Position numbers and translations under genes: made by a program. A DNA stretch of 64,000 bases, taken from the NCBI GenBank assembly GCA_050253415.1, contig JBFWJC010000001.1, positions 320,001 through 384,000 of the forward strand, in the 5' to 3' direction. The first letter of the stretch is position 1. Each line of letters opens with the position of its first letter. The DNA is from Pedobacter sp. (GTDB lineage: Bacteria > Desulfobacterota > Desulfuromonadia > Desulfuromonadales > Syntrophotaleaceae). Of this stretch, positions 1 through 64,000 are shown in pieces. Under the pieces are notes generated by a model, which did no database searches, was not told where the DNA came from, and worked only from the letters and a program-made list of their open reading frames with translations.

Positions 1-137
1 CGCGCCACCCAGCGGTCCCCTTCTTCCGGTGGTAGCGGAAACTCGCGACCGCCCAGGAAGACATCTTCACCGTCTATCCTCCCCCACCATTCCAGGGAAC
101 CGGTCTGCCAGATCTTGGTTTTCAGATTATATGCCAT
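1..137 (-). CDS. Partial small hypothetical protein (5' end; runs off the window start)
   Basis: Manual translation from ATG 137 gives MAYNLKTKIWQTGSLEWWGRIDGEDVFLGGREFPLPPEEGDRWVA, open to the edge. GGAG lies upstream. Confidence 0.6.
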   Translation of the reverse strand, partial: MAYNLKTKIWQTGSLEWWGRIDGEDVFLGGREFPLPPEEGDRWVA

Positions 138-293
138 AAAAACGGAGCTCCTGTGCAAAAAAAGTCACTTTATCATACGTCAGGTGCTCCTATCGGTCAA
201 TTCAGAGGATCTGTACCCTTGTGATAAATGCAGGATTTTTCTATAATCACCGTTTACGTTCAAACGACCATCCCAGACAGAAAGGCCCTTTCC

Positions 294-1133
294 ATGAAAT
301 TTGCCAAAATGCACGGAGCCGGCAACGACTACGTCTATGTTAATTGCTTCGAGGAAAAGATTGACGAGCCTGCCGAAATGGCTCGCAAGGTCAGCAACCG
401 CAACTTCGGCATCGGTTCGGACGGCCTGATCCTGATCCTTCCCTCCGAAGTGGCCGATGTGCGCATGCGCATGTTCAATTCAGACGGCAGCGAATCGGAG
501 ATGTGCGGCAACGGCATCCGCTGCGTGGCCAAATATGCCTACGACCACCAGCTGGTAAGTAAAAAGGAAATCACCGCGGAAACCGGTGCCGGCATTCTTA
601 CCCTGCAACTGTTTACCAACGACCGAGACAAAGTCGAACGGGTTCGCGTCAACATGGGCAAACCGCGCCTGACACGCGGTGAAATCCCCATGACAGGCAG
701 TCCCGAAGAGCAGGTTGTCAACCAGGAACTGAAGGTCCTGGACCGTACCTTTCATATTACCTGCGCTTCCATGGGTAACCCGCATTGCATCATTTTCGTG
801 GACAATGTCGATGAATTTCCGGTTGCCAAATACGGTCCGCTCATCGAGACCAATCCCATGTTTCCCAATCGTACCAATGTCGAGTTTATCGAAATCATCT
901 CCCCCACCGAGATCAAACAGCGCACCTGGGAGCGCGGGGCCGGAGAAACCCTGGCCTGCGGAACCGGTTCCTCGGCAGTCACCGTCGCCTGCGTACTTAA
1001 CAACCGTACCGAGCGCCGGCTTCTCAATCACCTGCTGGGCGGCGACCTGGAGATGGAATGGGCCGAAGACGGCAGCGTTTACATGACCGGCCCGGCGGTT
1101 CAGGTATTCGAGGGAGTATTCGATCCCCAATGA
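294..1133 (+). CDS. dapF: Diaminopimelate epimerase
   Basis: Motifs [38 protein letters not shown]. Start moved to ATG 294 after AAAGG. Confidence 0.97.
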
Positions 1134-1549
1134 ACTGTCCCATGTGCACACGCTGGCAGGATCAGCCGCAGCTAAGAATTGCCGAGTTCGAGCATTGCTA
1201 CGCCATGTTGAACGGCGACCAGTTCTTCGCCGGCTATACCCTGCTGTTCACCAAGGCCCATGTTACCGAACTCTTTCATCTGCAGCCGGTAGTTCGCCAG
1301 GCGGTCATGGAGGAGGTCAACCGGATGGCGGCCGCCCTGGCGGCCGTCTATCAACCGGCCAAGATGAATTACGAACTGCTTGGTAACATGGTGCCCCACA
1401 TGCACTGGCATCTGGTGCCGAGGCAGACTACCGATGCGCTGTGGCCGCGTCCCATCTGGAGCGAACCCCACGCCGAGAGCCTGCTGTCCGACGACGGTTA
1501 TGGTCAGGCGATTCGCAGCATCCGTAGTGCCCTCGGGCTGATGGACTAA
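1130..1549 (+). CDS. HIT family hydrolase
   Basis: HxHxH motif ([11 protein letters not shown]) and N-terminal CPMC. ATGA overlap with the dapF stop. Confidence 0.9.
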
Positions 1550-1652
1550 CTGGTTTTCATCCGGGAAAGGGCCGTTTCCCCAATGAAAACTGCGCTGTGC
1601 CCAGCCGGAGTTTCCGGTTGGAAGCTAACTACAAGGGATAAAAATCACGCAT

Positions 1653-2327
1653 ATGGAATGCATCCTGTTCGACCTCGATAACACCCTCTATCCGCCACGC
1701 TGCGACCTGTTCGGGCTTATCGATAAACGCATCAACAGCTACATGCACGACGTGGTGGGAATTCCGCTGGAGGATGTTGATACCCTGCGCCGGCGATACT
1801 GGCAAACCTACGGTGTCACCATGCAGGGACTCATGCGGCATCACCAGGTCGACCCCGAGGACTACCTGTATTATGTGCATGACGTAGATGTGGCCAGCCG
1901 ACTGCAGGTCGAACCTGAATTGAGACAGGCGCTGATTTCGCTGCCCCAGGCCAAGGTTATTTTTACCAACAGCTGTCGCTCCCACACCGACCGCGTGCTG
2001 GAGGCGCTGGGAGTCGCCGATCTGTTCGACCAGGTGTTCGATATCCGGGTGGCCGACTATATGCCAAAACCCTATCTCCAGCCGTATCACCGGGTGCTTG
2101 AACATCTCGGGCTGACAGGCAGTCAGTGCATCATGGTCGAAGACAGCGTTGCCAATCTCAAACCGGCCAAGGATCTCGGTATGACGACCATTCTGGTCGG
2201 CAACGCCACCCCCGGGCCTTTCGTCGACCGGCAACTGGACGAAGTCGTGCAATTGCCGGCCGCCCTGGCCGACGGCATGACAGCTTGCAGCAGCACGGGC
2301 AGCCAGCCTGTGGTTGCGGGGGAATGA
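1653..2327 (+). CDS. HAD-superfamily pyrimidine 5'-nucleotidase
   Basis: Motifs FDLDNTLY, FTN, PKP, VEDS. Confidence 0.88.
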   Translation: MECILFDLDNTLYPPRCDLFGLIDKRINSYMHDVVGIPLEDVDTLRRRYWQTYGVTMQGLMRHHQVDPEDYLYYVHDVDVASRLQVEPELRQALISLPQAKVIFTNSCRSHTDRVLEALGVADLFDQVFDIRVADYMPKPYLQPYHRVLEHLGLTGSQCIMVEDSVANLKPAKDLGMTTILVGNATPGPFVDRQLDEVVQLPAALADGMTACSSTGSQPVVAGE

Positions 2328-3175
2328 GCATGTTGCTGGGAGCCCACGTGTCGATTGCCGGCGGGGTCAGCCGCGCTTTTCAGCGCGCGTCGGATATTGG
2401 TGCTACCGCTATGCAGGTTTTCACCAAAAACGCCAACCGCTGGCAGGCCAGCCCCCTGCCCGCCAAAGAGATCAAAGCTTTTGCGGCGGCCTGGCAAACC
2501 AGTGACGTGGCATCGGTCATCGCCCACGACAGCTACCTCATCAATCTGGCGGCACCCGAGGGGGAGAACCGTACCCGCTCGATGGCAGCCTTTATCGATG
2601 AAATGGAACGCTGCGCCCAGCTCGGCATCGGCGGATTGGTTATGCATCCGGGAGCCCATCTCGACGCCGGCGAAGAGATCGGTCTGCAGCGCATCGCCGA
2701 AGCTCTGCGCAGCATCTTCGCCGCCGCACCGCCGCAGGTGACGATCCTGTTAGAAAACACCGCCGGTCAGGGCAGCTATCTCGGTTATCGTTTCGAACAC
2801 CTGGCGGCTATCATGGAACAGGTGCCGCAGGGACGCTTCGGCGTCTGTCTCGACACCTGCCATGCCTTCGCCGCCGGCTATGATTTAAGTTCGGCCGAAG
2901 GCTATCAAACGGTAATGGAGGAATGTCAGCGCCTCATCGGCATCGAACGCATCGCCGCTTTTCATCTCAACGATTCGCAGAAAGCCCAGGGATCGCGGGT
3001 CGACCGGCATGCCCACATCGGCCAGGGCTGTATCGCCCTGGATGCGTTTGCCGCGCTGATGCAGGATGCGCGGTTCGCCGCCGTGCCCAAGATCCTTGAA
3101 ACCGCTCCGGGCGAGAACAACTGCCACCACCTGGAAGAATTGGCCCTTTTGCGCCAATTGGCGCAGCAGTCATGA
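2324..3175 (+). CDS. nfo: Endonuclease IV
   Basis: Motifs [45 protein letters not shown]. Real start is ATG 2324 or 2330. Confidence 0.95.
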
Positions 3176-3621
3176 GAGCGGTGCTGCAACGGGTAACGCA
3201 GGCCCACGTCAGTGTCGATGGCGAGATCGTCGGCGCCATCGATCAGGGGCTGATGGTTTTGCTCGGCGTGGAGCAGGGGGATGGGCAACAGGACGTTGCA
3301 CAACTGGCCAAAAAGACCGCCGAACTGCGCCTGTTTGAGGATGCCGACGGTAAAATGAATCTTTCGGTGGAGGATATTGGCGGGCAGCTGTTGGTGGTCT
3401 CCCAATTCACCCTGGCAGCCGATTGCCGCAAGGGGCGCCGCCCCGGTTTTTCACGTGCCGCGCCCCCCGAAATCGCCGAAACCCTGTATCTTGATTATAT
3501 CGAACAACTGCGTCAGCGCGGCCTGAGCGTGGCCACTGGCCGGTTCCAGGCCATGATGCAGGTACACCTGGTCAACGATGGCCCGGTTACTTTTCTTCTC
3601 GACAGCCATAAGGTATTTTGA
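3172..3621 (+). CDS. dtd: D-aminoacyl-tRNA deacylase
   Basis: Motifs [19 protein letters not shown]. Confidence 0.96.
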
Positions 3622-4127
3622 TGGACGATTTTGAACAAGAAAGACCACCGAGCCGCAGCGCCCTGAAACGTGCCGCCAAAGCCGTGGAAGAGATGGCTGC
3701 CCGCCTGGCCGATTTGGGCGATGGCGATTTCAAGCGATTGCCCCTGACCGGCGAGATCCGTGAAGGGATCGAAGAAACACGGCGCTTCAAGTCGCATAAC
3801 AGTGCCCGCAAGCGCCAACTCAAGCATCTGGCCGGATTGCTGCGAAGCGATGCAGACGCCGTACAGGTGGCAGAGGAGTTCCTCGCGGAGATTCAGACTG
3901 GCCGGCACAAAGAGGCTGCCGATTTCCATCACATCGAAGCCTTGCGTGAGCGGCTCTGCGATGCGGAGCAGTTCGATGCTGCCCTGGAAGAGGTGCGCCA
4001 GAACATGCCCGGGGTGAATCTCGCCAAGATCCAGCGATTGGCCGAAAGCGCCCGTGTCCACAGCGACCGGCGTGCCTTCCGTGAGCTGTTCCGGATTCTG
4101 AAAGCCGCCGACTCCGGAGATAACTGA
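3621..4127 (+). CDS. yjgA: Ribosome biogenesis factor YjgA (DUF615)
   Basis: Motifs PSRSALKR, ARKRQLKHLAGLLR, RELFRIL. Confidence 0.85.
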   Translation: MDDFEQERPPSRSALKRAAKAVEEMAARLADLGDGDFKRLPLTGEIREGIEETRRFKSHNSARKRQLKHLAGLLRSDADAVQVAEEFLAEIQTGRHKEAADFHHIEALRERLCDAEQFDAALEEVRQNMPGVNLAKIQRLAESARVHSDRRAFRELFRILKAADSGDN

Positions 4128-4150
4128 AGATTCTGCGTGGGAGATGAAAA

Positions 4151-4392
4151 ATTCATTCACCACGAAGAGAACGAAGGCCACGAAGAGAAACAAATTCAAA
4201 AAAACCGGCGGTTTGGCGTCCATATAGGCCGACAGGCTTCCAGTAAGTCTCTTTAAATTGTTTTTACTGCGATATACAGGATGCACAGGATTAAAAGCAT
4301 AGGCCTTGGGTTTGTACTTTTATCCTGAATATCCTGACCATCCCTGTTCGTTGGGATTTGTCGTTATTTGGTGTCCTTCGTGGTAAATGAAT
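4151..4392. repeat. Nested palindromic repeat with outer CACGAAG-type arms and inner CAGGAT-type arms
   Basis: ATTCATTCACCACGAAG (4151-4167) is the reverse complement of CTTCGTGGTAAATGAAT (4376-4392) with one mismatch. Inner arms are 4265-4297 and 4317-4348. Confidence 0.8.
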
Positions 4393-4451
4393 AGACGTGT
4401 CGTTGCCTATGACCTGCTCCAGGGCTGGGTGACGTGGAACCGCTGTATAAC

Positions 4452-4482
4452 AAAAAAGGACCGATGTTCGCACATCGGTCCT
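4452..4482 (-). terminator. Intrinsic terminator of trxA
   Basis: Stem AGGACCGATGT-TCGC-ACATCGGTCCT with an A-run on its left (U-tract on the minus strand). Confidence 0.8.
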
Positions 4483-4511
4483 CGTTTACGCATTTTGTGG
4501 CCAGGTTATGC

Positions 4512-4841
4512 TTAGAGGGCCTTTTTGATCAGGGTTTCGAGCTGCCCCTTGGGAACGGCACCGACTACCTGATCGACGATTACGCCGTCTTTGAACAGGA
4601 TCAGCGTCGGAATGCCGCGCACGCCGTAGTTGCTGGGAGTGGCGGGGTTTTCATCGACATTGATCTTGGCGATTTTGACCTGTCCGGCAAACTGGGTGGC
4701 CAATTCCTCGAGGGCCGGTGCAATGGCTTTGCAGGGACCGCACCAGGAAGCCCAGAAGTCTACCAATACGGGTTCGCCGGATTTCAGAACATCGGCTTCG
4801 AAATTGCTATCAGAAAGATGTACAATGTTGTCGCTTGCCAT
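4512..4841 (-). CDS. trxA: Thioredoxin
   Basis: Motifs [12 protein letters not shown] and GIPTL. Confidence 0.97.
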
Positions 4842-5030
4842 CGATATCTTCTCCTTGTAAATAAAAAGTTAACGTGTCACCCTTTAAATATTCGATAAGT
4901 ATGTTCCATCATAAAAGAGCCTAAGAAAAAAGCAAGATCTTATTCCACTCTGGCCGTTTACAGCTTGCCCTTGACACGCCGGATGGCCCAACCTATCATT
5001 CTTCGAAATTTGCAGGCAAGGGCGCATTCT

Positions 5031-5609
5031 ATGATGCTACAGGATAAAATCAGTAAATCGCTGCGGGATCACACCGCCGTTCTGGAAGAAACTTTTCTCA
5101 TGCAGGCCAACGAGCTGGTGACCTTTGCCAGCCAGGTCGCGGAGATTTTCAACCGTGGCGGCCGTCTGATGGTCGTTGGCAGCGGTCCGCTTTGTTCCAT
5201 CGCCAATCTGGTCGCTAACCTGTTCCGTTACCGGCTCAACATCGAGCGCCCGGCGCTGCCGGCGTTGTCCCTGTGTCAGGATATGCCACTGGCCGCTTCC
5301 CTGGCCAAGGACGGACGTAGCGGCGCGTTTTTCGCCCAGCAGCTTCAGCTTATCGCCAACGAAGGCGATGCGGTTCTGGCGCTCGGGGACGTTTCGCATA
5401 ACGAGGCGATTCTGGATGGTCTGGCCGAAGCCCGTGAGCGCGGTTGCATTACCGCCGCGCTGCTGCCGGAAAAAGAAGAAATCAATGGCGATGGTCCGCA
5501 CTTCCTGTTTCGGCTGTCCACCGATTCCGTTGGTCGTGCGGCGGAAACGGGGCTGTTTTTCGGCCACCTGCTGTGCGAGCTTGTCGAAGGGGAACTGTTC
5601 GGCATCTGA
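5031..5609 (+). CDS. SIS-domain protein, GmhA/DiaA-like, catalytic motifs degenerate
   Basis: ERPALPALSL and FAQQL resemble GmhA. GNGGS is replaced by GSGPL. Confidence 0.7.
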   Translation: MMLQDKISKSLRDHTAVLEETFLMQANELVTFASQVAEIFNRGGRLMVVGSGPLCSIANLVANLFRYRLNIERPALPALSLCQDMPLAASLAKDGRSGAFFAQQLQLIANEGDAVLALGDVSHNEAILDGLAEARERGCITAALLPEKEEINGDGPHFLFRLSTDSVGRAAETGLFFGHLLCELVEGELFGI

Positions 5610-5632
5610 TGTCCGCAGCAAGGAGTGAGCTC

Positions 5633-6298
5633 ATGCCTGAATATCCCATTGTGCTGCAACTGGCCGGAAAAGATTGTGTGGTAGTGGGGAGCGGGCCCGT
5701 TGGCATGCGCAAGGTCCGTGGCCTGCTATCCGCCGGTGCGCGGGTGCGACTGGTCAGCCCGACCGGATTGCAACAACCCGGTCAGGAAAACGTTGAAATC
5801 ATTCCCCGCGCCTTTTGTCCCGGCGACCTTGACGGTGCCTGTCTGGTGTTTGCTGCTACCGGCGATAACGACAGTGACCGGGCGGTGGCTACGGAAGCCC
5901 GGAGCCTGGGAATTCCCGTGTGTCTGGCCGGCTTGCCGGAGGAAGGTGATTTCAGCCTGCCGGCGGTACTGCATCGGGGAGATCTGACCGTGGCGGTGAC
6001 CACCGCGGGGCGTAGCCCGGCATTGGCAACCCTGGTGCGGGATCAATTGGAAGCGCTTTTGCCGGATACCTGGGCGATCCTCCTGGATATCGCCGCCGCA
6101 GTGCGTCAGCGCGCGCTTTCCGACCCGGACATCATCGATTACAACACGGAAAAACTGCGTCACCTGCTGAGCGGATCGTTGCTCGAACTGCTGGCAGTCC
6201 ACGATGTGGTAGCGGTTGATCGATGGCTGCAACATGTCTTCGGCCCATCCTGGAGTCTGGCGTCTCTTGGGATCAAACTGCCGGAAAGGAATCCATGA
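5633..6298 (+). CDS. Precorrin-2 dehydrogenase / sirohydrochlorin ferrochelatase (SirC/CysG N-terminal type)
   Basis: Motifs VVVGSGPVGMRK, GDFSLPA, VTTAGRSPALA. AAGGAG precedes ATG 5633. Confidence 0.9.
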   Translation: MPEYPIVLQLAGKDCVVVGSGPVGMRKVRGLLSAGARVRLVSPTGLQQPGQENVEIIPRAFCPGDLDGACLVFAATGDNDSDRAVATEARSLGIPVCLAGLPEEGDFSLPAVLHRGDLTVAVTTAGRSPALATLVRDQLEALLPDTWAILLDIAAAVRQRALSDPDIIDYNTEKLRHLLSGSLLELLAVHDVVAVDRWLQHVFGPSWSLASLGIKLPERNP

Positions 6299-7131
6299 CC
6301 ATCGATCTGCTGCTGTTTCGAACAACTTTGGCCATTTACGCCGTGGCGACGGGGCTGGCTCTGACCGACATCATGTGGCGCCGCCCCGCCATCGGCCGTC
6401 ACAGTCGCGTTCTGCTGTGGAGCGGTTTCGGCCTGCATTGCCTGACCCTGGTCAACCGCTACCTGGCGACGGGTTTTCTACCCCTGTCGAGCCTGCATGA
6501 ATCGCTGTCGTTTTTCGCCTGGGCCATTGTCGGGACCTATCTGCTGTTCCACATGCGTTATCGCCTGGCGGTGCTCGGTGCCTTCGTCACGCCGCTGGCG
6601 CTGGTTTTGATGATTTTCGGCAGTACCGTGCCGATGGCCAGCGCACCTTTGAATCCCTCTCTGCAGAGCGTGTGGTTGCCGGTGCATGTGGGACTGGCGT
6701 TTCTCGGCGATGCGGTATTCGCACTGGCGGCGGTGGCCGGCGGGTTGTATCTGCTGCAGGAGCGCATGCTCAAGAAAAAAAAGGTGTCGTCCCTGTTTTA
6801 TCGACTCCCGTCCCTGCAGACCCTGGACAATCTCAACCACCGTTGTCTGAGCATCGGTTTTCCCCTCATGACCCTCGGCATCATTACCGGGGCGATCTGG
6901 GCCGACCAGGTCTGGGGTGCCTATTGGAGTTGGGATCCCAAGGAAACCTGGGCACTGATCACCTGGTTTTTGTACGCCGCGCTGCTGCATGGCCGTCTGG
7001 CTATCGGCTGGCGGGGGCGCAAGGCCTCGATCCTCGCCATCCTCGGTTTTGCTTGCCTGCTGTTTACGTTTTTCGGGGTTAACCTGCTGCTCTCCGGCCT
7101 GCACAGTTACGCCACTTTCGGAACACCCTGA
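6295..7131 (+). CDS. ccsA: Cytochrome c biogenesis protein, CcsA/HemX family
   Basis: WWD domain GAIWADQVWGAYWSWDPKETW, C-terminal GLHSY, multiple TM segments. Confidence 0.9.
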   Translation: MTIDLLLFRTTLAIYAVATGLALTDIMWRRPAIGRHSRVLLWSGFGLHCLTLVNRYLATGFLPLSSLHESLSFFAWAIVGTYLLFHMRYRLAVLGAFVTPLALVLMIFGSTVPMASAPLNPSLQSVWLPVHVGLAFLGDAVFALAAVAGGLYLLQERMLKKKKVSSLFYRLPSLQTLDNLNHRCLSIGFPLMTLGIITGAIWADQVWGAYWSWDPKETWALITWFLYAALLHGRLAIGWRGRKASILAILGFACLLFTFFGVNLLLSGLHSYATFGTP

Positions 7132-7158
7132 CATGCTTACAAGGAACCCTGCCGTTTC

Positions 7159-8502
7159 ATGAATTTTCTGGTCATAGGCCTCAGCTACAAAACCGCTCCG
7201 GTGGAATTGCGGGAACGCCTGAGTTTCACCTCTGGCGACCCGGGCACCGTGTTACGCGCCATTACAGCTTTGTCCGGCATTACCGAGGGGATGATTCTGT
7301 CGACCTGCAACCGGGTCGAGGTGTATGCCGCCGCCCAGGACCCGGCGCTTGGCTGTGCCCGTCTGCAGCGCTTTCTGGCCGAGCATCACCAGCTCGATGA
7401 GGCCCAGCTCAAACCGCATCTGTATATCCATAGTGGCCGGGATGCCATCCGACACCTGTTCCGGGTGGCTTCCAGTCTCGATTCCATGATCCTTGGCGAG
7501 CCCCAGGTTCTCGGTCAGCTCAAGGAGGCCTACACCCAGGCCGGGTCCAGCTGTACCGCCGGACCGGTGCTCAATCGTCTGTTGCCGCGCGCCTTCGCAG
7601 CCGCCAAGCGGGTCCGCAACGAAACTTCCATCGCCCAGCATGCGGTTTCGGTGTCCTTTGCCGCGGTGGAACTGGCGCGCAAGATCTTTGGTGATCTGGC
7701 CGGTAAAACCGTGATGATCGTCGGGGCCGGTAAAATGTGCGAATTGGCGGCGCGGCATCTGACGGGCCAGAAAATCGGCGAGGTGCTGGTGACCAATCGC
7801 ACCCTTTCGCGCGCCCAGGCGTTGGCCGAACAATTCGGCGGACGTCCGGTGCCGTTTGCCGAATTCCCCCTGTTTCTGCACCAGGCCGATATCGTGCTGA
7901 CCTCCACGGCGGCCGGCGGCGTGCTGTTGACCCGTGCCCAGCTGGAGCAGATCATTCGCCAGCGCAAAAATCGACCCATGTTCCTCATCGATATCGCCGT
8001 GCCGCGCAATATCGATCCGGAAGCCAACCATATCGACAACGTCTACCTGTATGACATCGACGATCTCAACGGCGTTATCGAGACCAATCTGCGCGAACGA
8101 CGCAAGGCCGCCAAAAAAGCCGAAGACATCATCGAACAGGAAATCATCCGCTTTTACAGCTGGCTGCGCAGCCTGGAAGCCACCCCCATGATCGTTGCGC
8201 TGCGCCAGCAGGCGGAAGACATCCGCCAGCAGGAAACAGCCAAAACCCTCGGCAGTCTTCAACATCTCGAAGCGGCCGATCGTCGTGCCGTCGAGGCGTT
8301 GACCCGCTCCATCGTCAACAAGATGCTGCATCCGCCCGTTACCGCTCTCAAGCGTATCGGCGACGACATTACCGGGGAAATCTACCTGGAAGCCGTCCGG
8401 CGGCTGTTCGATCTGCCTGCCGACCAGCCTGCCGACCCGCAACCGACCCAGCCCGCTCCCCTCGAGGAGGTGGGCGATACGAAACAGGATACTTCTTCAT
8501 GA
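7159..8502 (+). CDS. hemA: Glutamyl-tRNA reductase
   Basis: Motifs LSTCNRVE, SLDSMILGEPQ, GAGKM, DIAVPRNI. Confidence 0.97.
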   Translation: MNFLVIGLSYKTAPVELRERLSFTSGDPGTVLRAITALSGITEGMILSTCNRVEVYAAAQDPALGCARLQRFLAEHHQLDEAQLKPHLYIHSGRDAIRHLFRVASSLDSMILGEPQVLGQLKEAYTQAGSSCTAGPVLNRLLPRAFAAAKRVRNETSIAQHAVSVSFAAVELARKIFGDLAGKTVMIVGAGKMCELAARHLTGQKIGEVLVTNRTLSRAQALAEQFGGRPVPFAEFPLFLHQADIVLTSTAAGGVLLTRAQLEQIIRQRKNRPMFLIDIAVPRNIDPEANHIDNVYLYDIDDLNGVIETNLRERRKAAKKAEDIIEQEIIRFYSWLRSLEATPMIVALRQQAEDIRQQETAKTLGSLQHLEAADRRAVEALTRSIVNKMLHPPVTALKRIGDDITGEIYLEAVRRLFDLPADQPADPQPTQPAPLEEVGDTKQDTSS

Positions 8503-9452
8503 CCGCACATACTTTGCGCATCGGCACCCGCGCCAGTCGCCTGGCCCTCTGGCAGGCCGAGTGGGTGCAACAACAACTGCAACAGCTGCATCCGGGATTG
8601 ACCGTTTCCCTGGTGCCGATTACCACCAAAGGGGATAAGATCCTCGATGTCCCGTTGGCCAAGGTCGGCGGCAAGGGCCTGTTCGTCAAGGAACTTGAAG
8701 AAGCGTTGTACGACGGCAGCGTCGATCTGGCGGTGCATTCCATGAAAGATGTCCCCTCGGTGCTGCCGCCGGGACTGATACTGCCTTGCATACCTCCCCG
8801 TGAGGATCCCCGCGATGCCCTGGTTACACCGGACGGCCGCGGCTTTGCGCAGTTGCCCCAGGGGGCGCGTATCGGTACCTCGGCTTTGCGTCGCCAGGCC
8901 CAATTGCTGGCCCAGCGCCCCGATCTGACTATCGTATCGTTGCGGGGTAATGTCGAAACCCGGCTGCGCAAGATGGATGAGGAGCAGCTCGACGGCATCG
9001 TGCTGGCCGCCGCCGGCCTCAAACGCCTGGAACTGGCGGATCGCATCAGCGAGTATCTGCCGACCGATCTGAGTCTGCCGGCCATCGGGCAAGGCGCCCT
9101 GGGACTGGAATGCCGTCAGGGCGATGACCGCACACTGGCCCTGATCGCGCCGTTGCACCATGCCGATACGGCGGTGGCGGTGACCGCCGAGCGCGCCTTT
9201 CTGCGTCGCCTCAATGGTGGTTGCCAGGTGCCGCTGGCGGCCCACGCCACAGTGGTGGGCGACCGGGTGAACATGGTCGGCCTGGTGGCCGAGGTCGATG
9301 GCAGCCGCCTGCTCAAGGACACCCTTGTTGCGCCGGTACCTGAGGCCGAAGCCGCCGGTCGGCAACTGGCCGAATCGTTGCTGGCGCAGGGGGCGGATAG
9401 GATCCTCGCGGCGCTCGACATCACTCCGGACCCATCGGCATTCTGTTCATGA
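8499..9452 (+). CDS. hemC: Hydroxymethylbilane synthase
   Basis: Motifs IGTRASRLALWQA, GKGLFVKE, VHSMKD, GGCQVP. Confidence 0.97.
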   Translation: MTAHTLRIGTRASRLALWQAEWVQQQLQQLHPGLTVSLVPITTKGDKILDVPLAKVGGKGLFVKELEEALYDGSVDLAVHSMKDVPSVLPPGLILPCIPPREDPRDALVTPDGRGFAQLPQGARIGTSALRRQAQLLAQRPDLTIVSLRGNVETRLRKMDEEQLDGIVLAAAGLKRLELADRISEYLPTDLSLPAIGQGALGLECRQGDDRTLALIAPLHHADTAVAVTAERAFLRRLNGGCQVPLAAHATVVGDRVNMVGLVAEVDGSRLLKDTLVAPVPEAEAAGRQLAESLLAQGADRILAALDITPDPSAFCS

Positions 9453-10990
9453 CATTTCCAGCCAACAGCCCCAAGGGTATTGTCTACCTGGTCGGCGCCG
9501 GCCCCGGCGATCCCGGCCTGTTGACCGTGCGCGGGCTGCAGTGCCTGCGCCGCGCCGAAGTGGTGGTCTACGACTATCTGGCCAATCCGCAACTGCTCGC
9601 CGAAGCGCCGAGCGCGGCCGAGCGCATCTATGTCGGCAAAACCGCCGGTCACCATCACCTGCCCCAGGAGCAGATCAACGCCCTGCTGGTTGAAAAAGCC
9701 CGGCAAGGCAAGGTGGTGGTGCGGCTCAAGGGCGGAGATCCCTGCCTTTTCGGGCGTGGCGGCGAGGAAGCCTGCGAACTGGCCGAAGCGGGCATGCCCT
9801 TCGAGATCGTGCCGGGCGTGACGGCCGGTTTCGGGGCCGCTATTTACGCCGGCATTCCCCTCACCCACCGCGACTACACCACCAGCCTGGGGCTGATCAC
9901 CGGCCATGAGGATCCGACCAAAAAGGTATCCAGCCTCGATTGGTCGAAGCTGGCCACCGGCGTCGGCACTCTGCTGTTTTACATGGGGATGGGTAACCTG
10001 GCCACCATCACCCGCCAGTTGATGGCCCACGGTCGTTCCCCCGAGACCCCGGTGGCTGTCATCCGCTGGGGAACGACACCTCGCCAGCAGACCGTTATCG
10101 GCAGCCTGGCCGACATCGCCGACAAGGTGCAACAGGCCCGCCTGGGGCCGCCGGCCATCATCGTGGTGGGCGAAGTAGTGGAACTGCGCAAGCAACTGCG
10201 CTGGTTCGACAACCGCCCGCTGTTCGGTCGGCGCATCCTGGTGACGCGCGCCGCCGGTCAAGCCGGCGTGCTGACCGACGGACTGCAGGCCGCCGGGGCC
10301 GAAGCCATCTGCTGCCCGACCCTGGAGATCGTGCCACCGCCCGACTGGCAGGAACTGGACGAGGCCCTGCGACAGCTGCCGGCCACCAATTGCCTGGTGT
10401 TGACCTCGGTCAACGCAGCAGATCATTTCTTTGACCGGCTGTTTGCCCTGGGATACGACAGCCGCGACCTGCACGATATCTGCATCGTCGCGGTGGGCCC
10501 CAAAACCGCCGCTGCCCTCAAGCAACGTGGCCTGCGTGCCGACCTGCTGCCCGATCGGCAATGCGCCGAAGGAGTATTGGAGGAACTGCTTGCCCGGGGC
10601 GTGGCCGGTAAGCGCATCCTTTATCCGCGCAGCCAGCTGGCCCGCGATCTTCTGGTCACCGAACTGTCCGCTGCCGGCGCCGAGGTTTGCGCCCCGGTGG
10701 CCTACCAGACCCGCGTGGCCGCCGGAGCCGAAACTTTGCTGCGCGAGCAGTTGAGTCTTGGTGTCGATGCCGTGACTTTCGCATCCTCCTCGGCAGTGGA
10801 ACATTGCCTGGAAATGCTCGGGGATGATGCAGCGCAACTCCTGTCCGGCGTGACGATCGCCAGCCTCGGACCTCTTACCAGCGCCACCGTCCGGCGGCAC
10901 GGTCTGGAAGTAGCTGTCGAAGCTGCGGTGCCGACGGTGGAGGCGCTGATTGAGGCTTTGCAGGGGTATTTTGGTAAGCTGAAAGTATAG
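9449..10990 (+). CDS. cobA: Fused uroporphyrinogen-III C-methyltransferase / uroporphyrinogen-III synthase (CobA-HemD)
   Basis: N-terminal [13 protein letters not shown] and RLKGGDP. C-terminal HemD with [18 protein letters not shown]. Confidence 0.95.
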
Positions 10991-11009
10991 GTTTTGCTGT
11001 TAATCCCCT

Positions 11010-12330
11010 GTGACCCCGCGGTCTTGAAGTTGGATTGGTTTCTTGAAACCGTAACTTCAAGTTCGCCGGTCCCGGCCGGCAGCCGGGTTACTTTCTTTAC
11101 TCGTCTAAAGAAAGTAACCAAAGAAATGACGTAAAATCTGGCTTCGCCGTTATGTCTGGCGCGAGCGAGTTTGCTCAGGGTAGCGTGTCTGCAAATGATA
11201 AGCGGAGCGTCTTCGTAAAGCGCATTTTTCAGCAGAGGTGATACGCATAGCTCGCAGCACAGCTGTTGCCGGAACCGGCGCTGCTTGATTTAATAAACGC
11301 TGTTGCGTTTGTTTTGAGACTTTGCCCTCGATTTCCCCTGTGACGCCGCCGGAGTGGAGCAAACGGCGGGCGAAACAGGCGGAGGACTGAGCGCAGCGAA
11401 TTTTCTCCGCCCGCCCGATGGTTGCGTAGCGCAGGGAACCCGCCGTAGGCGGGCCAGGAGAGGGGCGCACTTTTCTGCTTACTCTTTTGAGGCGTATTAA
11501 AAGAGTAAGGCGCCGGGCGGGGGCGTGACCCCGCGGTCTTGAAGTTGGATTGGTTTCTTGAAACCGTAACTTCAAGTTCGCCGGTCCCGGCCGGCAGCCG
11601 GGTTACTTTCTTTACTCGTCTAAAGAAAGTAACCAAAGAAATGACGTAAAATCTGGCTTCGCCGTTATGTCTGGCGCGAGCGAGTTTGCTCAGGGTAGCG
11701 TGTCTGCAAATGATAAGCGGAGCGTCTTCGTAAAGCGCATTTTTCAGCAGAGGTGATACGCATAGCTCGCAGCACAGCTGTTGCCGGAACCGGCGCTGCT
11801 TGATTTAATAAACGCTGTTGCGTTTGTTTTGAGACTTTGCCCTCGATTTCCCCTGTGACGCCGCCGGAGTGGAGCAAACGGCGGGCGAAACAGGCGGAGG
11901 ACTGAGCGCAGCGAATTTTCTCCGCCCGCCCGATGGTTGCGTAGCGCAGGGAACCCGCCGTAGGCGGGCCAGGAGAGGGGCGCACTTTTCTGCTTACTCT
12001 TTTGAGGCGTATTAAAAGAGTAAGGCGCCGGGCGGGGGCGTGACCCCGCGGTCTTGAAGTTGGATTGGTTTCTTGAAACCTTAACTTCAACTTCGCCGGA
12101 CCCGGCCGGCAGCCGGGTTACTTTCTTTACGCGTCTAAAGAAAGTAACCAAAGAAATGACGCAAAATCTGGCTTCGCCGTTATGTCTGGTGCGCGAGTGG
12201 TTGCCTCAAGGCACCGTACCTGCAAATGATAAACGCAGCGTCTTCGTAGGGCGCATTTTTCAGCAGAGGTGATACGCATAGCTTGCAGCACAGCTGTTGC
12301 AGGAACCGGTGCTGCTGGATTTGGTAAACG
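11010..12330. repeat. Tandem 515-bp structured non-coding repeat (two apparently identical copies plus one diverged partial copy)
   Basis: GTGACCCCGCGGTCTTGAAG starts at 11010, 11525 and 12040. Each unit has the hairpins GGTTACTTTCTTTA-N6-TAAAGAAAGTAACC and CTTACTCTTTT-N10-AAAAGAGTAAG. Confidence 0.95.
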
Positions 12331-12445
12331 CTTTTGCCATCGAACGCATTCCTTTTGTGATCCCTCCGGAGACGAGGCTATTGCAAGCAGACGCTGCAAC
12401 GTTTTACATAAACCGTTCAAGGTTCAAAGCATAAAGGAGTATCCC

Positions 12446-13417
12446 ATGAAATTTCCCGAGTACCGGGCACGTCGCACGCGCCGCACCCCGACCCTGCGGA
12501 ACATGGTTCGCGAGACCCAGTTGGCTGTGGACGATCTTATCTATCCGCTGTTCTGTGTCGAGGGCACCGACGTGTGCAATCCCATCAGCTCCATGCCCGG
12601 GGTGTGTCAGCTGTCCATCGACCGGCTGGCGGCAGAGGCCCGCGAGGTCTGGCAACTCGGTATTCCGGCGGTGATCCTGTTCGGCATTCCGGATAGCAAG
12701 GACGCCGAGGGCAGTGAGGGTACCAACGAAAACGGCATCATCCCGCGCGCCATCCGTGTCATCAAGCAGGCGGTGCCGGAGCTGATCGTGGTTACCGATG
12801 TGTGCATGTGCGAGTATACCGATCACGGCCATTGCGGCGTGATTCGCGGCGAGGAGGTCCTCAACGACCCCACCCTCCAGCTGCTATCCATGCAGGCCGT
12901 AGCCCACGCGCGTGCCGGCGCCGATATCATCGCGCCCAGCGACATGATGGACGGTCGGGTGGCGGCCATTCGCCGTGCGCTCGATACCGAGGGATTCGAC
13001 CAGTTGCCGATCATGAGTTATGCTGTCAAATATGCCAGCGCGTTTTACGGGCCGTTTCGCGAGGCGGCGGAATCGGCGCCCCAGTTCGGCGACCGCCGTT
13101 CCTATCAGATGGATCCGGCCAACCGCCGCGAGGCTCTGCGCGAGGCGCAGCTCGATGTGAACGAAAACGCCGATTTTCTTATCGTCAAGCCGGCCATGGC
13201 GTATCTGGATATCCTGCGGGATCTGCGCGAGCGGTTCGATCTGCCGCTGGTGGCCTACAACGTCTCGGGGGAATTCGCCATGCTCAAGGCGGCTGCCCAG
13301 CAGGGCTGGATCGACCATGACAAGGTGATGCTGGAGTTGTTGACCAGCATGAAACGCGCCGGTGCCGATCTGATCATCACCTATCACGCCAAGGAGGCGG
13401 CACGCCTGCTGGCATAA
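12446..13417 (+). CDS. hemB: Porphobilinogen synthase
   Basis: Motifs [39 protein letters not shown] precedes ATG 12446. Confidence 0.97.
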
Positions 13418-13445
13418 ACCTGAACCTTGCAGGATTGTATGGACT

Positions 13446-14120
13446 ATGCCCGATACGCCCCGTGACGACAAAACGCTGACTCGCGTCGAAACCATTACCG
13501 CCGTAATCCATTACTATCGGGCGGAATCGGCGCGCGCGCTGGCCTGGCGCGAGCGTCTCGATCGCACCACCAACTGGGCGGTGGCAGCCACGGCGGCGTT
13601 TCTGGGGTTTGCCTTCAGCCACCCCGAGATCACCCATGCTGCCTTTATGTTCGGGCTGGCCATGGTCTACATCCTGCTCATCGTCGAGGCGCGGCGCTTC
13701 CGTTTCTACGATGCTTATGAATTTCGGGTGCGATTGCTGCACCAGGAGTTCGTTGCCAATCTGCTCAAGGGGCGGCTCGATCTGTCCGCCGAGGCGCCCT
13801 GGCGCACTGATCTTGCCGATGATCTGTTGCACCCCCGCTACAAAATGGACCTTCTGCATGCGGTCGGGCAGCGTATCCACGCCAATTACATCTACCTGTT
13901 CGGCGTGCTGCTGGGCGGCTGGTTGTTGAAGATCAAACTGCATCCCCTCATCGCACGGTCCTGGAGCCAGTACCTCGATCAGGCGGCGGTCGGCGGCCTG
14001 CCCGGCGTCTGGACTCTGTTGTTCATGGCGGTGTTTGCCGCCCATCTTGTTTATCTGCGTTACGTCGGGCAGCAGGCCAAAGGCGGTCGCGACCTGATCT
14101 ATCCCAGGCAGGGCAGCTGA
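13446..14120 (+). CDS. DUF2270-like integral membrane protein
   Basis: Motifs HYYRAE, WRERLDRTTNWA, EARRFR. Confidence 0.8.
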   Translation: MPDTPRDDKTLTRVETITAVIHYYRAESARALAWRERLDRTTNWAVAATAAFLGFAFSHPEITHAAFMFGLAMVYILLIVEARRFRFYDAYEFRVRLLHQEFVANLLKGRLDLSAEAPWRTDLADDLLHPRYKMDLLHAVGQRIHANYIYLFGVLLGGWLLKIKLHPLIARSWSQYLDQAAVGGLPGVWTLLFMAVFAAHLVYLRYVGQQAKGGRDLIYPRQGS

Positions 14121-14169
14121 ACATGCTGTTTGCCATACCTGACACCATCTTCCATCGGAAACATACTGC

Positions 14170-15471
14170 ATGACTGAATATTTCAAGGATACCCTGGCCA
14201 ACGGACTGCGACTGGTCACGGTGGAAATGCCGCATCTGCACAGCGTCGAGATGGTCTGCCACGTCGGCGTCGGCGGACGCCACGAGCAGCACGACAAGGC
14301 CGGTATTTCACACTTTCTGGAACACATGCTGTTTCGCGGCACCCATGACTATCCCACGGGGCTGGCGCTGGAATCGGCTTTCGAGGCTCTTGGCGGCACC
14401 GCCAACGCCGCCACCGACGGCGAGACCACCTGCTACCATTCACGCCTGCATCCCGAGCACGTGGCCGAGGGCACCGCGATATTCGCCTCCCTGTTGCGCC
14501 GCACGCTGCTCAGCGATATAGACATCGAACGCCGCATCATCCTCGAGGAGGCCCTTGAAGACCTCAACGAAGCCGGCGAAGAGATCAATCCGGACAATTT
14601 GACCTGCAGCCTGCTGTGGCCGGATCACCCCTTGAGCCTGCCGACCGTCGGCACCCACGAATCGGTGCAGAACCTGACCCGCGAGGACCTACAGCAGCAT
14701 CTCGACACCTGGTACACCCCCGGCAATATCGTCATCGCCATCGCCGGCCGCGTCACCCGCGAGCAGGCCCTGGCCGCCGTCGAAGCCGCCTTCGGCGACT
14801 GGCAGGATCGCCCCGTGCCCACCGCACTGCCCGCTCCGACGCCGCTCGATAACGGTCCGTTGACCGTCTGGACGCGCGACGCCTCTTCGCAGATCCAGCT
14901 GCAACTGGCGTTTAATGTACCCGGCCGTAACGATCCGCGCACCCCGGCGCTGCGCCTGATCCGGCGCATCCTGTCCGGCAGCAGCGCGCGCCTGATGGTG
15001 CGCCTGCGGGAGCAGCTCGGACTTACCTACCATGCCGAAGCCAACCTCGGGCTGTACGACGATTGCGGCGTGTTTTCCATCGACCTCGCGGTGGCCCCGA
15101 CCAGCTTGATGCAGGCCTTGCAGGAAGTGCTGCTGATGCTGGACGATCTGCGCAACAACCCCGCCGGAGAAGAAGAACTGCAGCGGGTGGTGCGCACCTT
15201 CGTGTACGAACAGGAATTCAGCCTCGATCAGGCCGACACCCGCGCCGGTCGCTTCGGCTGGGGCGAACTGGTCGGCTATCCCCTGACCCTGGCCGAAGAA
15301 TGCCGCCAGGTGCAGGCCCTGACCGCCGCCCAGGTACGCGATGTCGCCGCCCAACTGCTCGATCCCAAGGCTCTGGCCGTGGCGTTTGTCGGGCCGTTTA
15401 ATGCGCGTCAGCGTAAAGAGGTGGAGAAGCTGCTGGCAGGGTATGTGGATAAGAAGAGCAAAGCTATTTAA
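14170..15471 (+). CDS. M16 (pitrilysin) family zinc peptidase
   Basis: HxxEH motif (GISHFLEHMLFRGT) and LREQLGLTY. Confidence 0.92.
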   Translation: MTEYFKDTLANGLRLVTVEMPHLHSVEMVCHVGVGGRHEQHDKAGISHFLEHMLFRGTHDYPTGLALESAFEALGGTANAATDGETTCYHSRLHPEHVAEGTAIFASLLRRTLLSDIDIERRIILEEALEDLNEAGEEINPDNLTCSLLWPDHPLSLPTVGTHESVQNLTREDLQQHLDTWYTPGNIVIAIAGRVTREQALAAVEAAFGDWQDRPVPTALPAPTPLDNGPLTVWTRDASSQIQLQLAFNVPGRNDPRTPALRLIRRILSGSSARLMVRLREQLGLTYHAEANLGLYDDCGVFSIDLAVAPTSLMQALQEVLLMLDDLRNNPAGEEELQRVVRTFVYEQEFSLDQADTRAGRFGWGELVGYPLTLAEECRQVQALTAAQVRDVAAQLLDPKALAVAFVGPFNARQRKEVEKLLAGYVDKKSKAI

Positions 15472-15549
15472 CCGCTGAGTACGCCGAGTTCGCGGAGATA
15501 AGCATGTGATTTAAGGATGTGCCCTCCGCGGTCTTTGCGATCTCATCGG
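15468..15549. repeat. Degenerate CGCAGAG-type 9-bp-period palindromic repeat
   Basis: AACCGCTGAGTACGCCGAGTTCGCGGAG ... CTCCGCGGTCTTTGCGATCTC. Same family as the outer arms at 63168-63422. Confidence 0.6.
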
Positions 15550-15601
15550 AGAGATGCTTGTCTTTTGGGATGGTTAGCACAGGCTTCAAACATTAGAATA
15601 T

Positions 15602-15741
15602 TTGACAGGTCAAGTTCTTTGCCGGTATTTATGAATGCGTTTTTAATTCGATGCCGGAGGGGACATGCAGTTGGTGCGTCAGCCCAGAGTCAATAAATCA
15701 GAGCCGCTTGGCCGGATATAATCCGGTGGGCGGCTCTTTTT
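15602..15741 (+). promoter_or_regulatory. Putative promoter, 21-codon ORF and intrinsic terminator upstream of the cassette array
   Basis: TTGACA at 15602, ORF from ATG 15631 to TAA 15696, hairpin AGAGCCGC...GCGGCTCT followed by a T-run (15700-15741). Confidence 0.5.
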
Positions 15742-15868
15742 GTTGCGATATTCGGGGACTATCAGTAGGTAGAAAAATGGAGAGGATATTTTCCACTTTT
15801 ACTCCTTTAATAATTCAATAAGTGGAAAATAGTCCATGCTATAGGGGTGATATGATGGAAAATTTTCC

Positions 15869-15890
15869 ACTTAACAACAATGTTGAAATC
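15869..15890 (+). other. Putative attI-like site and start of the first cassette
   Basis: ACTTAAC-AACAAT-GTTGAAATC. GTTGAAATC (15882-15890) is the exact reverse complement of GATTTCAAC (16183-16191) at the first attC. Confidence 0.6.
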
Positions 15891-15903
15891 TCCAGGGAGA
15901 AAT

Positions 15904-16215
15904 ATGAAAAATTATATTTTGGCTTTCTTTTGTTTTGCCATACCAGCATACCTTCTCTCAGGTTTGTTCGGGCTTGCTCCTTACCTAAAAATGCTAGGCC
16001 CTGCTCAACTTGCTATAAAGCTCATGCTTCTTGGTGGTTTTGTTTTTGTTCTAGTGTCGTTTTGGAAACTGGAGAGCCTCACCACGGATGATAAGCTTTT
16101 TTGGACAATAGGCACTCTGTTCGTAGTGCCTATAGGTCTTCCTTTGCTTTATTTCAAACTTAGCAAAGAGATGCAGCAGACCGATTTCAACCAAGCGGTG
16201 CACTCGGACGGGTGA
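15904..16215 (+). CDS. Cassette 1: small membrane protein
   Basis: Three hydrophobic stretches. AGGGAG precedes ATG 15904. The stop lies inside the attC. Confidence 0.75.
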   Translation: MKNYILAFFCFAIPAYLLSGLFGLAPYLKMLGPAQLAIKLMLLGGFVFVLVSFWKLESLTTDDKLFWTIGTLFVVPIGLPLLYFKLSKEMQQTDFNQAVHSDG

Positions 16216-16289
16216 AACAGGGGCGATTCTCGTTTAGGTGTCTACCTGGCCTTACCGTCTCGTCGCCGCCGGTGACCTCAACGTTAGGC
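16185..16289 (+). other. attC site 1
   Basis: TTTCAAC...GTGCACTCGGAC...GCCGGTGAC...GTTAGGC. Confidence 0.85.
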
Positions 16290-16293
16290 GTCT

Positions 16294-16770
16294 ATGAGAC
16301 TACATATCCTTGTCCTTGCATTAGCTGTTTTCGTAGCAGTAAGCTGCTCAGCAGCGAAGCACGCCGACATTTTTGCTCAGTCAAAATGTAAGAAAGGCTA
16401 TGAGTATTACTTTCTTAACCGGGCCGCTTCAGGCGGTGACCTATTCGGGGTCCAATTGCTTCTTGAAGGCGGTGCCAACGTTGATGGACTTGGCTATGAA
16501 AACTACATCGAATTTGGTGGCGGCATGGAATACAGCTCACCGTTAATGGTCGCGGTCTTCGTTTACGCTCACGAAGCTATGGAGGGAGATCCTAAGAGAG
16601 TTGATCGTGCGTCTGTGCTCAAGGAATCGGAAGAAATGGTTGAGTTACTTCTCAAGCACGGGGCCAATCCAAATATCAAGGAAGGAGAAGGAGGCACACC
16701 GCTTGATATAGCAAAGCAGCTCAAGCACGAACACTCCATTCGGTTGCTTGAAAAGTATGGAGCGAAATAA
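16294..16770 (+). CDS. Cassette 2: ankyrin-repeat lipoprotein
   Basis: Lipobox-like AVSC. Ankyrin motifs LLLEGGANVD, SPLMVA, LLKHGANPN, TPLDIA. Confidence 0.85.
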   Translation: MRLHILVLALAVFVAVSCSAAKHADIFAQSKCKKGYEYYFLNRAASGGDLFGVQLLLEGGANVDGLGYENYIEFGGGMEYSSPLMVAVFVYAHEAMEGDPKRVDRASVLKESEEMVELLLKHGANPNIKEGEGGTPLDIAKQLKHEHSIRLLEKYGAK

Positions 16771-16771
16771 T

Positions 16772-16888
16772 GCCTAACAAGTTTATCAAGCGGATGGAAA
16801 ATAGCAGGGTGCTTCCCGAGAAACAAAATCAAATTGCGGTAGTAGGCCGAACCGTCGCGTCGCCACCGCTTATCGCCAAACGTTAGGA
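16772..16888 (+). other. attC site 2
   Basis: GCCTAAC...ATCAAGCGGA...CCGCTTAT...GTTAGGA. Confidence 0.9.
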
Positions 16889-16894
16889 TTTTAA

Positions 16895-17467
16895 GTGAAA
16901 AAAATCATTCTCGTCTTATTGCTACTTCTTATTTCTGTTCCTGTGGCTGCCGAAATTGAGAAAAATGCTATCCCTAGTGAGAATGGTTTTGATTTGTATT
17001 GGTGGCCAGTTTTGCCCAAAGTTGATGGATGGCATCAAGATGAGGGTAGTAGTTATCGGTATAGCGCGAACACACAAGCTCCCGACGGGGCAGCTTTTTC
17101 AAATGCTGAATCAGTAATATATGCAAAGGCGCTTTATAAACCCAGGATGCCAGACACAAAGTCATTAGAGCAATTCATCGCCGAAGACATAGAAGAGTTC
17201 AAGAAATCTCAGAGTGCTTTGGCAATTGAAAAGTCTGGATTGATCAAAACGAAAGACAATAAAACCCTAGAAACATATAGATTTTCCCCAAAGGGTGAGG
17301 GCAATTGGGAAAAGGTTGCGTATGGCGAAGAGGGTGACTTTTATTTGGTCTTCACCCTGTCGTCAAGGACCGAACAGGGCTACACAGCCACTCTGCCCAC
17401 GTTTAAAGAGTTTATTCAAAACTACGAAGAGCATCCTAACCACCAGATCAAGGCGGACGAAAAATAG
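16895..17467 (+). CDS. Cassette 3: secreted hypothetical protein
   Basis: Signal peptide MKKIILVLLLLLISVPVAA with a GTG start. Confidence 0.8.
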   Translation: MKKIILVLLLLLISVPVAAEIEKNAIPSENGFDLYWWPVLPKVDGWHQDEGSSYRYSANTQAPDGAAFSNAESVIYAKALYKPRMPDTKSLEQFIAEDIEEFKKSQSALAIEKSGLIKTKDNKTLETYRFSPKGEGNWEKVAYGEEGDFYLVFTLSSRTEQGYTATLPTFKEFIQNYEEHPNHQIKADEK

Positions 17468-17544
17468 CTGGGTGCGTCCCGAAAGGCAAAATTTCGGTGG
17501 TGCCCGTACAGGCGCGTCGTCGCCGCTTATCTCAAACGTTAGGC
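17434..17544 (+). other. attC site 3
   Basis: TCCTAAC (complement of the preceding GTTAGGA)...ATCAAGGCGGAC...GCCGCTTAT...GTTAGGC. Confidence 0.92.
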
Positions 17545-17556
17545 TCTTTAATAATT

Positions 17557-17898
17557 ATGATTCCAGACCATATTCCAGTAATTGACATTAGTTATCACTA
17601 TGGCGCGAACAAAAATAAAGACTATAGAGAGAAGTGCTTACAAATAGGCACGGCAATAATTACGGTATTTTCAGAATTTGAATTTATTGAAAATAATCAA
17701 GTAGCAATATCTAGACAAAAAGAATCACCTGAATCATTCAAGCTTACTTTTGGGGAACTTTCCGACACAGGGCATCAGTTCTGTATCGAACATTTAGACA
17801 AATGGCTTTCATCTCTCGACAGGCTTAAGGATCGTTCCGAAAGCAATTATATTAAGACTCTGCGAAATAGAGCCCTAAAATTTAAAAAATCAGCCTAA
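17557..17898 (+). CDS. Cassette 4: hypothetical protein
   Basis: Starts at the first ATG after the attC. The stop TAA lies within GCCTAAC. Confidence 0.75.
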   Translation: MIPDHIPVIDISYHYGANKNKDYREKCLQIGTAIITVFSEFEFIENNQVAISRQKESPESFKLTFGELSDTGHQFCIEHLDKWLSSLDRLKDRSESNYIKTLRNRALKFKKSA

Positions 17899-17999
17899 CC
17901 AGCGCATCAAGGCGGACGAAAAATAGCTTGGAGGTTCTCGAATGCATTCTACTCAATTGATCCGGCGCGTCGTCGCCGCTTATGCGTAACCCGTTAGCC
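17893..17999 (+). other. attC site 4
   Basis: GCCTAAC...ATCAAGGCGGACGAAAAATAGC...GGCGCGTCGTCGCCGCTTAT...GTTAGCC. Ends are shared with attC3. Confidence 0.92.
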
Positions 18000-18008
18000 G
18001 TCTATATA

Positions 18009-18635
18009 ATGCCTATGATTGAAATTTACCCATTTGAAGATCGTGCAAAGTTAATAATAAACGGTGAAGAATGCCGAGAATTTGAACTTGATGAAATTTA
18101 CGGATTGCCTTGCTATCGCCTTGAAGGTGAGACTTCAGTTGAAGACTTGTTTAATATCCCTCTTGACAAGTTTCCGAATGATACGACATTTGAGGTCAAT
18201 TCAAGAAAGGAGATCCTTCAATACTTCAAGTTTTTCGAGTTAACAAGAAAAGGTGACATCTTTTACACATCCTTTGTTTGCTCCTTGTACCCACTCGAAT
18301 GGAGCTTTCCCTGGAACATAAATTCTTTCTTCAAAGCAATTGAAGAGGCAACATATGCCATCGCAGGCAATGGAGCCGACTTCATAAATGAGCTTGACGA
18401 GGACTTTAGTTATTATCACTTTTGTATAAATTTAAAAACCGAGGCAAACAAGGTTTGTCTTGGCGAAATCATAAAGAAGCATGTAAACACTATTAAAAAA
18501 ATACATGATTCAACCTGCTCTAAATTGGAGCGCGATAGCAAGAATGAGGACATAATAGAAATCAAACCAAACTTTTTTGGGCTTGGCATCAATGTAAATG
18601 CTCTTTTTCGATGGTTGTTCAAAAGAAATGGCTAA
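18009..18635 (+). CDS. Cassette 5: hypothetical protein
   Basis: ORF lies between GTTAGCC and GGCTAAC. Confidence 0.75.
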   Translation: MPMIEIYPFEDRAKLIINGEECREFELDEIYGLPCYRLEGETSVEDLFNIPLDKFPNDTTFEVNSRKEILQYFKFFELTRKGDIFYTSFVCSLYPLEWSFPWNINSFFKAIEEATYAIAGNGADFINELDEDFSYYHFCINLKTEANKVCLGEIIKKHVNTIKKIHDSTCSKLERDSKNEDIIEIKPNFFGLGINVNALFRWLFKRNG

Positions 18636-18734
18636 CCATTTGATCGAGCGGGACGAAAGAAAGCTGGCTGCTTCCCGAAAAATGAGGTGCTGGCCGCCCA
18701 GGTATACCGTCGCCCCTCATCAGTGACGTTAGGC
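18630..18734 (+). other. attC site 5
   Basis: GGCTAAC...ATCGAGCGGGAC...GCCCCTCAT...GTTAGGC. Confidence 0.9.
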
Positions 18735-18746
18735 GTTAAAAATTAA

Positions 18747-19166
18747 ATGAGAATCACAAAGAAAGGAAAATTTGGTTCTGAATTAATGCGACTTGTCGCA
18801 AGCAAATTGCGTCTTGGCAGAAATCTCGTCAGCAACCACCGAGATTATTGTGGCTATGGTTTGTTCTACGAAAACAATCAATATAATATGGGCATTGCTC
18901 ATGACGGCACATTTGACCAAAAAGAAATCATTCATTCATGGAACAAAACAGAAGAGTTTATAGCCTACTTTGCACCACTTACAGACTTTAAGTGCAGTGG
19001 AAAAGCAAAGGAGGAATTGTTTTCAAACGGCCCAATAGAAAATCAAAGAATAACAAAATCAAGGTTAATCGAATTTTTAGGTGAGTACGGGTTATGCCCC
19101 ACTTGCAATGAAATATTATTCAGCACAAAAGCAATACAATGTCCACATTGCAAAGTAAAATGGTAA
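18747..19166 (+). CDS. Cassette 6: hypothetical protein with a C-terminal zinc ribbon
   Basis: CPTC...CPHC at the C-terminus. Confidence 0.75.
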   Translation: MRITKKGKFGSELMRLVASKLRLGRNLVSNHRDYCGYGLFYENNQYNMGIAHDGTFDQKEIIHSWNKTEEFIAYFAPLTDFKCSGKAKEELFSNGPIENQRITKSRLIEFLGEYGLCPTCNEILFSTKAIQCPHCKVKW

Positions 19167-19204
19167 AAAACGCCTAACACTTATCAGGCCCCCGGCCGTC
19201 AAGA

Positions 19205-19700
19205 GTAAAAAATTCCGTTAACGCAAAAGATTGCTCCTTTGGTTCTTTGACAAGCGACTGATCAAACAGGCTTACCGGTCTCTGACTTGGGCTTACCCTC
19301 TGGCTGCAGACGAATTCTGCTCCAAACACTTATCGAGGCTCTTTATGCAGGAGCCGGTATTCGTTGCCCCGGTACTTCCTGCCGCCTGGAAACACTTGCG
19401 TAACCTTATGCCGTCCCATTCAATACATCGGGGTCCATCCACCTTCGATGGCCGCAGTTAGGTGCGGGATCGGGGAAGGGGCAGAATCCGGCGCTGGCCC
19501 GTTTCGAGCATCGCACGAAAGTATGTGGGAGCGAGACGGATCTCCAATCAAAACCAATTGGCTGACGCTGGTCGACTGATCATGCGGCCTTGGTTGCGGA
19601 GTCTTTGCTCCAGAAGTCTGCGCTTCATATCGGCCGTTCTTGCGATCTATCCGTGGTTTGTGTCGCCAGTTAGACTCTCAGGCTGACCCGTCCCCTCCCT
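19205..19700 (-). ncRNA. Putative bridge/seekRNA region of the IS1111-type element (RNA boundaries unknown)
   Basis: Lies downstream of the transposase and contains segments matching attC ends and the donor junction (see findings). Confidence 0.65.
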
Positions 19701-20750
19701 TCAGACGACCTTACGCAGGAATCGCTCCTGATCGAAGGGCGCTTGATTTTTAAGCATGAAATAGACCGCGCGGCCCAGGCGATGCGCGAGGATCGCCAGC
19801 GCTTTGCCCTTGCCGTAGCGACTGGCCAGTTTTTGCAACACGGCTTGCGCCGGTTTGTTGCCTTTGAGCATCATCACCACCGCCTCACCGAAGGCCCAGC
19901 GCAGGTGTGCATTGCCGATCTTCTTGCCGCTGTGTCCATAGGATTTACCGTTCGATTCCTTGGCCGGTTTGACCAACCGGCAGTAAGAGACAAAGTCCTG
20001 CACACGGGGGAACCGCGCGATATTTTCGATTTCATAGAGCATCACCAGCAAGAGGATGCGGCCGACACCGTGAATGCTTTTGAGTAGTGCCAGATTGATA
20101 GGGTCATGGCCGACTGCGATTTTCTCCAGATGCCGCTCCAGGATGCCAAGTAGATCCTCGTAGTGCTCGATGGTCGAAAGATCGACCTCGACCATGGCGC
20201 GGACAATCGGATCCTGGAACTTGGCAGGCAGATCTCCACGCTCACTCGGCTTGGCAATCCGGCCCAAAGGCTCTGGCAGATTGTACTGAGTGGCGGTATT
20301 TTGGATATGGGCATAGAGTTCGGCCCGCTTGCGCGCCAGATGATTGCGGCGTCGCAACAGGTCACGGGTGGCGCGCATCTTTTTCGGGTAGGTGTAGGCC
20401 ACCGGGAAAGATCCGCCGCGAAGCAATACGGCAATTTTGTGGGAGTCGATCTTGTCATTTTTGGCCTTGCCGCCATGGATGGCGCGCATGTAAAGCGCAT
20501 GCCCGAGGACGAAATCGATCTCCTCGTTGGCACAGAGATCGGCCAGCCAATACCAGGTGAACATGCACTCGCAACCGACAACAAGGTCTTCGCGGTAGGG
20601 TTTAATCAGGCGTAAAAAGGCCTTTGGCCGCGTCGGGATGTTCTTGTGCAGGACCACCTCGCCAACTGAATCGAGGACACATACGAACATGGCACTGGCG
20701 TGTAGATCGATGCCGCAATAGAATCGGTGCTGTTTGGTGTAAAATTTCAT
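19701..20750 (-). CDS. IS110-family DEDD transposase/recombinase
   Basis: Motifs YCGIDLH, GCEC, KNDKID. C-terminal SIHGVG, ESNGK, GNAHLRWA. Confidence 0.95.
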   Translation of the reverse strand: MKFYTKQHRFYCGIDLHASAMFVCVLDSVGEVVLHKNIPTRPKAFLRLIKPYREDLVVGCECMFTWYWLADLCANEEIDFVLGHALYMRAIHGGKAKNDKIDSHKIAVLLRGGSFPVAYTYPKKMRATRDLLRRRNHLARKRAELYAHIQNTATQYNLPEPLGRIAKPSERGDLPAKFQDPIVRAMVEVDLSTIEHYEDLLGILERHLEKIAVGHDPINLALLKSIHGVGRILLLVMLYEIENIARFPRVQDFVSYCRLVKPAKESNGKSYGHSGKKIGNAHLRWAFGEAVVMMLKGNKPAQAVLQKLASRYGKGKALAILAHRLGRAVYFMLKNQAPFDQERFLRKVV

Positions 20751-20950
20751 GGTGCAGGTTCCTTTCTTTGAGAGGGTTTCGGGTTCTCAAAGGATACCGG
20801 ATGGTCCGGTATCTGGAGGGGGCCTGCACTAGTATCAAAACTTTCAAGCGGACAGGCGACACAGTGGCACTTTCCGAATAATGTCTACCAGTTTGTTTTG
20901 CGGTGGACTGCCGCTTAAAGCAATTCGTTAAGTGGCAAGAAAGATAATTA

Positions 20951-21886
20951 ATGGCATACGAATTAAATAAACGCTTAGTTGTTGGACTCGCCTCAAGCGC
21001 CCTATTTAATCTTGAGGAGTCTGATGAAATATATCGGACAAAAGGTGCCACTGCTTACCGAGAGTTCCAGCGCGAACATCAAAACAAACCATTAGAGGAA
21101 GGCGTTGCCTTCCCATTCATCAGGCGGCTCCTTTCACTCAATGAGTTGTCCCCAAGTGACCACCCTGTTGAAGTAATTTTGCTTTCTAGGAATAGTCCCG
21201 ATACTGGCATGAGAGTGATGAACTCGCTTGAATATTATGGCTTAGGGATCACAAGATCAATCTTTCTCGAGGGAAAGCCACCGTATGTGTACATTCCTTG
21301 CCTAGATATAAATTTATTTCTGTCAGCAAATGAGGCAGATGTAAAGCAGGCTAACTTAGCTAGTTATCCAGCTGGGCAAGTCCTAACCTCAAAGCACTTC
21401 GATGATCCAAACGATCATGAATTAAGAATAGCTTTCGACTTTGATGGTGTTCTCGCTGACGATGAATCTGAGACTATTTACCAAACGACGGGCGATTTAG
21501 ATGCATTTAGGGAACATGAGAGAAAACTAGCAGAAACCCCGCACAATCCAGGGCCACTTAAGGATTTTCTTGAAAAGATCGCTTACATACAAAAGCTTGA
21601 GGAAACACGGGCAAGTGAAGATAGTTCCTATAAAACTAAGATAAGAATATCAATTGTAACAGCAAGAGACGCACCATCACACAAAAGAGTAATTAACACT
21701 ATGAGAGCATGGGGGATTAACGTAAATGAGGCGTTTTTTCTTGGTGGCATCGAAAAAAGAAAAGTTCTAGAGGTGCACAATCCCCACATATTCTTCGATG
21801 ATCAAAAGCTTCACCTAGAGTCAGCGTCAGAGGTATTACCATCCGTCCATATTCCTTTTGGAATAACAAACAACAAAGTCACTTAA
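20951..21886 (+). CDS. Cassette 7: 5'-nucleotidase (cN-I type HAD)
   Basis: Motifs LVVGLASSALF, LSRNSPDTG, LRIAFDFDGVLADDESE, VTAR, PHIFFDDQ. Confidence 0.9.
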   Translation: MAYELNKRLVVGLASSALFNLEESDEIYRTKGATAYREFQREHQNKPLEEGVAFPFIRRLLSLNELSPSDHPVEVILLSRNSPDTGMRVMNSLEYYGLGITRSIFLEGKPPYVYIPCLDINLFLSANEADVKQANLASYPAGQVLTSKHFDDPNDHELRIAFDFDGVLADDESETIYQTTGDLDAFREHERKLAETPHNPGPLKDFLEKIAYIQKLEETRASEDSSYKTKIRISIVTARDAPSHKRVINTMRAWGINVNEAFFLGGIEKRKVLEVHNPHIFFDDQKLHLESASEVLPSVHIPFGITNNKVT

Positions 21887-21999
21887 CAATAAAATCAGCC
21901 GGACGGAAAATACGTCTGCGCTAAATTGAAAAGCAAAACCTAAAATTGCGGTGGTGGCCGAACCTTAGGGTCGCCGCCGGTTATCATGAACCGTTCGGC
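21881..21999 (+). other. attC site 7
   Basis: ACTTAAC (complement of the preceding GTTAAGT)...ATCAGCCGGAC...GCCGGTTAT...GTTCGGC. Confidence 0.88.
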
Positions 22000-22014
22000 T
22001 TAAAGGAATTCTAG

Positions 22015-22575
22015 ATGTCTTCCATCGTTGATAAATACAAGCATGTTTGGGGTGCCAAACCTCGGATCCTGCTAAGTGAATATACGTATCAACCTGAACT
22101 AACCCGCAAGCTTGACATGCTGCAACCAAGTGATCTCAATAGCGAGATCTTTTACGAGATCATCCTTTGGAAGCTAAACCGTTTTCCGAAGCTTGAATCG
22201 GATCTGATTGGCTCGCTGAAGGAAATAGCTGGCCTTAAGCCGAAAGAGCATAGGAAGGCAATGTCGCAGCTTCGAGCACTTCTCCGATGTCCGGGTATTG
22301 CGCTTCCGATGGCCTCTACTGTCTTGCGATTTCTGAATCCAGACGTATTCCAGATCATCGACGATCGTGTGTACCGCATCGTGCTTTCCGGAAAGGCCAA
22401 ATACCCGACCAAGCCTACGAGGGTTACCGAGAACTACTTGGCTACAAGCGCGATGATTTACTTCGATTACTTGGATGCTTTGCACGAACAATGCTGTGCG
22501 GAGCTTCCGTTCTCGGAAGCTGATCGAATCTTATACCAACTTGATAAAAAGCTGGGCAATAAGATTGGCGATTAA
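22015..22575 (+). CDS. Cassette 8: hypothetical protein with a helix-hairpin-helix-like motif
   Basis: LLRCPGIALPMASTVLRFLNPDVFQIIDDRV. Confidence 0.7.
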   Translation: MSSIVDKYKHVWGAKPRILLSEYTYQPELTRKLDMLQPSDLNSEIFYEIILWKLNRFPKLESDLIGSLKEIAGLKPKEHRKAMSQLRALLRCPGIALPMASTVLRFLNPDVFQIIDDRVYRIVLSGKAKYPTKPTRVTENYLATSAMIYFDYLDALHEQCCAELPFSEADRILYQLDKKLGNKIGD

Positions 22576-22653
22576 GCCTAACCATCCCATTGAGTGGGCG
22601 TCTTACAGCAAGCTTCGCTTGCTTCCAGTCGTCGCTCATGTCAGTCGTCAAAC
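22576..22653 (+). other. attC site 8 (right end degenerate, GTC in place of GTT)
   Basis: GCCTAAC...ATTGAGTGGGC...GTCGCTCAT...GTCAAAC. Confidence 0.7.
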
Positions 22654-22667
22654 AATCCGGAGAAACA

Positions 22668-23765
22668 ATGGCATCAGGTGTGGTTGCTGACAATTGGTCG
22701 TTACAGGATATTGCTACCCTTTTTACTGAAGGGCTTGAGCGTGATATCGCTGGTGAAATTGTACTTAAAGATGATCAACATTTTTACAGCCCGATTTCAA
22801 GAGCCATCGTTCAGACAGAGGCACTATTTGATTTTATTACGGATCTCATACTACGCGATGAGATCCTGGTTGAGGATAAATTTACATATTCATGGGAAAG
22901 GGTTAACAGTCCAATACTTGAGGCAAAGCATGTTGGTGTTGTGCGAGCATATCCGTTCTTATCTGAACCTGAAAAAATTGCAGGGCCGCGTGACCGGATC
23001 GTAGATCATATTTGTTCAACGGAATCGTTGCGATTAGCTCATCAAAAAAATGTTGATGGTTGGAATGCTAGCAGACAAACGCCAGACCCTCTTTTATCTG
23101 CAACCTTGTGGGGAGGGGCAGGCATGTGTGCCAGAAGCTTTGTCTATGAAAAAAGCTATACCCCGCACCCTCTGAGAAAAAGACTATTTGTAAATTCAGG
23201 GTTTATGTTGCCTGCAGCTGATGCCCTTCATCAGTTGACTACTTTTTTGAATGACAAGAAAGTTAACGTTACCAAAAAAATATATGGTAATGATGCTCTG
23301 TTTTCGGCGTACGTTAATATTCCAGCGTTACCTGTAAGGGTAATTCAAGAATCGAGCTCAGCCAGCCAAATGATTTCAACCGCACTACAAATGAGAGATG
23401 ATTTTCAATCAATGCGTGATTGGTTGAAAATGTTCCAAAATGCGATGAGCGATGATGATACTACTAGTCTGTTGAAGTACAGGAAGCAGCTGGACTCTGT
23501 AAGTCAATACATAGACAAAAAAATTGGATATGGGGCTACATCCGGGCCTGTGACAATGGAAGCAGGAATGGGTATTTTTAAGATCGCCACACAAGGCAAT
23601 CCACTGGAAAATATAAAAAATCAATTTGGTATAAGAGCAACACTTAACAAATTGATTTTCGGAAGCGCTGGGCGCGCAGAAATAAAGAAATATATCCGCA
23701 TGTTTGGTGAGAAAGGGTCAGAAATTGGCTATGAAATTGAACACTCCTTTACACAAAATGCTTAA
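22668..23765 (+). CDS. Cassette 9: hypothetical protein (365 aa)
   Basis: GGAG precedes ATG 22668. The stop lies within GCTTAAC. Confidence 0.8.
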   Translation: MASGVVADNWSLQDIATLFTEGLERDIAGEIVLKDDQHFYSPISRAIVQTEALFDFITDLILRDEILVEDKFTYSWERVNSPILEAKHVGVVRAYPFLSEPEKIAGPRDRIVDHICSTESLRLAHQKNVDGWNASRQTPDPLLSATLWGGAGMCARSFVYEKSYTPHPLRKRLFVNSGFMLPAADALHQLTTFLNDKKVNVTKKIYGNDALFSAYVNIPALPVRVIQESSSASQMISTALQMRDDFQSMRDWLKMFQNAMSDDDTTSLLKYRKQLDSVSQYIDKKIGYGATSGPVTMEAGMGIFKIATQGNPLENIKNQFGIRATLNKLIFGSAGRAEIKKYIRMFGEKGSEIGYEIEHSFTQNA

Positions 23766-23808
23766 CAATGCATTGCAGCGGACAAGCAGCTGAATGAGGA
23801 CGTTATGT
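23760..23808 (+). other. attC site 9 (very short, 49 bp)
   Basis: GCTTAAC-AATGC-ATTGCAGCGGACAAGCAGCTGAAT-GAGGAC-GTTATGT. Confidence 0.7.
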
Positions 23809-24000
23809 AGAAAATAGGGACACTCCCCTATTTTAGAAGAGCTTCTGATCAATCTTGAAAGGAAAAAGGGTTCAAGTCTTAGAATAAAAGAGGGACACTC
23901 CCCTTATTTCTTAGGGGAGTTGATAAATAGGCATAACAAGGCAAATTAACTCTGTTCGCAAATTCCGCTGCGCTCCCTTCGCGCCCGGTTATTTGCAAAG
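23802..24000 (+). other. Cassette 10: ORF-less cassette carrying two GGGACACTCCCC hairpins
   Basis: GTTATGT...GCATAAC boundaries about 130 bp apart, with no recognisable gene between them. Confidence 0.7.
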
Positions 24001-24006
24001 TTAGAC
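23931..24006 (+). other. attC site 10
   Basis: GCATAAC...AAATTAAC...GTTATTT...GTTAGAC. Confidence 0.78.
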
Positions 24007-24028
24007 ATCCGAAATAAAGAGAGGTGCA

Positions 24029-24433
24029 ATGAGGCTTATTCGCGAATCGAGTGGAGCATTTACTGGAGGGGCGCTAGGTGCACTTCTTGATAGTTTCAAT
24101 ATCTGGTTTATGGGCGTAGTTGGCCTTTCTGATTTGATCGGCATAACCATGAAACCAGAGTTCACCGCACAGTGGGCCTACAAGCGCATGATTTGGGGTG
24201 GGATCTGGATGCTTTTGCTCCTTATCCCAATTTGGCGTAGTAGGACAATACTGAGAGGCATGGTGTTCAGTCTTGCGCCCTCAGCGATGATGCTCTTTGT
24301 TGTGCTCCCCTCTATGGGCAAGGGCATGTTGGGGCTGGGCTTTGGTACTCTCATGCCGGTAGTAGTAATCGGCCTCAATTTCATATATGGAATATTTGCG
24401 TCATTTTGGTTTATGAAAACCGCTGCAGATTAA
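24029..24433 (+). CDS. Cassette 11: membrane protein (about four TM segments)
   Basis: GAGGT RBS and hydrophobic segments. Followed by a half attC (GCTTAAC...CAAGCGGAC, from 24449). Confidence 0.8.
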   Translation: MRLIRESSGAFTGGALGALLDSFNIWFMGVVGLSDLIGITMKPEFTAQWAYKRMIWGGIWMLLLLIPIWRSRTILRGMVFSLAPSAMMLFVVLPSMGKGMLGLGFGTLMPVVVIGLNFIYGIFASFWFMKTAAD

Positions 24434-24646
24434 TCAGGTATGAAAAATGCTTAACAAGCAAAACAAGCGGACGGAATGGGGCTGAAAGGAGAAAAGAGGG
24501 ACACTCCCCACATTTTGGAGAGCGTCTGAGGGATCATGGGCAAATGATGGGGGCAGGCTTCCACGTTTGCAATTTACACCGTCTTAAAGAGGCGCCTCCG
24601 ATAGCCCTAAATGAACCCAGAATATATTCTTTTAGAAGGAATTTGG

Positions 24647-24751
24647 ATGAAACAACTGACAGTATTAATATTTATTTTGATCACTACAATTTTTCTTTCA
24701 GGGTGTGGTATCCCAGATCTGCCTGGTCCTATCGGGATTCCAGGGCTTTAG
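24647..24751 (+). CDS. 34-aa micro-lipoprotein (not in the ORF track)
   Basis: MKQLTVLIFILITTIFLSGCGIPDLPGPIGIPGL with lipobox LSGC and AAGGA upstream. Confidence 0.7.
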   Translation: MKQLTVLIFILITTIFLSGCGIPDLPGPIGIPGL

Positions 24752-24811
24752 TAGGGAGAGCAAAGGGGGACACTTCCAGTCTTCATTGATTTTTACACTT
24801 TCTAAAACATC

Positions 24812-24847
24812 AAAAGGCCCGCCTGTAATCCCAGGTCGGGCCTTTTC
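24812..24847. terminator. Bidirectional intrinsic terminator
   Basis: AAAGGCCCG-CCTG...CAGG-T-CGGGCCTTTT between two convergent small ORFs. Confidence 0.7.
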
Positions 24848-24875
24848 TATTTCTGTCTCGTGTGGAGGACTTGAG

Positions 24876-25067
24876 TCAGGAAGTTAAATCCTGTTTTCGC
24901 CGCAAAACAGCTATTCGTTGCTCAGCTTCTGCGTGGCTCAAGACCACAGAATGGGGCTCAAGGGTGTGCCTGTCGTCAAGATACATCATAACTTCCACCA
25001 CATGGGTGCCGTGATTATAAAAAGACAAAATCTCGCCAGGGTCGACGAACTCAAAAATCTTTTCCAT
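24876..25067 (-). CDS. Small hypothetical protein (63 aa)
   Basis: AAAGGA precedes ATG 25067. Sequence begins MEKIFEFVDPGEILSFYNHG. Confidence 0.6.
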   Translation of the reverse strand: MEKIFEFVDPGEILSFYNHGTHVVEVMMYLDDRHTLEPHSVVLSHAEAEQRIAVLRRKQDLTS

Positions 25068-25365
25068 AAGCTTTTCCTTTATGGGGTCGATCGCCTGCGG
25101 CGGATCTGTTAGCATCGATTTCTGCGGATAATAGCATATTTGTTGCCCGTCTTGTCCTTCTTTGTGGTCCCGGAACAGAGGGTTCCCTTTCACGTGTTGT
25201 TGGTCTGGCGAATCAGGTCTATACTCAGTAGTTGAATCGCAAGTTAAAAAAACGACCCAAAAGAAAACTGGAGCGTATCCCCGGTTTTTCCAATTGTGCA
25301 CACAGTGGATCGCCTGCGGTTACTGAGCTCAGGCGTTAGGCAGCAAATATGAATGGGAAGTAAAC

Positions 25366-25650
25366 ATGAAGAGACTTATAGTTTTATTGATAATTTTGTT
25401 GTTTGCCCAATATGCCATTGCAGCACTGCCACCACGATATCAAAACATCAAAGATTTGGATGTCATGGTGGAATATATCAAGGAACATCCCGAGATTGCA
25501 GCTACTTTGAAGGCTATTGATTTTTCGGAGCACACTATTTTTTATGGCAACGGCTGTAAGGCGGTTTTTGATAGGAAGTCAACGGTTAAACCTTCAGGAT
25601 GGGTGGGGCCCGCAGCTCCCTTGGAGTTCAAAAGGTCAACCTGTCCGTAA
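25366..25650 (+). CDS. Cassette-derived secreted hypothetical protein
   Basis: Signal peptide. Flanked by GTTAGGC (25335) and ACCTAAC...ATGCACGCGGAC (25683, half attC). Confidence 0.8.
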   Translation: MKRLIVLLIILLFAQYAIAALPPRYQNIKDLDVMVEYIKEHPEIAATLKAIDFSEHTIFYGNGCKAVFDRKSTVKPSGWVGPAAPLEFKRSTCP

Positions 25651-25780
25651 AATGAATGTCAAAAATCCCATTGTAATGTCATACCTAACAAGACCAATGC
25701 ACGCGGACCGGACCTTTCCTCCAAACGTCACCTCGTCAACGCTTATCGAGAACAATGTGTTTATTTCGAAAGGATAACTC

Positions 25781-26389
25781 ATGGAAACGATAGAAGCGAT
25801 CCGTTCACGTCGATCTGTAAAACATTTTGAGGCAAGCCACGTTATGACCGCCGAAGAAGCTAACGAGATTTTGTCATTAGCTATTCTTTCGCCTACCGCC
25901 TTCAATATTCAGAACTGGCGTTTTGTTGTTGTCGATGATGCTGACCTGAGGAGGAAGATAAGGGAGGTGTCCTGGGGGCAATCACAAGTGACGGAGACTT
26001 CTTTGTTTATCGTACTTTGCGCAGATCTGAAGGCCTGGGAAAAAGAACCCGGGCGATATTGGGTAAATGCGCCAAAGGAAGTTCAGGAGTTTGTGATTCC
26101 GGCTATCGATAATTATTATCGGGGCAAGGAGCGGGTGCAGAGAGACGAAGCTATGCGCTCCTGTGGCATTGTTGCGCAAACGATCATGCTTGCGGCGAAG
26201 TCATTGGGGTATGACTCCTGTCCTATGGATGGTTTTGATTTCGAGAAGGTTGCACAGCTTATTCGTCTTCCGGATGACCATGTCATTGCTATGTTTGTAG
26301 CCATCGGAAAGGGCACGAAAGAGGTCTGGCCACGGCCCGGGCAACTTAGCCTTAATGATGTGGTCGTCAAAAATGTGTTTGGGGAATGA
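25781..26389 (+). CDS. Nitroreductase family protein
   Basis: Motifs AIRSRRSVKHF, SPTAFNIQNWRF, GYDSCPMDGF. Confidence 0.93.
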   Translation: METIEAIRSRRSVKHFEASHVMTAEEANEILSLAILSPTAFNIQNWRFVVVDDADLRRKIREVSWGQSQVTETSLFIVLCADLKAWEKEPGRYWVNAPKEVQEFVIPAIDNYYRGKERVQRDEAMRSCGIVAQTIMLAAKSLGYDSCPMDGFDFEKVAQLIRLPDDHVIAMFVAIGKGTKEVWPRPGQLSLNDVVVKNVFGE

Positions 26390-26449
26390 CATATCAAATT
26401 AATTCACCGGACTGGTCCCCCCAAAAAAATAAAATCAAAAAGGAATAGA

Positions 26450-26860
26450 GTGTCCCAGCATCTTGTTGTCATTGCACAGTTTCGAGATCTTCCATCTGCC
26501 GGTCTTGCTCAAGCCACACTTGAGGCGTCTGGAATCAGGTGCTTTCTCGACAATCAATATACGATTGGGATCAATTGGCTTTATTCCAACGCTTTGGGTG
26601 GCGTCAAGTTGCGGGTGATGGAAGCCGATGCCGAAAAAGCAAGAGACATCCTGCAAAATCAAATGGATAGCAGTCATGTGGTTGATGATCCTGCAGACGA
26701 AAGACTTCCCGATTCTATCTGCCCAAAATGCGGCTCAACGGAAATAAAGGGCATTGATTACAAAAGACGGTTTTCGGCTTTGAGTTTACTTGTTGGTTTT
26801 CCATTGCTGATTTTTGGAAAGCGGTGCCGTTGCAAAATATGCGGCCACAGATGGAAATAG
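26450..26860 (+). CDS. DUF2007-like protein with zinc ribbon and TM segment
   Basis: Motifs LEASGIRCFL, NALGGVKLRV, CPKC, CKICGHRW. Confidence 0.75.
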   Translation: MSQHLVVIAQFRDLPSAGLAQATLEASGIRCFLDNQYTIGINWLYSNALGGVKLRVMEADAEKARDILQNQMDSSHVVDDPADERLPDSICPKCGSTEIKGIDYKRRFSALSLLVGFPLLIFGKRCRCKICGHRWK

Positions 26861-27140
26861 TTCACAGCTGTCAGATTCCCGCATAACTCCTGACCCCTAT
26901 TTTAAATGGGAATCGGGACGGCGATTGTGGGTTTGGGGTGGCGGGAGCGCAGGTCAACCCATCAGCTCCAGGGGCAGCTAAGATCATTTGGTCCAGGCGC
27001 GCGTAGTTGCGCGAAGCCGAATCAGGAGAAGATAAACGTCGTGGATCTAACCAGTGAATGGCCTTGAATTGCGTCTGCAGATAGGAAGGCTCTTTCGGGG
27101 AGCAAAGGAAGCCATAGAGGCTCAGGTTTCCAAAATTTGA

Positions 27141-27176
27141 AAAGGCCCTCCCCCGGATGGGAGGGTGGGCCTTTTC
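27141..27176. terminator. Intrinsic terminator (bidirectional)
   Basis: AAAGGCCC...GGGCCTTTT hairpin downstream of the minus-strand zinc-finger gene. Confidence 0.6.
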
Positions 27177-27221
27177 TGTATATGGTCGAAGTGTGTCGTC
27201 CGACGTTTTCCGAAAAAATTT

Positions 27222-27470
27222 TTACGACGTTTTTTCTCTCCAGTCGATATTTTTTCTGGATTTGAGGCATCGGCATTTGTTGCAGAAAAAGCCGGTGCCG
27301 CATTTGACGTGCACCTCGAGCTGTTCCCCGCACTCGGGACAGTGGGGTTCCATGTCGAGTTCGTCATACATGGGGTAGTCGTTGCAGATTTCACATAGAA
27401 ATTTGCGCCCCTCAGGGGTTAACTCCGGGATCGTTTCGCGACCGCATATCTTACATATTCTTCGAAGCAT
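27222..27470 (-). CDS. Small Cys-rich zinc-finger protein
   Basis: Four CxxC pairs (CKIC, CEIC, CPEC, CNKC). GGAAAGG lies upstream. Confidence 0.7.
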   Translation of the reverse strand: MLRRICKICGRETIPELTPEGRKFLCEICNDYPMYDELDMEPHCPECGEQLEVHVKCGTGFFCNKCRCLKSRKNIDWREKTS

Positions 27471-27701
27471 ACACACCTTTCCTGTATGGTTTTCAATTCA
27501 ATTTCCCTGCCTCTAACGGCGAATTTTCGCGAGGCCGGGGCAAAAGACGGCCTTATTGTATAACAAAAGCGGCAAGATAAGGAAACGGTTTCCCCTTGGG
27601 CAAGTTCAAAAGGCCCTGCATTCATGAACCTCTCTCCTTTTTGAAATTAGGCTAGGCAAACAAATACTTGCACGTAGGTATAGAGGTGCCTAATATGAAG
27701 T

Positions 27702-27790
27702 ATGGCCAGAATCGTAAAGGGCGTAATCCCGGGTTACCGCATCACGTTACCCAAAGAGGATCCCGACGATCACGAACCTTCTTATCCGGT
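27702..27790 (+). pseudogene. N-terminal remnant of a REP-associated tyrosine transposase (RAYT, Y1 HUH family)
   Basis: MARIVKGV, then a frameshift, then PGLPHHVTQRGSRRSRTFL. This matches the typical RAYT N-terminus and ends before the HUH motif. Confidence 0.7.
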
Positions 27791-27861
27791 AGATGTTTCT
27801 GGCATACCGTCGATCCATTTCCTGATGTTTGATTCATCCACCATCTTCACCAGGAGGTCCT

Positions 27862-28137
27862 ATGCGACTTAATATCACCGCTCTTTCCATTACCGTTGCA
27901 CTGCTTTGGAGTGGCGCCATTTTTCTCGTTGGTCTGGCGAACCTGGCCTGGCCGCCCTACGGCCTGGTGTTTCTTGAGCTGACCGCTTCGATTTACCCCG
28001 GTTATCATGCCGACCCTCATTTCGGATCGGTAGTTGTCGGAACCCTTTACGGCTTGTTGGACGGATTCATCTGTGGCGCAGTGTTTGGTTGGCTTTACAA
28101 TTTCCTGGCGGGACGATTCTCAAAAACATCTGCCTGA
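27862..28137 (+). CDS. Small membrane protein
   Basis: AGGAGG RBS. Motifs SIYPGY and FGWLYN with hydrophobic segments. Confidence 0.8.
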   Translation: MRLNITALSITVALLWSGAIFLVGLANLAWPPYGLVFLELTASIYPGYHADPHFGSVVVGTLYGLLDGFICGAVFGWLYNFLAGRFSKTSA

Positions 28138-28267
28138 TAACGTGTTTGTGAGATATTCAAGGATCAGGTTGCAACTCTTTACCCGGGGCGGGTTTGCCTG
28201 TAGGGGTGGCATTCCCTTCGGATGTTTCGCGGTTCTGATGGGCGCCACCAAAAGGATGTGATCGTCG

Positions 28268-28678
28268 ATGACCGAACTACAAGAAAGAAATTGGTGGGAC
28301 AGGAACTGGAAGTGGCTGGTTCCCGTCGGAGGGCTTGCTGCCCTGGCCCTTTTTGCCGGGTTCATCGCCATGATCATGTGTCTGGTCTTCGGCATGATGA
28401 AGTCGTCTGACGTCTACAAGGAGTCTGTTGCCGTCGCACAAGCGCATGCGTCAGTGCAAGCAGTTATCGGTACTCCCCTGAAGGAAGGGTTATTCGTCAC
28501 CGGTAAAATAAACACCAGTGGATCCTCGGGAGACGCTGATCTGGCGATCCCGATTTCCGGTCCCGACGGCAAGGCGACAATATATGTCGTGGCGAGAAAA
28601 TCGGCCGGCCAATGGACCTTCTCGACTCTTATTGTGGAAGTTGAGGATTCCGGGCAGAGAATCGATCTGCTTGAATAG
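28268..28678 (+). CDS. Coa1-like family protein (bacterial)
   Basis: WWDRNWKW, one TM segment, GDADLAIPISGPDGKATIY, GQWTF. Confidence 0.75.
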   Translation: MTELQERNWWDRNWKWLVPVGGLAALALFAGFIAMIMCLVFGMMKSSDVYKESVAVAQAHASVQAVIGTPLKEGLFVTGKINTSGSSGDADLAIPISGPDGKATIYVVARKSAGQWTFSTLIVEVEDSGQRIDLLE

Positions 28679-28778
28679 CAAGCAGGGTCTGCTTCCGTAT
28701 GAAGCGGCGACTCAGGCATCAGTGAGGGCTTGGGGGCGGATCATCCGCACGTTATGGCTCTTGAGTAAGGAAAACCGT

Positions 28779-29210
28779 ATGGATTATGCATGGCATTTTG
28801 ACCAGAAGAAAATAAATTGGGTGGAATTATCTGAACTATACAAAATTGCTCCTCTTGGCACAAAGTTGCCCGATGATTTAGAGCTTGTATTCTCCAATAG
28901 TAAGTTCAAGTGTTTCGTATATCGTGGAAAGTTGCTTATTGGTGCGGGCAGAGCCTTGGCCGATGGAAAAGACTGTTCCTATATCTGTGATATTGCGATT
29001 CATCCTGCGTATCAAGGTCGTGGCCTCGGCAAACAAATTGTCGAAAATCTTGTGCGACTCTCCCGGGGGCATAAAAAAATAATTCTCTATGCAAATCCCG
29101 GTAAAGAAGGGTTTTATGCCGCACTTGGTTTCAAGAGAATGAATACCGCAATGGCCATATTTCAAAATGAAACCGAGATGCTGGAAAACGGAACTATTTC
29201 CGAACCATAA
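28779..29210 (+). CDS. GNAT family N-acetyltransferase (probable former cassette)
   Basis: Motifs AIHPAYQGRGLGK and FYAALGF. Flanked by GTTATGG (28751) and CCATAAT (29205). Confidence 0.88.
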   Translation: MDYAWHFDQKKINWVELSELYKIAPLGTKLPDDLELVFSNSKFKCFVYRGKLLIGAGRALADGKDCSYICDIAIHPAYQGRGLGKQIVENLVRLSRGHKKIILYANPGKEGFYAALGFKRMNTAMAIFQNETEMLENGTISEP

Positions 29211-29349
29211 TCTTTGAAATCAAAAGCCATTTTCTGGTTGAACGAATAAATGCGTTAACGCGGAGTTCTTTTTCCGCGGGCGCTCCACACGCAAGCTGCT
29301 ACGCATGATGTATGGAATCAACTCTGTGACTCGCATTGCAAGGGAAACC

Positions 29350-29667
29350 ATGATGATTACCGCACTTGTCCAGTTCAAACTCCCGCAACCGATTTCCCGC
29401 GAAAATGCACGCATGATATTTTCCGATACGGCGCCAAAGTACAGGGAGATTCCGGGACTTATTCGAAAGTATTACATCCTGTCGCAGGATGGAGGGACGG
29501 CTGGCGGCGTGTATCTATGGAATTCGCAGGAGGATGCAGAGCGCCTCTATACGGACGCATGGAAGAAATTCATCCGGGACAAGTATGGCGCCGAACCCTC
29601 TGTGACCTACTTTGAGAGTCCTGTGGTTGTCGACAATGCTGTTGGCGAAATTATTGCCGACGCATGA
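29350..29667 (+). CDS. YdhR-like putative monooxygenase (dimeric alpha/beta barrel)
   Basis: Motifs IPGLIRKYY and AGGVYLW. Confidence 0.75.
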   Translation: MMITALVQFKLPQPISRENARMIFSDTAPKYREIPGLIRKYYILSQDGGTAGGVYLWNSQEDAERLYTDAWKKFIRDKYGAEPSVTYFESPVVVDNAVGEIIADA

Positions 29668-29743
29668 GAGGTGTGCCAGGTGCAGTGCTTCGCAGGTTAT
29701 ACCTCTTGATGGCCATGCCCCCTGTTCTGAAGGAGAAATAACA

Positions 29744-30505
29744 ATGTCCGACAAATATGCGCGAATTGCCACGGTAACCGGTGCCACATCCGGTATCGGT
29801 GAAGCAACGGTGAGAAAGTTTGTGGACGCTGGTTTTGGTGTTGTCGGTAATGGGCGTAATGCCGCAAAACTGGCGGCGCTTGAAAATGAATTGGGTGCCG
29901 CATTCTGTGGTGTTGCCGGCGATGCTTCGGATAATGCGGTGCTGGAGGCGCTTTTTTCTTCGGCTGTTGATCGCTTTGGGAAACCGGTGGACATCGTTGT
30001 TGCCAATGCCGGTCGAGGTCTGGGGGGATCCGTCAAGGAGGCCGATCTGTCGCAATTCGAGGATCTGCTGAAAATAAATGTGACGGGCACTTTGTCTCTT
30101 CTGCAAAAAGCGGCACAGAGAATGGTGGATGCTCAGCAAAACAGTTATCCCGGCTCGGCCGCCGATATTGTCATCGTCGGATCGGTTGTCGGGCGGCACG
30201 TATCGCCGTTCAGCGCAGTCTATGGGTCATCCAAGTTTGCCGTACATGCCCTGGCTGAAGGGCTGCGGCGCGAAATAGGGCCTAAAGGGGTTCGTGTCTC
30301 GCTGGTTGAGCCCGGGATCGTGCTGAGTGGCTTTCAGGCCGTGGCTGGCTACAAGGACGAACTGGTGCAGAGTTTTGAAGATAAATTCGGGCCACTGTTA
30401 ATCGGTGATGACGTGGCAAACGCCATCCATTACCTGGTATCTCAGCCGCCCCATGTCCACATCAGCGATATTATTGTGCGTCCTACACGCCAGGATTATC
30501 CATAA
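29744..30505 (+). CDS. SDR family oxidoreductase
   Basis: Motifs VTGATSGIG, VANAG, YGSSK. AAGGAG RBS. Confidence 0.92.
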   Translation: MSDKYARIATVTGATSGIGEATVRKFVDAGFGVVGNGRNAAKLAALENELGAAFCGVAGDASDNAVLEALFSSAVDRFGKPVDIVVANAGRGLGGSVKEADLSQFEDLLKINVTGTLSLLQKAAQRMVDAQQNSYPGSAADIVIVGSVVGRHVSPFSAVYGSSKFAVHALAEGLRREIGPKGVRVSLVEPGIVLSGFQAVAGYKDELVQSFEDKFGPLLIGDDVANAIHYLVSQPPHVHISDIIVRPTRQDYP

Positions 30506-30601
30506 GTACGCCCGAGGCGGGGGCAGGCAAAGAATACAAATCCTTTTTTCGGACGAACGCCGCTGCCCCCTTGCTGTTCCGATAGACAAAGGTTGCCCCA
30601 C

Positions 30602-31030
30602 ATGCAGATAAACACACCATGGGTATTTTGGCCCGTCAAACGCCTCTGTTACCTGGTTCTCGGTGCGGTTTTGTTCACAGGCTGTGCACCTTCTCACGTC
30701 TTGCACCATGACGACGATGTGAGCCGGGATTACACCTACATCACCTTCTTAAGAAATCGATCCCCTTATCGCCTTGAATCCCAGGTTGGTGGCGAGCATA
30801 TCAGTTCTGTCACGGTGTTGGGTTTTGAAGGGGATATCTATCAGGTAGAGCTTGACTCCAGGGTAGGCGACGTCGATTGTTACATTTGCGGCGAAGGGAT
30901 CCATGTGGAGCGCGATCCGGCCACGATAAACAAACAGACGGTCACGGTGTTGGAGCGTGATTGCCTGTTTTCCGTTGAGTTGTCTGCCTATCCCTACGGT
31001 GAATATATGTTGCGCATCAGCAAGCAGTAA
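30602..31030 (+). CDS. Hypothetical lipoprotein
   Basis: Lipobox-like LFTGC. Start position uncertain. Confidence 0.6.
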   Translation: MQINTPWVFWPVKRLCYLVLGAVLFTGCAPSHVLHHDDDVSRDYTYITFLRNRSPYRLESQVGGEHISSVTVLGFEGDIYQVELDSRVGDVDCYICGEGIHVERDPATINKQTVTVLERDCLFSVELSAYPYGEYMLRISKQ

Positions 31031-31368
31031 TGGCCTCGTAAAGTTCACAGCGCCTAAGCCTGGAGGCGCCTTCGGGTTCATAGGATGCGAACGTGCATGG
31101 ATGGTATTTTCGCTTTTTTGCTCACCATGTGTCCCTTTGTCCCCATGCTTGTCCCGCCACGCTCCTGACCCCGCACACTGTATGATGCATTAACAGGCAG
31201 CCCTTCGGACCAACGGAGAAGGCGGTTGTTACATCAAATTCTGACTTATTTTATCTGAATATCCTTCCTTTGCATGCCAGATAGAGGCATTCCGGGGTCT
31301 TGCAGCACCGGTTTTTATCGAAAATACGGTGCCTTCCCTAAATACATGCGCAAAGTCTGCGGTTGCAT

Positions 31369-31385
31369 TTGGCACGCCGTTGGCA
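31369..31385 (+). promoter_or_regulatory. Putative sigma-54 (-24/-12) promoter
   Basis: TTGGCACGCCGTTGGCA with GG-N10-GC spacing, about 200 bp upstream of the GGDEF-EAL gene. Confidence 0.5.
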
Positions 31386-31587
31386 ATAAAAGATTGCCGG
31401 AACTTTGCGGATAAGGCCCAATCCCGCCCAGAGATTTCAGGCAGGAACCAGGTCGCCTGATCCTATTCGATTTTCATCGTTATGTTGAATGAAGGAGGCA
31501 GTGTTCCTTTTGGCCGGTTTGTGATGCCGCCGATATGTGTTTTCCCGGCAATTATCTGCTTCAGGCGAAAGGAACGAACGCTATCCC

Positions 31588-34125
31588 ATGAGTCCTCTCA
31601 GTGTAAAAATATCTTTGCCCCCGGAAGGATCAGTCCCTGATAAAAACCAGGCAGGCACCGGGCAATATGATGGTTCGTCCCGCCGGGGTCATGTTGGCGG
31701 AACGGGTGTCTTCGAATGGGACATTGCAGAGGCCGGCGCGTTGTATCGGGCTTTTATGGAGTCTTCCATCGACGGCATCGTTATCATCGATGGCGAAACC
31801 GCCAGGGTTGTCGAGGCCAATGCGGCCTTCGCTGAGATGCTCGGCTACAACCTGGAAGAAGTTCGGCGGTTACACGTCTGGGATTGGGATGCCCAGTGGT
31901 CCCGGGAGGAACTCGAAGAGATTATCACAACCGCAGGTTTTTCGAACAGTCGGCTTGAAACCCGGCACCGTCGCAAAGACGGGCAGGTTGTGGACGTGGA
32001 AATCAGCACCACGAAAATCCAATGGCAGGGAAGATGCGTTATTTTCTGTGTGGTCAAGGACATCAGCGAGCGCAAGGTTCAGCAGCATAAACTGCAAAAT
32101 GAACTTAGCCTCTGGCAGCTACTGATGGAGCGCACTAATGGTGGCATTGTCGTTGTTGATGGGGAAACATTGACGGTTCTGGAGGTCAATCCCGCGTTTG
32201 CCGATATGCTCGGCTACCAGCCCGAGGAGATGCCCGGTATGCACCCTTGGGACTGGGACGCATGTCTCAGTCGTGCGGAGATAGAAGCGCATGCATCATC
32301 CTTGCAGAAATCGCCTGAAGAACATTTTTTTGAAACGCGTATGAAGCGCAAAGATGGCACCCTGTGTGACGTGGAGGTCAATTCCATCGCCATGAGCTTG
32401 GGTGAGCGAACGCACGTTTTTTGCCTCTGTCGCGACATCACGGAACGCTGCGAGGCTAACAAAGCGCTGCTTGACAGGGAACAGGAGTTTCGCAGCCTGG
32501 CGGAGAATGCTCCCGATGCCATTGCCCGTTACGACCGCAAACACTGTCGAATTTATGTGAATCCTGCCCTGGAGCGGTTGCTCGGCAAAGATAAAAAGGC
32601 TCTGCTTGGCCAGCCTGTCCAAAACGACGGGGCAGTGGATATGACAACCTATACCGCCGCGATCGAAGCTGTGTTTCAAACCGGTACCCAGCAAGAGACT
32701 GAAGTTCGGTATCCCCATCTTAATGGCGAGATCGGCTGGTTTCATGCCCGCTTCGAACCGGAATTTGCCGAGAACGGATCGGTCAAGTCCGTACTGGTGA
32801 TTATTCGCGATATCAGCGAGGTGGTGGCGCAACGGGAGCTGGCTCAGCATCTGGCGTTTACCGACGTTCTGACCGGCCTTCCGAACCGGGCCCTGTTCGA
32901 AAAGCGTTTCCAGTCTGCCGCAGCCGTGGCAAAAAGCAACGGCTGCACTTTCGCCCTGCTGATGCTGGATATCGACCACTTCAAGGATGTCAACGATTCA
33001 CTGGGCCACAACTGCGGGGATCAGTTGTTGCGTCAGGTAACGGCACGGTTGTCCCATTGTGTCGGCGAATCCGACACCATCGCCCGTATGGGGGGAGATG
33101 AGTTCGCCATTCTGCTGACCGCGATTCATGGCATCGATGAGGCAACCAAGATTGCCGATCTGATTCTGGGCACATTGGCCCAGCCCTTTATCATCGAACG
33201 TCAGGAACTGTTTATTTCCGGCAGCATCGGTATGGCCTTTTTCCCCCGTGACAGCGTAAATCTCGATGAACTGTTCACTTTTGCCGATACGGCCATGTAC
33301 AGCGCCAAGCGCAAGGGGCGCAATAATTTTCAGTTTTATACCCAGGAACTCACCCGCTATGCGGCCGAGCGCTTATCCCTTGGCGCCTCGCTGCGCTATG
33401 CCTGTGTCAACCATGAACTGCAGCTTTTTTACCAGCCCAAGGTTCAGCTTGAGGATGGTCAGGTTGTCGGTGTGGAAGCTCTGCTGCGGTGGTGTCATCC
33501 GGAACTGGGCATGCTGGCGCCCGACCGGTTTATCAGTATCGCCGAGGAGACCGGACTCATTGTTGAAATCGGCGCATGGGTATTGAAAACCGCCTGCCGG
33601 GCGGCGGTGGATTTCAACCGGAACAGCCCGGTCCCGTTTAAGGTCGCGGTTAACCTCTCCTATAGGCAGTTTGTTCAAAACGATCTGGCCGGGACCGTCA
33701 AGACGATTTTGGACAGTACGGGGTGCCTGGGGGAATGGCTGGAATGCGAGATCACCGAAAGCCTGATGATCGAGGACAATCCGCAGGTGCGCAAGACTCT
33801 CGAAGCTTTGCGTGCTCTTGGTATATCCATCGCCATCGACGATTTCGGCACCGGTTATTCCGCCTTGAATTATCTCACCCGGTTTCCCGTCGACGTCCTT
33901 AAAATAGACCGCTCGTTTGTCAACGGCATCGACACCGATCCGCGCAAGGTCGGCCTGGTAAAGGTCTTCATTTCCCTGGGAACCAACTTGGATATGCAGA
34001 TTGTTGCGGAAGGAGTGGAAACCGTCGCCGAGTCGATGGTGCTGCAACAACTGGGCTGTGGCCTCGCCCAGGGTTATCTGTTCGGCAAGCCGCAGCCTTT
34101 TGATGCTTTGATCCAAACCCTGTAA
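31588..34125 (+). CDS. Multi-PAS diguanylate cyclase/phosphodiesterase
   Basis: Three PAS/PAC-like repeats, GGDEF, EALLRW, DDFGTGYS. Start position uncertain. Confidence 0.95.
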   Translation: MSPLSVKISLPPEGSVPDKNQAGTGQYDGSSRRGHVGGTGVFEWDIAEAGALYRAFMESSIDGIVIIDGETARVVEANAAFAEMLGYNLEEVRRLHVWDWDAQWSREELEEIITTAGFSNSRLETRHRRKDGQVVDVEISTTKIQWQGRCVIFCVVKDISERKVQQHKLQNELSLWQLLMERTNGGIVVVDGETLTVLEVNPAFADMLGYQPEEMPGMHPWDWDACLSRAEIEAHASSLQKSPEEHFFETRMKRKDGTLCDVEVNSIAMSLGERTHVFCLCRDITERCEANKALLDREQEFRSLAENAPDAIARYDRKHCRIYVNPALERLLGKDKKALLGQPVQNDGAVDMTTYTAAIEAVFQTGTQQETEVRYPHLNGEIGWFHARFEPEFAENGSVKSVLVIIRDISEVVAQRELAQHLAFTDVLTGLPNRALFEKRFQSAAAVAKSNGCTFALLMLDIDHFKDVNDSLGHNCGDQLLRQVTARLSHCVGESDTIARMGGDEFAILLTAIHGIDEATKIADLILGTLAQPFIIERQELFISGSIGMAFFPRDSVNLDELFTFADTAMYSAKRKGRNNFQFYTQELTRYAAERLSLGASLRYACVNHELQLFYQPKVQLEDGQVVGVEALLRWCHPELGMLAPDRFISIAEETGLIVEIGAWVLKTACRAAVDFNRNSPVPFKVAVNLSYRQFVQNDLAGTVKTILDSTGCLGEWLECEITESLMIEDNPQVRKTLEALRALGISIAIDDFGTGYSALNYLTRFPVDVLKIDRSFVNGIDTDPRKVGLVKVFISLGTNLDMQIVAEGVETVAESMVLQQLGCGLAQGYLFGKPQPFDALIQTL

Positions 34126-34417
34126 GCCGATCCTGCCGCCGGTCCGGGGCCTCGTTTCACGTCTGTGGTGCTTTATAGAATGCCCTGGATTGGCAGCGTA
34201 ACAGATCTTTCTCCCGGCCGGTAAAAGGTCACCCTCCCCCTCCGCAGACCTCGGCGCAGGTTTGTCGGCATAGCGACCCGCAAGCGAATATCCCGGATTC
34301 ATGCCCTTTTAACTGTTTTTACCCGAATGGTTTATGTATTCTTCGGGAAGACATTACGTTGCACTCGCTTGTTGACTCCGCCATGAATAATCGATCTTCA
34401 ACACAGGGAGAACCTGC

Positions 34418-34723
34418 ATGGACCCACTGGACAGGGACACAGCAAAAAAACTTTACAACCATTACCGTAAAAACCGGGATGGTATCCGTAACTGCCAGGA
34501 AATGGCCTCCATCTGCCTGATCTGCGAATCGATCCATATCGTCCCCGTGGAAGGCAATCCATATAAGCTCATTTGTCGCAACTGCGGCTTTGCTTTTTTC
34601 CGTTATGTATGCAGCGCCTGCGGAGCCACCATCGATGGGCGCGATCCCAAGAATCCCCCGTGTGAAAAGTGCGGCTTGAGGGTCTGCACCTGTGGGGCAT
34701 GCGATTGCCCGACAGACGCCTAG
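34418..34723 (+). CDS. Cys-rich zinc-ribbon hypothetical protein
   Basis: Several CxxC motifs. GGGAG RBS. Confidence 0.75.
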   Translation: MDPLDRDTAKKLYNHYRKNRDGIRNCQEMASICLICESIHIVPVEGNPYKLICRNCGFAFFRYVCSACGATIDGRDPKNPPCEKCGLRVCTCGACDCPTDA

Positions 34724-34855
34724 AATTGCGAATCCGACCCGCTCAATGATACGAGTAACAGCAGGGCAACACGCTCTTTTCTTGAAATTTAATGGTTAAT
34801 GGTGAGCCTGGGACAACGAGACCCCGGCTGATTTTCAGGTGAAAAGGCCAGATGA

Positions 34856-36574
34856 ATGAATACACTGACACTCTTTGCAGTCGTGGCGGCATGGTTCTGC
34901 CTCGGCTATGTTATTTATGGCCGCTATCTGGCAAAACGATTGATCGGAGAGCAGGCGGACACGCCAACGCCCGCGCGCCGGCTTGAGGATGGTGTCGATT
35001 ATTGCCCGGCCAAAGTATCCTTTCTTTGGGGGCACCATTTTTCGTCCATCGCGGGAGCCGGACCGATTATCGGGCCGATCCTGGCGGTATCCTATTTCGG
35101 TTGGGGACCGGCGGTGTTGTGGATCGCTCTGGGCAGCCTGTTTATCGGTGCTGTGCACGATTATTTGGCATTGATGCTGTCGGTGCGCCATGGCGGCAAG
35201 GGGATGGCCGAAGTGGCGGCCGTTGTTATGGGGCAACGCACCCGTCTGCTGTTCGGGGTTTTGTTGTGGGTGACGCTGGTCTTTATCGTCACGGTGTTTG
35301 CCATCGGCGGTGCCCAGGCGTTGATTAACGATCCCCGGCTGTGCCTGCCCACTTTTGGGGTTTGCCTGGTGGCCATGGCCATGAGTCTGGCGGTATACCG
35401 GTTTCGGTTGCCGGCGTTGCCGGTGACCTTGATCGCCGTGCTCCTGACCTTTGGCCTGATTGCGGCAGGCTTTCACTATCCCCTGGTCCTGCCTGCGGCC
35501 TGGAGTCTGCAGACCAAACTGGGCGTCATGTTGACCTTGCTGTTCGGGTATTGTTTTCTGGCGTCATTGTTGCCGGTGTGGGTGCTGCTGCAACCGCGCG
35601 ATTTTCTATCGTCGGTGTTGCTGGGGCTCGGCCTGGTGTTGGGCGTGGGTGCTTTGATGATAGTGCCGGCACCGTTCAATGCGCCATTTTATCAGGCCGA
35701 CGCCAGCCGTCCGTTGTGGCCGATGCTGTTTATTACCCTGGCCTGCGGGGCGATAAGCGGGTATCACTGTATCGTCAGTTCCGGAACCACCGCCAAACAG
35801 CTTGCCAGTGAAAGACATGGCCGTCCGGTAGCGTTCGGCGGCATGTTGATGGAAGGTCTGCTGGCTCTGCTGGTGGTCATCATGGTGGGCGCCGGGCTCA
35901 AATGGGGCATGGCACCTGCGGGCAGCAATCCGATGGTCTTTTTTGGGGATTCCCTGCAAAAAGGCTGGATTGTCGCATTTGCCAACGGCTACGGCCGGAT
36001 CGTCGGTCAGGCTGGTTTCCCCTGGCTGACCGGTGCTTTCAGCGCCTTGCTGGGCGCGACCATGGTCAAAACCTTCGTCATGACGTCCCTCGATACCTCG
36101 ACCCGCCTGGGTCGCCTGATTTTTGTGGAGACATTTTTCCCCAGGGTGCCGTGGTTGAACAATCGTGCTGTAGCCACCCTGGCGCTGCTGCTGCCTTCTT
36201 ACTGGCTGGCCATGAGCAACAACTGGCAAACCCTGTGGAAAATGTTCGGCGCGTCCAACCAGTTGATCGCAGCCTTGACGTTGATGGTCGCCGGCACCTG
36301 GCTGGTCACACGGGGGCGGCCATCCTTGCCGGCGATGCTGCCGGCTTTGTTCATGGCGATTACCACCCTTACCGCATTGCTGTGGCAAGCATTCAAACCC
36401 GGCGGATTTTTTGCCCCGCAGGGTGGCAATCTGCTGCTTGGCGGCGTGGCTTTGCTGCTTTGTGCATTGGCGGTGAGTGTAGCAGTTGATGCGGTGACCA
36501 CCATCCTTTGCTCGGATGGCAAAAAAAAATCGGAAACCAACGCAGTTGTTCCCGTTTCAAGTTCAATGAATTAG
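34856..36574 (+). CDS. cstA: Carbon starvation protein A family transporter
   Basis: Motifs DGVDY, GHHFSSIAGAGPIIGP, ACGAISGYH, SGTT, FGASNQL. Confidence 0.93.
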   Translation: MNTLTLFAVVAAWFCLGYVIYGRYLAKRLIGEQADTPTPARRLEDGVDYCPAKVSFLWGHHFSSIAGAGPIIGPILAVSYFGWGPAVLWIALGSLFIGAVHDYLALMLSVRHGGKGMAEVAAVVMGQRTRLLFGVLLWVTLVFIVTVFAIGGAQALINDPRLCLPTFGVCLVAMAMSLAVYRFRLPALPVTLIAVLLTFGLIAAGFHYPLVLPAAWSLQTKLGVMLTLLFGYCFLASLLPVWVLLQPRDFLSSVLLGLGLVLGVGALMIVPAPFNAPFYQADASRPLWPMLFITLACGAISGYHCIVSSGTTAKQLASERHGRPVAFGGMLMEGLLALLVVIMVGAGLKWGMAPAGSNPMVFFGDSLQKGWIVAFANGYGRIVGQAGFPWLTGAFSALLGATMVKTFVMTSLDTSTRLGRLIFVETFFPRVPWLNNRAVATLALLLPSYWLAMSNNWQTLWKMFGASNQLIAALTLMVAGTWLVTRGRPSLPAMLPALFMAITTLTALLWQAFKPGGFFAPQGGNLLLGGVALLLCALAVSVAVDAVTTILCSDGKKKSETNAVVPVSSSMN

Positions 36575-36688
36575 CAGTCTGTCGGTTTTGGGGAAAATAG
36601 GGGCAGAATAAAACCCTCAAGGTTTCTCTGTATGCACCACACAAACTCTGAGTGCTAAACAGCGCGTCTCCATCAAAAGGAGGCTGTT

Positions 36689-37390
36689 ATGAAACTCCGT
36701 CCAAGCGTATCGGTTAGTGGTTTTTTGATCGTGATTTTGTCGCTGTTTGGGCAGGTGCTTCTGGCGGAAAATCTGCCCGAGGGGTTTGTCGATGTATGCA
36801 CTGTGATTCCGGGACTGCAAATGGAATTGCGCTATCTGGGGGAGCATAATTTTCTTGGGGAGCAGGTGGATGGCTATGTGGCCGAGCGCTGTATCCTGAC
36901 GGCCGAGGCTGCTGCCGCTCTGAAAGGAGTGCAGGATGATTTAAAGCCCTTTGGGTTGGGGGTGAAAATCTTCGATGCCTATCGTCCTAAACGTGCGGTG
37001 AGCCATTTTGTGCGCTGGGCGCGCGATCTGACCGATACCCGTACGAAGGCTGACTTTTATCCAGCTGTGGAAAAAAAAGATCTGTTTCGGCTTGGGTATA
37101 TCGCCGATAAATCCAGCCATAGTCGCGGCAGTACCGTTGATCTGACGATTGTAGCCCGGGGCGGTGGGCAAGGTTTTCGCGAGCTGGACATGGGCACCGG
37201 GTTCGATCTTTTCAGTCCGGACTCCTGGCCAGTCAGTTCCGCCGTTAACGCGGAGCAGCGGGCCCATCGGTTGTTGCTGCGGTCACTGATGATCCTGCAC
37301 GGATTTGTGCCCTATGAGCAGGAATGGTGGCATTTCACCTTGGCGCAGGAGCCTTATCCCGATACCTATTTTGACTTTCCTGTGCAGTGA
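36689..37390 (+). CDS. D-alanyl-D-alanine dipeptidase (M15D, DdpX/VanX-like)
   Basis: Motifs FDAYRP, SSHSRGSTVDLT, DMGTGFD, EWWHF. Signal peptide present. Confidence 0.92.
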   Translation: MKLRPSVSVSGFLIVILSLFGQVLLAENLPEGFVDVCTVIPGLQMELRYLGEHNFLGEQVDGYVAERCILTAEAAAALKGVQDDLKPFGLGVKIFDAYRPKRAVSHFVRWARDLTDTRTKADFYPAVEKKDLFRLGYIADKSSHSRGSTVDLTIVARGGGQGFRELDMGTGFDLFSPDSWPVSSAVNAEQRAHRLLLRSLMILHGFVPYEQEWWHFTLAQEPYPDTYFDFPVQ

Positions 37391-37782
37391 TATGGTATTG
37401 ATGGCATCGCAAAAAGGCGGTTCTACGGCGTTGCGGGGGGGGGGGGGAGCTGGTTCTCGACAGGCTCCTAAACCTGTCTTCGTTTCTGAAAAATACCAGG
37501 CCTGGTAGGACGTCGGAGCAGAAATCCCTGTTCCCCACCTCAGGTATCTCCCAAAGTCCGCCTCACTGCGTCGCAGCACTAAACCCTCAACGTCTGATCA
37601 TCCATCCCATAAGCTTGTGTATACCCCAAAAGATTACCCCTTGAAATACCCTGCGGTTCCTTGCCAAAGCAGGATAAACGCGGGACACTCTTATTAAGAC
37701 AGGCCGGTTTTGGAGCGGTTGTCCGCGTTGGACTATAAGGGTTTGCCGGGGATGCCGGCCAAGGGTTGAAAACGGAGGCGCT

Positions 37783-38826
37783 ATGGATAAGGGCCACCAG
37801 GAGAACGATGCGCTGCATAAAGGTGCCGGAGGTATGAACGGTGAGGCCGGATCCTGCCGGGTGGGGCCGGAGTCCGACTCCGAAGTTGAATTGCTGGATG
37901 CCTATTCGCGGGCGGTCATCACGGTGGCGGAGGCGGTAGGTCCTGCCGTGGTTGGGGTGTTTGCCGGCAAGGGGATGCGGGGCGGCGCCGCCGAGCCCGC
38001 CGGTGCCGGCTCCGGAGTCATCATCGCGCCGGACGGTTATATCCTCACCAACGATCATGTGGTGCAGGCTGCAACGCACCTTACCGTGATCCTGCAGGAC
38101 GGCACCTGTCTGGAAGCGACCCGGGTCGGTGCCGATCCGGCCACCGACCTGGCGGTGCTGCGTGCCGAAGGATCCGGTTTGCCTTACGTCGGCATGGGGG
38201 AATCAAAGCATTTACGGGTCGGACAGCTGGTGATCGCCATCGGCAACCCCTTCGGTTTTTCATCCACGGTGTCCACCGGGGTGGTGAGTGCGCTCGGACG
38301 GGCCCTGCGCAGCCGTGAAGGGCGTTTGATCGAAAACATCATCCAACATACCGCGCCACTTAATCCGGGCAATTCGGGTGGCCCGCTGGTTGACGCCCAC
38401 GGTCTGCTGGTGGGGGTGAATACCGCGATTATTGCCCAGGCCCAGGGGATCGGATTTGCTATTCCGGCAGCTACCGCTCGCCTGGTGGTCGCAGAGTTGA
38501 TGATCCACGGCCGGGTGCGACGGGCTCACCTCGGTCTGGTCGGCCAGCCGCGCCCTCTGCCCCGTGCCCTGGCGCGCCGACTCCACCTGAAGGAAGCGGC
38601 CGCCGTTGAAGTGGCAGCGCTTGATCCGCACGGGCCAGCTGCCCGGGCCGGCCTTTGCAAGGGCGATCTGATCATCTTTCTTGGCGGTCAGCCTATCTCC
38701 AGCATCGACGATATCCACCATCTGCTGGCCGAGTGGACGATCGGCGAACCGCTGCCGGTGGTCATCCTGCGCGGCGATGAGCAAAGAGATTTCCAGTTGG
38801 TGCCGATGGACGCTTCCGGAACCTGA
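37783..38826 (+). CDS. HtrA/DegP-like trypsin serine protease with a PDZ domain
   Basis: Motifs GSGVII, LTNDHV, DLAVL, NPGNSGGPL. Confidence 0.93.
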   Translation: MDKGHQENDALHKGAGGMNGEAGSCRVGPESDSEVELLDAYSRAVITVAEAVGPAVVGVFAGKGMRGGAAEPAGAGSGVIIAPDGYILTNDHVVQAATHLTVILQDGTCLEATRVGADPATDLAVLRAEGSGLPYVGMGESKHLRVGQLVIAIGNPFGFSSTVSTGVVSALGRALRSREGRLIENIIQHTAPLNPGNSGGPLVDAHGLLVGVNTAIIAQAQGIGFAIPAATARLVVAELMIHGRVRRAHLGLVGQPRPLPRALARRLHLKEAAAVEVAALDPHGPAARAGLCKGDLIIFLGGQPISSIDDIHHLLAEWTIGEPLPVVILRGDEQRDFQLVPMDASGT

Positions 38827-38910
38827 CACTTATTCCACAACGAGGCATGTGCCATATCCCCACCCCGATCTTTTCCGGTTGCTTATGTATCGGCTATTGC
38901 AGAGCTGCGC

Positions 38911-39182
38911 TCAGACGCGCTGGGCCTGCTCCAGGTCATAGCTGCGGACCACCAGCACGGGGATGGTCAGGTCATGCCGCACGGCCGTTACGGTCTGGCC
39001 GAATACCAGGTCGTCCAGTCCGCGATGCCGCCCCAGTCCGGTTTGACAAGGTAAACCTCGCTGACGAGGTAGGCCTGGCCCACAAATGCCAGCAGCCTGC
39101 GATATCAGCCTCTTTTTTTGACCACGATTTTTGGGCCGTAATCGTCGTTGTGGTTCGGGCCGTTGGAGGAGAGGTTGTCCAT
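38911..39182 (-). pseudogene. mntH: Collapsed Nramp/MntH (plus USP domain) pseudogene
   Basis: Three joined fragments: KRG*YRRLLAFVGQAYLVS, EVYLVKPDWGGIA, and after a frameshift GLDDLVFGQTVTAVRHDLTIPVLVVR. Confidence 0.7.
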
Positions 39183-39400
39183 GGGGATTCACCCTGATTG
39201 GGGCGAGGAGAGTTATAGTTTGAAGGTGTAGATCCGGCTTGCACGGAAAACATCTGTAAAAAATACTATAGAAATTTGCCAAATCAGCAGAAATGATGAA
39301 TTGATAGACGTTTTACGAAACACCGGGAAGCAACTCAACTGGGCGAAACCTGCAGGAAGGGGCCTGGTTAACAAACTGCCGTTATCCTCCGGAGAAACTT

Positions 39401-39853
39401 ATGTCTGCATGTCATGACTCTTTTTGGAGCTGTATGCCAGGGCACATCAGGGACCGCTTGGTCTGGAGTTTATGGTTCATTACGTGGCTCGGTTTGCTGG
39501 CGGGGTTGTTTTATCGGATTTTCTATGATTATGTGGTTTTTCTTTCCGCCATTCACGCCTTGTGCTTTATATTTCTGCTTCGGTTTCAGGTAACAGCATT
39601 CCCGGTCCAAGTCAGGATCGCGTATTTTGTCTGGGTCGCCGTCGGGACCTATGTCCCCCATATGACCATTCTGTTGTACATCACTACGGTAGGACTGGCG
39701 ACCAACCTTTTCCTCGGTTATTGTCCGTTGGCGCGGATGCTGTATCTTTTGCCCTGGAATCGGGAGGAGCCCTTATCTATTGGACTTTTGGCACGGGTCT
39801 TTTTTACTCCGCCTGTTGCCGGTCGATTCAAGCCGCGTCCCTTAAAAGAATAA
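39401..39853 (+). CDS. Hypothetical membrane protein
   Basis: GGAG RBS, hydrophobic segments, GYCPLARMLYLLPWNR. Confidence 0.7.
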   Translation: MSACHDSFWSCMPGHIRDRLVWSLWFITWLGLLAGLFYRIFYDYVVFLSAIHALCFIFLLRFQVTAFPVQVRIAYFVWVAVGTYVPHMTILLYITTVGLATNLFLGYCPLARMLYLLPWNREEPLSIGLLARVFFTPPVAGRFKPRPLKE

Positions 39854-39905
39854 GGAGAGGCGATGCAAAAAAGATTTTCATGGTATCGTTTGCTGCAGGG
39901 AATGC

Positions 39906-40640
39906 ATGAAATATACAAAGGACAGGGCCTATCTTATGACCTCCCGGGCAATAACCGAACATCTGCAGCATTTGGCCGATCCTCAGACAGCCGATCAGTC
40001 CCGCCGGTTTTTCAAGACCGCCAAGGGTCAATACGGGTACGGAGACATTTTTCTGGGGATCAAGGTGCCAGTAGTGCGCCAAGCGGTAAAGAAGTACAAA
40101 AATGTGCCGTCAGGTGTGGCCTTCGAGCTGCTGAAATCCGCTTTCCACGAGGTCCGGTTATTCGCCCTGCTGCTGATGGTGGAGCGTTTTTCCCAAGGGA
40201 GCGCCGGGGAGCGGGAGGATATCTATCATGCCTACCTGGCCCATACCCGGTATATCAATAATTGGGATCTGGTGGACAGTTCCGCCTATCACATTGTCGG
40301 CGCTTACCTGGAAAACCGCGATACATCGGTGTTGGATGAGCTGGCCAGGTCCGATTCGCTCTGGGAACGGCGCATAGCCATCATCGCGACGTTTTGTTTC
40401 ATCAAGAAAAACCGGTTTGGCGAAACTTTGCGTATGGCAGAGCAATTGATTGGTGATCGGGAAGACCTGATCCACAAGGCCGTAGGCTGGATGCTGCGCG
40501 AGGTGGGAAAACGCGACCTGAATGCGGAAGTATGCTTTTTAAAGGCGCATTGCCGGAGCATGCCACGGACCATGCTCCGGTATGCCATCGAGAAATTCAG
40601 CCCACAAGATCGACGGAAATATCTGAACGGGGAGATATGA
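39906..40640 (+). CDS. DNA alkylation repair protein (AlkD-like)
   Basis: Motifs NNWDLVD, LWERR, DLIHKAVGWMLRE, MPRTMLRYAIEK. Confidence 0.9.
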   Translation: MKYTKDRAYLMTSRAITEHLQHLADPQTADQSRRFFKTAKGQYGYGDIFLGIKVPVVRQAVKKYKNVPSGVAFELLKSAFHEVRLFALLLMVERFSQGSAGEREDIYHAYLAHTRYINNWDLVDSSAYHIVGAYLENRDTSVLDELARSDSLWERRIAIIATFCFIKKNRFGETLRMAEQLIGDREDLIHKAVGWMLREVGKRDLNAEVCFLKAHCRSMPRTMLRYAIEKFSPQDRRKYLNGEI

Positions 40641-40754
40641 TGACCTGCTTCTCTGATTCCAAAGTCGCCACTGGTCCCGCCCCATTATCTCGACACTCTA
40701 CTTTTTGAGCTTACCCATAACTTGGACAGGGCCTGACGGATATGTGCCCTTTTC

Positions 40755-42158
40755 TCAACCTAGATAATCCCCTATCCTTTTGCTCCCAGACTTACCGTCA
40801 CCCATGGCCAGTATGACCGTTGCGCCACCGCGAACGATGTCCCCCCCTGCGAAGACGCCGGGCAGATTGGTGGCACTGTTTTCATCGGTTTCAATGTTAC
40901 CCCATTTATTCAGTTTCAACTCCGGAGCGGTCGTGGTCAGCAAAGGATTGGCGCGGGTTCCGATGGCGTTGACCACCACATCGACTTCCAGAACGAAGGT
41001 GTCGTCCTCGATGGGCACCGGCCGACGGCGCCCGGAGGCATCGGGTTCTCCGAGTTCCATGCGCTGGCAGAGCAGGCCTTTGACCCAGCCGTTTTCATCC
41101 CCGAGGATTTCCAGGGGGGCCGCCAGCAAAATAAATTCGATCCCTTCTTCCTTGGCATGATGGCTTTCTTCGATCCGTGCCGGCATTTCCTTCTCGGTGC
41201 GCCGGTAAAGGATGATGGAGCGCTCCGCGCCCAGCCGTCGGGAGGTGCGTACAGCGTCCATGGCGGTGTTGCCGCCGCCGATGACCGCGACCCGTTTGCC
41301 GCGGATGATCGGCGTAGGCACATCATCACGCCAGGCGGCCATCAGGTTGACCCGGGTCAGATATTCGTTGGCGGAGTAGACGCCCTTGAGATTTTCGCCA
41401 TCGATGTTCAACATGACCGGTAATCCGGCGCCGTTACCGATAAAGACGGCGTTGAACTCCTCCCGCAGTTCATCGAGGGTCACCGTTTTGCCGACCACCA
41501 CATTGCACTCGATCTCAACGCCGAGATCTTTGAGTCGCTCTACCTCGATATCGACGATACACTTTGGCAGGCGAAATTCGGGGATGCCATAGCGCAACAC
41601 GCCGCCGGTATCATGCAGGGCCTCGAAAAGGGTCACGGCGTGCCCCTTGCGGGCCAATTCGCCGGCCATGGTGAGTCCGGCGGGACCCGATCCGACAATG
41701 GCGACTTTGTGTCCGGTGGGTGACGGCCGTTCTTCTCTGTGCAGTTTGTCGGGGTGCGCCAAGGCCCAGTCGGCAACAAACCTTTCCAGGTACCCGATGG
41801 CCACCGGGGCACCTTTGGAACCGCGCACGCAGACCTGCTCGCATTGGGTCTCCTGGGGGCAGACCCGGCCACATACGGCCGGCAGGGTGTTGTCAGCCAG
41901 CAGGATACGTGCGGCTTCGGGCAGGTCACCCGCGGCCAGGGCGGCGATAAATTCCGGGATGCGCACCCGCACCGGACAGCCGGCGACACAGGGACGGGAT
42001 TTACACAGCAGGCAACGCTGGGCTTCGCGCATGGCCAGTTCTTCGGTGAGCCCCCGGTTGACTTCCTCGAAGTTGCCAATACGGCGGCCGGGGTCCTGTT
42101 CGGGCATTTTTACCCGTTCAATAGCCATGCGTTCCTTGGGAGTCAGATCTTTTTTCAT
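40755..42158 (-). CDS. GltD-like FAD/Fe-S oxidoreductase, probable NfnB (large subunit)
   Basis: Motifs RCLLC...CVAGCP, CGRVCPQETQCE, GSGPAG, GGGNTAMD, GGDIVRG. Confidence 0.88.
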   Translation of the reverse strand: MKKDLTPKERMAIERVKMPEQDPGRRIGNFEEVNRGLTEELAMREAQRCLLCKSRPCVAGCPVRVRIPEFIAALAAGDLPEAARILLADNTLPAVCGRVCPQETQCEQVCVRGSKGAPVAIGYLERFVADWALAHPDKLHREERPSPTGHKVAIVGSGPAGLTMAGELARKGHAVTLFEALHDTGGVLRYGIPEFRLPKCIVDIEVERLKDLGVEIECNVVVGKTVTLDELREEFNAVFIGNGAGLPVMLNIDGENLKGVYSANEYLTRVNLMAAWRDDVPTPIIRGKRVAVIGGGNTAMDAVRTSRRLGAERSIILYRRTEKEMPARIEESHHAKEEGIEFILLAAPLEILGDENGWVKGLLCQRMELGEPDASGRRRPVPIEDDTFVLEVDVVVNAIGTRANPLLTTTAPELKLNKWGNIETDENSATNLPGVFAGGDIVRGGATVILAMGDGKSGSKRIGDYLG

Positions 42159-42166
42159 GATGTATA

Positions 42167-43024
42167 TTATCGTTTCACTTTGATGATTTTTTCACGCAAT
42201 TCTTCGGGTAGCTCGGAAAGGATTTTGGCCTCGGTTTCCCGGTACATGGACAGCCGATCAATCAGTAGCCCGAAGTCGACCAGGTGGCCGTCGAACTCCG
42301 GTCCGTCGACGCAGGCGAATTTGGTTTCGTCGCCGACCTTGACGCGACAGCCACCGCACATCCCGGTGCCATCGATCATGATGGGGTTGAGGCTGACAAT
42401 GGTTTTGATCCCGTACGGACGGGTAAGTTCGGCCACGGCCCGCATCATGGGAACGGGGCCGATAGCAAAAACCGCTGCCGGCCGTTTGTCCGGATCATCG
42501 ATCAATTCTTGCAGGGCATGGGTTACGAATCCCTTTCGCCCGAGGCTGCCGTCTTCGGTAGCGATGAGAACCGTATCGGAAAAGGCAGACAGTTCATCGG
42601 CCAAGATGATGAAGGGCTTGGATCTTCCTCCGATAATGGTGGTCACTTCATTGCCCGCTTCCGCCAGAGCCTTGGCCAGGGGATACAAAACCGCGGTTCC
42701 GAGCCCTCCACCCACGCAGGCGATGCGCCCCCATATGTCAATTTCGGTTGCTTTCCCGAGGGGGCCGGCGATATCGCGTAGGGAACCGCCGACGGGAGTG
42801 TTGACGATTTTAAGGGTCGAGGTGCCGACGGCCTGAATGAACAGGGTGATGGTGCCGGCCTGCGGGTCGGCATTACCGATGGTCAAGGGGATGCGTTCAC
42901 CACCTGCTTCGGGATGTACTATGACAAACTGGCCCGGTTGCCGGGCTTTGGCAATGCGCGGAGCGCGGATGACCATGCGGTGCACATTGGGAGCCAGTGT
43001 GACGTTTTGCAGAACTTCAAACAT
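42167..43024 (-). CDS. FAD/NAD-binding 2Fe-2S subunit, probable NfnA (SudB/PyrK-like)
   Basis: Motifs PGQFV, ERIPLTI, GPLG, MIDGTGMCGGCRV, ACVDGPEF. Confidence 0.9.
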   Translation of the reverse strand: MFEVLQNVTLAPNVHRMVIRAPRIAKARQPGQFVIVHPEAGGERIPLTIGNADPQAGTITLFIQAVGTSTLKIVNTPVGGSLRDIAGPLGKATEIDIWGRIACVGGGLGTAVLYPLAKALAEAGNEVTTIIGGRSKPFIILADELSAFSDTVLIATEDGSLGRKGFVTHALQELIDDPDKRPAAVFAIGPVPMMRAVAELTRPYGIKTIVSLNPIMIDGTGMCGGCRVKVGDETKFACVDGPEFDGHLVDFGLLIDRLSMYRETEAKILSELPEELREKIIKVKR

Positions 43025-43428
43025 GTTCTCTCCATCAGATTAAAAACGGGGAGTGACCGAGAACTTCGAAGCAGGAATACCTATCTGTCTTGCACTACCA
43101 GGCTCTCAATCTTCTCAGTAACGGGGGCTTTTTCGTACCTTAGCCCCTGAATAGATCAATTCCTTTCGGTATTTAATCGATATATCGCAGAGATCCTTTC
43201 CCGGTGCGTCCCGCCCGAAAAAGCAGTTTTCCGGCGCAGGGTGCCCCGCGATGATCGCGTACATTGCAGGGGGTATCATCTGGGCCGGATCGGATAATAA
43301 GCATGAGAGCATCATAGCGTGGCTGATATCCCGACAGCGCATGCGGTTTCTTCGGGATTTCATGGCGGCATCGCTCCACCGAACTTTGTTGGGTGGAGCG
43401 ATGCCGTTTTTCATCAGGGGTTTCCCCG

Positions 43429-44835
<1,407 letters not shown>

Positions 44836-45570
44836 TTAGGCAGAGGAATGATAGTTTAAGTTTGAATAGGATGTCCAGAGAAAAACAAAGGCAAGATGAG
44901 CTATTATGCAAAAAAAATAAACACGAAATGCTCAAAAAATAATCGCGAAATATCGGAGTGCAAGATTTGTCGGTTCAGGAGGGAAATTCTCGCATCGGCG
45001 AGAGGGCAAAGAATTTTGCAACGGATCTATCTGCCAAAAGAAGGTTGTGTGACATGTCCAGTCACAATCTAGAAGGAATATTTTCACTCGAAAAAGAGGA
45101 TTTACATGGATCTCAATCCGTTTCGCAAAGAGTTTCCGAATGGGAGGGTGCATGCATATGGATACAGTTGGCTGGCCTCATAGCCGGAACAGTTCTCACC
45201 GTGGTTACCTGCAGTTTCCGTTGTTGTCACGAACATCTGCCCGTCCCGGATTGACTTATGGCCGCGTCTTTAAAGGGCAACTCGGGGTGACAACCAAGAC
45301 GTCCATGCGCGGGGCCAGGTTGCCGTTTTGACGCTGGCTACGAGCCATGGTATTTCATGGGCAACTCCACCAAGGGAGTATCTTCGATCTTCTCGGCCAA
45401 GTGACCTGGGGACAATCAGCAGGTCGCCCTGGAAAATCGGCCATGGCATCCGGGCCATAATTGCAGCTCATGCAGTTTCTTTGGAATGTTATGGCGGCAG
45501 CGCTTCGCCTGATTTTCATGGTGGATAGATTCGATAATAAGTCCGAATGCGGTTGGTTTCCCTCTGAAAA

Positions 45571-48153
45571 TCAGCAAAAACAGACGACCTGCTGGGCTAA
45601 AACATCCGACATCAATTGGAGCTTACCTTCATCCAGGAACACGACCTTTACAATATCTTTAAATCGGGCAGCCGATGGCTCAAAATCATCCAACTGATTA
45701 GCGAATTTGTCGAGGAATCCGGGATTGAAGGTACAATGGCTATCTTCCGGGAACAATGCCAGGTAGAAAATTTCGGTTTCTACTAAATCCTGAAAAAAAT
45801 GGCTTCCGAACGAAAGTTCCGGCATCAACCCGCCGGCAGGAAAAGCAACTTCGGCCAAGATGGATACATTGTTGATTTCGGAAAATCCTACGGGTATGCC
45901 CAATGAAGGCGTCGTTGTCCCCCAGCGACCCGGCCCCATAAGCAATGTAGGCATATTCTGTTGATTACATATCTTTTTATTGAGCCGCCCTACGATACGG
46001 GCAATTTCATATTTGTCGGTCAGCGGCAAAAGACAGTAACCTGCCGGTTCCACCCAAATGATGCACCGGACAGGCTGAACGACATTGCCCCCCATGAAAT
46101 GACCTTCCGATTGAAAAAGAACCCGGTCGTCGGTTAAGTCTTGCGGAATCTGAACGCCTTTTTCGAAACCGCGCGTCTGCAGAGGGCGGCACTGAACCAG
46201 ATTGATCTTCGGTGCATCATCAAGGGGAAAATTAACGGTAAACTCTATATCAACCGGATATTTATAATGATTTTCCAAAGTTTTAAGCATGCGTTGCATC
46301 AGTTTTGCAAAACCTGATTCGGAAAGCAGCTTTTCAAAAGTCAGCAACCAGGCTTCACGGCTTTTGAGACCACGCTCTTCGAGCCTTTGCATGGCTTCAC
46401 GGTCCGGCACGGCATAACGGGTTAGGTCGAAATGGAGACTATGGCAAGCCAGATTAGACAGAGAGATTGTTTCGGGAGCATTTTTTGTTACGTTTAGCAC
46501 ATCGACATCCCTCTGGGAAAAACGCCGTAAATCGGCTGAGTTTTTCAGAGGAACCTTGCAGGGCAGATCCAACGCTACGATTCGCGGATAGTCGTTTTCG
46601 GCGCGGTCGACGGCGCGGGTTCCCAACCCGAGAACCAGACGCAGCATGCCCGCCGCCGGGTCCATATCCCTGTCCCAGACAAAGGCGTTGTAGGATGCGC
46701 CCACCCCGGCCAGCTCCGGAAAGTAGAAATGGTCATGGTATGCCCCGGAAACCCTCTGCACAAGCAAAGCCATCTGCTCCTGATAGTTATCCAACCCCCG
46801 CTGTCGTCGGTAAGTCAGGGCATCTTCGCTCATAGTACTTGCGAAAACCCGACGCACCGCATCTTCGAACTGTTCATATCGCTGTTCCGGCGATCCCTGG
46901 TTAACGCGGAAGAAACTTTCGTATTTGCCTGCGAAGGCATTACCAAAGCTATCCTCAAGAAGGCTACTGGAACGCACGATTATCGGATACTGCCCAAAGT
47001 GTTCCAACATTTCCTGAAACTTATTACGTACATCGGGAGGAAAAGTCCCGTGGAGAAATTTTTCGTAGAGATCCGGTGCGCATTTAAAGTAGCCGTCTGG
47101 CGTTTTTTGCTCCATCAACAGCTTCCACCAGCCATTATGGACAACATAGGAAAAATAGAGATCTGACGCGATATAAAAAGAATCGTGCGGTTCGAGATAG
47201 TGCTGCCAATCAAAGGAGAAATCCCTGAGGAGCATATTTCGAGCCAGCAACATGCCGACGGACTTACCGCCGATATAGCCGGTGCCAATAGTGCGGGACT
47301 TGATTTCTAAAAGGTCTTCCAGTGAAAAATATTTCCGGGTAAGGGAAAGCATACGATCATCATGGCCTATCATGATCCGGCAAAGCTGATCGACCATTTC
47401 GTATTGTTCGCTTTCAGCCGTTGGAACACTGGCCAACCCTTCAGCCTTAAGAAATAAACGATCCCAATAATCTAAATGCCGTTGTGCATTTTCTGTCTGA
47501 CGCTGGTATATCCGGGTAAGATTTGTAGCATCATAGCTATTCGCGATGGGGATAAAGCTTTCGTCCTTTTTGACATGGGGAAGGAACATGGTTGGCGAAT
47601 GCCGTTGCCAGACCTTAATGGGATGAACGTGAATATTGCCGTTGTGCGGATAGATATCCAACAGCACCTGCGTAGTGTTCTGGATTTGGGCAATCGTTTT
47701 GAAAGAGTGACTGCTACGAATGAGGGCGAAGTAGGCCACGGTATTCAATTCGAACAGGTAGGGGCAGGTTACCTGGAAAAAATTGCCGATCATGCCATCG
47801 GTAGCCCAGGCCAGAAGCAAATCCGACAGACAATCAAACACGTAAAAAACATCCGGCCCCGTTTCCGTAAGTAAATTGTATACCTTGGCAGAAAAAGACT
47901 CGAACCCCCGGTAAGCATCTAATTCATGAACTGTAATCCCATCTTCCGGTTTAAGCAACGGCGGGTGCTGGGCGAACCGCATGTAGACGATCTCACGTCC
48001 TTCATCCAGCGATTGTTTCGCAAAGCGTTGGACGAAATACTGATAGTCCAAAACACTATCGACACGCCAGACAACATTGTCACCGATCCGCAAATTGTTC
48101 AGAATATCATCCAACCCAAAAAAACCTGTTGAGGCATGCGATGGCATGTTCAT
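45571..48153 (-). CDS. PEP/pyruvate-binding (PPDK_N ATP-grasp) domain protein of unknown function
   Basis: Motifs IGGKS, IVRSSSLLED, FAGKYES, VLGLGT, DIEF, QCRP. No C-terminal PEP/pyruvate barrel. Confidence 0.85.
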   Translation of the reverse strand: MNMPSHASTGFFGLDDILNNLRIGDNVVWRVDSVLDYQYFVQRFAKQSLDEGREIVYMRFAQHPPLLKPEDGITVHELDAYRGFESFSAKVYNLLTETGPDVFYVFDCLSDLLLAWATDGMIGNFFQVTCPYLFELNTVAYFALIRSSHSFKTIAQIQNTTQVLLDIYPHNGNIHVHPIKVWQRHSPTMFLPHVKKDESFIPIANSYDATNLTRIYQRQTENAQRHLDYWDRLFLKAEGLASVPTAESEQYEMVDQLCRIMIGHDDRMLSLTRKYFSLEDLLEIKSRTIGTGYIGGKSVGMLLARNMLLRDFSFDWQHYLEPHDSFYIASDLYFSYVVHNGWWKLLMEQKTPDGYFKCAPDLYEKFLHGTFPPDVRNKFQEMLEHFGQYPIIVRSSSLLEDSFGNAFAGKYESFFRVNQGSPEQRYEQFEDAVRRVFASTMSEDALTYRRQRGLDNYQEQMALLVQRVSGAYHDHFYFPELAGVGASYNAFVWDRDMDPAAGMLRLVLGLGTRAVDRAENDYPRIVALDLPCKVPLKNSADLRRFSQRDVDVLNVTKNAPETISLSNLACHSLHFDLTRYAVPDREAMQRLEERGLKSREAWLLTFEKLLSESGFAKLMQRMLKTLENHYKYPVDIEFTVNFPLDDAPKINLVQCRPLQTRGFEKGVQIPQDLTDDRVLFQSEGHFMGGNVVQPVRCIIWVEPAGYCLLPLTDKYEIARIVGRLNKKICNQQNMPTLLMGPGRWGTTTPSLGIPVGFSEINNVSILAEVAFPAGGLMPELSFGSHFFQDLVETEIFYLALFPEDSHCTFNPGFLDKFANQLDDFEPSAARFKDIVKVVFLDEGKLQLMSDVLAQQVVCFC

Positions 48154-48692
48154 GCGGCTACCTTTGTATTAAAGCGCTATACCTGATTAATAAACTCGGA
48201 TTGCCCGACAAGATTGCCAGCCCACTCTTTTTCGATAGTATCACAGGAAAAACAACCTTTTTGCAGCGTAAGGCGCAAGTTCGAAATCTCATCGCCGTAA
48301 AGATTGCCGGTCCGGACCTATACTTTTCAAGGGACGCCATCTGCAGATCAACCGGTCAATGCAACACGCTCCCGCAGTTTTTCAGCAGGGGTATGAAAGC
48401 CTTAAGTTTTCTCGGTCTCTGATTTAAAAGCATTGCCACCATCCTCAAATCCTCCTGAGAGTGATCCGAGAGATCTGATTTCTTCAGAAAGTATCACCGT
48501 AGTAAGCGAAATCTATTCTTCAGCAAGTCATCGGTTGTATTTGCCAGATGAATCCGCCAAATAAAAAACCTGCCAAATCAGTGCAAAAGATTGACAGCTT
48601 TTTGGGGTTCCGACAAGTTGTAGACATTGTGCAAATAATCGAATTTAAACGGTATATAGATAAATTTGCGACTGCCTGTAAAAGGTGAAAAC

Positions 48693-51515
48693 TCAGGCGA
48701 TCTTGATCGTCTTGTAGAGGAAGTTCTTGAATTTGTAGAACAGGCGGCGGTCCTCGCCTTCGCCGTTGGCATTGTCGCAGGCGCGCAGTACTTCGGCTAT
48801 CTGCGGCATGCTGCCGGCACCGCGCGCCCGCGCCAGTTCCACCACTTCGGAGACCACATCGCGCGAGATGCGTTTTTCGGTATAGGGGGTATGCAGGCCG
48901 GACCAGAAATCCTCCTCGCCGCGCACGATGCGGTCAAGAATATCCTGCGCCACCTGGCTGGTGAGTCTTTTTGCCGATTGATCTTCGCCACGCTGGCCGA
49001 GGGATGCCAGCACGCGGGCGATATCCGCCTCGTCGATGTTGCGTCCTTTGTGGAAGAACAGGGCGCGCACCAGGATGGTGCGCAGTTCCCGGATGTTGCC
49101 GACGAAGTGGTGCTGCGCCAGCAACTGTTGCGCGCCGCGGCTCAGAACCGGGGCTTCCTGTTCGGCCTCTTCCGGTTTTTTATATACCTGATGCAGCTTG
49201 CCGAGGAAATGCAGCGCCAGGTCGGGGATATCCTCGCGCCGTTCGTTGAGGGACGGTACTTCGATGGCCAGCTCCGACAGGCGGTGATACAGATCCTCCC
49301 GAAACCGCCCTTCGCGTATCAGTTGGCCCAGGTCCTTGTTGGTGGCCGCCACCAGCAGTACCCGGGCGTAGCGGGTATGGTTCTCGCCGAGGCGAACGAA
49401 ACCGCCGTTGTCGAGAAACCGCAGCAGCTGTACCTGGGTCTTGGGGTCGGCATCGCCGATTTCATCGAGGAACACCAGTCCGCCGTGCGCTTCTTCGAGA
49501 ATCCCCTTGCGGTCGGCATGAGCCCCGGTAAAGGCGCCGCGCTTGTGGCCGAACAGCTCGGAATAGGTCAGCTCCCCGCTGTAGGCGGCGATGTTGGTCT
49601 TTTTCACCGGCAATTCGCTCTTGCCGTCGATGTTCTGCTGGTACATCTGGTTGAGTCGCGAGTAGATGTTGTTGAACAGAAACTCCTTACCGCTGCCTGT
49701 ATCCCCGGTAATCAGGATGGAGGGCAGCCCCAGGGTGGCTTCCTGCACATCGCTGTTGAACCACATGGTGATACGGTTGAACAGCGGCGGTGTGATCCCC
49801 TGGATGAAGGCGACGATATCGTTGGCCTTGGCCGAATTGCCGATGATGTTTCCGAGCTTGTAGGACGAAACATTGGGGTCTTTGTAGCCGTAATCCCCAC
49901 CCAGTCGGCTGACCTCGCCGGTCAGTTTCTCGATGTAGAGCAGATCCGACACATGGCGCGCGATCATGCGACTGATGATCTGCAGGATGCGCTTGTGCTC
50001 GTCGGTAAAGTAGTAGGGGCGCAGGCTGTCCATGCAGATGATGGCGATGACCTCGTCGTCGCAGACTACCGGCACGCCCAGCTCGCTTTTGATGATATCG
50101 GTGACTTCGTGGTAAAAGCCGCCGGTGCGCTTTTCCTCCAAGGTATCCGATACCATATAGGGGCGGCCGGTCTGAGCCACGTAGCCGGTCAAACTACGCT
50201 GTTCCGGGGGTAGATCGGTGCTGCCGACCCGTAGCGGCGGGATATATTTTTTGAGTCGCTGTTTGCTCTTGGCGCCCACCAGCTTGCCGTCCGGCTCTTC
50301 CACCACCAGCCATCGTTCGTCCTGTTCTCTGCGTACCAGGGCGATGCTGCCGGTGTCGGCACCGATGAGTTCGGTCGCCTTGGACAATACCCGACTGAGA
50401 AATGACGGCAGGCCCTCGAGCTTTTCGTGCAACAGATCGTTGATTTCCGACAGCACCTTGATCTCGACATGCTCGTCGCCGATCTCCTGGATGACCCGTT
50501 GGGCCATTTCGGCATGGGCTTCCAGCAGGCCCTTTTCAAAGTCGCTGAAACGGTGGGTGCCGCGCGTGTAATAGTTGACCAGGCAGATGATGCGGCGGGT
50601 GCGGGTATCGTAACGCGGCACCACGTACAACGATTTGAGTCCGAGTTCTTCGGTGAGATAACGTTTCTGCAGCATCTCGGAGGACAGGGTGGGGAAATAC
50701 AGCGGTTCCAGCAGGGTGTCGTCGACGATGACTCCGGTGCTGTTGATATAGCGTGACAGCAGCGACGTGCCGGGGCCGAGATGGATCAGGCGCTGGTTCT
50801 CGTAGGCCTGTTTGTCTTCCAGCACATCCGCGTAGGAGGCCAGGATCTGCAGACATTCCTCGCTGCTGTCCGGGCCGATGGGGGTCGGTACCAGTACGGC
50901 GGCCAATGCCAGCTTGTCGATGAGCTTGACGGCTGATTTGACCATGCACAAGGCCGCTTCCTTCTTTTTGGATTCGTCCACCCAGCGTGACAGTACCAGC
51001 TGCTGGTGATAAAGCCGCGCCTGGTCGATGAAGGCCATTACGCCGTCGAGAAAACCGCGCAGCTGGCGGGCCTGTGCGTCGCTGAGGACCCGCCCCGAGC
51101 GGCTGCTGTCTACCGCCAGCACCCCGACCGCGCGTGCGTGATGCACCAGCGGCAGGTGGCAGGTGGCGCGGATATTGAACGTTTCGGCCATCAGCCGCAC
51201 GATGTGATTGTCGATGGCTGCCATATCCGGCATCTGCAGTTCTTCGTGGGTATGATAGACCTGCGAGACGGGAAACTCGGTGTTATTGATGGGAAAAGAC
51301 CGTTCGCGGATGGTGTCGTTCTGGCGTCCCGTCGCCATGGCGCAACTCAATGCGCCGCTGGTGAGGTCCTCCAGATAAATCCGGCAGGTGTTGCGTCCGG
51401 TCACAAGATGCACCGCCTTGACCAGCGCGTGCAGGATGTCATCCAGGCTTTCCTTGCCGAGAGTGCTGATCTTTTCGGTGAGCAGTTTCAGCTGGGCATT
51501 TATAAAAGGGTCCAC
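48693..51515 (-). CDS. GAF-domain sigma-54-dependent transcriptional activator
   Basis: Motifs GDTGSGKE, ELFGHKRGAFTGA, FLDEIGD, FREDLYHRL, GNIREL. N-terminal GAF-like segments. Confidence 0.9.
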   Translation of the reverse strand: MDPFINAQLKLLTEKISTLGKESLDDILHALVKAVHLVTGRNTCRIYLEDLTSGALSCAMATGRQNDTIRERSFPINNTEFPVSQVYHTHEELQMPDMAAIDNHIVRLMAETFNIRATCHLPLVHHARAVGVLAVDSSRSGRVLSDAQARQLRGFLDGVMAFIDQARLYHQQLVLSRWVDESKKKEAALCMVKSAVKLIDKLALAAVLVPTPIGPDSSEECLQILASYADVLEDKQAYENQRLIHLGPGTSLLSRYINSTGVIVDDTLLEPLYFPTLSSEMLQKRYLTEELGLKSLYVVPRYDTRTRRIICLVNYYTRGTHRFSDFEKGLLEAHAEMAQRVIQEIGDEHVEIKVLSEINDLLHEKLEGLPSFLSRVLSKATELIGADTGSIALVRREQDERWLVVEEPDGKLVGAKSKQRLKKYIPPLRVGSTDLPPEQRSLTGYVAQTGRPYMVSDTLEEKRTGGFYHEVTDIIKSELGVPVVCDDEVIAIICMDSLRPYYFTDEHKRILQIISRMIARHVSDLLYIEKLTGEVSRLGGDYGYKDPNVSSYKLGNIIGNSAKANDIVAFIQGITPPLFNRITMWFNSDVQEATLGLPSILITGDTGSGKEFLFNNIYSRLNQMYQQNIDGKSELPVKKTNIAAYSGELTYSELFGHKRGAFTGAHADRKGILEEAHGGLVFLDEIGDADPKTQVQLLRFLDNGGFVRLGENHTRYARVLLVAATNKDLGQLIREGRFREDLYHRLSELAIEVPSLNERREDIPDLALHFLGKLHQVYKKPEEAEQEAPVLSRGAQQLLAQHHFVGNIRELRTILVRALFFHKGRNIDEADIARVLASLGQRGEDQSAKRLTSQVAQDILDRIVRGEEDFWSGLHTPYTEKRISRDVVSEVVELARARGAGSMPQIAEVLRACDNANGEGEDRRLFYKFKNFLYKTIKIA

Positions 51516-51714
51516 GCGTCCTCCCCGGAGCCGGTTGAGTAATGTTTTTACTCACAGAGTATAACCCCAGGCCGGATCACGAGTCAAAGGGTCACTTGAA
51601 TCGGGGTATAGCCCCTCTTGCCAAATAATCTTAATGGACCTACACTGAATGGGCTCGGATCTTCAACGGCCTTACCGGTTCAACAACCCCATGTGCATGT
51701 TCCAAGGAGAGAGT

Positions 51715-53196
51715 ATGGCTACCGGCAGATACGTCATTATCGGGGGCGGCAACATAGGCCAGAGGCTGATCCGACTGCTATCTCCCGATCGGGAACTGGT
51801 GCTGATCGATCAGGATCAGAAGGCCCTGGACGAGGCACTGGCGTTGCGCAGCAACGGCATTACGGCGGTGCTTGGGGATGCCACCAGCCGCCTGGTTCTG
51901 GAAAATGCCGGTCTTAAAAAGAGCGACACCGTGCTGATTACGGCTACCATCGAAAAGATCAATATCGAGGTGGCCCGTGTGGTGAAGGAATATTTTGAAA
52001 CCCGCCAGGTATTCGCCGTTGGGATTACCCGGGCCGGTATCGCCGCAATGGAGGAGCTTGGCGTCGAGGTGGAAAACATTTTTTCCGTCAGCGCCATCGG
52101 TCTGCGTAACCGGCTGGAACACAAAACCAAAACGGTGCACGGCATCGGCCTGGGTAAAAACGAAATCCTTGAGGTGGAGGTCCACCCCAACTCGCGCCTG
52201 GCGTACAAAACCATCGGCAGCATCCGGCCCCGCCGCTGGCGCATCGGCATCATTTACCGGGATGAGGCCATTGTTGTGCCGCGTGATGATACCGTGCTTA
52301 AACCCGAAGACAAGCTGATCATTCTCGGCGATCCTCGGGTGTTGAAAACCGTGGCTGAAATGCTGACCTTCCGTTTTGTGCAGTTTCCCCTCGAATATGG
52401 TGACCGGACCCTGGCTCTGCTGTTCGGGGGCGAACCGGAAGCTTTTTTTGCCGAACTCGCCTATATTCTCAAAACCTTTCCCCTGGCGCAGACCTCGGTG
52501 GTGTCTTGCTCCTCCCGACCGGACGATGTTGAGCGTTCCCGCGCATTATTGGCTGCCCAGGGACTTGATCAACTGGAACTGCGGCAGATTCCCATTGCGG
52601 AACTGCTGGCTGCCCCTGCTACAGCGCCCGGAACTGCCGGCAAGGTGGGGCTGGTGGTGCTGTCCCGAGTTCATTTGAGTCGCGGCATGAAAAGCCCCTC
52701 TGTTGGGCGTTCCCGCAAAAGCCTGCTCATGCGGTTGTCCCAGACCTTCCGGGCTCCGCTGCTTTTGAGCGGCGGTACCTTCCCTTATCAGCGGATGGCG
52801 TTGCCATGTATGGCTGAGGATCAGATGCAATCCAGCATGCAGACCGCGCTGGAGATTGCCGCGCCTCTGCAATTCAATCTTGAGGCGCTTATCTGTAAAC
52901 CCTCCGAATACATTGCCGGGGACGATGAATTTTCCGACTATGACAGCATGTGTAAAACCATCGATCGTTTGCGCCATATATACCGGACCGAAGTACGCGA
53001 GAAGTTGCTGGAAGGCAACCCCATCATGGCATTTTGCGAAGAGTTGAAGGGGCACCAACTGCTTGTCGCCAATATCGGCGAATGGCGCCAGCCACGGTTG
53101 CTGCCGGACTGGCTGAATCCCGATATCCCCTGGCATGTCGTCGACCGTGCCGGTATCTCGACCATGCTGTTGCCGGCCGACCAGGAGACTCTTTGA
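51715..53196 (+). CDS. TrkA-N/TrkA-C (RCK) protein with a C-terminal USP-like extension
   Basis: Motifs IIGGGNIG, LIDQD, GDAT, DKLIILG. AAGGAG RBS. Confidence 0.8.
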   Translation: MATGRYVIIGGGNIGQRLIRLLSPDRELVLIDQDQKALDEALALRSNGITAVLGDATSRLVLENAGLKKSDTVLITATIEKINIEVARVVKEYFETRQVFAVGITRAGIAAMEELGVEVENIFSVSAIGLRNRLEHKTKTVHGIGLGKNEILEVEVHPNSRLAYKTIGSIRPRRWRIGIIYRDEAIVVPRDDTVLKPEDKLIILGDPRVLKTVAEMLTFRFVQFPLEYGDRTLALLFGGEPEAFFAELAYILKTFPLAQTSVVSCSSRPDDVERSRALLAAQGLDQLELRQIPIAELLAAPATAPGTAGKVGLVVLSRVHLSRGMKSPSVGRSRKSLLMRLSQTFRAPLLLSGGTFPYQRMALPCMAEDQMQSSMQTALEIAAPLQFNLEALICKPSEYIAGDDEFSDYDSMCKTIDRLRHIYRTEVREKLLEGNPIMAFCEELKGHQLLVANIGEWRQPRLLPDWLNPDIPWHVVDRAGISTMLLPADQETL

Positions 53197-53199
53197 CCT

Positions 53200-54360
53200 A
53201 TGGCCGAGCAACTGGTCACTCTCGTTATGGTGGTATTCGGAGCGGCTCTCATGCCGCTGGCGGCGAGGCGCCTGTCGGTGCCGTCGGCCGCGCTGGAAAT
53301 CGTTTTTGGCATGGTGCTGTTCAACACAGTGCTGGACCATCAGCCCGACTGGTTTGAGTTACTCAAAGAGCTCGGTCTGATCTACCTGATGTTCATTGCC
53401 GGTAGCGAACTGTCGCTTCGGGAATTGCAGAGTAGCGGGCGGGTGTTGCGCTACCTGCTGATACCCCTGCCGGCTTTTATCTTCATGCCGCTGCTGCTGC
53501 AGTTTATCGGGCTGCCCTGGTATCTTGGCATTGCCCTGGCCATGATTTCCGCCGGCATCGTCATCCCGGTTCTCAAAGAGTCGGACCTGCTGCAACGCCC
53601 TATCGGGCGCGATATTCTCGGTGTGGCGCTGGCCGGGGAGCTGATTTCGATACTGGTGCTGACCCTGCTCGATATTTTTCACCGTTATGGCGCAACGCCC
53701 TATGCATTTTTTGAACTGCTGAAATTGGTTGCCCTGCTCGGTGTGGCCGGGTTGGCCTTGAAATTCCTCTACCTGCTGGCCTGGTGGCATCCGAAGCACG
53801 TGGCTCGCGTCATGCGCAGCGAGGACCCCACCGAAGAAGGTATGCGTCTGGTCATTTCCGTCGCCTTTGCCGGTGGTCTGGCCGCTTACGGTGCCGGTGT
53901 GGAGCCGATTCTCGGCTCTTTTATGGCGGGGGTCATTTTCAGCCATGTCTTCAAGAGCAAAGGCCGCTTTGAGGACAAAATAAACGCTATCGGATTCGGG
54001 TTTCTGACGCCCTTTTTCTTTATCGGCGTCGGAGCCGCTTTCAATCCGGCGCTGTTGAGGTCTCCGCAGACGGTTCTGCTGGCCGTGGGGTTGTCCGGTT
54101 TGCTGCTGGCCGCCAAACTTCTGCCGTTGCTTCCGGCTCGTTTTATCGGTCTGCGTGCCCAGGAGGCGTTCGGCATGGGCCTGTTGCTGGCGGCCCCGCT
54201 GTCGCTGCTTGTGGTGGCCGGAACCCTGGGACAGAAAATGGGGCTGCTGTCATCCGAGCTGAACGGCATGCTGGTGCTGACCGCTGTTTTGGCAAGTATC
54301 CTGTTTCCCATGATATTCAGGTTCCTCGTGCCGCATCTGAAACAGGACAAACCGACCTGA
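53200..54360 (+). CDS. CPA2-family cation:proton antiporter
   Basis: Motifs LMFIAGSE, ILGSFMAG, FLTPFFFIGVG. Many TM segments. Confidence 0.88.
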   Translation: MAEQLVTLVMVVFGAALMPLAARRLSVPSAALEIVFGMVLFNTVLDHQPDWFELLKELGLIYLMFIAGSELSLRELQSSGRVLRYLLIPLPAFIFMPLLLQFIGLPWYLGIALAMISAGIVIPVLKESDLLQRPIGRDILGVALAGELISILVLTLLDIFHRYGATPYAFFELLKLVALLGVAGLALKFLYLLAWWHPKHVARVMRSEDPTEEGMRLVISVAFAGGLAAYGAGVEPILGSFMAGVIFSHVFKSKGRFEDKINAIGFGFLTPFFFIGVGAAFNPALLRSPQTVLLAVGLSGLLLAAKLLPLLPARFIGLRAQEAFGMGLLLAAPLSLLVVAGTLGQKMGLLSSELNGMLVLTAVLASILFPMIFRFLVPHLKQDKPT

Positions 54361-54584
54361 TCGATGGTATCCGGCGGATTGCTGCGGCCAGAATTTCCTT
54401 GCTCCCGAGGGGCAAACATTGTATTTCCTATAGCCTTCATCCCGCGTTTATCCGGTAACTATCCGTTGTGCAATCTCGGACCATAACCTGCATGCCCTCA
54501 AGGGCGAGTCATTGCTCCGATGCGTGACCATTGCACTTTTGCGAAAAGGGTGATGGGCGCGTTAAACCTACCAAGGAGGATCCC

Positions 54585-55742
54585 ATGGGTCTGTTATCCA
54601 ATACCGTCAGCATCTGCCAGTTCAATGTGGTCGGCGACCTGCCGACGGAAAATCTCATTGAATGGGCCGGGCAATGCCTGGCCGGGCAAGCTTTCCAGAG
54701 CATTGAAGGCAGCAGTGAAGAGCAGTCGAGCGGCTGGGTACACCTCGACGATTTCGAGGCCTGCGATTTCGAGGCCCCCGAAACCTATGCCCGTGACCAT
54801 TATCTGACCTTCAGCTTGCGGCGTGACCGGCGGCGTGTTCCCGGCGGCTTGCTCAAGGCCCACCTTGATCGTGCCGAGCAGAAGTTTTTGGCCGAACACC
54901 CCGGCCTGCAGCGGGTTCCTAAAAACAAACGCGAGGAATTGCGCGAAGCGGTGAGGGGTAACTTGCTGTCCCGCACCCTGCCCTCGCCGGCCACCTTCGA
55001 TGCTGTATGGGATACGCGTAACGGGCGGCTGACCCTGACGACCCTTAACGGTCAGATCGTGGAACAGTTCGAGAACCTGTTCAAAACCACTTTCGAAGGG
55101 CTGCGACTGGTGGCTCTGCATCCCATGGCTCGCGCTGCAGGGGTCCTGGATGACAACCGCAAGGAGGCGTTGCAGCAGCTTAACCGTGCGGTGAACGATA
55201 CGGTGCTCGATCAGATCAAGGACAATCTCTGGCTTGGGTGGGATCTGCTGCGCTGGCTGGTGGACCGTACCCTCAATTCCGGCTCCGAATACCGTGTCAA
55301 CCAGCCCGGCCCGGCTCTTGAAGGCGAAGGCTTTGCGGCCTATCTCAACGACCGCCTGGTCCTCAGCGGCGGTCATGAAGAGGGTACCCAGAAAATTACC
55401 GTAGCCGGTCCCCAGGACCATTTCGACGAGGCGTTGGCCGCTCTCGATACCGGCAAGGATATCGGGGAGGGAACGCTGTACCTGGAAAAAGGCGAGCTGC
55501 AGTGGAAAATGACCCTCAAAGGGGAATTGTTTCAGTTCGGCTCTTACCGCTGTCCGGGCGTGAAGCTGGAAAAGGATGCTCTGACCGATCAGAACAGCGA
55601 GCGCATGGCGGTATTTTTCGAGCGCATGTATGTTCTTGAAGAAGGTCTGCAATTGTTCGACAGCCTGCTGTCGGCCTTTTTGGAAGAGCGTCTTTCGGAA
55701 AACTGGCGTCCGCCCCTTACGGAAAATACGACTACGGCATGA
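54585..55742 (+). CDS. rdgC: Recombination-associated protein, RdgC-like
   Basis: Motifs SSGWV, FSLRRDRRRVP, LLSRTLPSP, LFKTTF. AAGGAGG RBS. Confidence 0.75.
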   Translation: MGLLSNTVSICQFNVVGDLPTENLIEWAGQCLAGQAFQSIEGSSEEQSSGWVHLDDFEACDFEAPETYARDHYLTFSLRRDRRRVPGGLLKAHLDRAEQKFLAEHPGLQRVPKNKREELREAVRGNLLSRTLPSPATFDAVWDTRNGRLTLTTLNGQIVEQFENLFKTTFEGLRLVALHPMARAAGVLDDNRKEALQQLNRAVNDTVLDQIKDNLWLGWDLLRWLVDRTLNSGSEYRVNQPGPALEGEGFAAYLNDRLVLSGGHEEGTQKITVAGPQDHFDEALAALDTGKDIGEGTLYLEKGELQWKMTLKGELFQFGSYRCPGVKLEKDALTDQNSERMAVFFERMYVLEEGLQLFDSLLSAFLEERLSENWRPPLTENTTTA

Positions 55743-56134
55743 GTCGGATGTTGGATATGATTTTCGTCTACGGTACCCTGCAACAGCAGGGTGCCGCCCA
55801 TCATCTTCTGGTCGGGCAGGCCACCTTTATGGGGGCTGCCTGGCTGCAAGGTCGATTGTACGAAGTGAGTGGCTATCCCGGTGCGGTTCTGTCGGACAGC
55901 TCCCGGGACCGCATTCAGGGGGAACTTTACCAGATGCACAAGCCGGACATACTGCTGGCGCAACTCGATCAGTATGAAGAGGTCGGGCCGCAATTTCCCC
56001 AACCTCACGAGTATCGGCGCATGCAGGTCAGCGTCAGCGACGCGCGGCAAAAGCCCCGCGCCGCCTGGACGTATATTTACACTCGTAGCACCGTCAATCT
56101 CCCCCGTATTACGAGCGGTCGCTGGTTTGCCTAA
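55739..56134 (+). CDS. Gamma-glutamylcyclotransferase (AIG2-like) family protein
   Basis: Motifs FVYGTL, YPG, GELY, LDQYE, AWTY. Confidence 0.88.
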   Translation: MSRMLDMIFVYGTLQQQGAAHHLLVGQATFMGAAWLQGRLYEVSGYPGAVLSDSSRDRIQGELYQMHKPDILLAQLDQYEEVGPQFPQPHEYRRMQVSVSDARQKPRAAWTYIYTRSTVNLPRITSGRWFA

Positions 56135-56384
56135 AGCTCACGGGAGTCTGTCGGACTATCCATGGGCCGGCTGTGTTTTCATCTTCTTTCCATACTGTTT
56201 GCTGTATCAGGCCATAATATTTTTCTCCTGACTCCGGAACGAGAATTGCTGTTTTGTTATAAAATAGTTCCCTGGTTCATGAGGTTGTTGTGTCTTTCCC
56301 TCGGTCCGTTAGCCTTTGAGTGCGTATTTTGGTCACACGAAGCGGGATATCGCCGGACTTGTCCTTAACACAAAGAAAGAAATT

Positions 56385-57089
56385 ATGCTGGATACTTTTT
56401 TCGATAAAATTTTCGTTATCAATCTGGAGGATCGGGAGGATAAATGGAGGGAAATCTGCCAACGGCTGACAGCACTCGGCATCCAGAAGTTTGAACGGTT
56501 TTCTGCCGTCAAACGCCCTCTCAGTGCTTACCCGGAACAGTTCTATGCCGAAATGAATCTGAGCCGGATCCGACCTGAGGATACCGAAAAGTATCTGGCC
56601 AACGCCTCAGGGTGCAAGCAATCCCACATTGAGATCATAAAAAAAGCCCAACACGAGGGTTTCAACCATATCCTGATACTTGAAGACGATTGTGCCTTTA
56701 TCGATAACGCCATGGATATCTTTTCCAAAGCCTGGAAGGAATTACAAACCACCGACTGGGAGATGTTCTATCTGGGGGGGATGCACAAAAAGCGTACGCC
56801 TCCCCAGTCTTTCAGTCGCCACCTGCTGCGACTTGCCGGCACCTATGAAACCCATGCCTATGCCGTCTCGCGCAGGGGGTATGAACCGCTATTGACTGCT
56901 CTGGGCCAGTATGGGGAGGAAGTCGATGTTATCTATGCCAAGCGTATTCAACCCGATCATGCCTGTTTTGCCACCCATCCTTCGATTGCCTTTCAGGATG
57001 ATACTCCCAGCGATATCGTACAACGACGTATAAAACCGGTAAAAAAGCGCGGCTGGCTGTCTTCTATGTTGCGGCGTTGGCTGCAATGA
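56385..57089 (+). CDS. Glycosyltransferase family 25
   Basis: Motifs FVINLEDR, RFSAV, GCKQSH, LILEDD, HAYAV. Confidence 0.85.
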   Translation: MLDTFFDKIFVINLEDREDKWREICQRLTALGIQKFERFSAVKRPLSAYPEQFYAEMNLSRIRPEDTEKYLANASGCKQSHIEIIKKAQHEGFNHILILEDDCAFIDNAMDIFSKAWKELQTTDWEMFYLGGMHKKRTPPQSFSRHLLRLAGTYETHAYAVSRRGYEPLLTALGQYGEEVDVIYAKRIQPDHACFATHPSIAFQDDTPSDIVQRRIKPVKKRGWLSSMLRRWLQ

Positions 57090-57324
57090 CAGAATCCTGG
57101 GGGTGCTTGTATCCCCTGTTTAATATCCCTTCAAAATTCTCCCCGATTCATCCGGTATTCTGGCATCTCATTGTCGTCTTATGGAGACACTTGCTGCCCA
57201 AGGCATAACTTTATACTTTCCAATAATTCTATATCGGAGTATAACAGAAAAATTGCTTTTGCGTCGACCACTTAGCCAAGACCTTAACCTTTAAGCTCTG
57301 CCACCAAAGCGATGAACTGACATT

Positions 57325-59574
57325 ATGACCAAACCATCGATCTACCAAAGGCTCTTTTCCGATATTTCCGATTTGCTGGCGGTTATTGACCGTAATCATC
57401 GTCTGGTCATGTGCAACTGGCGTGGTGGTTATGACTACGTTCCGGAGGATAAGAGAAAAGGGCAGCCCCTTTGTTACGATGTTTTTTATCCCGGCCAGGG
57501 GAAACCCTGTGAGCCGTGTCATGTGATGGACGTATTTCGTAACGGCAAGCCTTTGGTAACCGAAAAACATAATGCTCGCATCGGCCACCTGGAGGTGCGC
57601 TGTTTTCCTATACACGATGAGTATGGTGAATTGACTCTGGTGGCCGAACAACTTTGCGATATCAACCAGAGAAAGACCGCCGTGGAAAACCTGCGGGCCA
57701 GGGAAACACAATACCGGACGCTGGTGGAGAGCCAGGTCGACCTGATTTGCCGCTGGCAACCTGATGCCACGCTGACCTTTGTCAACGCCTCCTATTGCCG
57801 GTTTTTCGGCAAAACTCGTGAAGAGCTGCTCGGTACCAAATTTACCGATCTCGTTTCTGAAGAGATTCGTCGCGGCCTTGTCGAGCATGTCGCTTGTCAG
57901 GCGCAGAATCCGAAGTTGGGTTCCCTGGAGGTCGAAGTTTGTAATGCCGATGGCGAGAACCGCTGGCAGAGCTGGTATGATTGCCCTATATTCGATGAGC
58001 AGGGACACTTGCTGGAGTTTCAATCGGTGGCGCGGGATATTACCGAAGAAAAACTTGCCCTTGAGCGGTTACGACTAAGTCAGGATCGCTACCGTCTGTT
58101 TTTTGAAAATGATCTGACCGGCGATTTTGTGGTGACGGTAGAAGGCCAGCTTGTCGATTGCAATCAGGCTTTTTTGCGTATTTTCGGTTTTGCTTCCAAA
58201 GAACAAGCCATGGCGCAAAACTTTTTTGCGCTGTTTTTTCACTGCAACGATCCCGCCTTCTTTTTTCAAACGTTACAAGCGCAGCAGAAGATGGAATATT
58301 GCGAAATAGAAGGCTGCAAAAGCGATGGCGCCCCCATACAGTTAATCGCCAACCTGATCGGCGAGTTCGACGATGACGGGCAGCTCGCTTCCATTCAGGG
58401 CTTTTTATTCGACAACACCGACCTGAAAAATCTGCAGAAGCAGTTTCTGCATGCGCAAAAAATGGAAGCCATGGGGCGTCTGGCTGGTGGGGTCGCTCAT
58501 GATTTCAACAATCTTTTGACCGTTATCAGCGGTTACAGCCAGTACCTGTTGCAGAAATACCCAGAAGAGCCCATGCGGGGTTGCCTGGAGCAGATCGTCA
58601 AAGCGGGAGATCAGGCTGCTTCCCTGACCAGTCAATTGCTGGCCTTCAGTCGGCGGCAGGTCATGCAGACCAAAGAGATGGATCTCAATGCGGTAACCGC
58701 CGATATGGAAAAGATGCTGCTGCGTATCCTCGGTGCCGATGTTGAACTGGTGGTGTTGCGGGACCCACGCCTCGGGCTTATCAATGCCGATCGGGGGCAG
58801 ATCGAACAGGTGATCGTCAATCTGGCCATCAACGCGCGGGATGCCATGCCCGGGGGTGGCAAACTGACCATCGAGACCATCAATATCGAGCTCGATGAAA
58901 TTTACTCGACCTGGCACACCGGTCTGGCCCCAGGGTATTATGTCATGATGTCCGTGACCGATACCGGTTCCGGTATGGATGCCGAAACCATGAGCAAGAT
59001 TTTTGAACCCTTCTACACCACCAAGGAGACGGGCAAGGGAACCGGGTTGGGATTGTCAACCGTGTACGGTATCGTGCAGCAAAGCGGTGGGCACATCTAT
59101 GTTTACAGCGAACCGGGCATGGGCACCACCTTTAAAATCTATCTGCCGCGCATCGACAGCCCCATGATCAGCGGTGCCATCAAGGAAGGACCCTGCCTGC
59201 CTGTCAGGGGATCGGAAACCATCCTGCTGGTCGAAGACAACGAGTCGGTCAGGGATCTGGCCCATATGGTCTTGCACGGCAATGGATATAAGGTCCTGGA
59301 GGCCGGTAATCCGCAAGAGGCCTTACAGGTGTTTGAATCCTACGGAGACCCCATTCATTTGTTGCTGACCGATGTCGTTATGCCGGGTGGTAGCGGCCCG
59401 ATGCTGGCAAAGGAACTGCGCAGTCGGTTGGACAACCTCAAGGTTCTGTATGTTTCCGGATATCCGCAGGATACCCATGCCATCGACAATCTTGATGCGC
59501 ATAAGGACGCCTTTCTGGCCAAACCCTTTACCCCTGTTTCCCTGGGTCTGAAAGTGCGTGAAATCCTCGGTTGA
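57325..59574 (+). CDS. PAS-domain hybrid sensor histidine kinase
   Basis: H-box AHDFNNLL, NARDA, DTGSG, GTGLGL, and a C-terminal receiver domain. Confidence 0.96.
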   Translation: MTKPSIYQRLFSDISDLLAVIDRNHRLVMCNWRGGYDYVPEDKRKGQPLCYDVFYPGQGKPCEPCHVMDVFRNGKPLVTEKHNARIGHLEVRCFPIHDEYGELTLVAEQLCDINQRKTAVENLRARETQYRTLVESQVDLICRWQPDATLTFVNASYCRFFGKTREELLGTKFTDLVSEEIRRGLVEHVACQAQNPKLGSLEVEVCNADGENRWQSWYDCPIFDEQGHLLEFQSVARDITEEKLALERLRLSQDRYRLFFENDLTGDFVVTVEGQLVDCNQAFLRIFGFASKEQAMAQNFFALFFHCNDPAFFFQTLQAQQKMEYCEIEGCKSDGAPIQLIANLIGEFDDDGQLASIQGFLFDNTDLKNLQKQFLHAQKMEAMGRLAGGVAHDFNNLLTVISGYSQYLLQKYPEEPMRGCLEQIVKAGDQAASLTSQLLAFSRRQVMQTKEMDLNAVTADMEKMLLRILGADVELVVLRDPRLGLINADRGQIEQVIVNLAINARDAMPGGGKLTIETINIELDEIYSTWHTGLAPGYYVMMSVTDTGSGMDAETMSKIFEPFYTTKETGKGTGLGLSTVYGIVQQSGGHIYVYSEPGMGTTFKIYLPRIDSPMISGAIKEGPCLPVRGSETILLVEDNESVRDLAHMVLHGNGYKVLEAGNPQEALQVFESYGDPIHLLLTDVVMPGGSGPMLAKELRSRLDNLKVLYVSGYPQDTHAIDNLDAHKDAFLAKPFTPVSLGLKVREILG

Positions 59575-59593
59575 GGTAGCCCCGTATATACGC

Positions 59594-59632
59594 AAAAAAG
59601 GCTCCCCTTTAATACAAAGGGGAGCCTTTTTT
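59594..59632. terminator. Bidirectional intrinsic terminator
   Basis: AAAAAAGGCTCCCCTTT-AATAC-AAAGGGGAGCCTTTTTT between convergent genes. Confidence 0.9.
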
Positions 59633-59651
59633 GCTTTCGTAACGAACTGTT

Positions 59652-60323
59652 TCACCTATTTTTTAAAAAAGTCTCGAATTCGGTCATGTCCCGCTGGATT
59701 AAATCCTGCCCCTTTTGTTCGTGCCAGCGATTGGTGTCGCGCAGGCCGAATACGCAGCCGCAGTATTGCTGGTGATAAAACTCCTCACGCTGTGAGACCT
59801 CCACCATGCGTTGCGAGCCGCCGCCCTTGCGCCAATTGAACGGCCAGAATATCACACCCGGATAAGCCTGAGCGGCGGCCAGCCCCGCCCGGTTGACCTG
59901 TTCCAGGTTTTTCCAGCGAGAGATCCCCAGGGTGGTGGCAAACACTTCAAAACCGTGAAATGCGGCAAACTCCGCCGTTGCATCAAGCCGCAAGCGGAAA
60001 CATGCGCTGCAACGCTCTCCGCGCTCAGGTTCCTGTTCAAGGCCGGCCACCGTGTCGAACCACCCTGACGGGTCGTAGTCGGCTTCCACAAATGCCACAC
60101 CCAGCTTGGCTGCGAAGGCCTTCTGTTCCTGCTTGCGTCGGTGGTATTCGTCACGTGGGTGAATGTTGGGGTTGTGAAAATACAGAGTCACCGCTACTCC
60201 GGCGCCGACCAGGGTTTCCAGAACCCCTCCTGCACATGGTGCGCAGCAGCTGTGCAGCAGCAGCGATCGCGCCCCGCCGGGCAGTTCCAGGGTCATGCCA
60301 TTTTGGGTCTCGGACTTTTTCAA
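59652..60323 (-). CDS. queH: Epoxyqueuosine reductase QueH
   Basis: Motifs LLHSCCAPC, NPNIHP, EPERGERC..CF, YHQQYCGC. Confidence 0.92.
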   Translation of the reverse strand: MKKSETQNGMTLELPGGARSLLLHSCCAPCAGGVLETLVGAGVAVTLYFHNPNIHPRDEYHRRKQEQKAFAAKLGVAFVEADYDPSGWFDTVAGLEQEPERGERCSACFRLRLDATAEFAAFHGFEVFATTLGISRWKNLEQVNRAGLAAAQAYPGVIFWPFNWRKGGGSQRMVEVSQREEFYHQQYCGCVFGLRDTNRWHEQKGQDLIQRDMTEFETFLKNR

Positions 60324-60392
60324 GCAATTCTCTCCGGATTTGACGCAGCATTGAGTTTTACAGGTTCACGACTGTTCCGCAAAATCATGCTT

Positions 60393-60477
60393 TAACAGGG
60401 ATGCCCAGAATACACAGGATGAAAACCAAAGGATTGGAATTCAAGAATTTTATCCTGAACATCCTTATTATCCCTGT
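60393..60477. repeat. CAGGAT-type 9-bp-period palindromic repeat
   Basis: TAACAGGGATGCCCAGAATACACAGGATGAAA ... TTTATCCTGAACATCCTTATTATCCCTGT. Confidence 0.75.
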
Positions 60478-60675
60478 CCGATCTGGTCGTATTCTCTGCT
60501 ATGCGGGGTATACGGCGTCAGTATACCCTCAAGCCGCTATTCCGGACAAGTCTGGCAGTCATATACTGTTTTGACTGGGAATGGCTAAAGGATCCGTTCG
60601 TTAAAATACAGTCTTGACAAACAACCCGGTATTTGTCCTATTGTGCAAGTAGACAATAAGGAAAGGTTAAATATT

Positions 60676-60966
60676 TTGCCAAAATCCAAAGCAGAGCTGG
60701 ACTATTGTACCGACTTTTTCAAAGCACTGTCCCACCCGACCAGAATTGTGCTGGTCGTGGAGTTGGCGCAAGGGGAACAGTGCGTACGTACCTTGACCGA
60801 GAAAGTTGGTGCCGATATGTCGACCGTTTCCCGCCATCTGCGGGAGCTTAAGAACGCCGGTATTATCCGTAACGAAAAACGTGGCAATCAGGTTTTTTAC
60901 CATTTACGCACGCCGTGTATCCTGAACTTCATGGAATGCATCCGCAATCTGCAACGGGCCGAGTAG
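60676..60966 (+). CDS. ArsR/SmtB family transcriptional regulator
   Basis: Motifs FKALSHPTRI, QCV, STVSRHL, GNQVFY. TTG start after GAAAGG (alternative GTG at 60643). Confidence 0.92.
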   Translation: MPKSKAELDYCTDFFKALSHPTRIVLVVELAQGEQCVRTLTEKVGADMSTVSRHLRELKNAGIIRNEKRGNQVFYHLRTPCILNFMECIRNLQRAE

Positions 60967-61014
60967 CTAAACCCTCCATCCTGTACAGGTCGTGTTAATG
61001 GAAAGGAGCCCGGT

Positions 61015-62328
61015 ATGAAATGGAACAAGGAATGGAAATCGCTGGCGATGATCGTTGGCGGGTTTGTGCTTTGCTATTACCTGCCTGTCGATTGGCTACG
61101 CAGTCTCGAGCGTTTGCAGAACGCGGTGTGGGAGTCGCTGTACCTGGTCAAGTGGTATGCCCGCGAGCACGTCCTGTTGTGCCTGGTACCGGCCTTTTTC
61201 ATTGCCGGGGCGGTCGGGGTTTTCGTCAGCCAGGCCGCGGTGATGAAATACCTTGGCGCCCGTGCCAGCAAGGTTCTGGCCTACGGCGTGGCGGCGGTAT
61301 CGGGGTCTATTCTGGCGGTGTGTTCGTGTACCATCCTGCCGTTGTTCGCCGGGATCTATCGTATGGGGGCAGGGCTCGGTCCGGCCTGCGCTTTTTTGTA
61401 TTCCGGCCCTGCCATCAATATTCTGGCTATCATATTAACGGCCCGGGTACTCGGTCCGGAGATCGGTATGGCGCGAGCCGTCGGTGCGGTATTGTTCAGT
61501 ATCGTCGTCGGTCTGTGCATGCATTTTTTCTTCCGCAAAGAAGAACTTGAAAAACGCGATGCCAATATGATTATGCCGGAACCGGAGGTGTCTCGTCCCC
61601 TATGGCAAAATGCTCTTTATTTTGCAACCATGGTCGGTATTCTGGTGTTTGCCAACTGGGGGCGCCCCACTACCGAAACCGGTTTATGGCATGCTATTCA
61701 TGCCTCTAAATGGTTGATCACCGGCGGCTTTGCCCTGCTGCTGGGCCTCATATTGATACGCTGGTTTCAGGTTCGCTGGTGGAAAATCGCCCTGGTGGCG
61801 ATCCCCACCGTGATTCTGGCGGAGCTTCTGCCGCAGGTACCAGGCGTAGCGTTTGTGGTCGGCGTGGTGGGCCTGTCGGTCATCATCAACACCGAAGGGG
61901 AGGAAATGCAGGAGTGGTTCAGCACTTCCTGGGGATTTGCCAAACAAATCCTGCCCCTGTTACTGATCGGTGTCATCATCGCCGGGGCCTTGCTGGGACG
62001 TCCGGGCTCGGAAGGGCTGATCCCTTCAGATTGGGTCGCACGCTCTGTCGGTGGCAACTCTCTGGGTGCGAACCTGTTTGCTTCCGTGGCCGGAGCCTTC
62101 ATGTACTTTGCCACCCTGACCGAGGTGCCGATTCTCGAGGGGCTGATCGGTTCAGGTATGGGCAAGGGTCCGGCTCTGGCCTTGCTGCTGGCGGGGCCCG
62201 CTCTAAGTCTGCCGAACATGCTAGTCATCCGCAGCGTTATGGGTACCAAAAAGACCTTGGTGTTCGTGCTGCTGGTGGTGGTCATGGCCACCGTAAGTGG
62301 TCTGATTTTTGGAACATTTTGGGGATAG
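61015..62328 (+). CDS. ArsP/DUF318-family permease
   Basis: Motifs AVCSCTILPLF, FLYSGPAIN, MYFATLTEVP, GPALSLP. Confidence 0.9.
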   Translation: MKWNKEWKSLAMIVGGFVLCYYLPVDWLRSLERLQNAVWESLYLVKWYAREHVLLCLVPAFFIAGAVGVFVSQAAVMKYLGARASKVLAYGVAAVSGSILAVCSCTILPLFAGIYRMGAGLGPACAFLYSGPAINILAIILTARVLGPEIGMARAVGAVLFSIVVGLCMHFFFRKEELEKRDANMIMPEPEVSRPLWQNALYFATMVGILVFANWGRPTTETGLWHAIHASKWLITGGFALLLGLILIRWFQVRWWKIALVAIPTVILAELLPQVPGVAFVVGVVGLSVIINTEGEEMQEWFSTSWGFAKQILPLLLIGVIIAGALLGRPGSEGLIPSDWVARSVGGNSLGANLFASVAGAFMYFATLTEVPILEGLIGSGMGKGPALALLLAGPALSLPNMLVIRSVMGTKKTLVFVLLVVVMATVSGLIFGTFWG

Positions 62329-62385
62329 TTGTCATAGAACGTCGAAGTTTCAGACACACATGTTGCTTTTAGTGATGGAAAGGAA

Positions 62386-62625
62386 ATGCAGATGAAAAAG
62401 ATACAGATACTCGGCACCGGCTGTAAAAAGTGCCAGACCCTTATGGAAAATGCAAAATCGGCGGCCGATGAACTCGGCATCCAATATGAACTGATCAAGG
62501 TTTCTGATATCAAGGATATCGCCGGATTCGGCGTCATGCTAACTCCGGCTCTTGCAGTCGATGGAGAGGTCAAGCTGGTTGGCAAGGTCGCCAAACCGGA
62601 AGAGTTGAAAAAGTATCTGGCTTGA
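62386..62625 (+). CDS. Small redox-active disulfide protein (thioredoxin-like)
   Basis: Motifs ILGTGCKKC and TPALAVDG. Confidence 0.9.
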   Translation: MQMKKIQILGTGCKKCQTLMENAKSAADELGIQYELIKVSDIKDIAGFGVMLTPALAVDGEVKLVGKVAKPEELKKYLA

Positions 62626-62756
62626 TCCGCACGATTGAAGATACGACGCTCGCAATTGCAATGAATGATTTTGGTGAAGTACTCACATGCTTGAAAGGGA
62701 AACTTGCCGGACCTTGCCGGCATTGCCTCATAATCTATCTCTAGGAGGGAGCAATC

Positions 62757-63080
62757 ATGCGCATGTTGGCGGAATTTTTTCCGGAATTCACTGATTTATT
62801 GGATCAGATGGATGACCTCTATCTGAAAAAACGCACTATCGATGAGAAGACCTACCAGTTCATCGCTTTTGCCCTGTCTATCAAGGGGCGCTCCAAACCC
62901 TGTGTGCTCAAGCATTTCAAGGGGGCTCTGGAGGCCGGTGCCACGGTCAAGGAGCTGTCCTATATCTTTGCTCTGACGATGCGGGAGGCGGCCGGTGCCG
63001 ACGACTGTTGGACGCATGATGTGCTGGGCGACTGGAAAGAAATCGTCGCCGGTAATGTCGATTGCGACTGTGCTGTATAA
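62757..63080 (+). CDS. Carboxymuconolactone decarboxylase (CMD/AhpD) family protein
   Basis: Motifs IDEKTYQFIAFALSI and HFKGALEAGATVKEL. Confidence 0.8.
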   Translation: MRMLAEFFPEFTDLLDQMDDLYLKKRTIDEKTYQFIAFALSIKGRSKPCVLKHFKGALEAGATVKELSYIFALTMREAAGADDCWTHDVLGDWKEIVAGNVDCDCAV

Positions 63081-63167
63081 TGGCCTAATGCCATGCCCTG
63101 GGGATGTTGCTATTCCCGGGGCATAAGTTTACCCATAAGCTTTATTTGGTAATTTATTGAAAAACGG

Positions 63168-63422
63168 ATTTACCGCCGAGACCGCCGAGACCGCAGAGAA
63201 AATGCGACATTCTTAAAACTCCTATACAAACAGGGATGATCAGGATGTTCAGGATAAAATCTTGCGCGCCAATTTTTTGGTTTTAATCCTGCGTATCCTG
63301 GATATCCCTGTTAATACATAACTTAAATGGGATTATAGGCAATATGTAAGGCAGTAAAGGCTGCAGAGTATTATCAAGTTAATAGATTTTTCTCGGCGGT
63401 CTCTGCGTGCTCTGCGGTAAAT
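63168..63422. repeat. Nested palindromic repeat with outer CGCAGAG-type arms and inner CAGGAT-type arms
   Basis: Outer arms 63168-63202 and 63388-63422. Inner arms 63229-63259 and 63281-63312. Confidence 0.85.
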
Positions 63423-63467
63423 GATTCGTGATTTTCAAAAGATACTCCCAAAGAACTTCTTCCCGCG

Positions 63468-64000
63468 TTAACACACCGGATGTTTCCCCTCGATCAACTC
63501 CCTGCACAGCCTATCCATTCCTGCCAGAGCTTCACTCAGGATAGCCCTGGCTGCCTGCCGAACCGGTTCGAAAGGCTGTCCCGGTGCGGGCAGAATGTGA
63601 GCCGCCATCAACTGCGGTTGGTCGATGGGCGCCCCGATCTGGCTGACCAGAAATACATACACCTCCTGCAGGCCGGGAATCCCTTCGTAGATGGTGCGCG
63701 CAGCATGATGCGCAAGCACGTTGTATATTTTGCCGACATGACTGACCGGGTTTTTGCCCGCGACCGCTTCGGTACCGATGGGGCGCCCTACGGGGATCAG
63801 GCCGTTGACCCGGTTACCGCGTCCGACCTGCCCGGAGTCGGCATCCTCGGCGGAGGTGCCGAGCAGGCTCAGGTAAACACCCCCCAGGCCCCGACCGGGC
63901 TGATCGAGGGTGTTGAGATGGACCTTAATCTCGTCAAAACCGGGCAGGGTCGCTGCAAATAGCTGCAGATCGGCGAGGATGGCGCGTTTGCGGTCAAAAT
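63468..64000 (-). CDS. Archaeal-type methionine adenosyltransferase, 3' part (runs off the window end)
   Basis: Manual translation: YLSLLGTSAEDADSGQVGRGNRVNGLIP...EAVAGKNPVSHVGKIYN...SQIGAPIDQP. Confidence 0.85.
   Translation of the reverse strand, partial: FDRKRAILADLQLFAATLPGFDEIKVHLNTLDQPGRGLGGVYLSLLGTSAEDADSGQVGRGNRVNGLIPVGRPIGTEAVAGKNPVSHVGKIYNVLAHHAARTIYEGIPGLQEVYVFLVSQIGAPIDQPQLMAAHILPAPGQPFEPVRQAARAILSEALAGMDRLCRELIEGKHPVC

Follow-up and report, generated by a model that had tools for sequence, protein, structure and literature searches.

The window, a stretch of 64,000 nucleotides of Pedobacter sp. DNA, contains an integron array in which one attC site is split by an insertion sequence (IS) of the IS1111 type. 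The IS is inserted directly beside the R'' box of this attC, at a 2-bp core reading CA on the plus strand and TG on the transposase strand. The principal features are as follows.

19180–20835, minus strand: insertion sequence of the IS1111 type; length 1656 bp, to which one 2-bp core copy is added
19178–19179 and 20836–20837: the two copies of the core, CA on the plus strand and TG on that of the transposase; junctions read directly
19701–20750, minus strand: transposase gene (tnp), 349 aa, DEDD/RuvC-like N-terminal domain and Transposase_20 C-terminal domain
19180–19700, minus strand: 521-nt non-coding region downstream of tnp, putative template of a guide (bridge/seek) RNA
19185–19193: right-end copy of the subterminal inverted repeat, CAGGCCCCC on the plus strand, pairing with 20818–20826
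20818–20826: left-end copy of the subterminal inverted repeat, GGGGGCCTG on the plus strand
19197–19202, minus strand: putative -35 hexamer (TTGACG) of a junction promoter, with CTCTTGAC conserved in the family alignment
19172–19178, plus strand: R'' box (GCCTAAC) of the invaded attC
20836–20933: rest of the invaded attC, with R' (GTTAAGT) at 20927–20933

The insertion sequence and its attC target

The transposase carries both domains expected of the IS110/IS1111 superfamily of DEDD transposases (PF01548, E 1.9e-15; PF02371, E 7.9e-17; both above the curated cut-offs). Members of the IS1111 group are described, in the part of the source drawn on here, as having a long non-coding region 3' of tnp and a transposase of 330–350 aa (PMC11187229). 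The same layout is found in the present element, in which 521 nt of non-coding DNA lie downstream of tnp versus 85 nt upstream. Also typical of the group are subterminal inverted repeats of 7–17 bp; here they are of 9 bp each, lie 5 and 9 bp inside the IS ends, and are conserved or co-vary in homologues. The C-terminus of the transposase has RLVKPAKESNGK, to be compared with the published IS1111 motif GL-P----S(t)G, while relatives have ESGGK or ESAGK and, in several, C in place of P; S-x-G-K is kept in the transposases, but its spacing deviates from the published pattern. A DNA search of PLSDB gave no similar plasmid except five environmental records, and in a protein search transposase identity was at most 29% for all but two among the plasmid matches listed.

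The ends of the element are fixed by comparison with a second IS copy in the same genome, 79% identical, whose divergence starts exactly at both assigned ends. The same ends, TG-ATACTAGTGCAGGCCCCC and GGGGGCCTGATAAG-TG, are common to 16 close homologues, and an attC-like site without interruption is found at locus L003. Multi-copy genomes hold 3–6 copies of the IS each, few of them new. A -10 sequence (GATACT, 20831–20836) from the other end might complete a junction promoter with the putative -35 hexamer in the circular form, the spacing read off the sequence being 18 nt.

At the point of insertion the reconstructed attC reads GCCTAA-CA-AAACTTTCAAGCGG.., and the same attC layout recurs at neighbouring sites 16772, 17893, 18632, 21883, 22576, 23761 and 24449. 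Insertion in attC by this IS family is orientation-specific: in the group of 16 close homologues, attC sequence forms every right flank and 10 of the 11 left flanks that could be read, the left flank ending in ..GTCCGCTTGATnnnT-TG and the right beginning with TTAGnn. In the wider set of 93 right flanks, TTAG predominates (46), followed by TTAT (14), TTGG (13) and TTCG (9).

The non-coding region and its target loop

Conserved blocks and compensatory stems run through the non-coding region in 15 close and about 56–127 wider homologues; the aligned set comprised 56 homologous non-coding regions with a transposase identity of 54–93%. These stems support the proposal, made in a first-pass annotation of the window, of a structured guide (bridge/seek) RNA 3' of the IS1111-type transposase. 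An Rfam search of positions 18000–22000, with E up to 1, yielded no family, and the fold of the whole 524-nt region had a minimum free energy no better than that of shuffles (z +0.93), a figure that is uninformative because the RNA is GC-rich and multi-domain.

The first-pass annotation had been built on five minus-strand motifs, all of which occur where it placed them (see the lists below and the donor match at 19327–19334), together with a caveat that matches so short could be due to chance. The caveat holds for single motifs, which are at chance level: the window contains 14 matches to RYCTAAC versus 15.75 expected, three to CTAACTG versus 3.28, and five to TTGAWTGG versus 7.42. It does not hold for the motifs in their setting: conservation in about 50 homologues and a location in loops of covariation-supported stems lead us to consider them real. 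That they should nevertheless be chance matches in a non-functional spacer, or that the region should instead code for a small protein on the other strand, is scarcely credible: plus-strand open reading frames of 71–76 aa do exist, but compensatory changes keep the stems, indels in the family are not multiples of three, and the guides covary with flanks and ends. The 3' non-coding tail probably encodes a guide RNA that chooses the attC site and is organised in three modules. It would be transcribed with or after the transposase gene and then fold into these modules, and RNA-guided site-specific recombination at the TG core (plus-strand CA) would have put the IS beside the R'' box. Expression of the RNA, its processing and its binding by the transposase are suggested by analogy with IS621 and ISKpn4.

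The annotation's observation that the same module is present twice proved real and family-wide. Both copies are conserved in homologues and are placed in internal loops of stems with compensatory changes. The elements of the first are:

19528–19699, minus strand: module 1, target-binding loop domain with outer stem, internal loop and inner stem-loop
19669–19676, minus strand: right target guide, AGUCUAAC (family consensus CGYCUAAC)
19667–19675, minus strand: motif GUCUAAC-UG (GUCUAAC at 19669–19675)
19549–19557, minus strand: left target guide and core, UUGGUUUUG, in the same sense as the left flank plus TG
19547–19548, minus strand: the dinucleotide after the core (AU), identical to that with which the IS left end begins
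19544–19551, minus strand: motif UUGAUUGG

The outer stem of module 1, tested with a hand-set structure, has 80.6% of cells paired (72.9% shuffled) and 69 double-change cells (20.1 shuffled), neither value being reached in any of 500 shuffles, and pairing drops to 43–49% when the partner is slid. No consensus emerged from RNAalifold when the whole module (170 nt) was aligned with MAFFT. The z-values quoted here and below derive from permutation tests that take insertions as independent, and they are inflated because guides and attC types are held in common by IS copies that are themselves related and come from related hosts; in global shuffles, background windows reach z 5–6.

The 5' strand of module 1 is complementary to core-G plus TTAGRCG of the transposase-sense strand, with which CGYCUAAC would pair. 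CUAAC is present in this module in 45 of the 56 aligned homologues and in module 2 in 49, and the annotation's matching of these segments to the R'' box was borne out, since they are complementary to core-G plus TTAG and constitute the best two RT-complementary windows of 354, scoring 0.74 for module 1 and 0.66 for module 2 (third-best, 0.49). The module 1 guide covaries with RT positions 3, 4 and 5 (z 3.4, 2.9 and 3.0; 92 sites). At L079, a retargeted locus whose flank is not attC, GGUCAAAUAC is complementary to G+TATTTGAC at all nine positions.

The 3' strand of module 1 would comprise a variable guide of 6–8 nt in the sense of the left flank, followed by U-UG (core) and then AU. In-register identity of this guide to the left flank amounts to 183 versus 124.1 in permutations (z 7.04, 73 sites) and to z 4.04 within lineages; the window is the top one of 371 scanned, the next reaching 3.66. 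In an unbiased scan of 348 windows, those located 5' of UUG in modules 1 and 2 rank first and second (z 3.73 and 3.01). Contiguous matches of 7–8 nt between guide and flank are seen in L127, L146, L160, L192 and L196; in the present element GUUUUG corresponds to GTTTTG of the flank, a match of only six contiguous, T-rich bases. The two bases after the core equal the start of the IS left end at 32 of 32 loci (31 with AU/AT, one with AA/AA), and in every row of the 73-locus table too, so that AU would act as a handshake-like extension. The core itself covaries: L028, L150 and L193 have GG both in module 1 and at the left-end junction, and in L028 the donor guide and the right-end junction have it too. 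Module 1 thus has the right guide for the top strand and the left guide for the bottom strand that characterise a bridge or seekRNA target loop, and comparative data show these guide assignments.

A different account of the 3' strands had been offered in the first-pass annotation, in which the first segments read the R'' box while UUGAU and UUGAA skip a variable spacer to pair with ATCAA and TTCAA of the L'' box, with one attC variant per module. The motifs are there, attC sites of the array do contain ATCAA and TTCAA a few bases past the R'' box on its right, and in the close group 7 of 10 left flanks have TTGAT or TTGAA at a fitting distance. Across the family, however, TTGA[TA] is missing from the 12 nt before the core in 24 of 32 targets, and 19 of those 24 elements retain UUGAUUGG or UUGAUUAG. 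One or other of these two forms the end of module 1 in 48 of 56 homologues, UUGAUUGG being nearly invariant (42 of 56) irrespective of attC type. Its UG changes to GG at the three loci with a GG core at the left-end junction, its AU changes with the IS left end, to AA in the AAGATC lineage, and the flank-matching signal resides in the variable bases 5' of UUG, in register with the core. This account is accordingly very improbable. The spacer is not skipped, the left guide being the variable stretch directly 5' of UUG and abutting the core; tuning of the two loops to ATCAA and TTCAA variants is without support; and the UUGAU motif appears better read as U, core UG and AU, the last representing the start of the other IS end.

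The donor domain and the second loop

Further 3' in the RNA lie the donor guides and the second module:

19404–19484, minus strand: module 2, second loop of target-loop format inside the donor domain
19457–19464: 5' strand of module 2, CACCUAAC
19455–19463, minus strand: motif ACCUAAC-UG
19419–19429: 3' strand of module 2, GAUGUAUUG plus AA
19416–19423, minus strand: motif UUGAAUGG
19389–19398, minus strand: candidate right donor guide, CAAGUGUUUC (family form nnnn-G-UUUC)
19325–19334, minus strand: left donor guide and core (GAUAAG-UG, 19327–19334), then UU (19325–19326)

The first-pass annotation had proposed GAUAAGUG at 19327–19334 as a donor guide, noting its identity to the element end plus core at 19178–19185. 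That match is exact, but its length was understated, at 8 nt instead of 10: the 10-nt AACACTTATC occurs twice in the window (19176–19185 and 19325–19334) versus 0.03 times expected, and none of 100 shuffles reaches two. Across five variants (AAG, AGG, ACG/AUG, AGA and AUG) the guide covaries with the IS end (z 8.33 in a shuffle test, next-best 4.73), and comparative data thereby show GAUAAGUG as the left donor guide. GAUAAG-UG would be read in the sense of the IS right end plus core, and the UU that follows, a match to the opening dinucleotide of the right target flank, would extend it. Donor-guide motifs have UU in 148 cases and UA in L020 and L079, whose right flanks start with TA. After the donor guide GAAAnnAAGUCAGA is conserved and follows neither IS end.

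The donor loop of a bridge or seekRNA has guides for both IS ends; a right donor guide is put forward here with moderate confidence, as a weaker candidate some 60 nt upstream of the left one. It is complementary to core-G plus the IS left end, apart from a U.T mismatch at position 2, and the 4-mer 5' of G-UUUC is the top window of 368 against left-end positions 5–8 (z 7.81, with background reaching 6.36). The match extends to 7 of 9 positions in many rows and several left-end types; here it is 5 of 9 in the element's own lineage and 4 of 9 in the GAUUC variants. A search for exact 6-mers complementary to the left end had found no consistent place, and the candidate came from the later position-specific scan. 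Another sequence, GGAGGGGGC, immediately after the stop codon, was considered as a guide for the left inverted repeat and discarded, as it is a stem strand that changes freely with its partner in other lineages.

Module 2 is a conserved third loop which, on weaker evidence than that for module 1, appears to have the target-loop format. Pairs of its outer stem show compensatory changes in 6–21 sequences. Its format, nnnCUAAC ... nnnnnU-UG-An, would be that of a duplicated target-type loop directed mainly at the invariant core-proximal bases of attC. Possible roles are those of a second target loop and of reading the right-end junction.

That module 2 is a working second target loop is a serious possibility, although somewhat short of an even chance. 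It might alternate with or assist module 1 and so widen the reach over attC sites, or the two loops might synapse an occupied junction with a new target in a direct transfer, as in an IS110 element. The format of module 1 is kept in it family-wide and it supplies the second-best RT-complementary window. It also follows RT changes in two lineages, CUAAC becoming CCAAC with TTGG and TTGT flanks and CUUAC where the RT starts with TA. Its left-flank identity attains z 4.07, and its variable 6-mer is more like that of module 1 within the same element (182 versus 132.5, sd 7.9), a likeness that may equally stem from host base composition. A preprint describes, in the part drawn on here, a target-loop-only RNA that cooperates with a full bridge RNA (10.1101/2025.10.25.684509). 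Against this, the flank signal is weak within lineages (z 2.06, P 0.02) and amounts to only z 1.81 at the sites poorly matched by module 1, and in the larger-set scan of 371 windows the one expected from module 2 falls outside the top eight. Only 5 nt are complementary to the RT, covariation does not go past RT position 3, and the GG core is not followed, module 2 retaining UG or AG in L028, L150 and L193. Its post-core bases equal the start of the IS left end in 7 of 32 loci. Matching of the 3' strand to the left flank at any offset, as spacer skipping would permit, was not significant (z 1.29) in a test of low power, given that module 1 itself scores only z 2.27.

Alternatively, module 2 may be a scaffold arm of a multi-loop donor domain that binds the transposase, or reads the core-proximal right-end junction (donor end, TG and TTAG) in excision. 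It is embedded between a closing helix, GCGAU/GUCGC, and the donor guides, its conservation is limited to core-proximal bases (CUAAC and U-UG-A), and together with the UU of the donor guide it would read both strands of the right-end junction. For IS1111 bridge RNAs, moreover, a multi-loop has been described that holds the donor-binding bases (Durrant et al. 2024, PMC11208160, in the part drawn on here). The variable 3' strand, however, has above-chance identity to the left flank, which counts against a pure scaffold, since this would show none, and we regard the scaffold reading as slightly less likely than that of a second target loop. As a tentative proposal, one to be held with some doubt, the RNA may be a natural three-loop bridge RNA. 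A second target-type loop, hard-wired into the donor domain, would let one recombinase reach more than one attC class, or join its own occupied junction to a fresh attC without a circular intermediate, and the AU and UU extensions of the left guides would be the mirror image of the IS621 handshake. A literature search for bridge RNAs with two target loops found none.

Relation to known systems

An IS1111-attC group with orientation-specific insertion in attC was reportedly recognised by Tetu and Holmes in 2008 and by Post and Hall in 2009. Among attC-targeting elements, ISKpn4, ISPst6 and ISPa25 have transposases with which their seekRNAs co-purify (Siddiquee et al. 2024, PMC11187229). As far as the partial texts used for this comparison describe them, these elements resemble the present family in being of IS1111 type with subterminal inverted repeats and a downstream non-coding region, in inserting in one orientation in cassette attC sites, and in having an RNA segment that matches the top strand 5' to a bottom-strand segment, the two overlapping at the crossover. 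The insertion point, however, differs: the insertion site of known IS1111-attC elements, the ISPst6/ISKpn4 group among them, is TTGAA*CG, which lies about 6 bp away from GTTAG (PMC13604230, a review, Table 1), whereas in the present family TG is followed directly by TTAG. The RNAs of the ISKpn4 group are given as 82–86 nt, with long forms of 148–151 (PMC11187229), in contrast to the conserved structured region of about 520 nt here, and the third loop is a further difference from those RNAs as described in that source. Relatedness to ISKpn4, ISPst6 and ISPa21 was judged indirectly, via the PLSDB matches.

IS621, whose bridge RNA loop architecture and handshake guides are known (Hiraizumi et al. 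2024, PMC11208158), offers parallels in the sections of the two IS621 papers considered here. Two guide pairs each read one strand on either side of a 2-bp core (PMC11208160, PMC11208158), the left guide has the top-strand sense and includes the core, 2-nt handshake bases match the partner DNA, and change is tolerated at position 1 of the core (TG/GG here; in IS621 CT/GT, among others). Unlike in IS621, the RNA here lies 3' of the gene, with its guides in the opposite order (right guide 5', left guide 3'); it is the left guides, not the right, that carry the handshake-like bases as an extension; the donor guides are in a multi-loop; and there is an extra loop of target-loop format. CazIS110-1, according to the portion of the preprint used (10.1101/2025.10.25.684509), likewise has two target-type loops per recombinase, for which transfer from junction to new target is suggested. 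Its second loop repeats the first in truncated form and is carried by a separate RNA, whereas the putative one described here is distinct and hard-wired with a sequence of its own.

The guide mechanism, and the seekRNAs of attC-targeting IS1111 elements, have already been published; what is new here is the insertion point and the third loop. IS110/IS1111 RNA-guided recombinases are under development as genome editors, and their natural diversity is a source of new designs. The present family is widespread in environmental genomes and metagenomes and gives a clean comparative demonstration that guides track flanks, core and ends, while the lineage retargeted away from attC with a perfect 9-nt guide provides comparative evidence for programmability. 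The third loop, if functional, would set a precedent in nature for bridge RNAs that have several targets or read junctions, and would show a guide system coping with a degenerate, structured family of targets. For integrons, the family represents a further widespread class of element that splits cassette recombination sites in chromosomal arrays, attacking attC at a point other than that of the known IS1111-attC elements.

Insertion site and non-coding region

The element occupies one attC site of a cassette array in which at least seven other attC sites have the same layout. Its limits, with a 2-bp core at both sides (CA on the plus strand, TG in the transposase strand), follow from three comparisons. 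Similarity to a 79%-identical second copy in the same genome (L002; contig 16, 1049-2725) stops precisely between GCCTAACA and CTTATCAGG at one limit and after CTAGTATCAAAA at the other; 16 close homologues share the ends TG-ATACTAGTGCAGGCCCCC on one side and GGGGGCCTGATAAG-TG on the other; and an uninterrupted attC-like site elsewhere in this genome reads GCTAACAAGAATTTCAGGCGGACAG. The second copy lies in another attC, between GCCTAACA and TAATGAAGCGGACGG, and keeps all three RNA modules.

Features of the element and the invaded site
19180-20835, minus strand: insertion sequence, core at both sides
19701-20750, minus strand: transposase gene, 349 aa, with two Pfam domains of IS110/IS1111 transposases
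19180-19700, minus strand: 521-nt non-coding stretch downstream of the gene, holding all five motifs of the first-pass annotation
19528-19699, minus strand: module 1 (target loop), beginning 2-5 nt past the stop codon
19404-19484, minus strand: module 2, of the same format as module 1
19389-19398: candidate right donor guide, nnnn-G-UUUC
19327-19334, minus strand: left donor guide GAUAAG-UG, same sense as the right end plus core
19172-19178, left of the element: R'' box GCCTAAC of the invaded attC

The remainder of the invaded attC, AAACTTTCAAGCGGACAGG ... GTTAAGT, is found to the right of the element, whose G+C is higher than that of the flanking array. Subterminal inverted repeats of 9 bp, the downstream non-coding region and the protein length are as in IS1111 elements, and the IS1111 C-terminal motif fits loosely. 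The window holds no tyrosine recombinase gene, the nearest such domain being some 47 kb outside it, and no integron integrase gene lies near the array, the left neighbour of which encodes an M16 peptidase (14170-15600); the attC sites here may form a cluster that lacks an integrase. The product of the cassette directly downstream of the invaded attC (20951-21886) belongs to the 5'-nucleotidase family (PF06189, E 9e-126). The right end and the R'' box together form an inverted repeat, GCCTGATAAGTGTTAGGC (19172-19189), followed on the minus strand by a T-run; a consensus scan scored the pair as terminator-like, and the repeat could terminate the predicted guide transcript while the element is integrated. 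A putative junction promoter would combine the -35 hexamer TTGACG (19197-19202) with a -10 supplied by the other end.

All five motifs of the first-pass annotation were recovered on the minus strand where it had placed them. Its caution that such short matches might be due to chance holds for the short motifs, which occur in the window at chance frequency (RYCTAAC, 14 observed and 15.75 expected; CTAACTG, 3 and 3.28; TTGAWTGG, 5 and 7.42), but not for the donor match, a 10-mer, AACACTTATC, with two copies where 0.03 are expected. Comparative evidence is decisive for the motifs being more than chance. It comes from 80 loci in species-representative genomes (transposase identity 54-93%) and 80 further loci in metagenomes, in nearly all of which the same three blocks follow the gene in the same order. 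All statistics are flank permutations among loci of incomplete independence. The fold energy of the whole non-coding region was uninformative.

Target guides in module 1

The outer stem of module 1, GGAGGGGGCGGAUC with GAUCCGCCUCGCUCC, surrounds an internal loop and is supported by compensatory change in the alignment: 80.6% of cells are paired, compared with 72.9% after shuffling and 43-49% with the partner slid, and double-change cells number 69 against 20.1, neither value being reached in any of 500 shuffles. The 5' strand of the loop reads CGYCUAAC-U; on the 3' strand a variable segment leads into UUGAUUGG. Read in the direction of the transposase gene, the target is ...GTCCGCTTGATnnnT-TG-TTAGRn, and CUAAC is complementary to G plus the TTAG of the right flank. 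Among 354 windows, modules 1 and 2 show the best complementarity to that flank (0.74 and 0.66; the third reaches 0.49), and the 5' strand of module 1 covaries with right-flank positions 3, 4 and 5 (z 3.4, 2.9 and 3.0; 92 sites). One lineage, represented by loci L020 and L079, has been retargeted to sites that lack the TTAG box typical of the family: the right flanks start with TA (TAGGTGTT and TATTTGAC), and the right guide of module 1, the donor-guide extension (UA) and module 2 (CUUAC) have changed to suit. In L079 the module 1 guide GGUCAAAUAC is a perfect 9-nt complement of G+TATTTGAC; in L020 GCACCUAA stands against TAGGTGT.

The left guide was sought by same-sense identity between each 6-nt alignment window and the six bases of flank that precede T-TG. 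Among 348 windows scored over 32 sites, those immediately 5' of UUG rank first (module 1, z 3.73) and second (module 2, z 3.01). With 73 sites, module 1 gives 183 identities against 124.1 (z 7.04; 4.04 when flank shuffling is confined to lineages) and tops 371 windows, the runner-up reaching 3.66; contiguous matches of 7-8 nt occur at five loci (L127, L146, L160, L192 and L196).

The UUGAU or UUGAA following this guide had been taken to pair with ATCAA or TTCAA of the L'' box, with the spacer skipped. Comparison across the family speaks against that pairing: TTGA[TA] is absent from the 12 nt before the core in 24 of 32 targets, and 19 of the 24 elements concerned keep UUGAUUGG or UUGAUUAG. The UG inside UUGAU is instead the core itself. 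In three elements (L028, L150 and L193) GG forms the core at the left-end junction, and the corresponding module 1 sequence is UGG-AU; in L028, GG recurs at the right-end junction and in the donor guide. At all 32 loci the AU past the core (AA in the AAGATC lineage) matches the dinucleotide that opens the left end, and the identity extends to every row of the larger locus table.

Left donor guide and a candidate right donor guide

In the RNAalifold structure one large domain closed by GCGAU/GUCGC contains module 2, another hairpin and the block surrounding GAUAAGUG, an arrangement that fits a remark in PMC11208160 that the donor-binding bases of IS1111 bridge RNAs are located in a multi-loop. 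The left donor guide and the right end of the element change in step across lineages.

Right end of the element and donor guide by lineage
GATAAG: GAUAAG
TATAAG: UAUAAG
ATAGG: AUAGG
ATACG: AUACG, or AUAUG with a U.G pair
ATAGA: AUAGA
ATATG: AUAUG

Of 354 windows, that of the donor guide comes closest to the end in sequence (identity 0.88). Because the right end was located in part by searching for this match, counts of agreement between guide and end are partly circular; a shuffle test, used as the control, gave z 8.33 against 4.73 for the next-best window. The donor guide proposed in the first-pass annotation is thus borne out by covariation. The two bases past its core are UU in 148 motifs and UA in L020 and L079, the two loci with right flanks beginning TA rather than TT. 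Both left guides thus have a 2-nt extension (AU in module 1, UU in the donor guide) that matches partner DNA after recombination. The arrangement mirrors that of IS621, where, according to PMC11208158, handshake guides extend the right guides.

Exact-match searches gave no consistent place for the right donor guide. Tabulated by left-end type, the tetranucleotide preceding a conserved G-UUUC is often complementary to left-end positions 5-8 (AUUA/TAAT, AUGA/TCAT, AUA/TAT, CAU/ATG). It tops a scan of 368 alignment windows (z 7.81; global-shuffle background up to 6.36) but matches at only 5 of 9 positions in this element's own lineage, and the stretch is a candidate right donor guide. A conserved motif, GAAAnnAAGUCAGA, some 40-50 nt 3' of the left donor guide (19290-19310 and family alignment), tracks neither end. 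In each of two adjacent copies at locus L061 (1-600 and 2600-2910), roughly 149 bp, extending from the donor-guide block as far as the right end, are duplicated in tandem; the upstream copy also has GUGAUUGG instead of GUGUUUGG. The duplication junction, GATAAG-TG-TTTGG, looks as if a right end had recombined with donor-guide-encoding DNA.

The second loop and related elements

attC-targeting IS1111 elements with guide RNAs have been described before: according to PMC11187229 the seekRNAs of ISKpn4, ISPst6 and ISPa25 co-purify with the transposase, and PMC13604230 gives sizes of 82-86 nt, with long forms of 148-151 nt. Table 1 of the latter places insertion of the known elements at TTGAA*CG, whereas insertion in this family lies some 6 bp from there, directly at TG|TTAG. 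In PLSDB, similar DNA was confined to five environmental records, and transposase identity to the plasmid matches listed is, with two exceptions, 29% or less. A 49%-identical relative on a Salinivibrio kushneri plasmid (L207; NZ_CP114591.1, 177244-180980) has lost an internal part of its transposase gene but still has module 1, a divergent module 2 (GAUAAC ... UUUUUGAAU) and, matching its own end CATATG-TG, the donor guide UAUAUG-UG; it adjoins an attC-like TTAAGCG flank. One genome with four full copies also holds three right-end-only fragments (L088, L089 and L090; about 200-490 bp) beside attC-like flanks. These are reminiscent of the 'footprints' that Tetu and Holmes reportedly described in 2008 for IS1111-attC elements.

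Since module 1 and the donor domain account for the four canonical guides, module 2 is a third loop. Its outer stem, CCGAnCCCG with yGGGACGG, shows compensatory pairs in 6-21 sequences and encloses nnnCUAAC-U on the 5' strand, then a hairpin, then nnnnnUUGAnU on the 3' strand. A target-type function is favoured by this format, as in module 1, by universal conservation in the family, by complementarity to G+TTAG and by changes in the CUAAC segment, to CCAAC in one lineage (its six right flanks being TTGG and TTGT, twice each, TTCG and TTAG) and to CUUAC where flanks start with TA. Within an element, the variable 6-mers of modules 2 and 1 resemble each other (182 against 132.5, sd 7.9), and that of module 2 shows above-chance identity with the left flank (z 4.07, 73 sites), but this signal is weak within lineages (2.06), falls to z 1.81 at sites poorly matched by module 1, and leaves the module 2 stretch outside the top eight windows in a column-anchored scan of the larger set. 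Nor does module 2 respond to the GG core (it stays UG or AG in L028, L150 and L193); its two post-core bases match the left end at only 7 of 32 loci, and its 5' strand covaries with right-flank position 3 only (z 3.0, 92 sites). The best reading of these alignments is a duplicated target loop that would read mainly the invariant, core-proximal part of attC.

The bridge/seekRNA interpretation of the region is supported; the proposal that each of two loops suits its own attC variant gives way to one clear target loop and a conserved second loop of uncertain use. A literature search turned up no bridge RNA with two target loops. Module 2 might act as a second target loop or as a reader of the right-end junction; a two-target-loop reaction is conceivable given the pathway outlined in a preprint (10.1101/2025.10.25.684509), in which a target-loop-only RNA of an IS110 element cooperates with the full bridge RNA.
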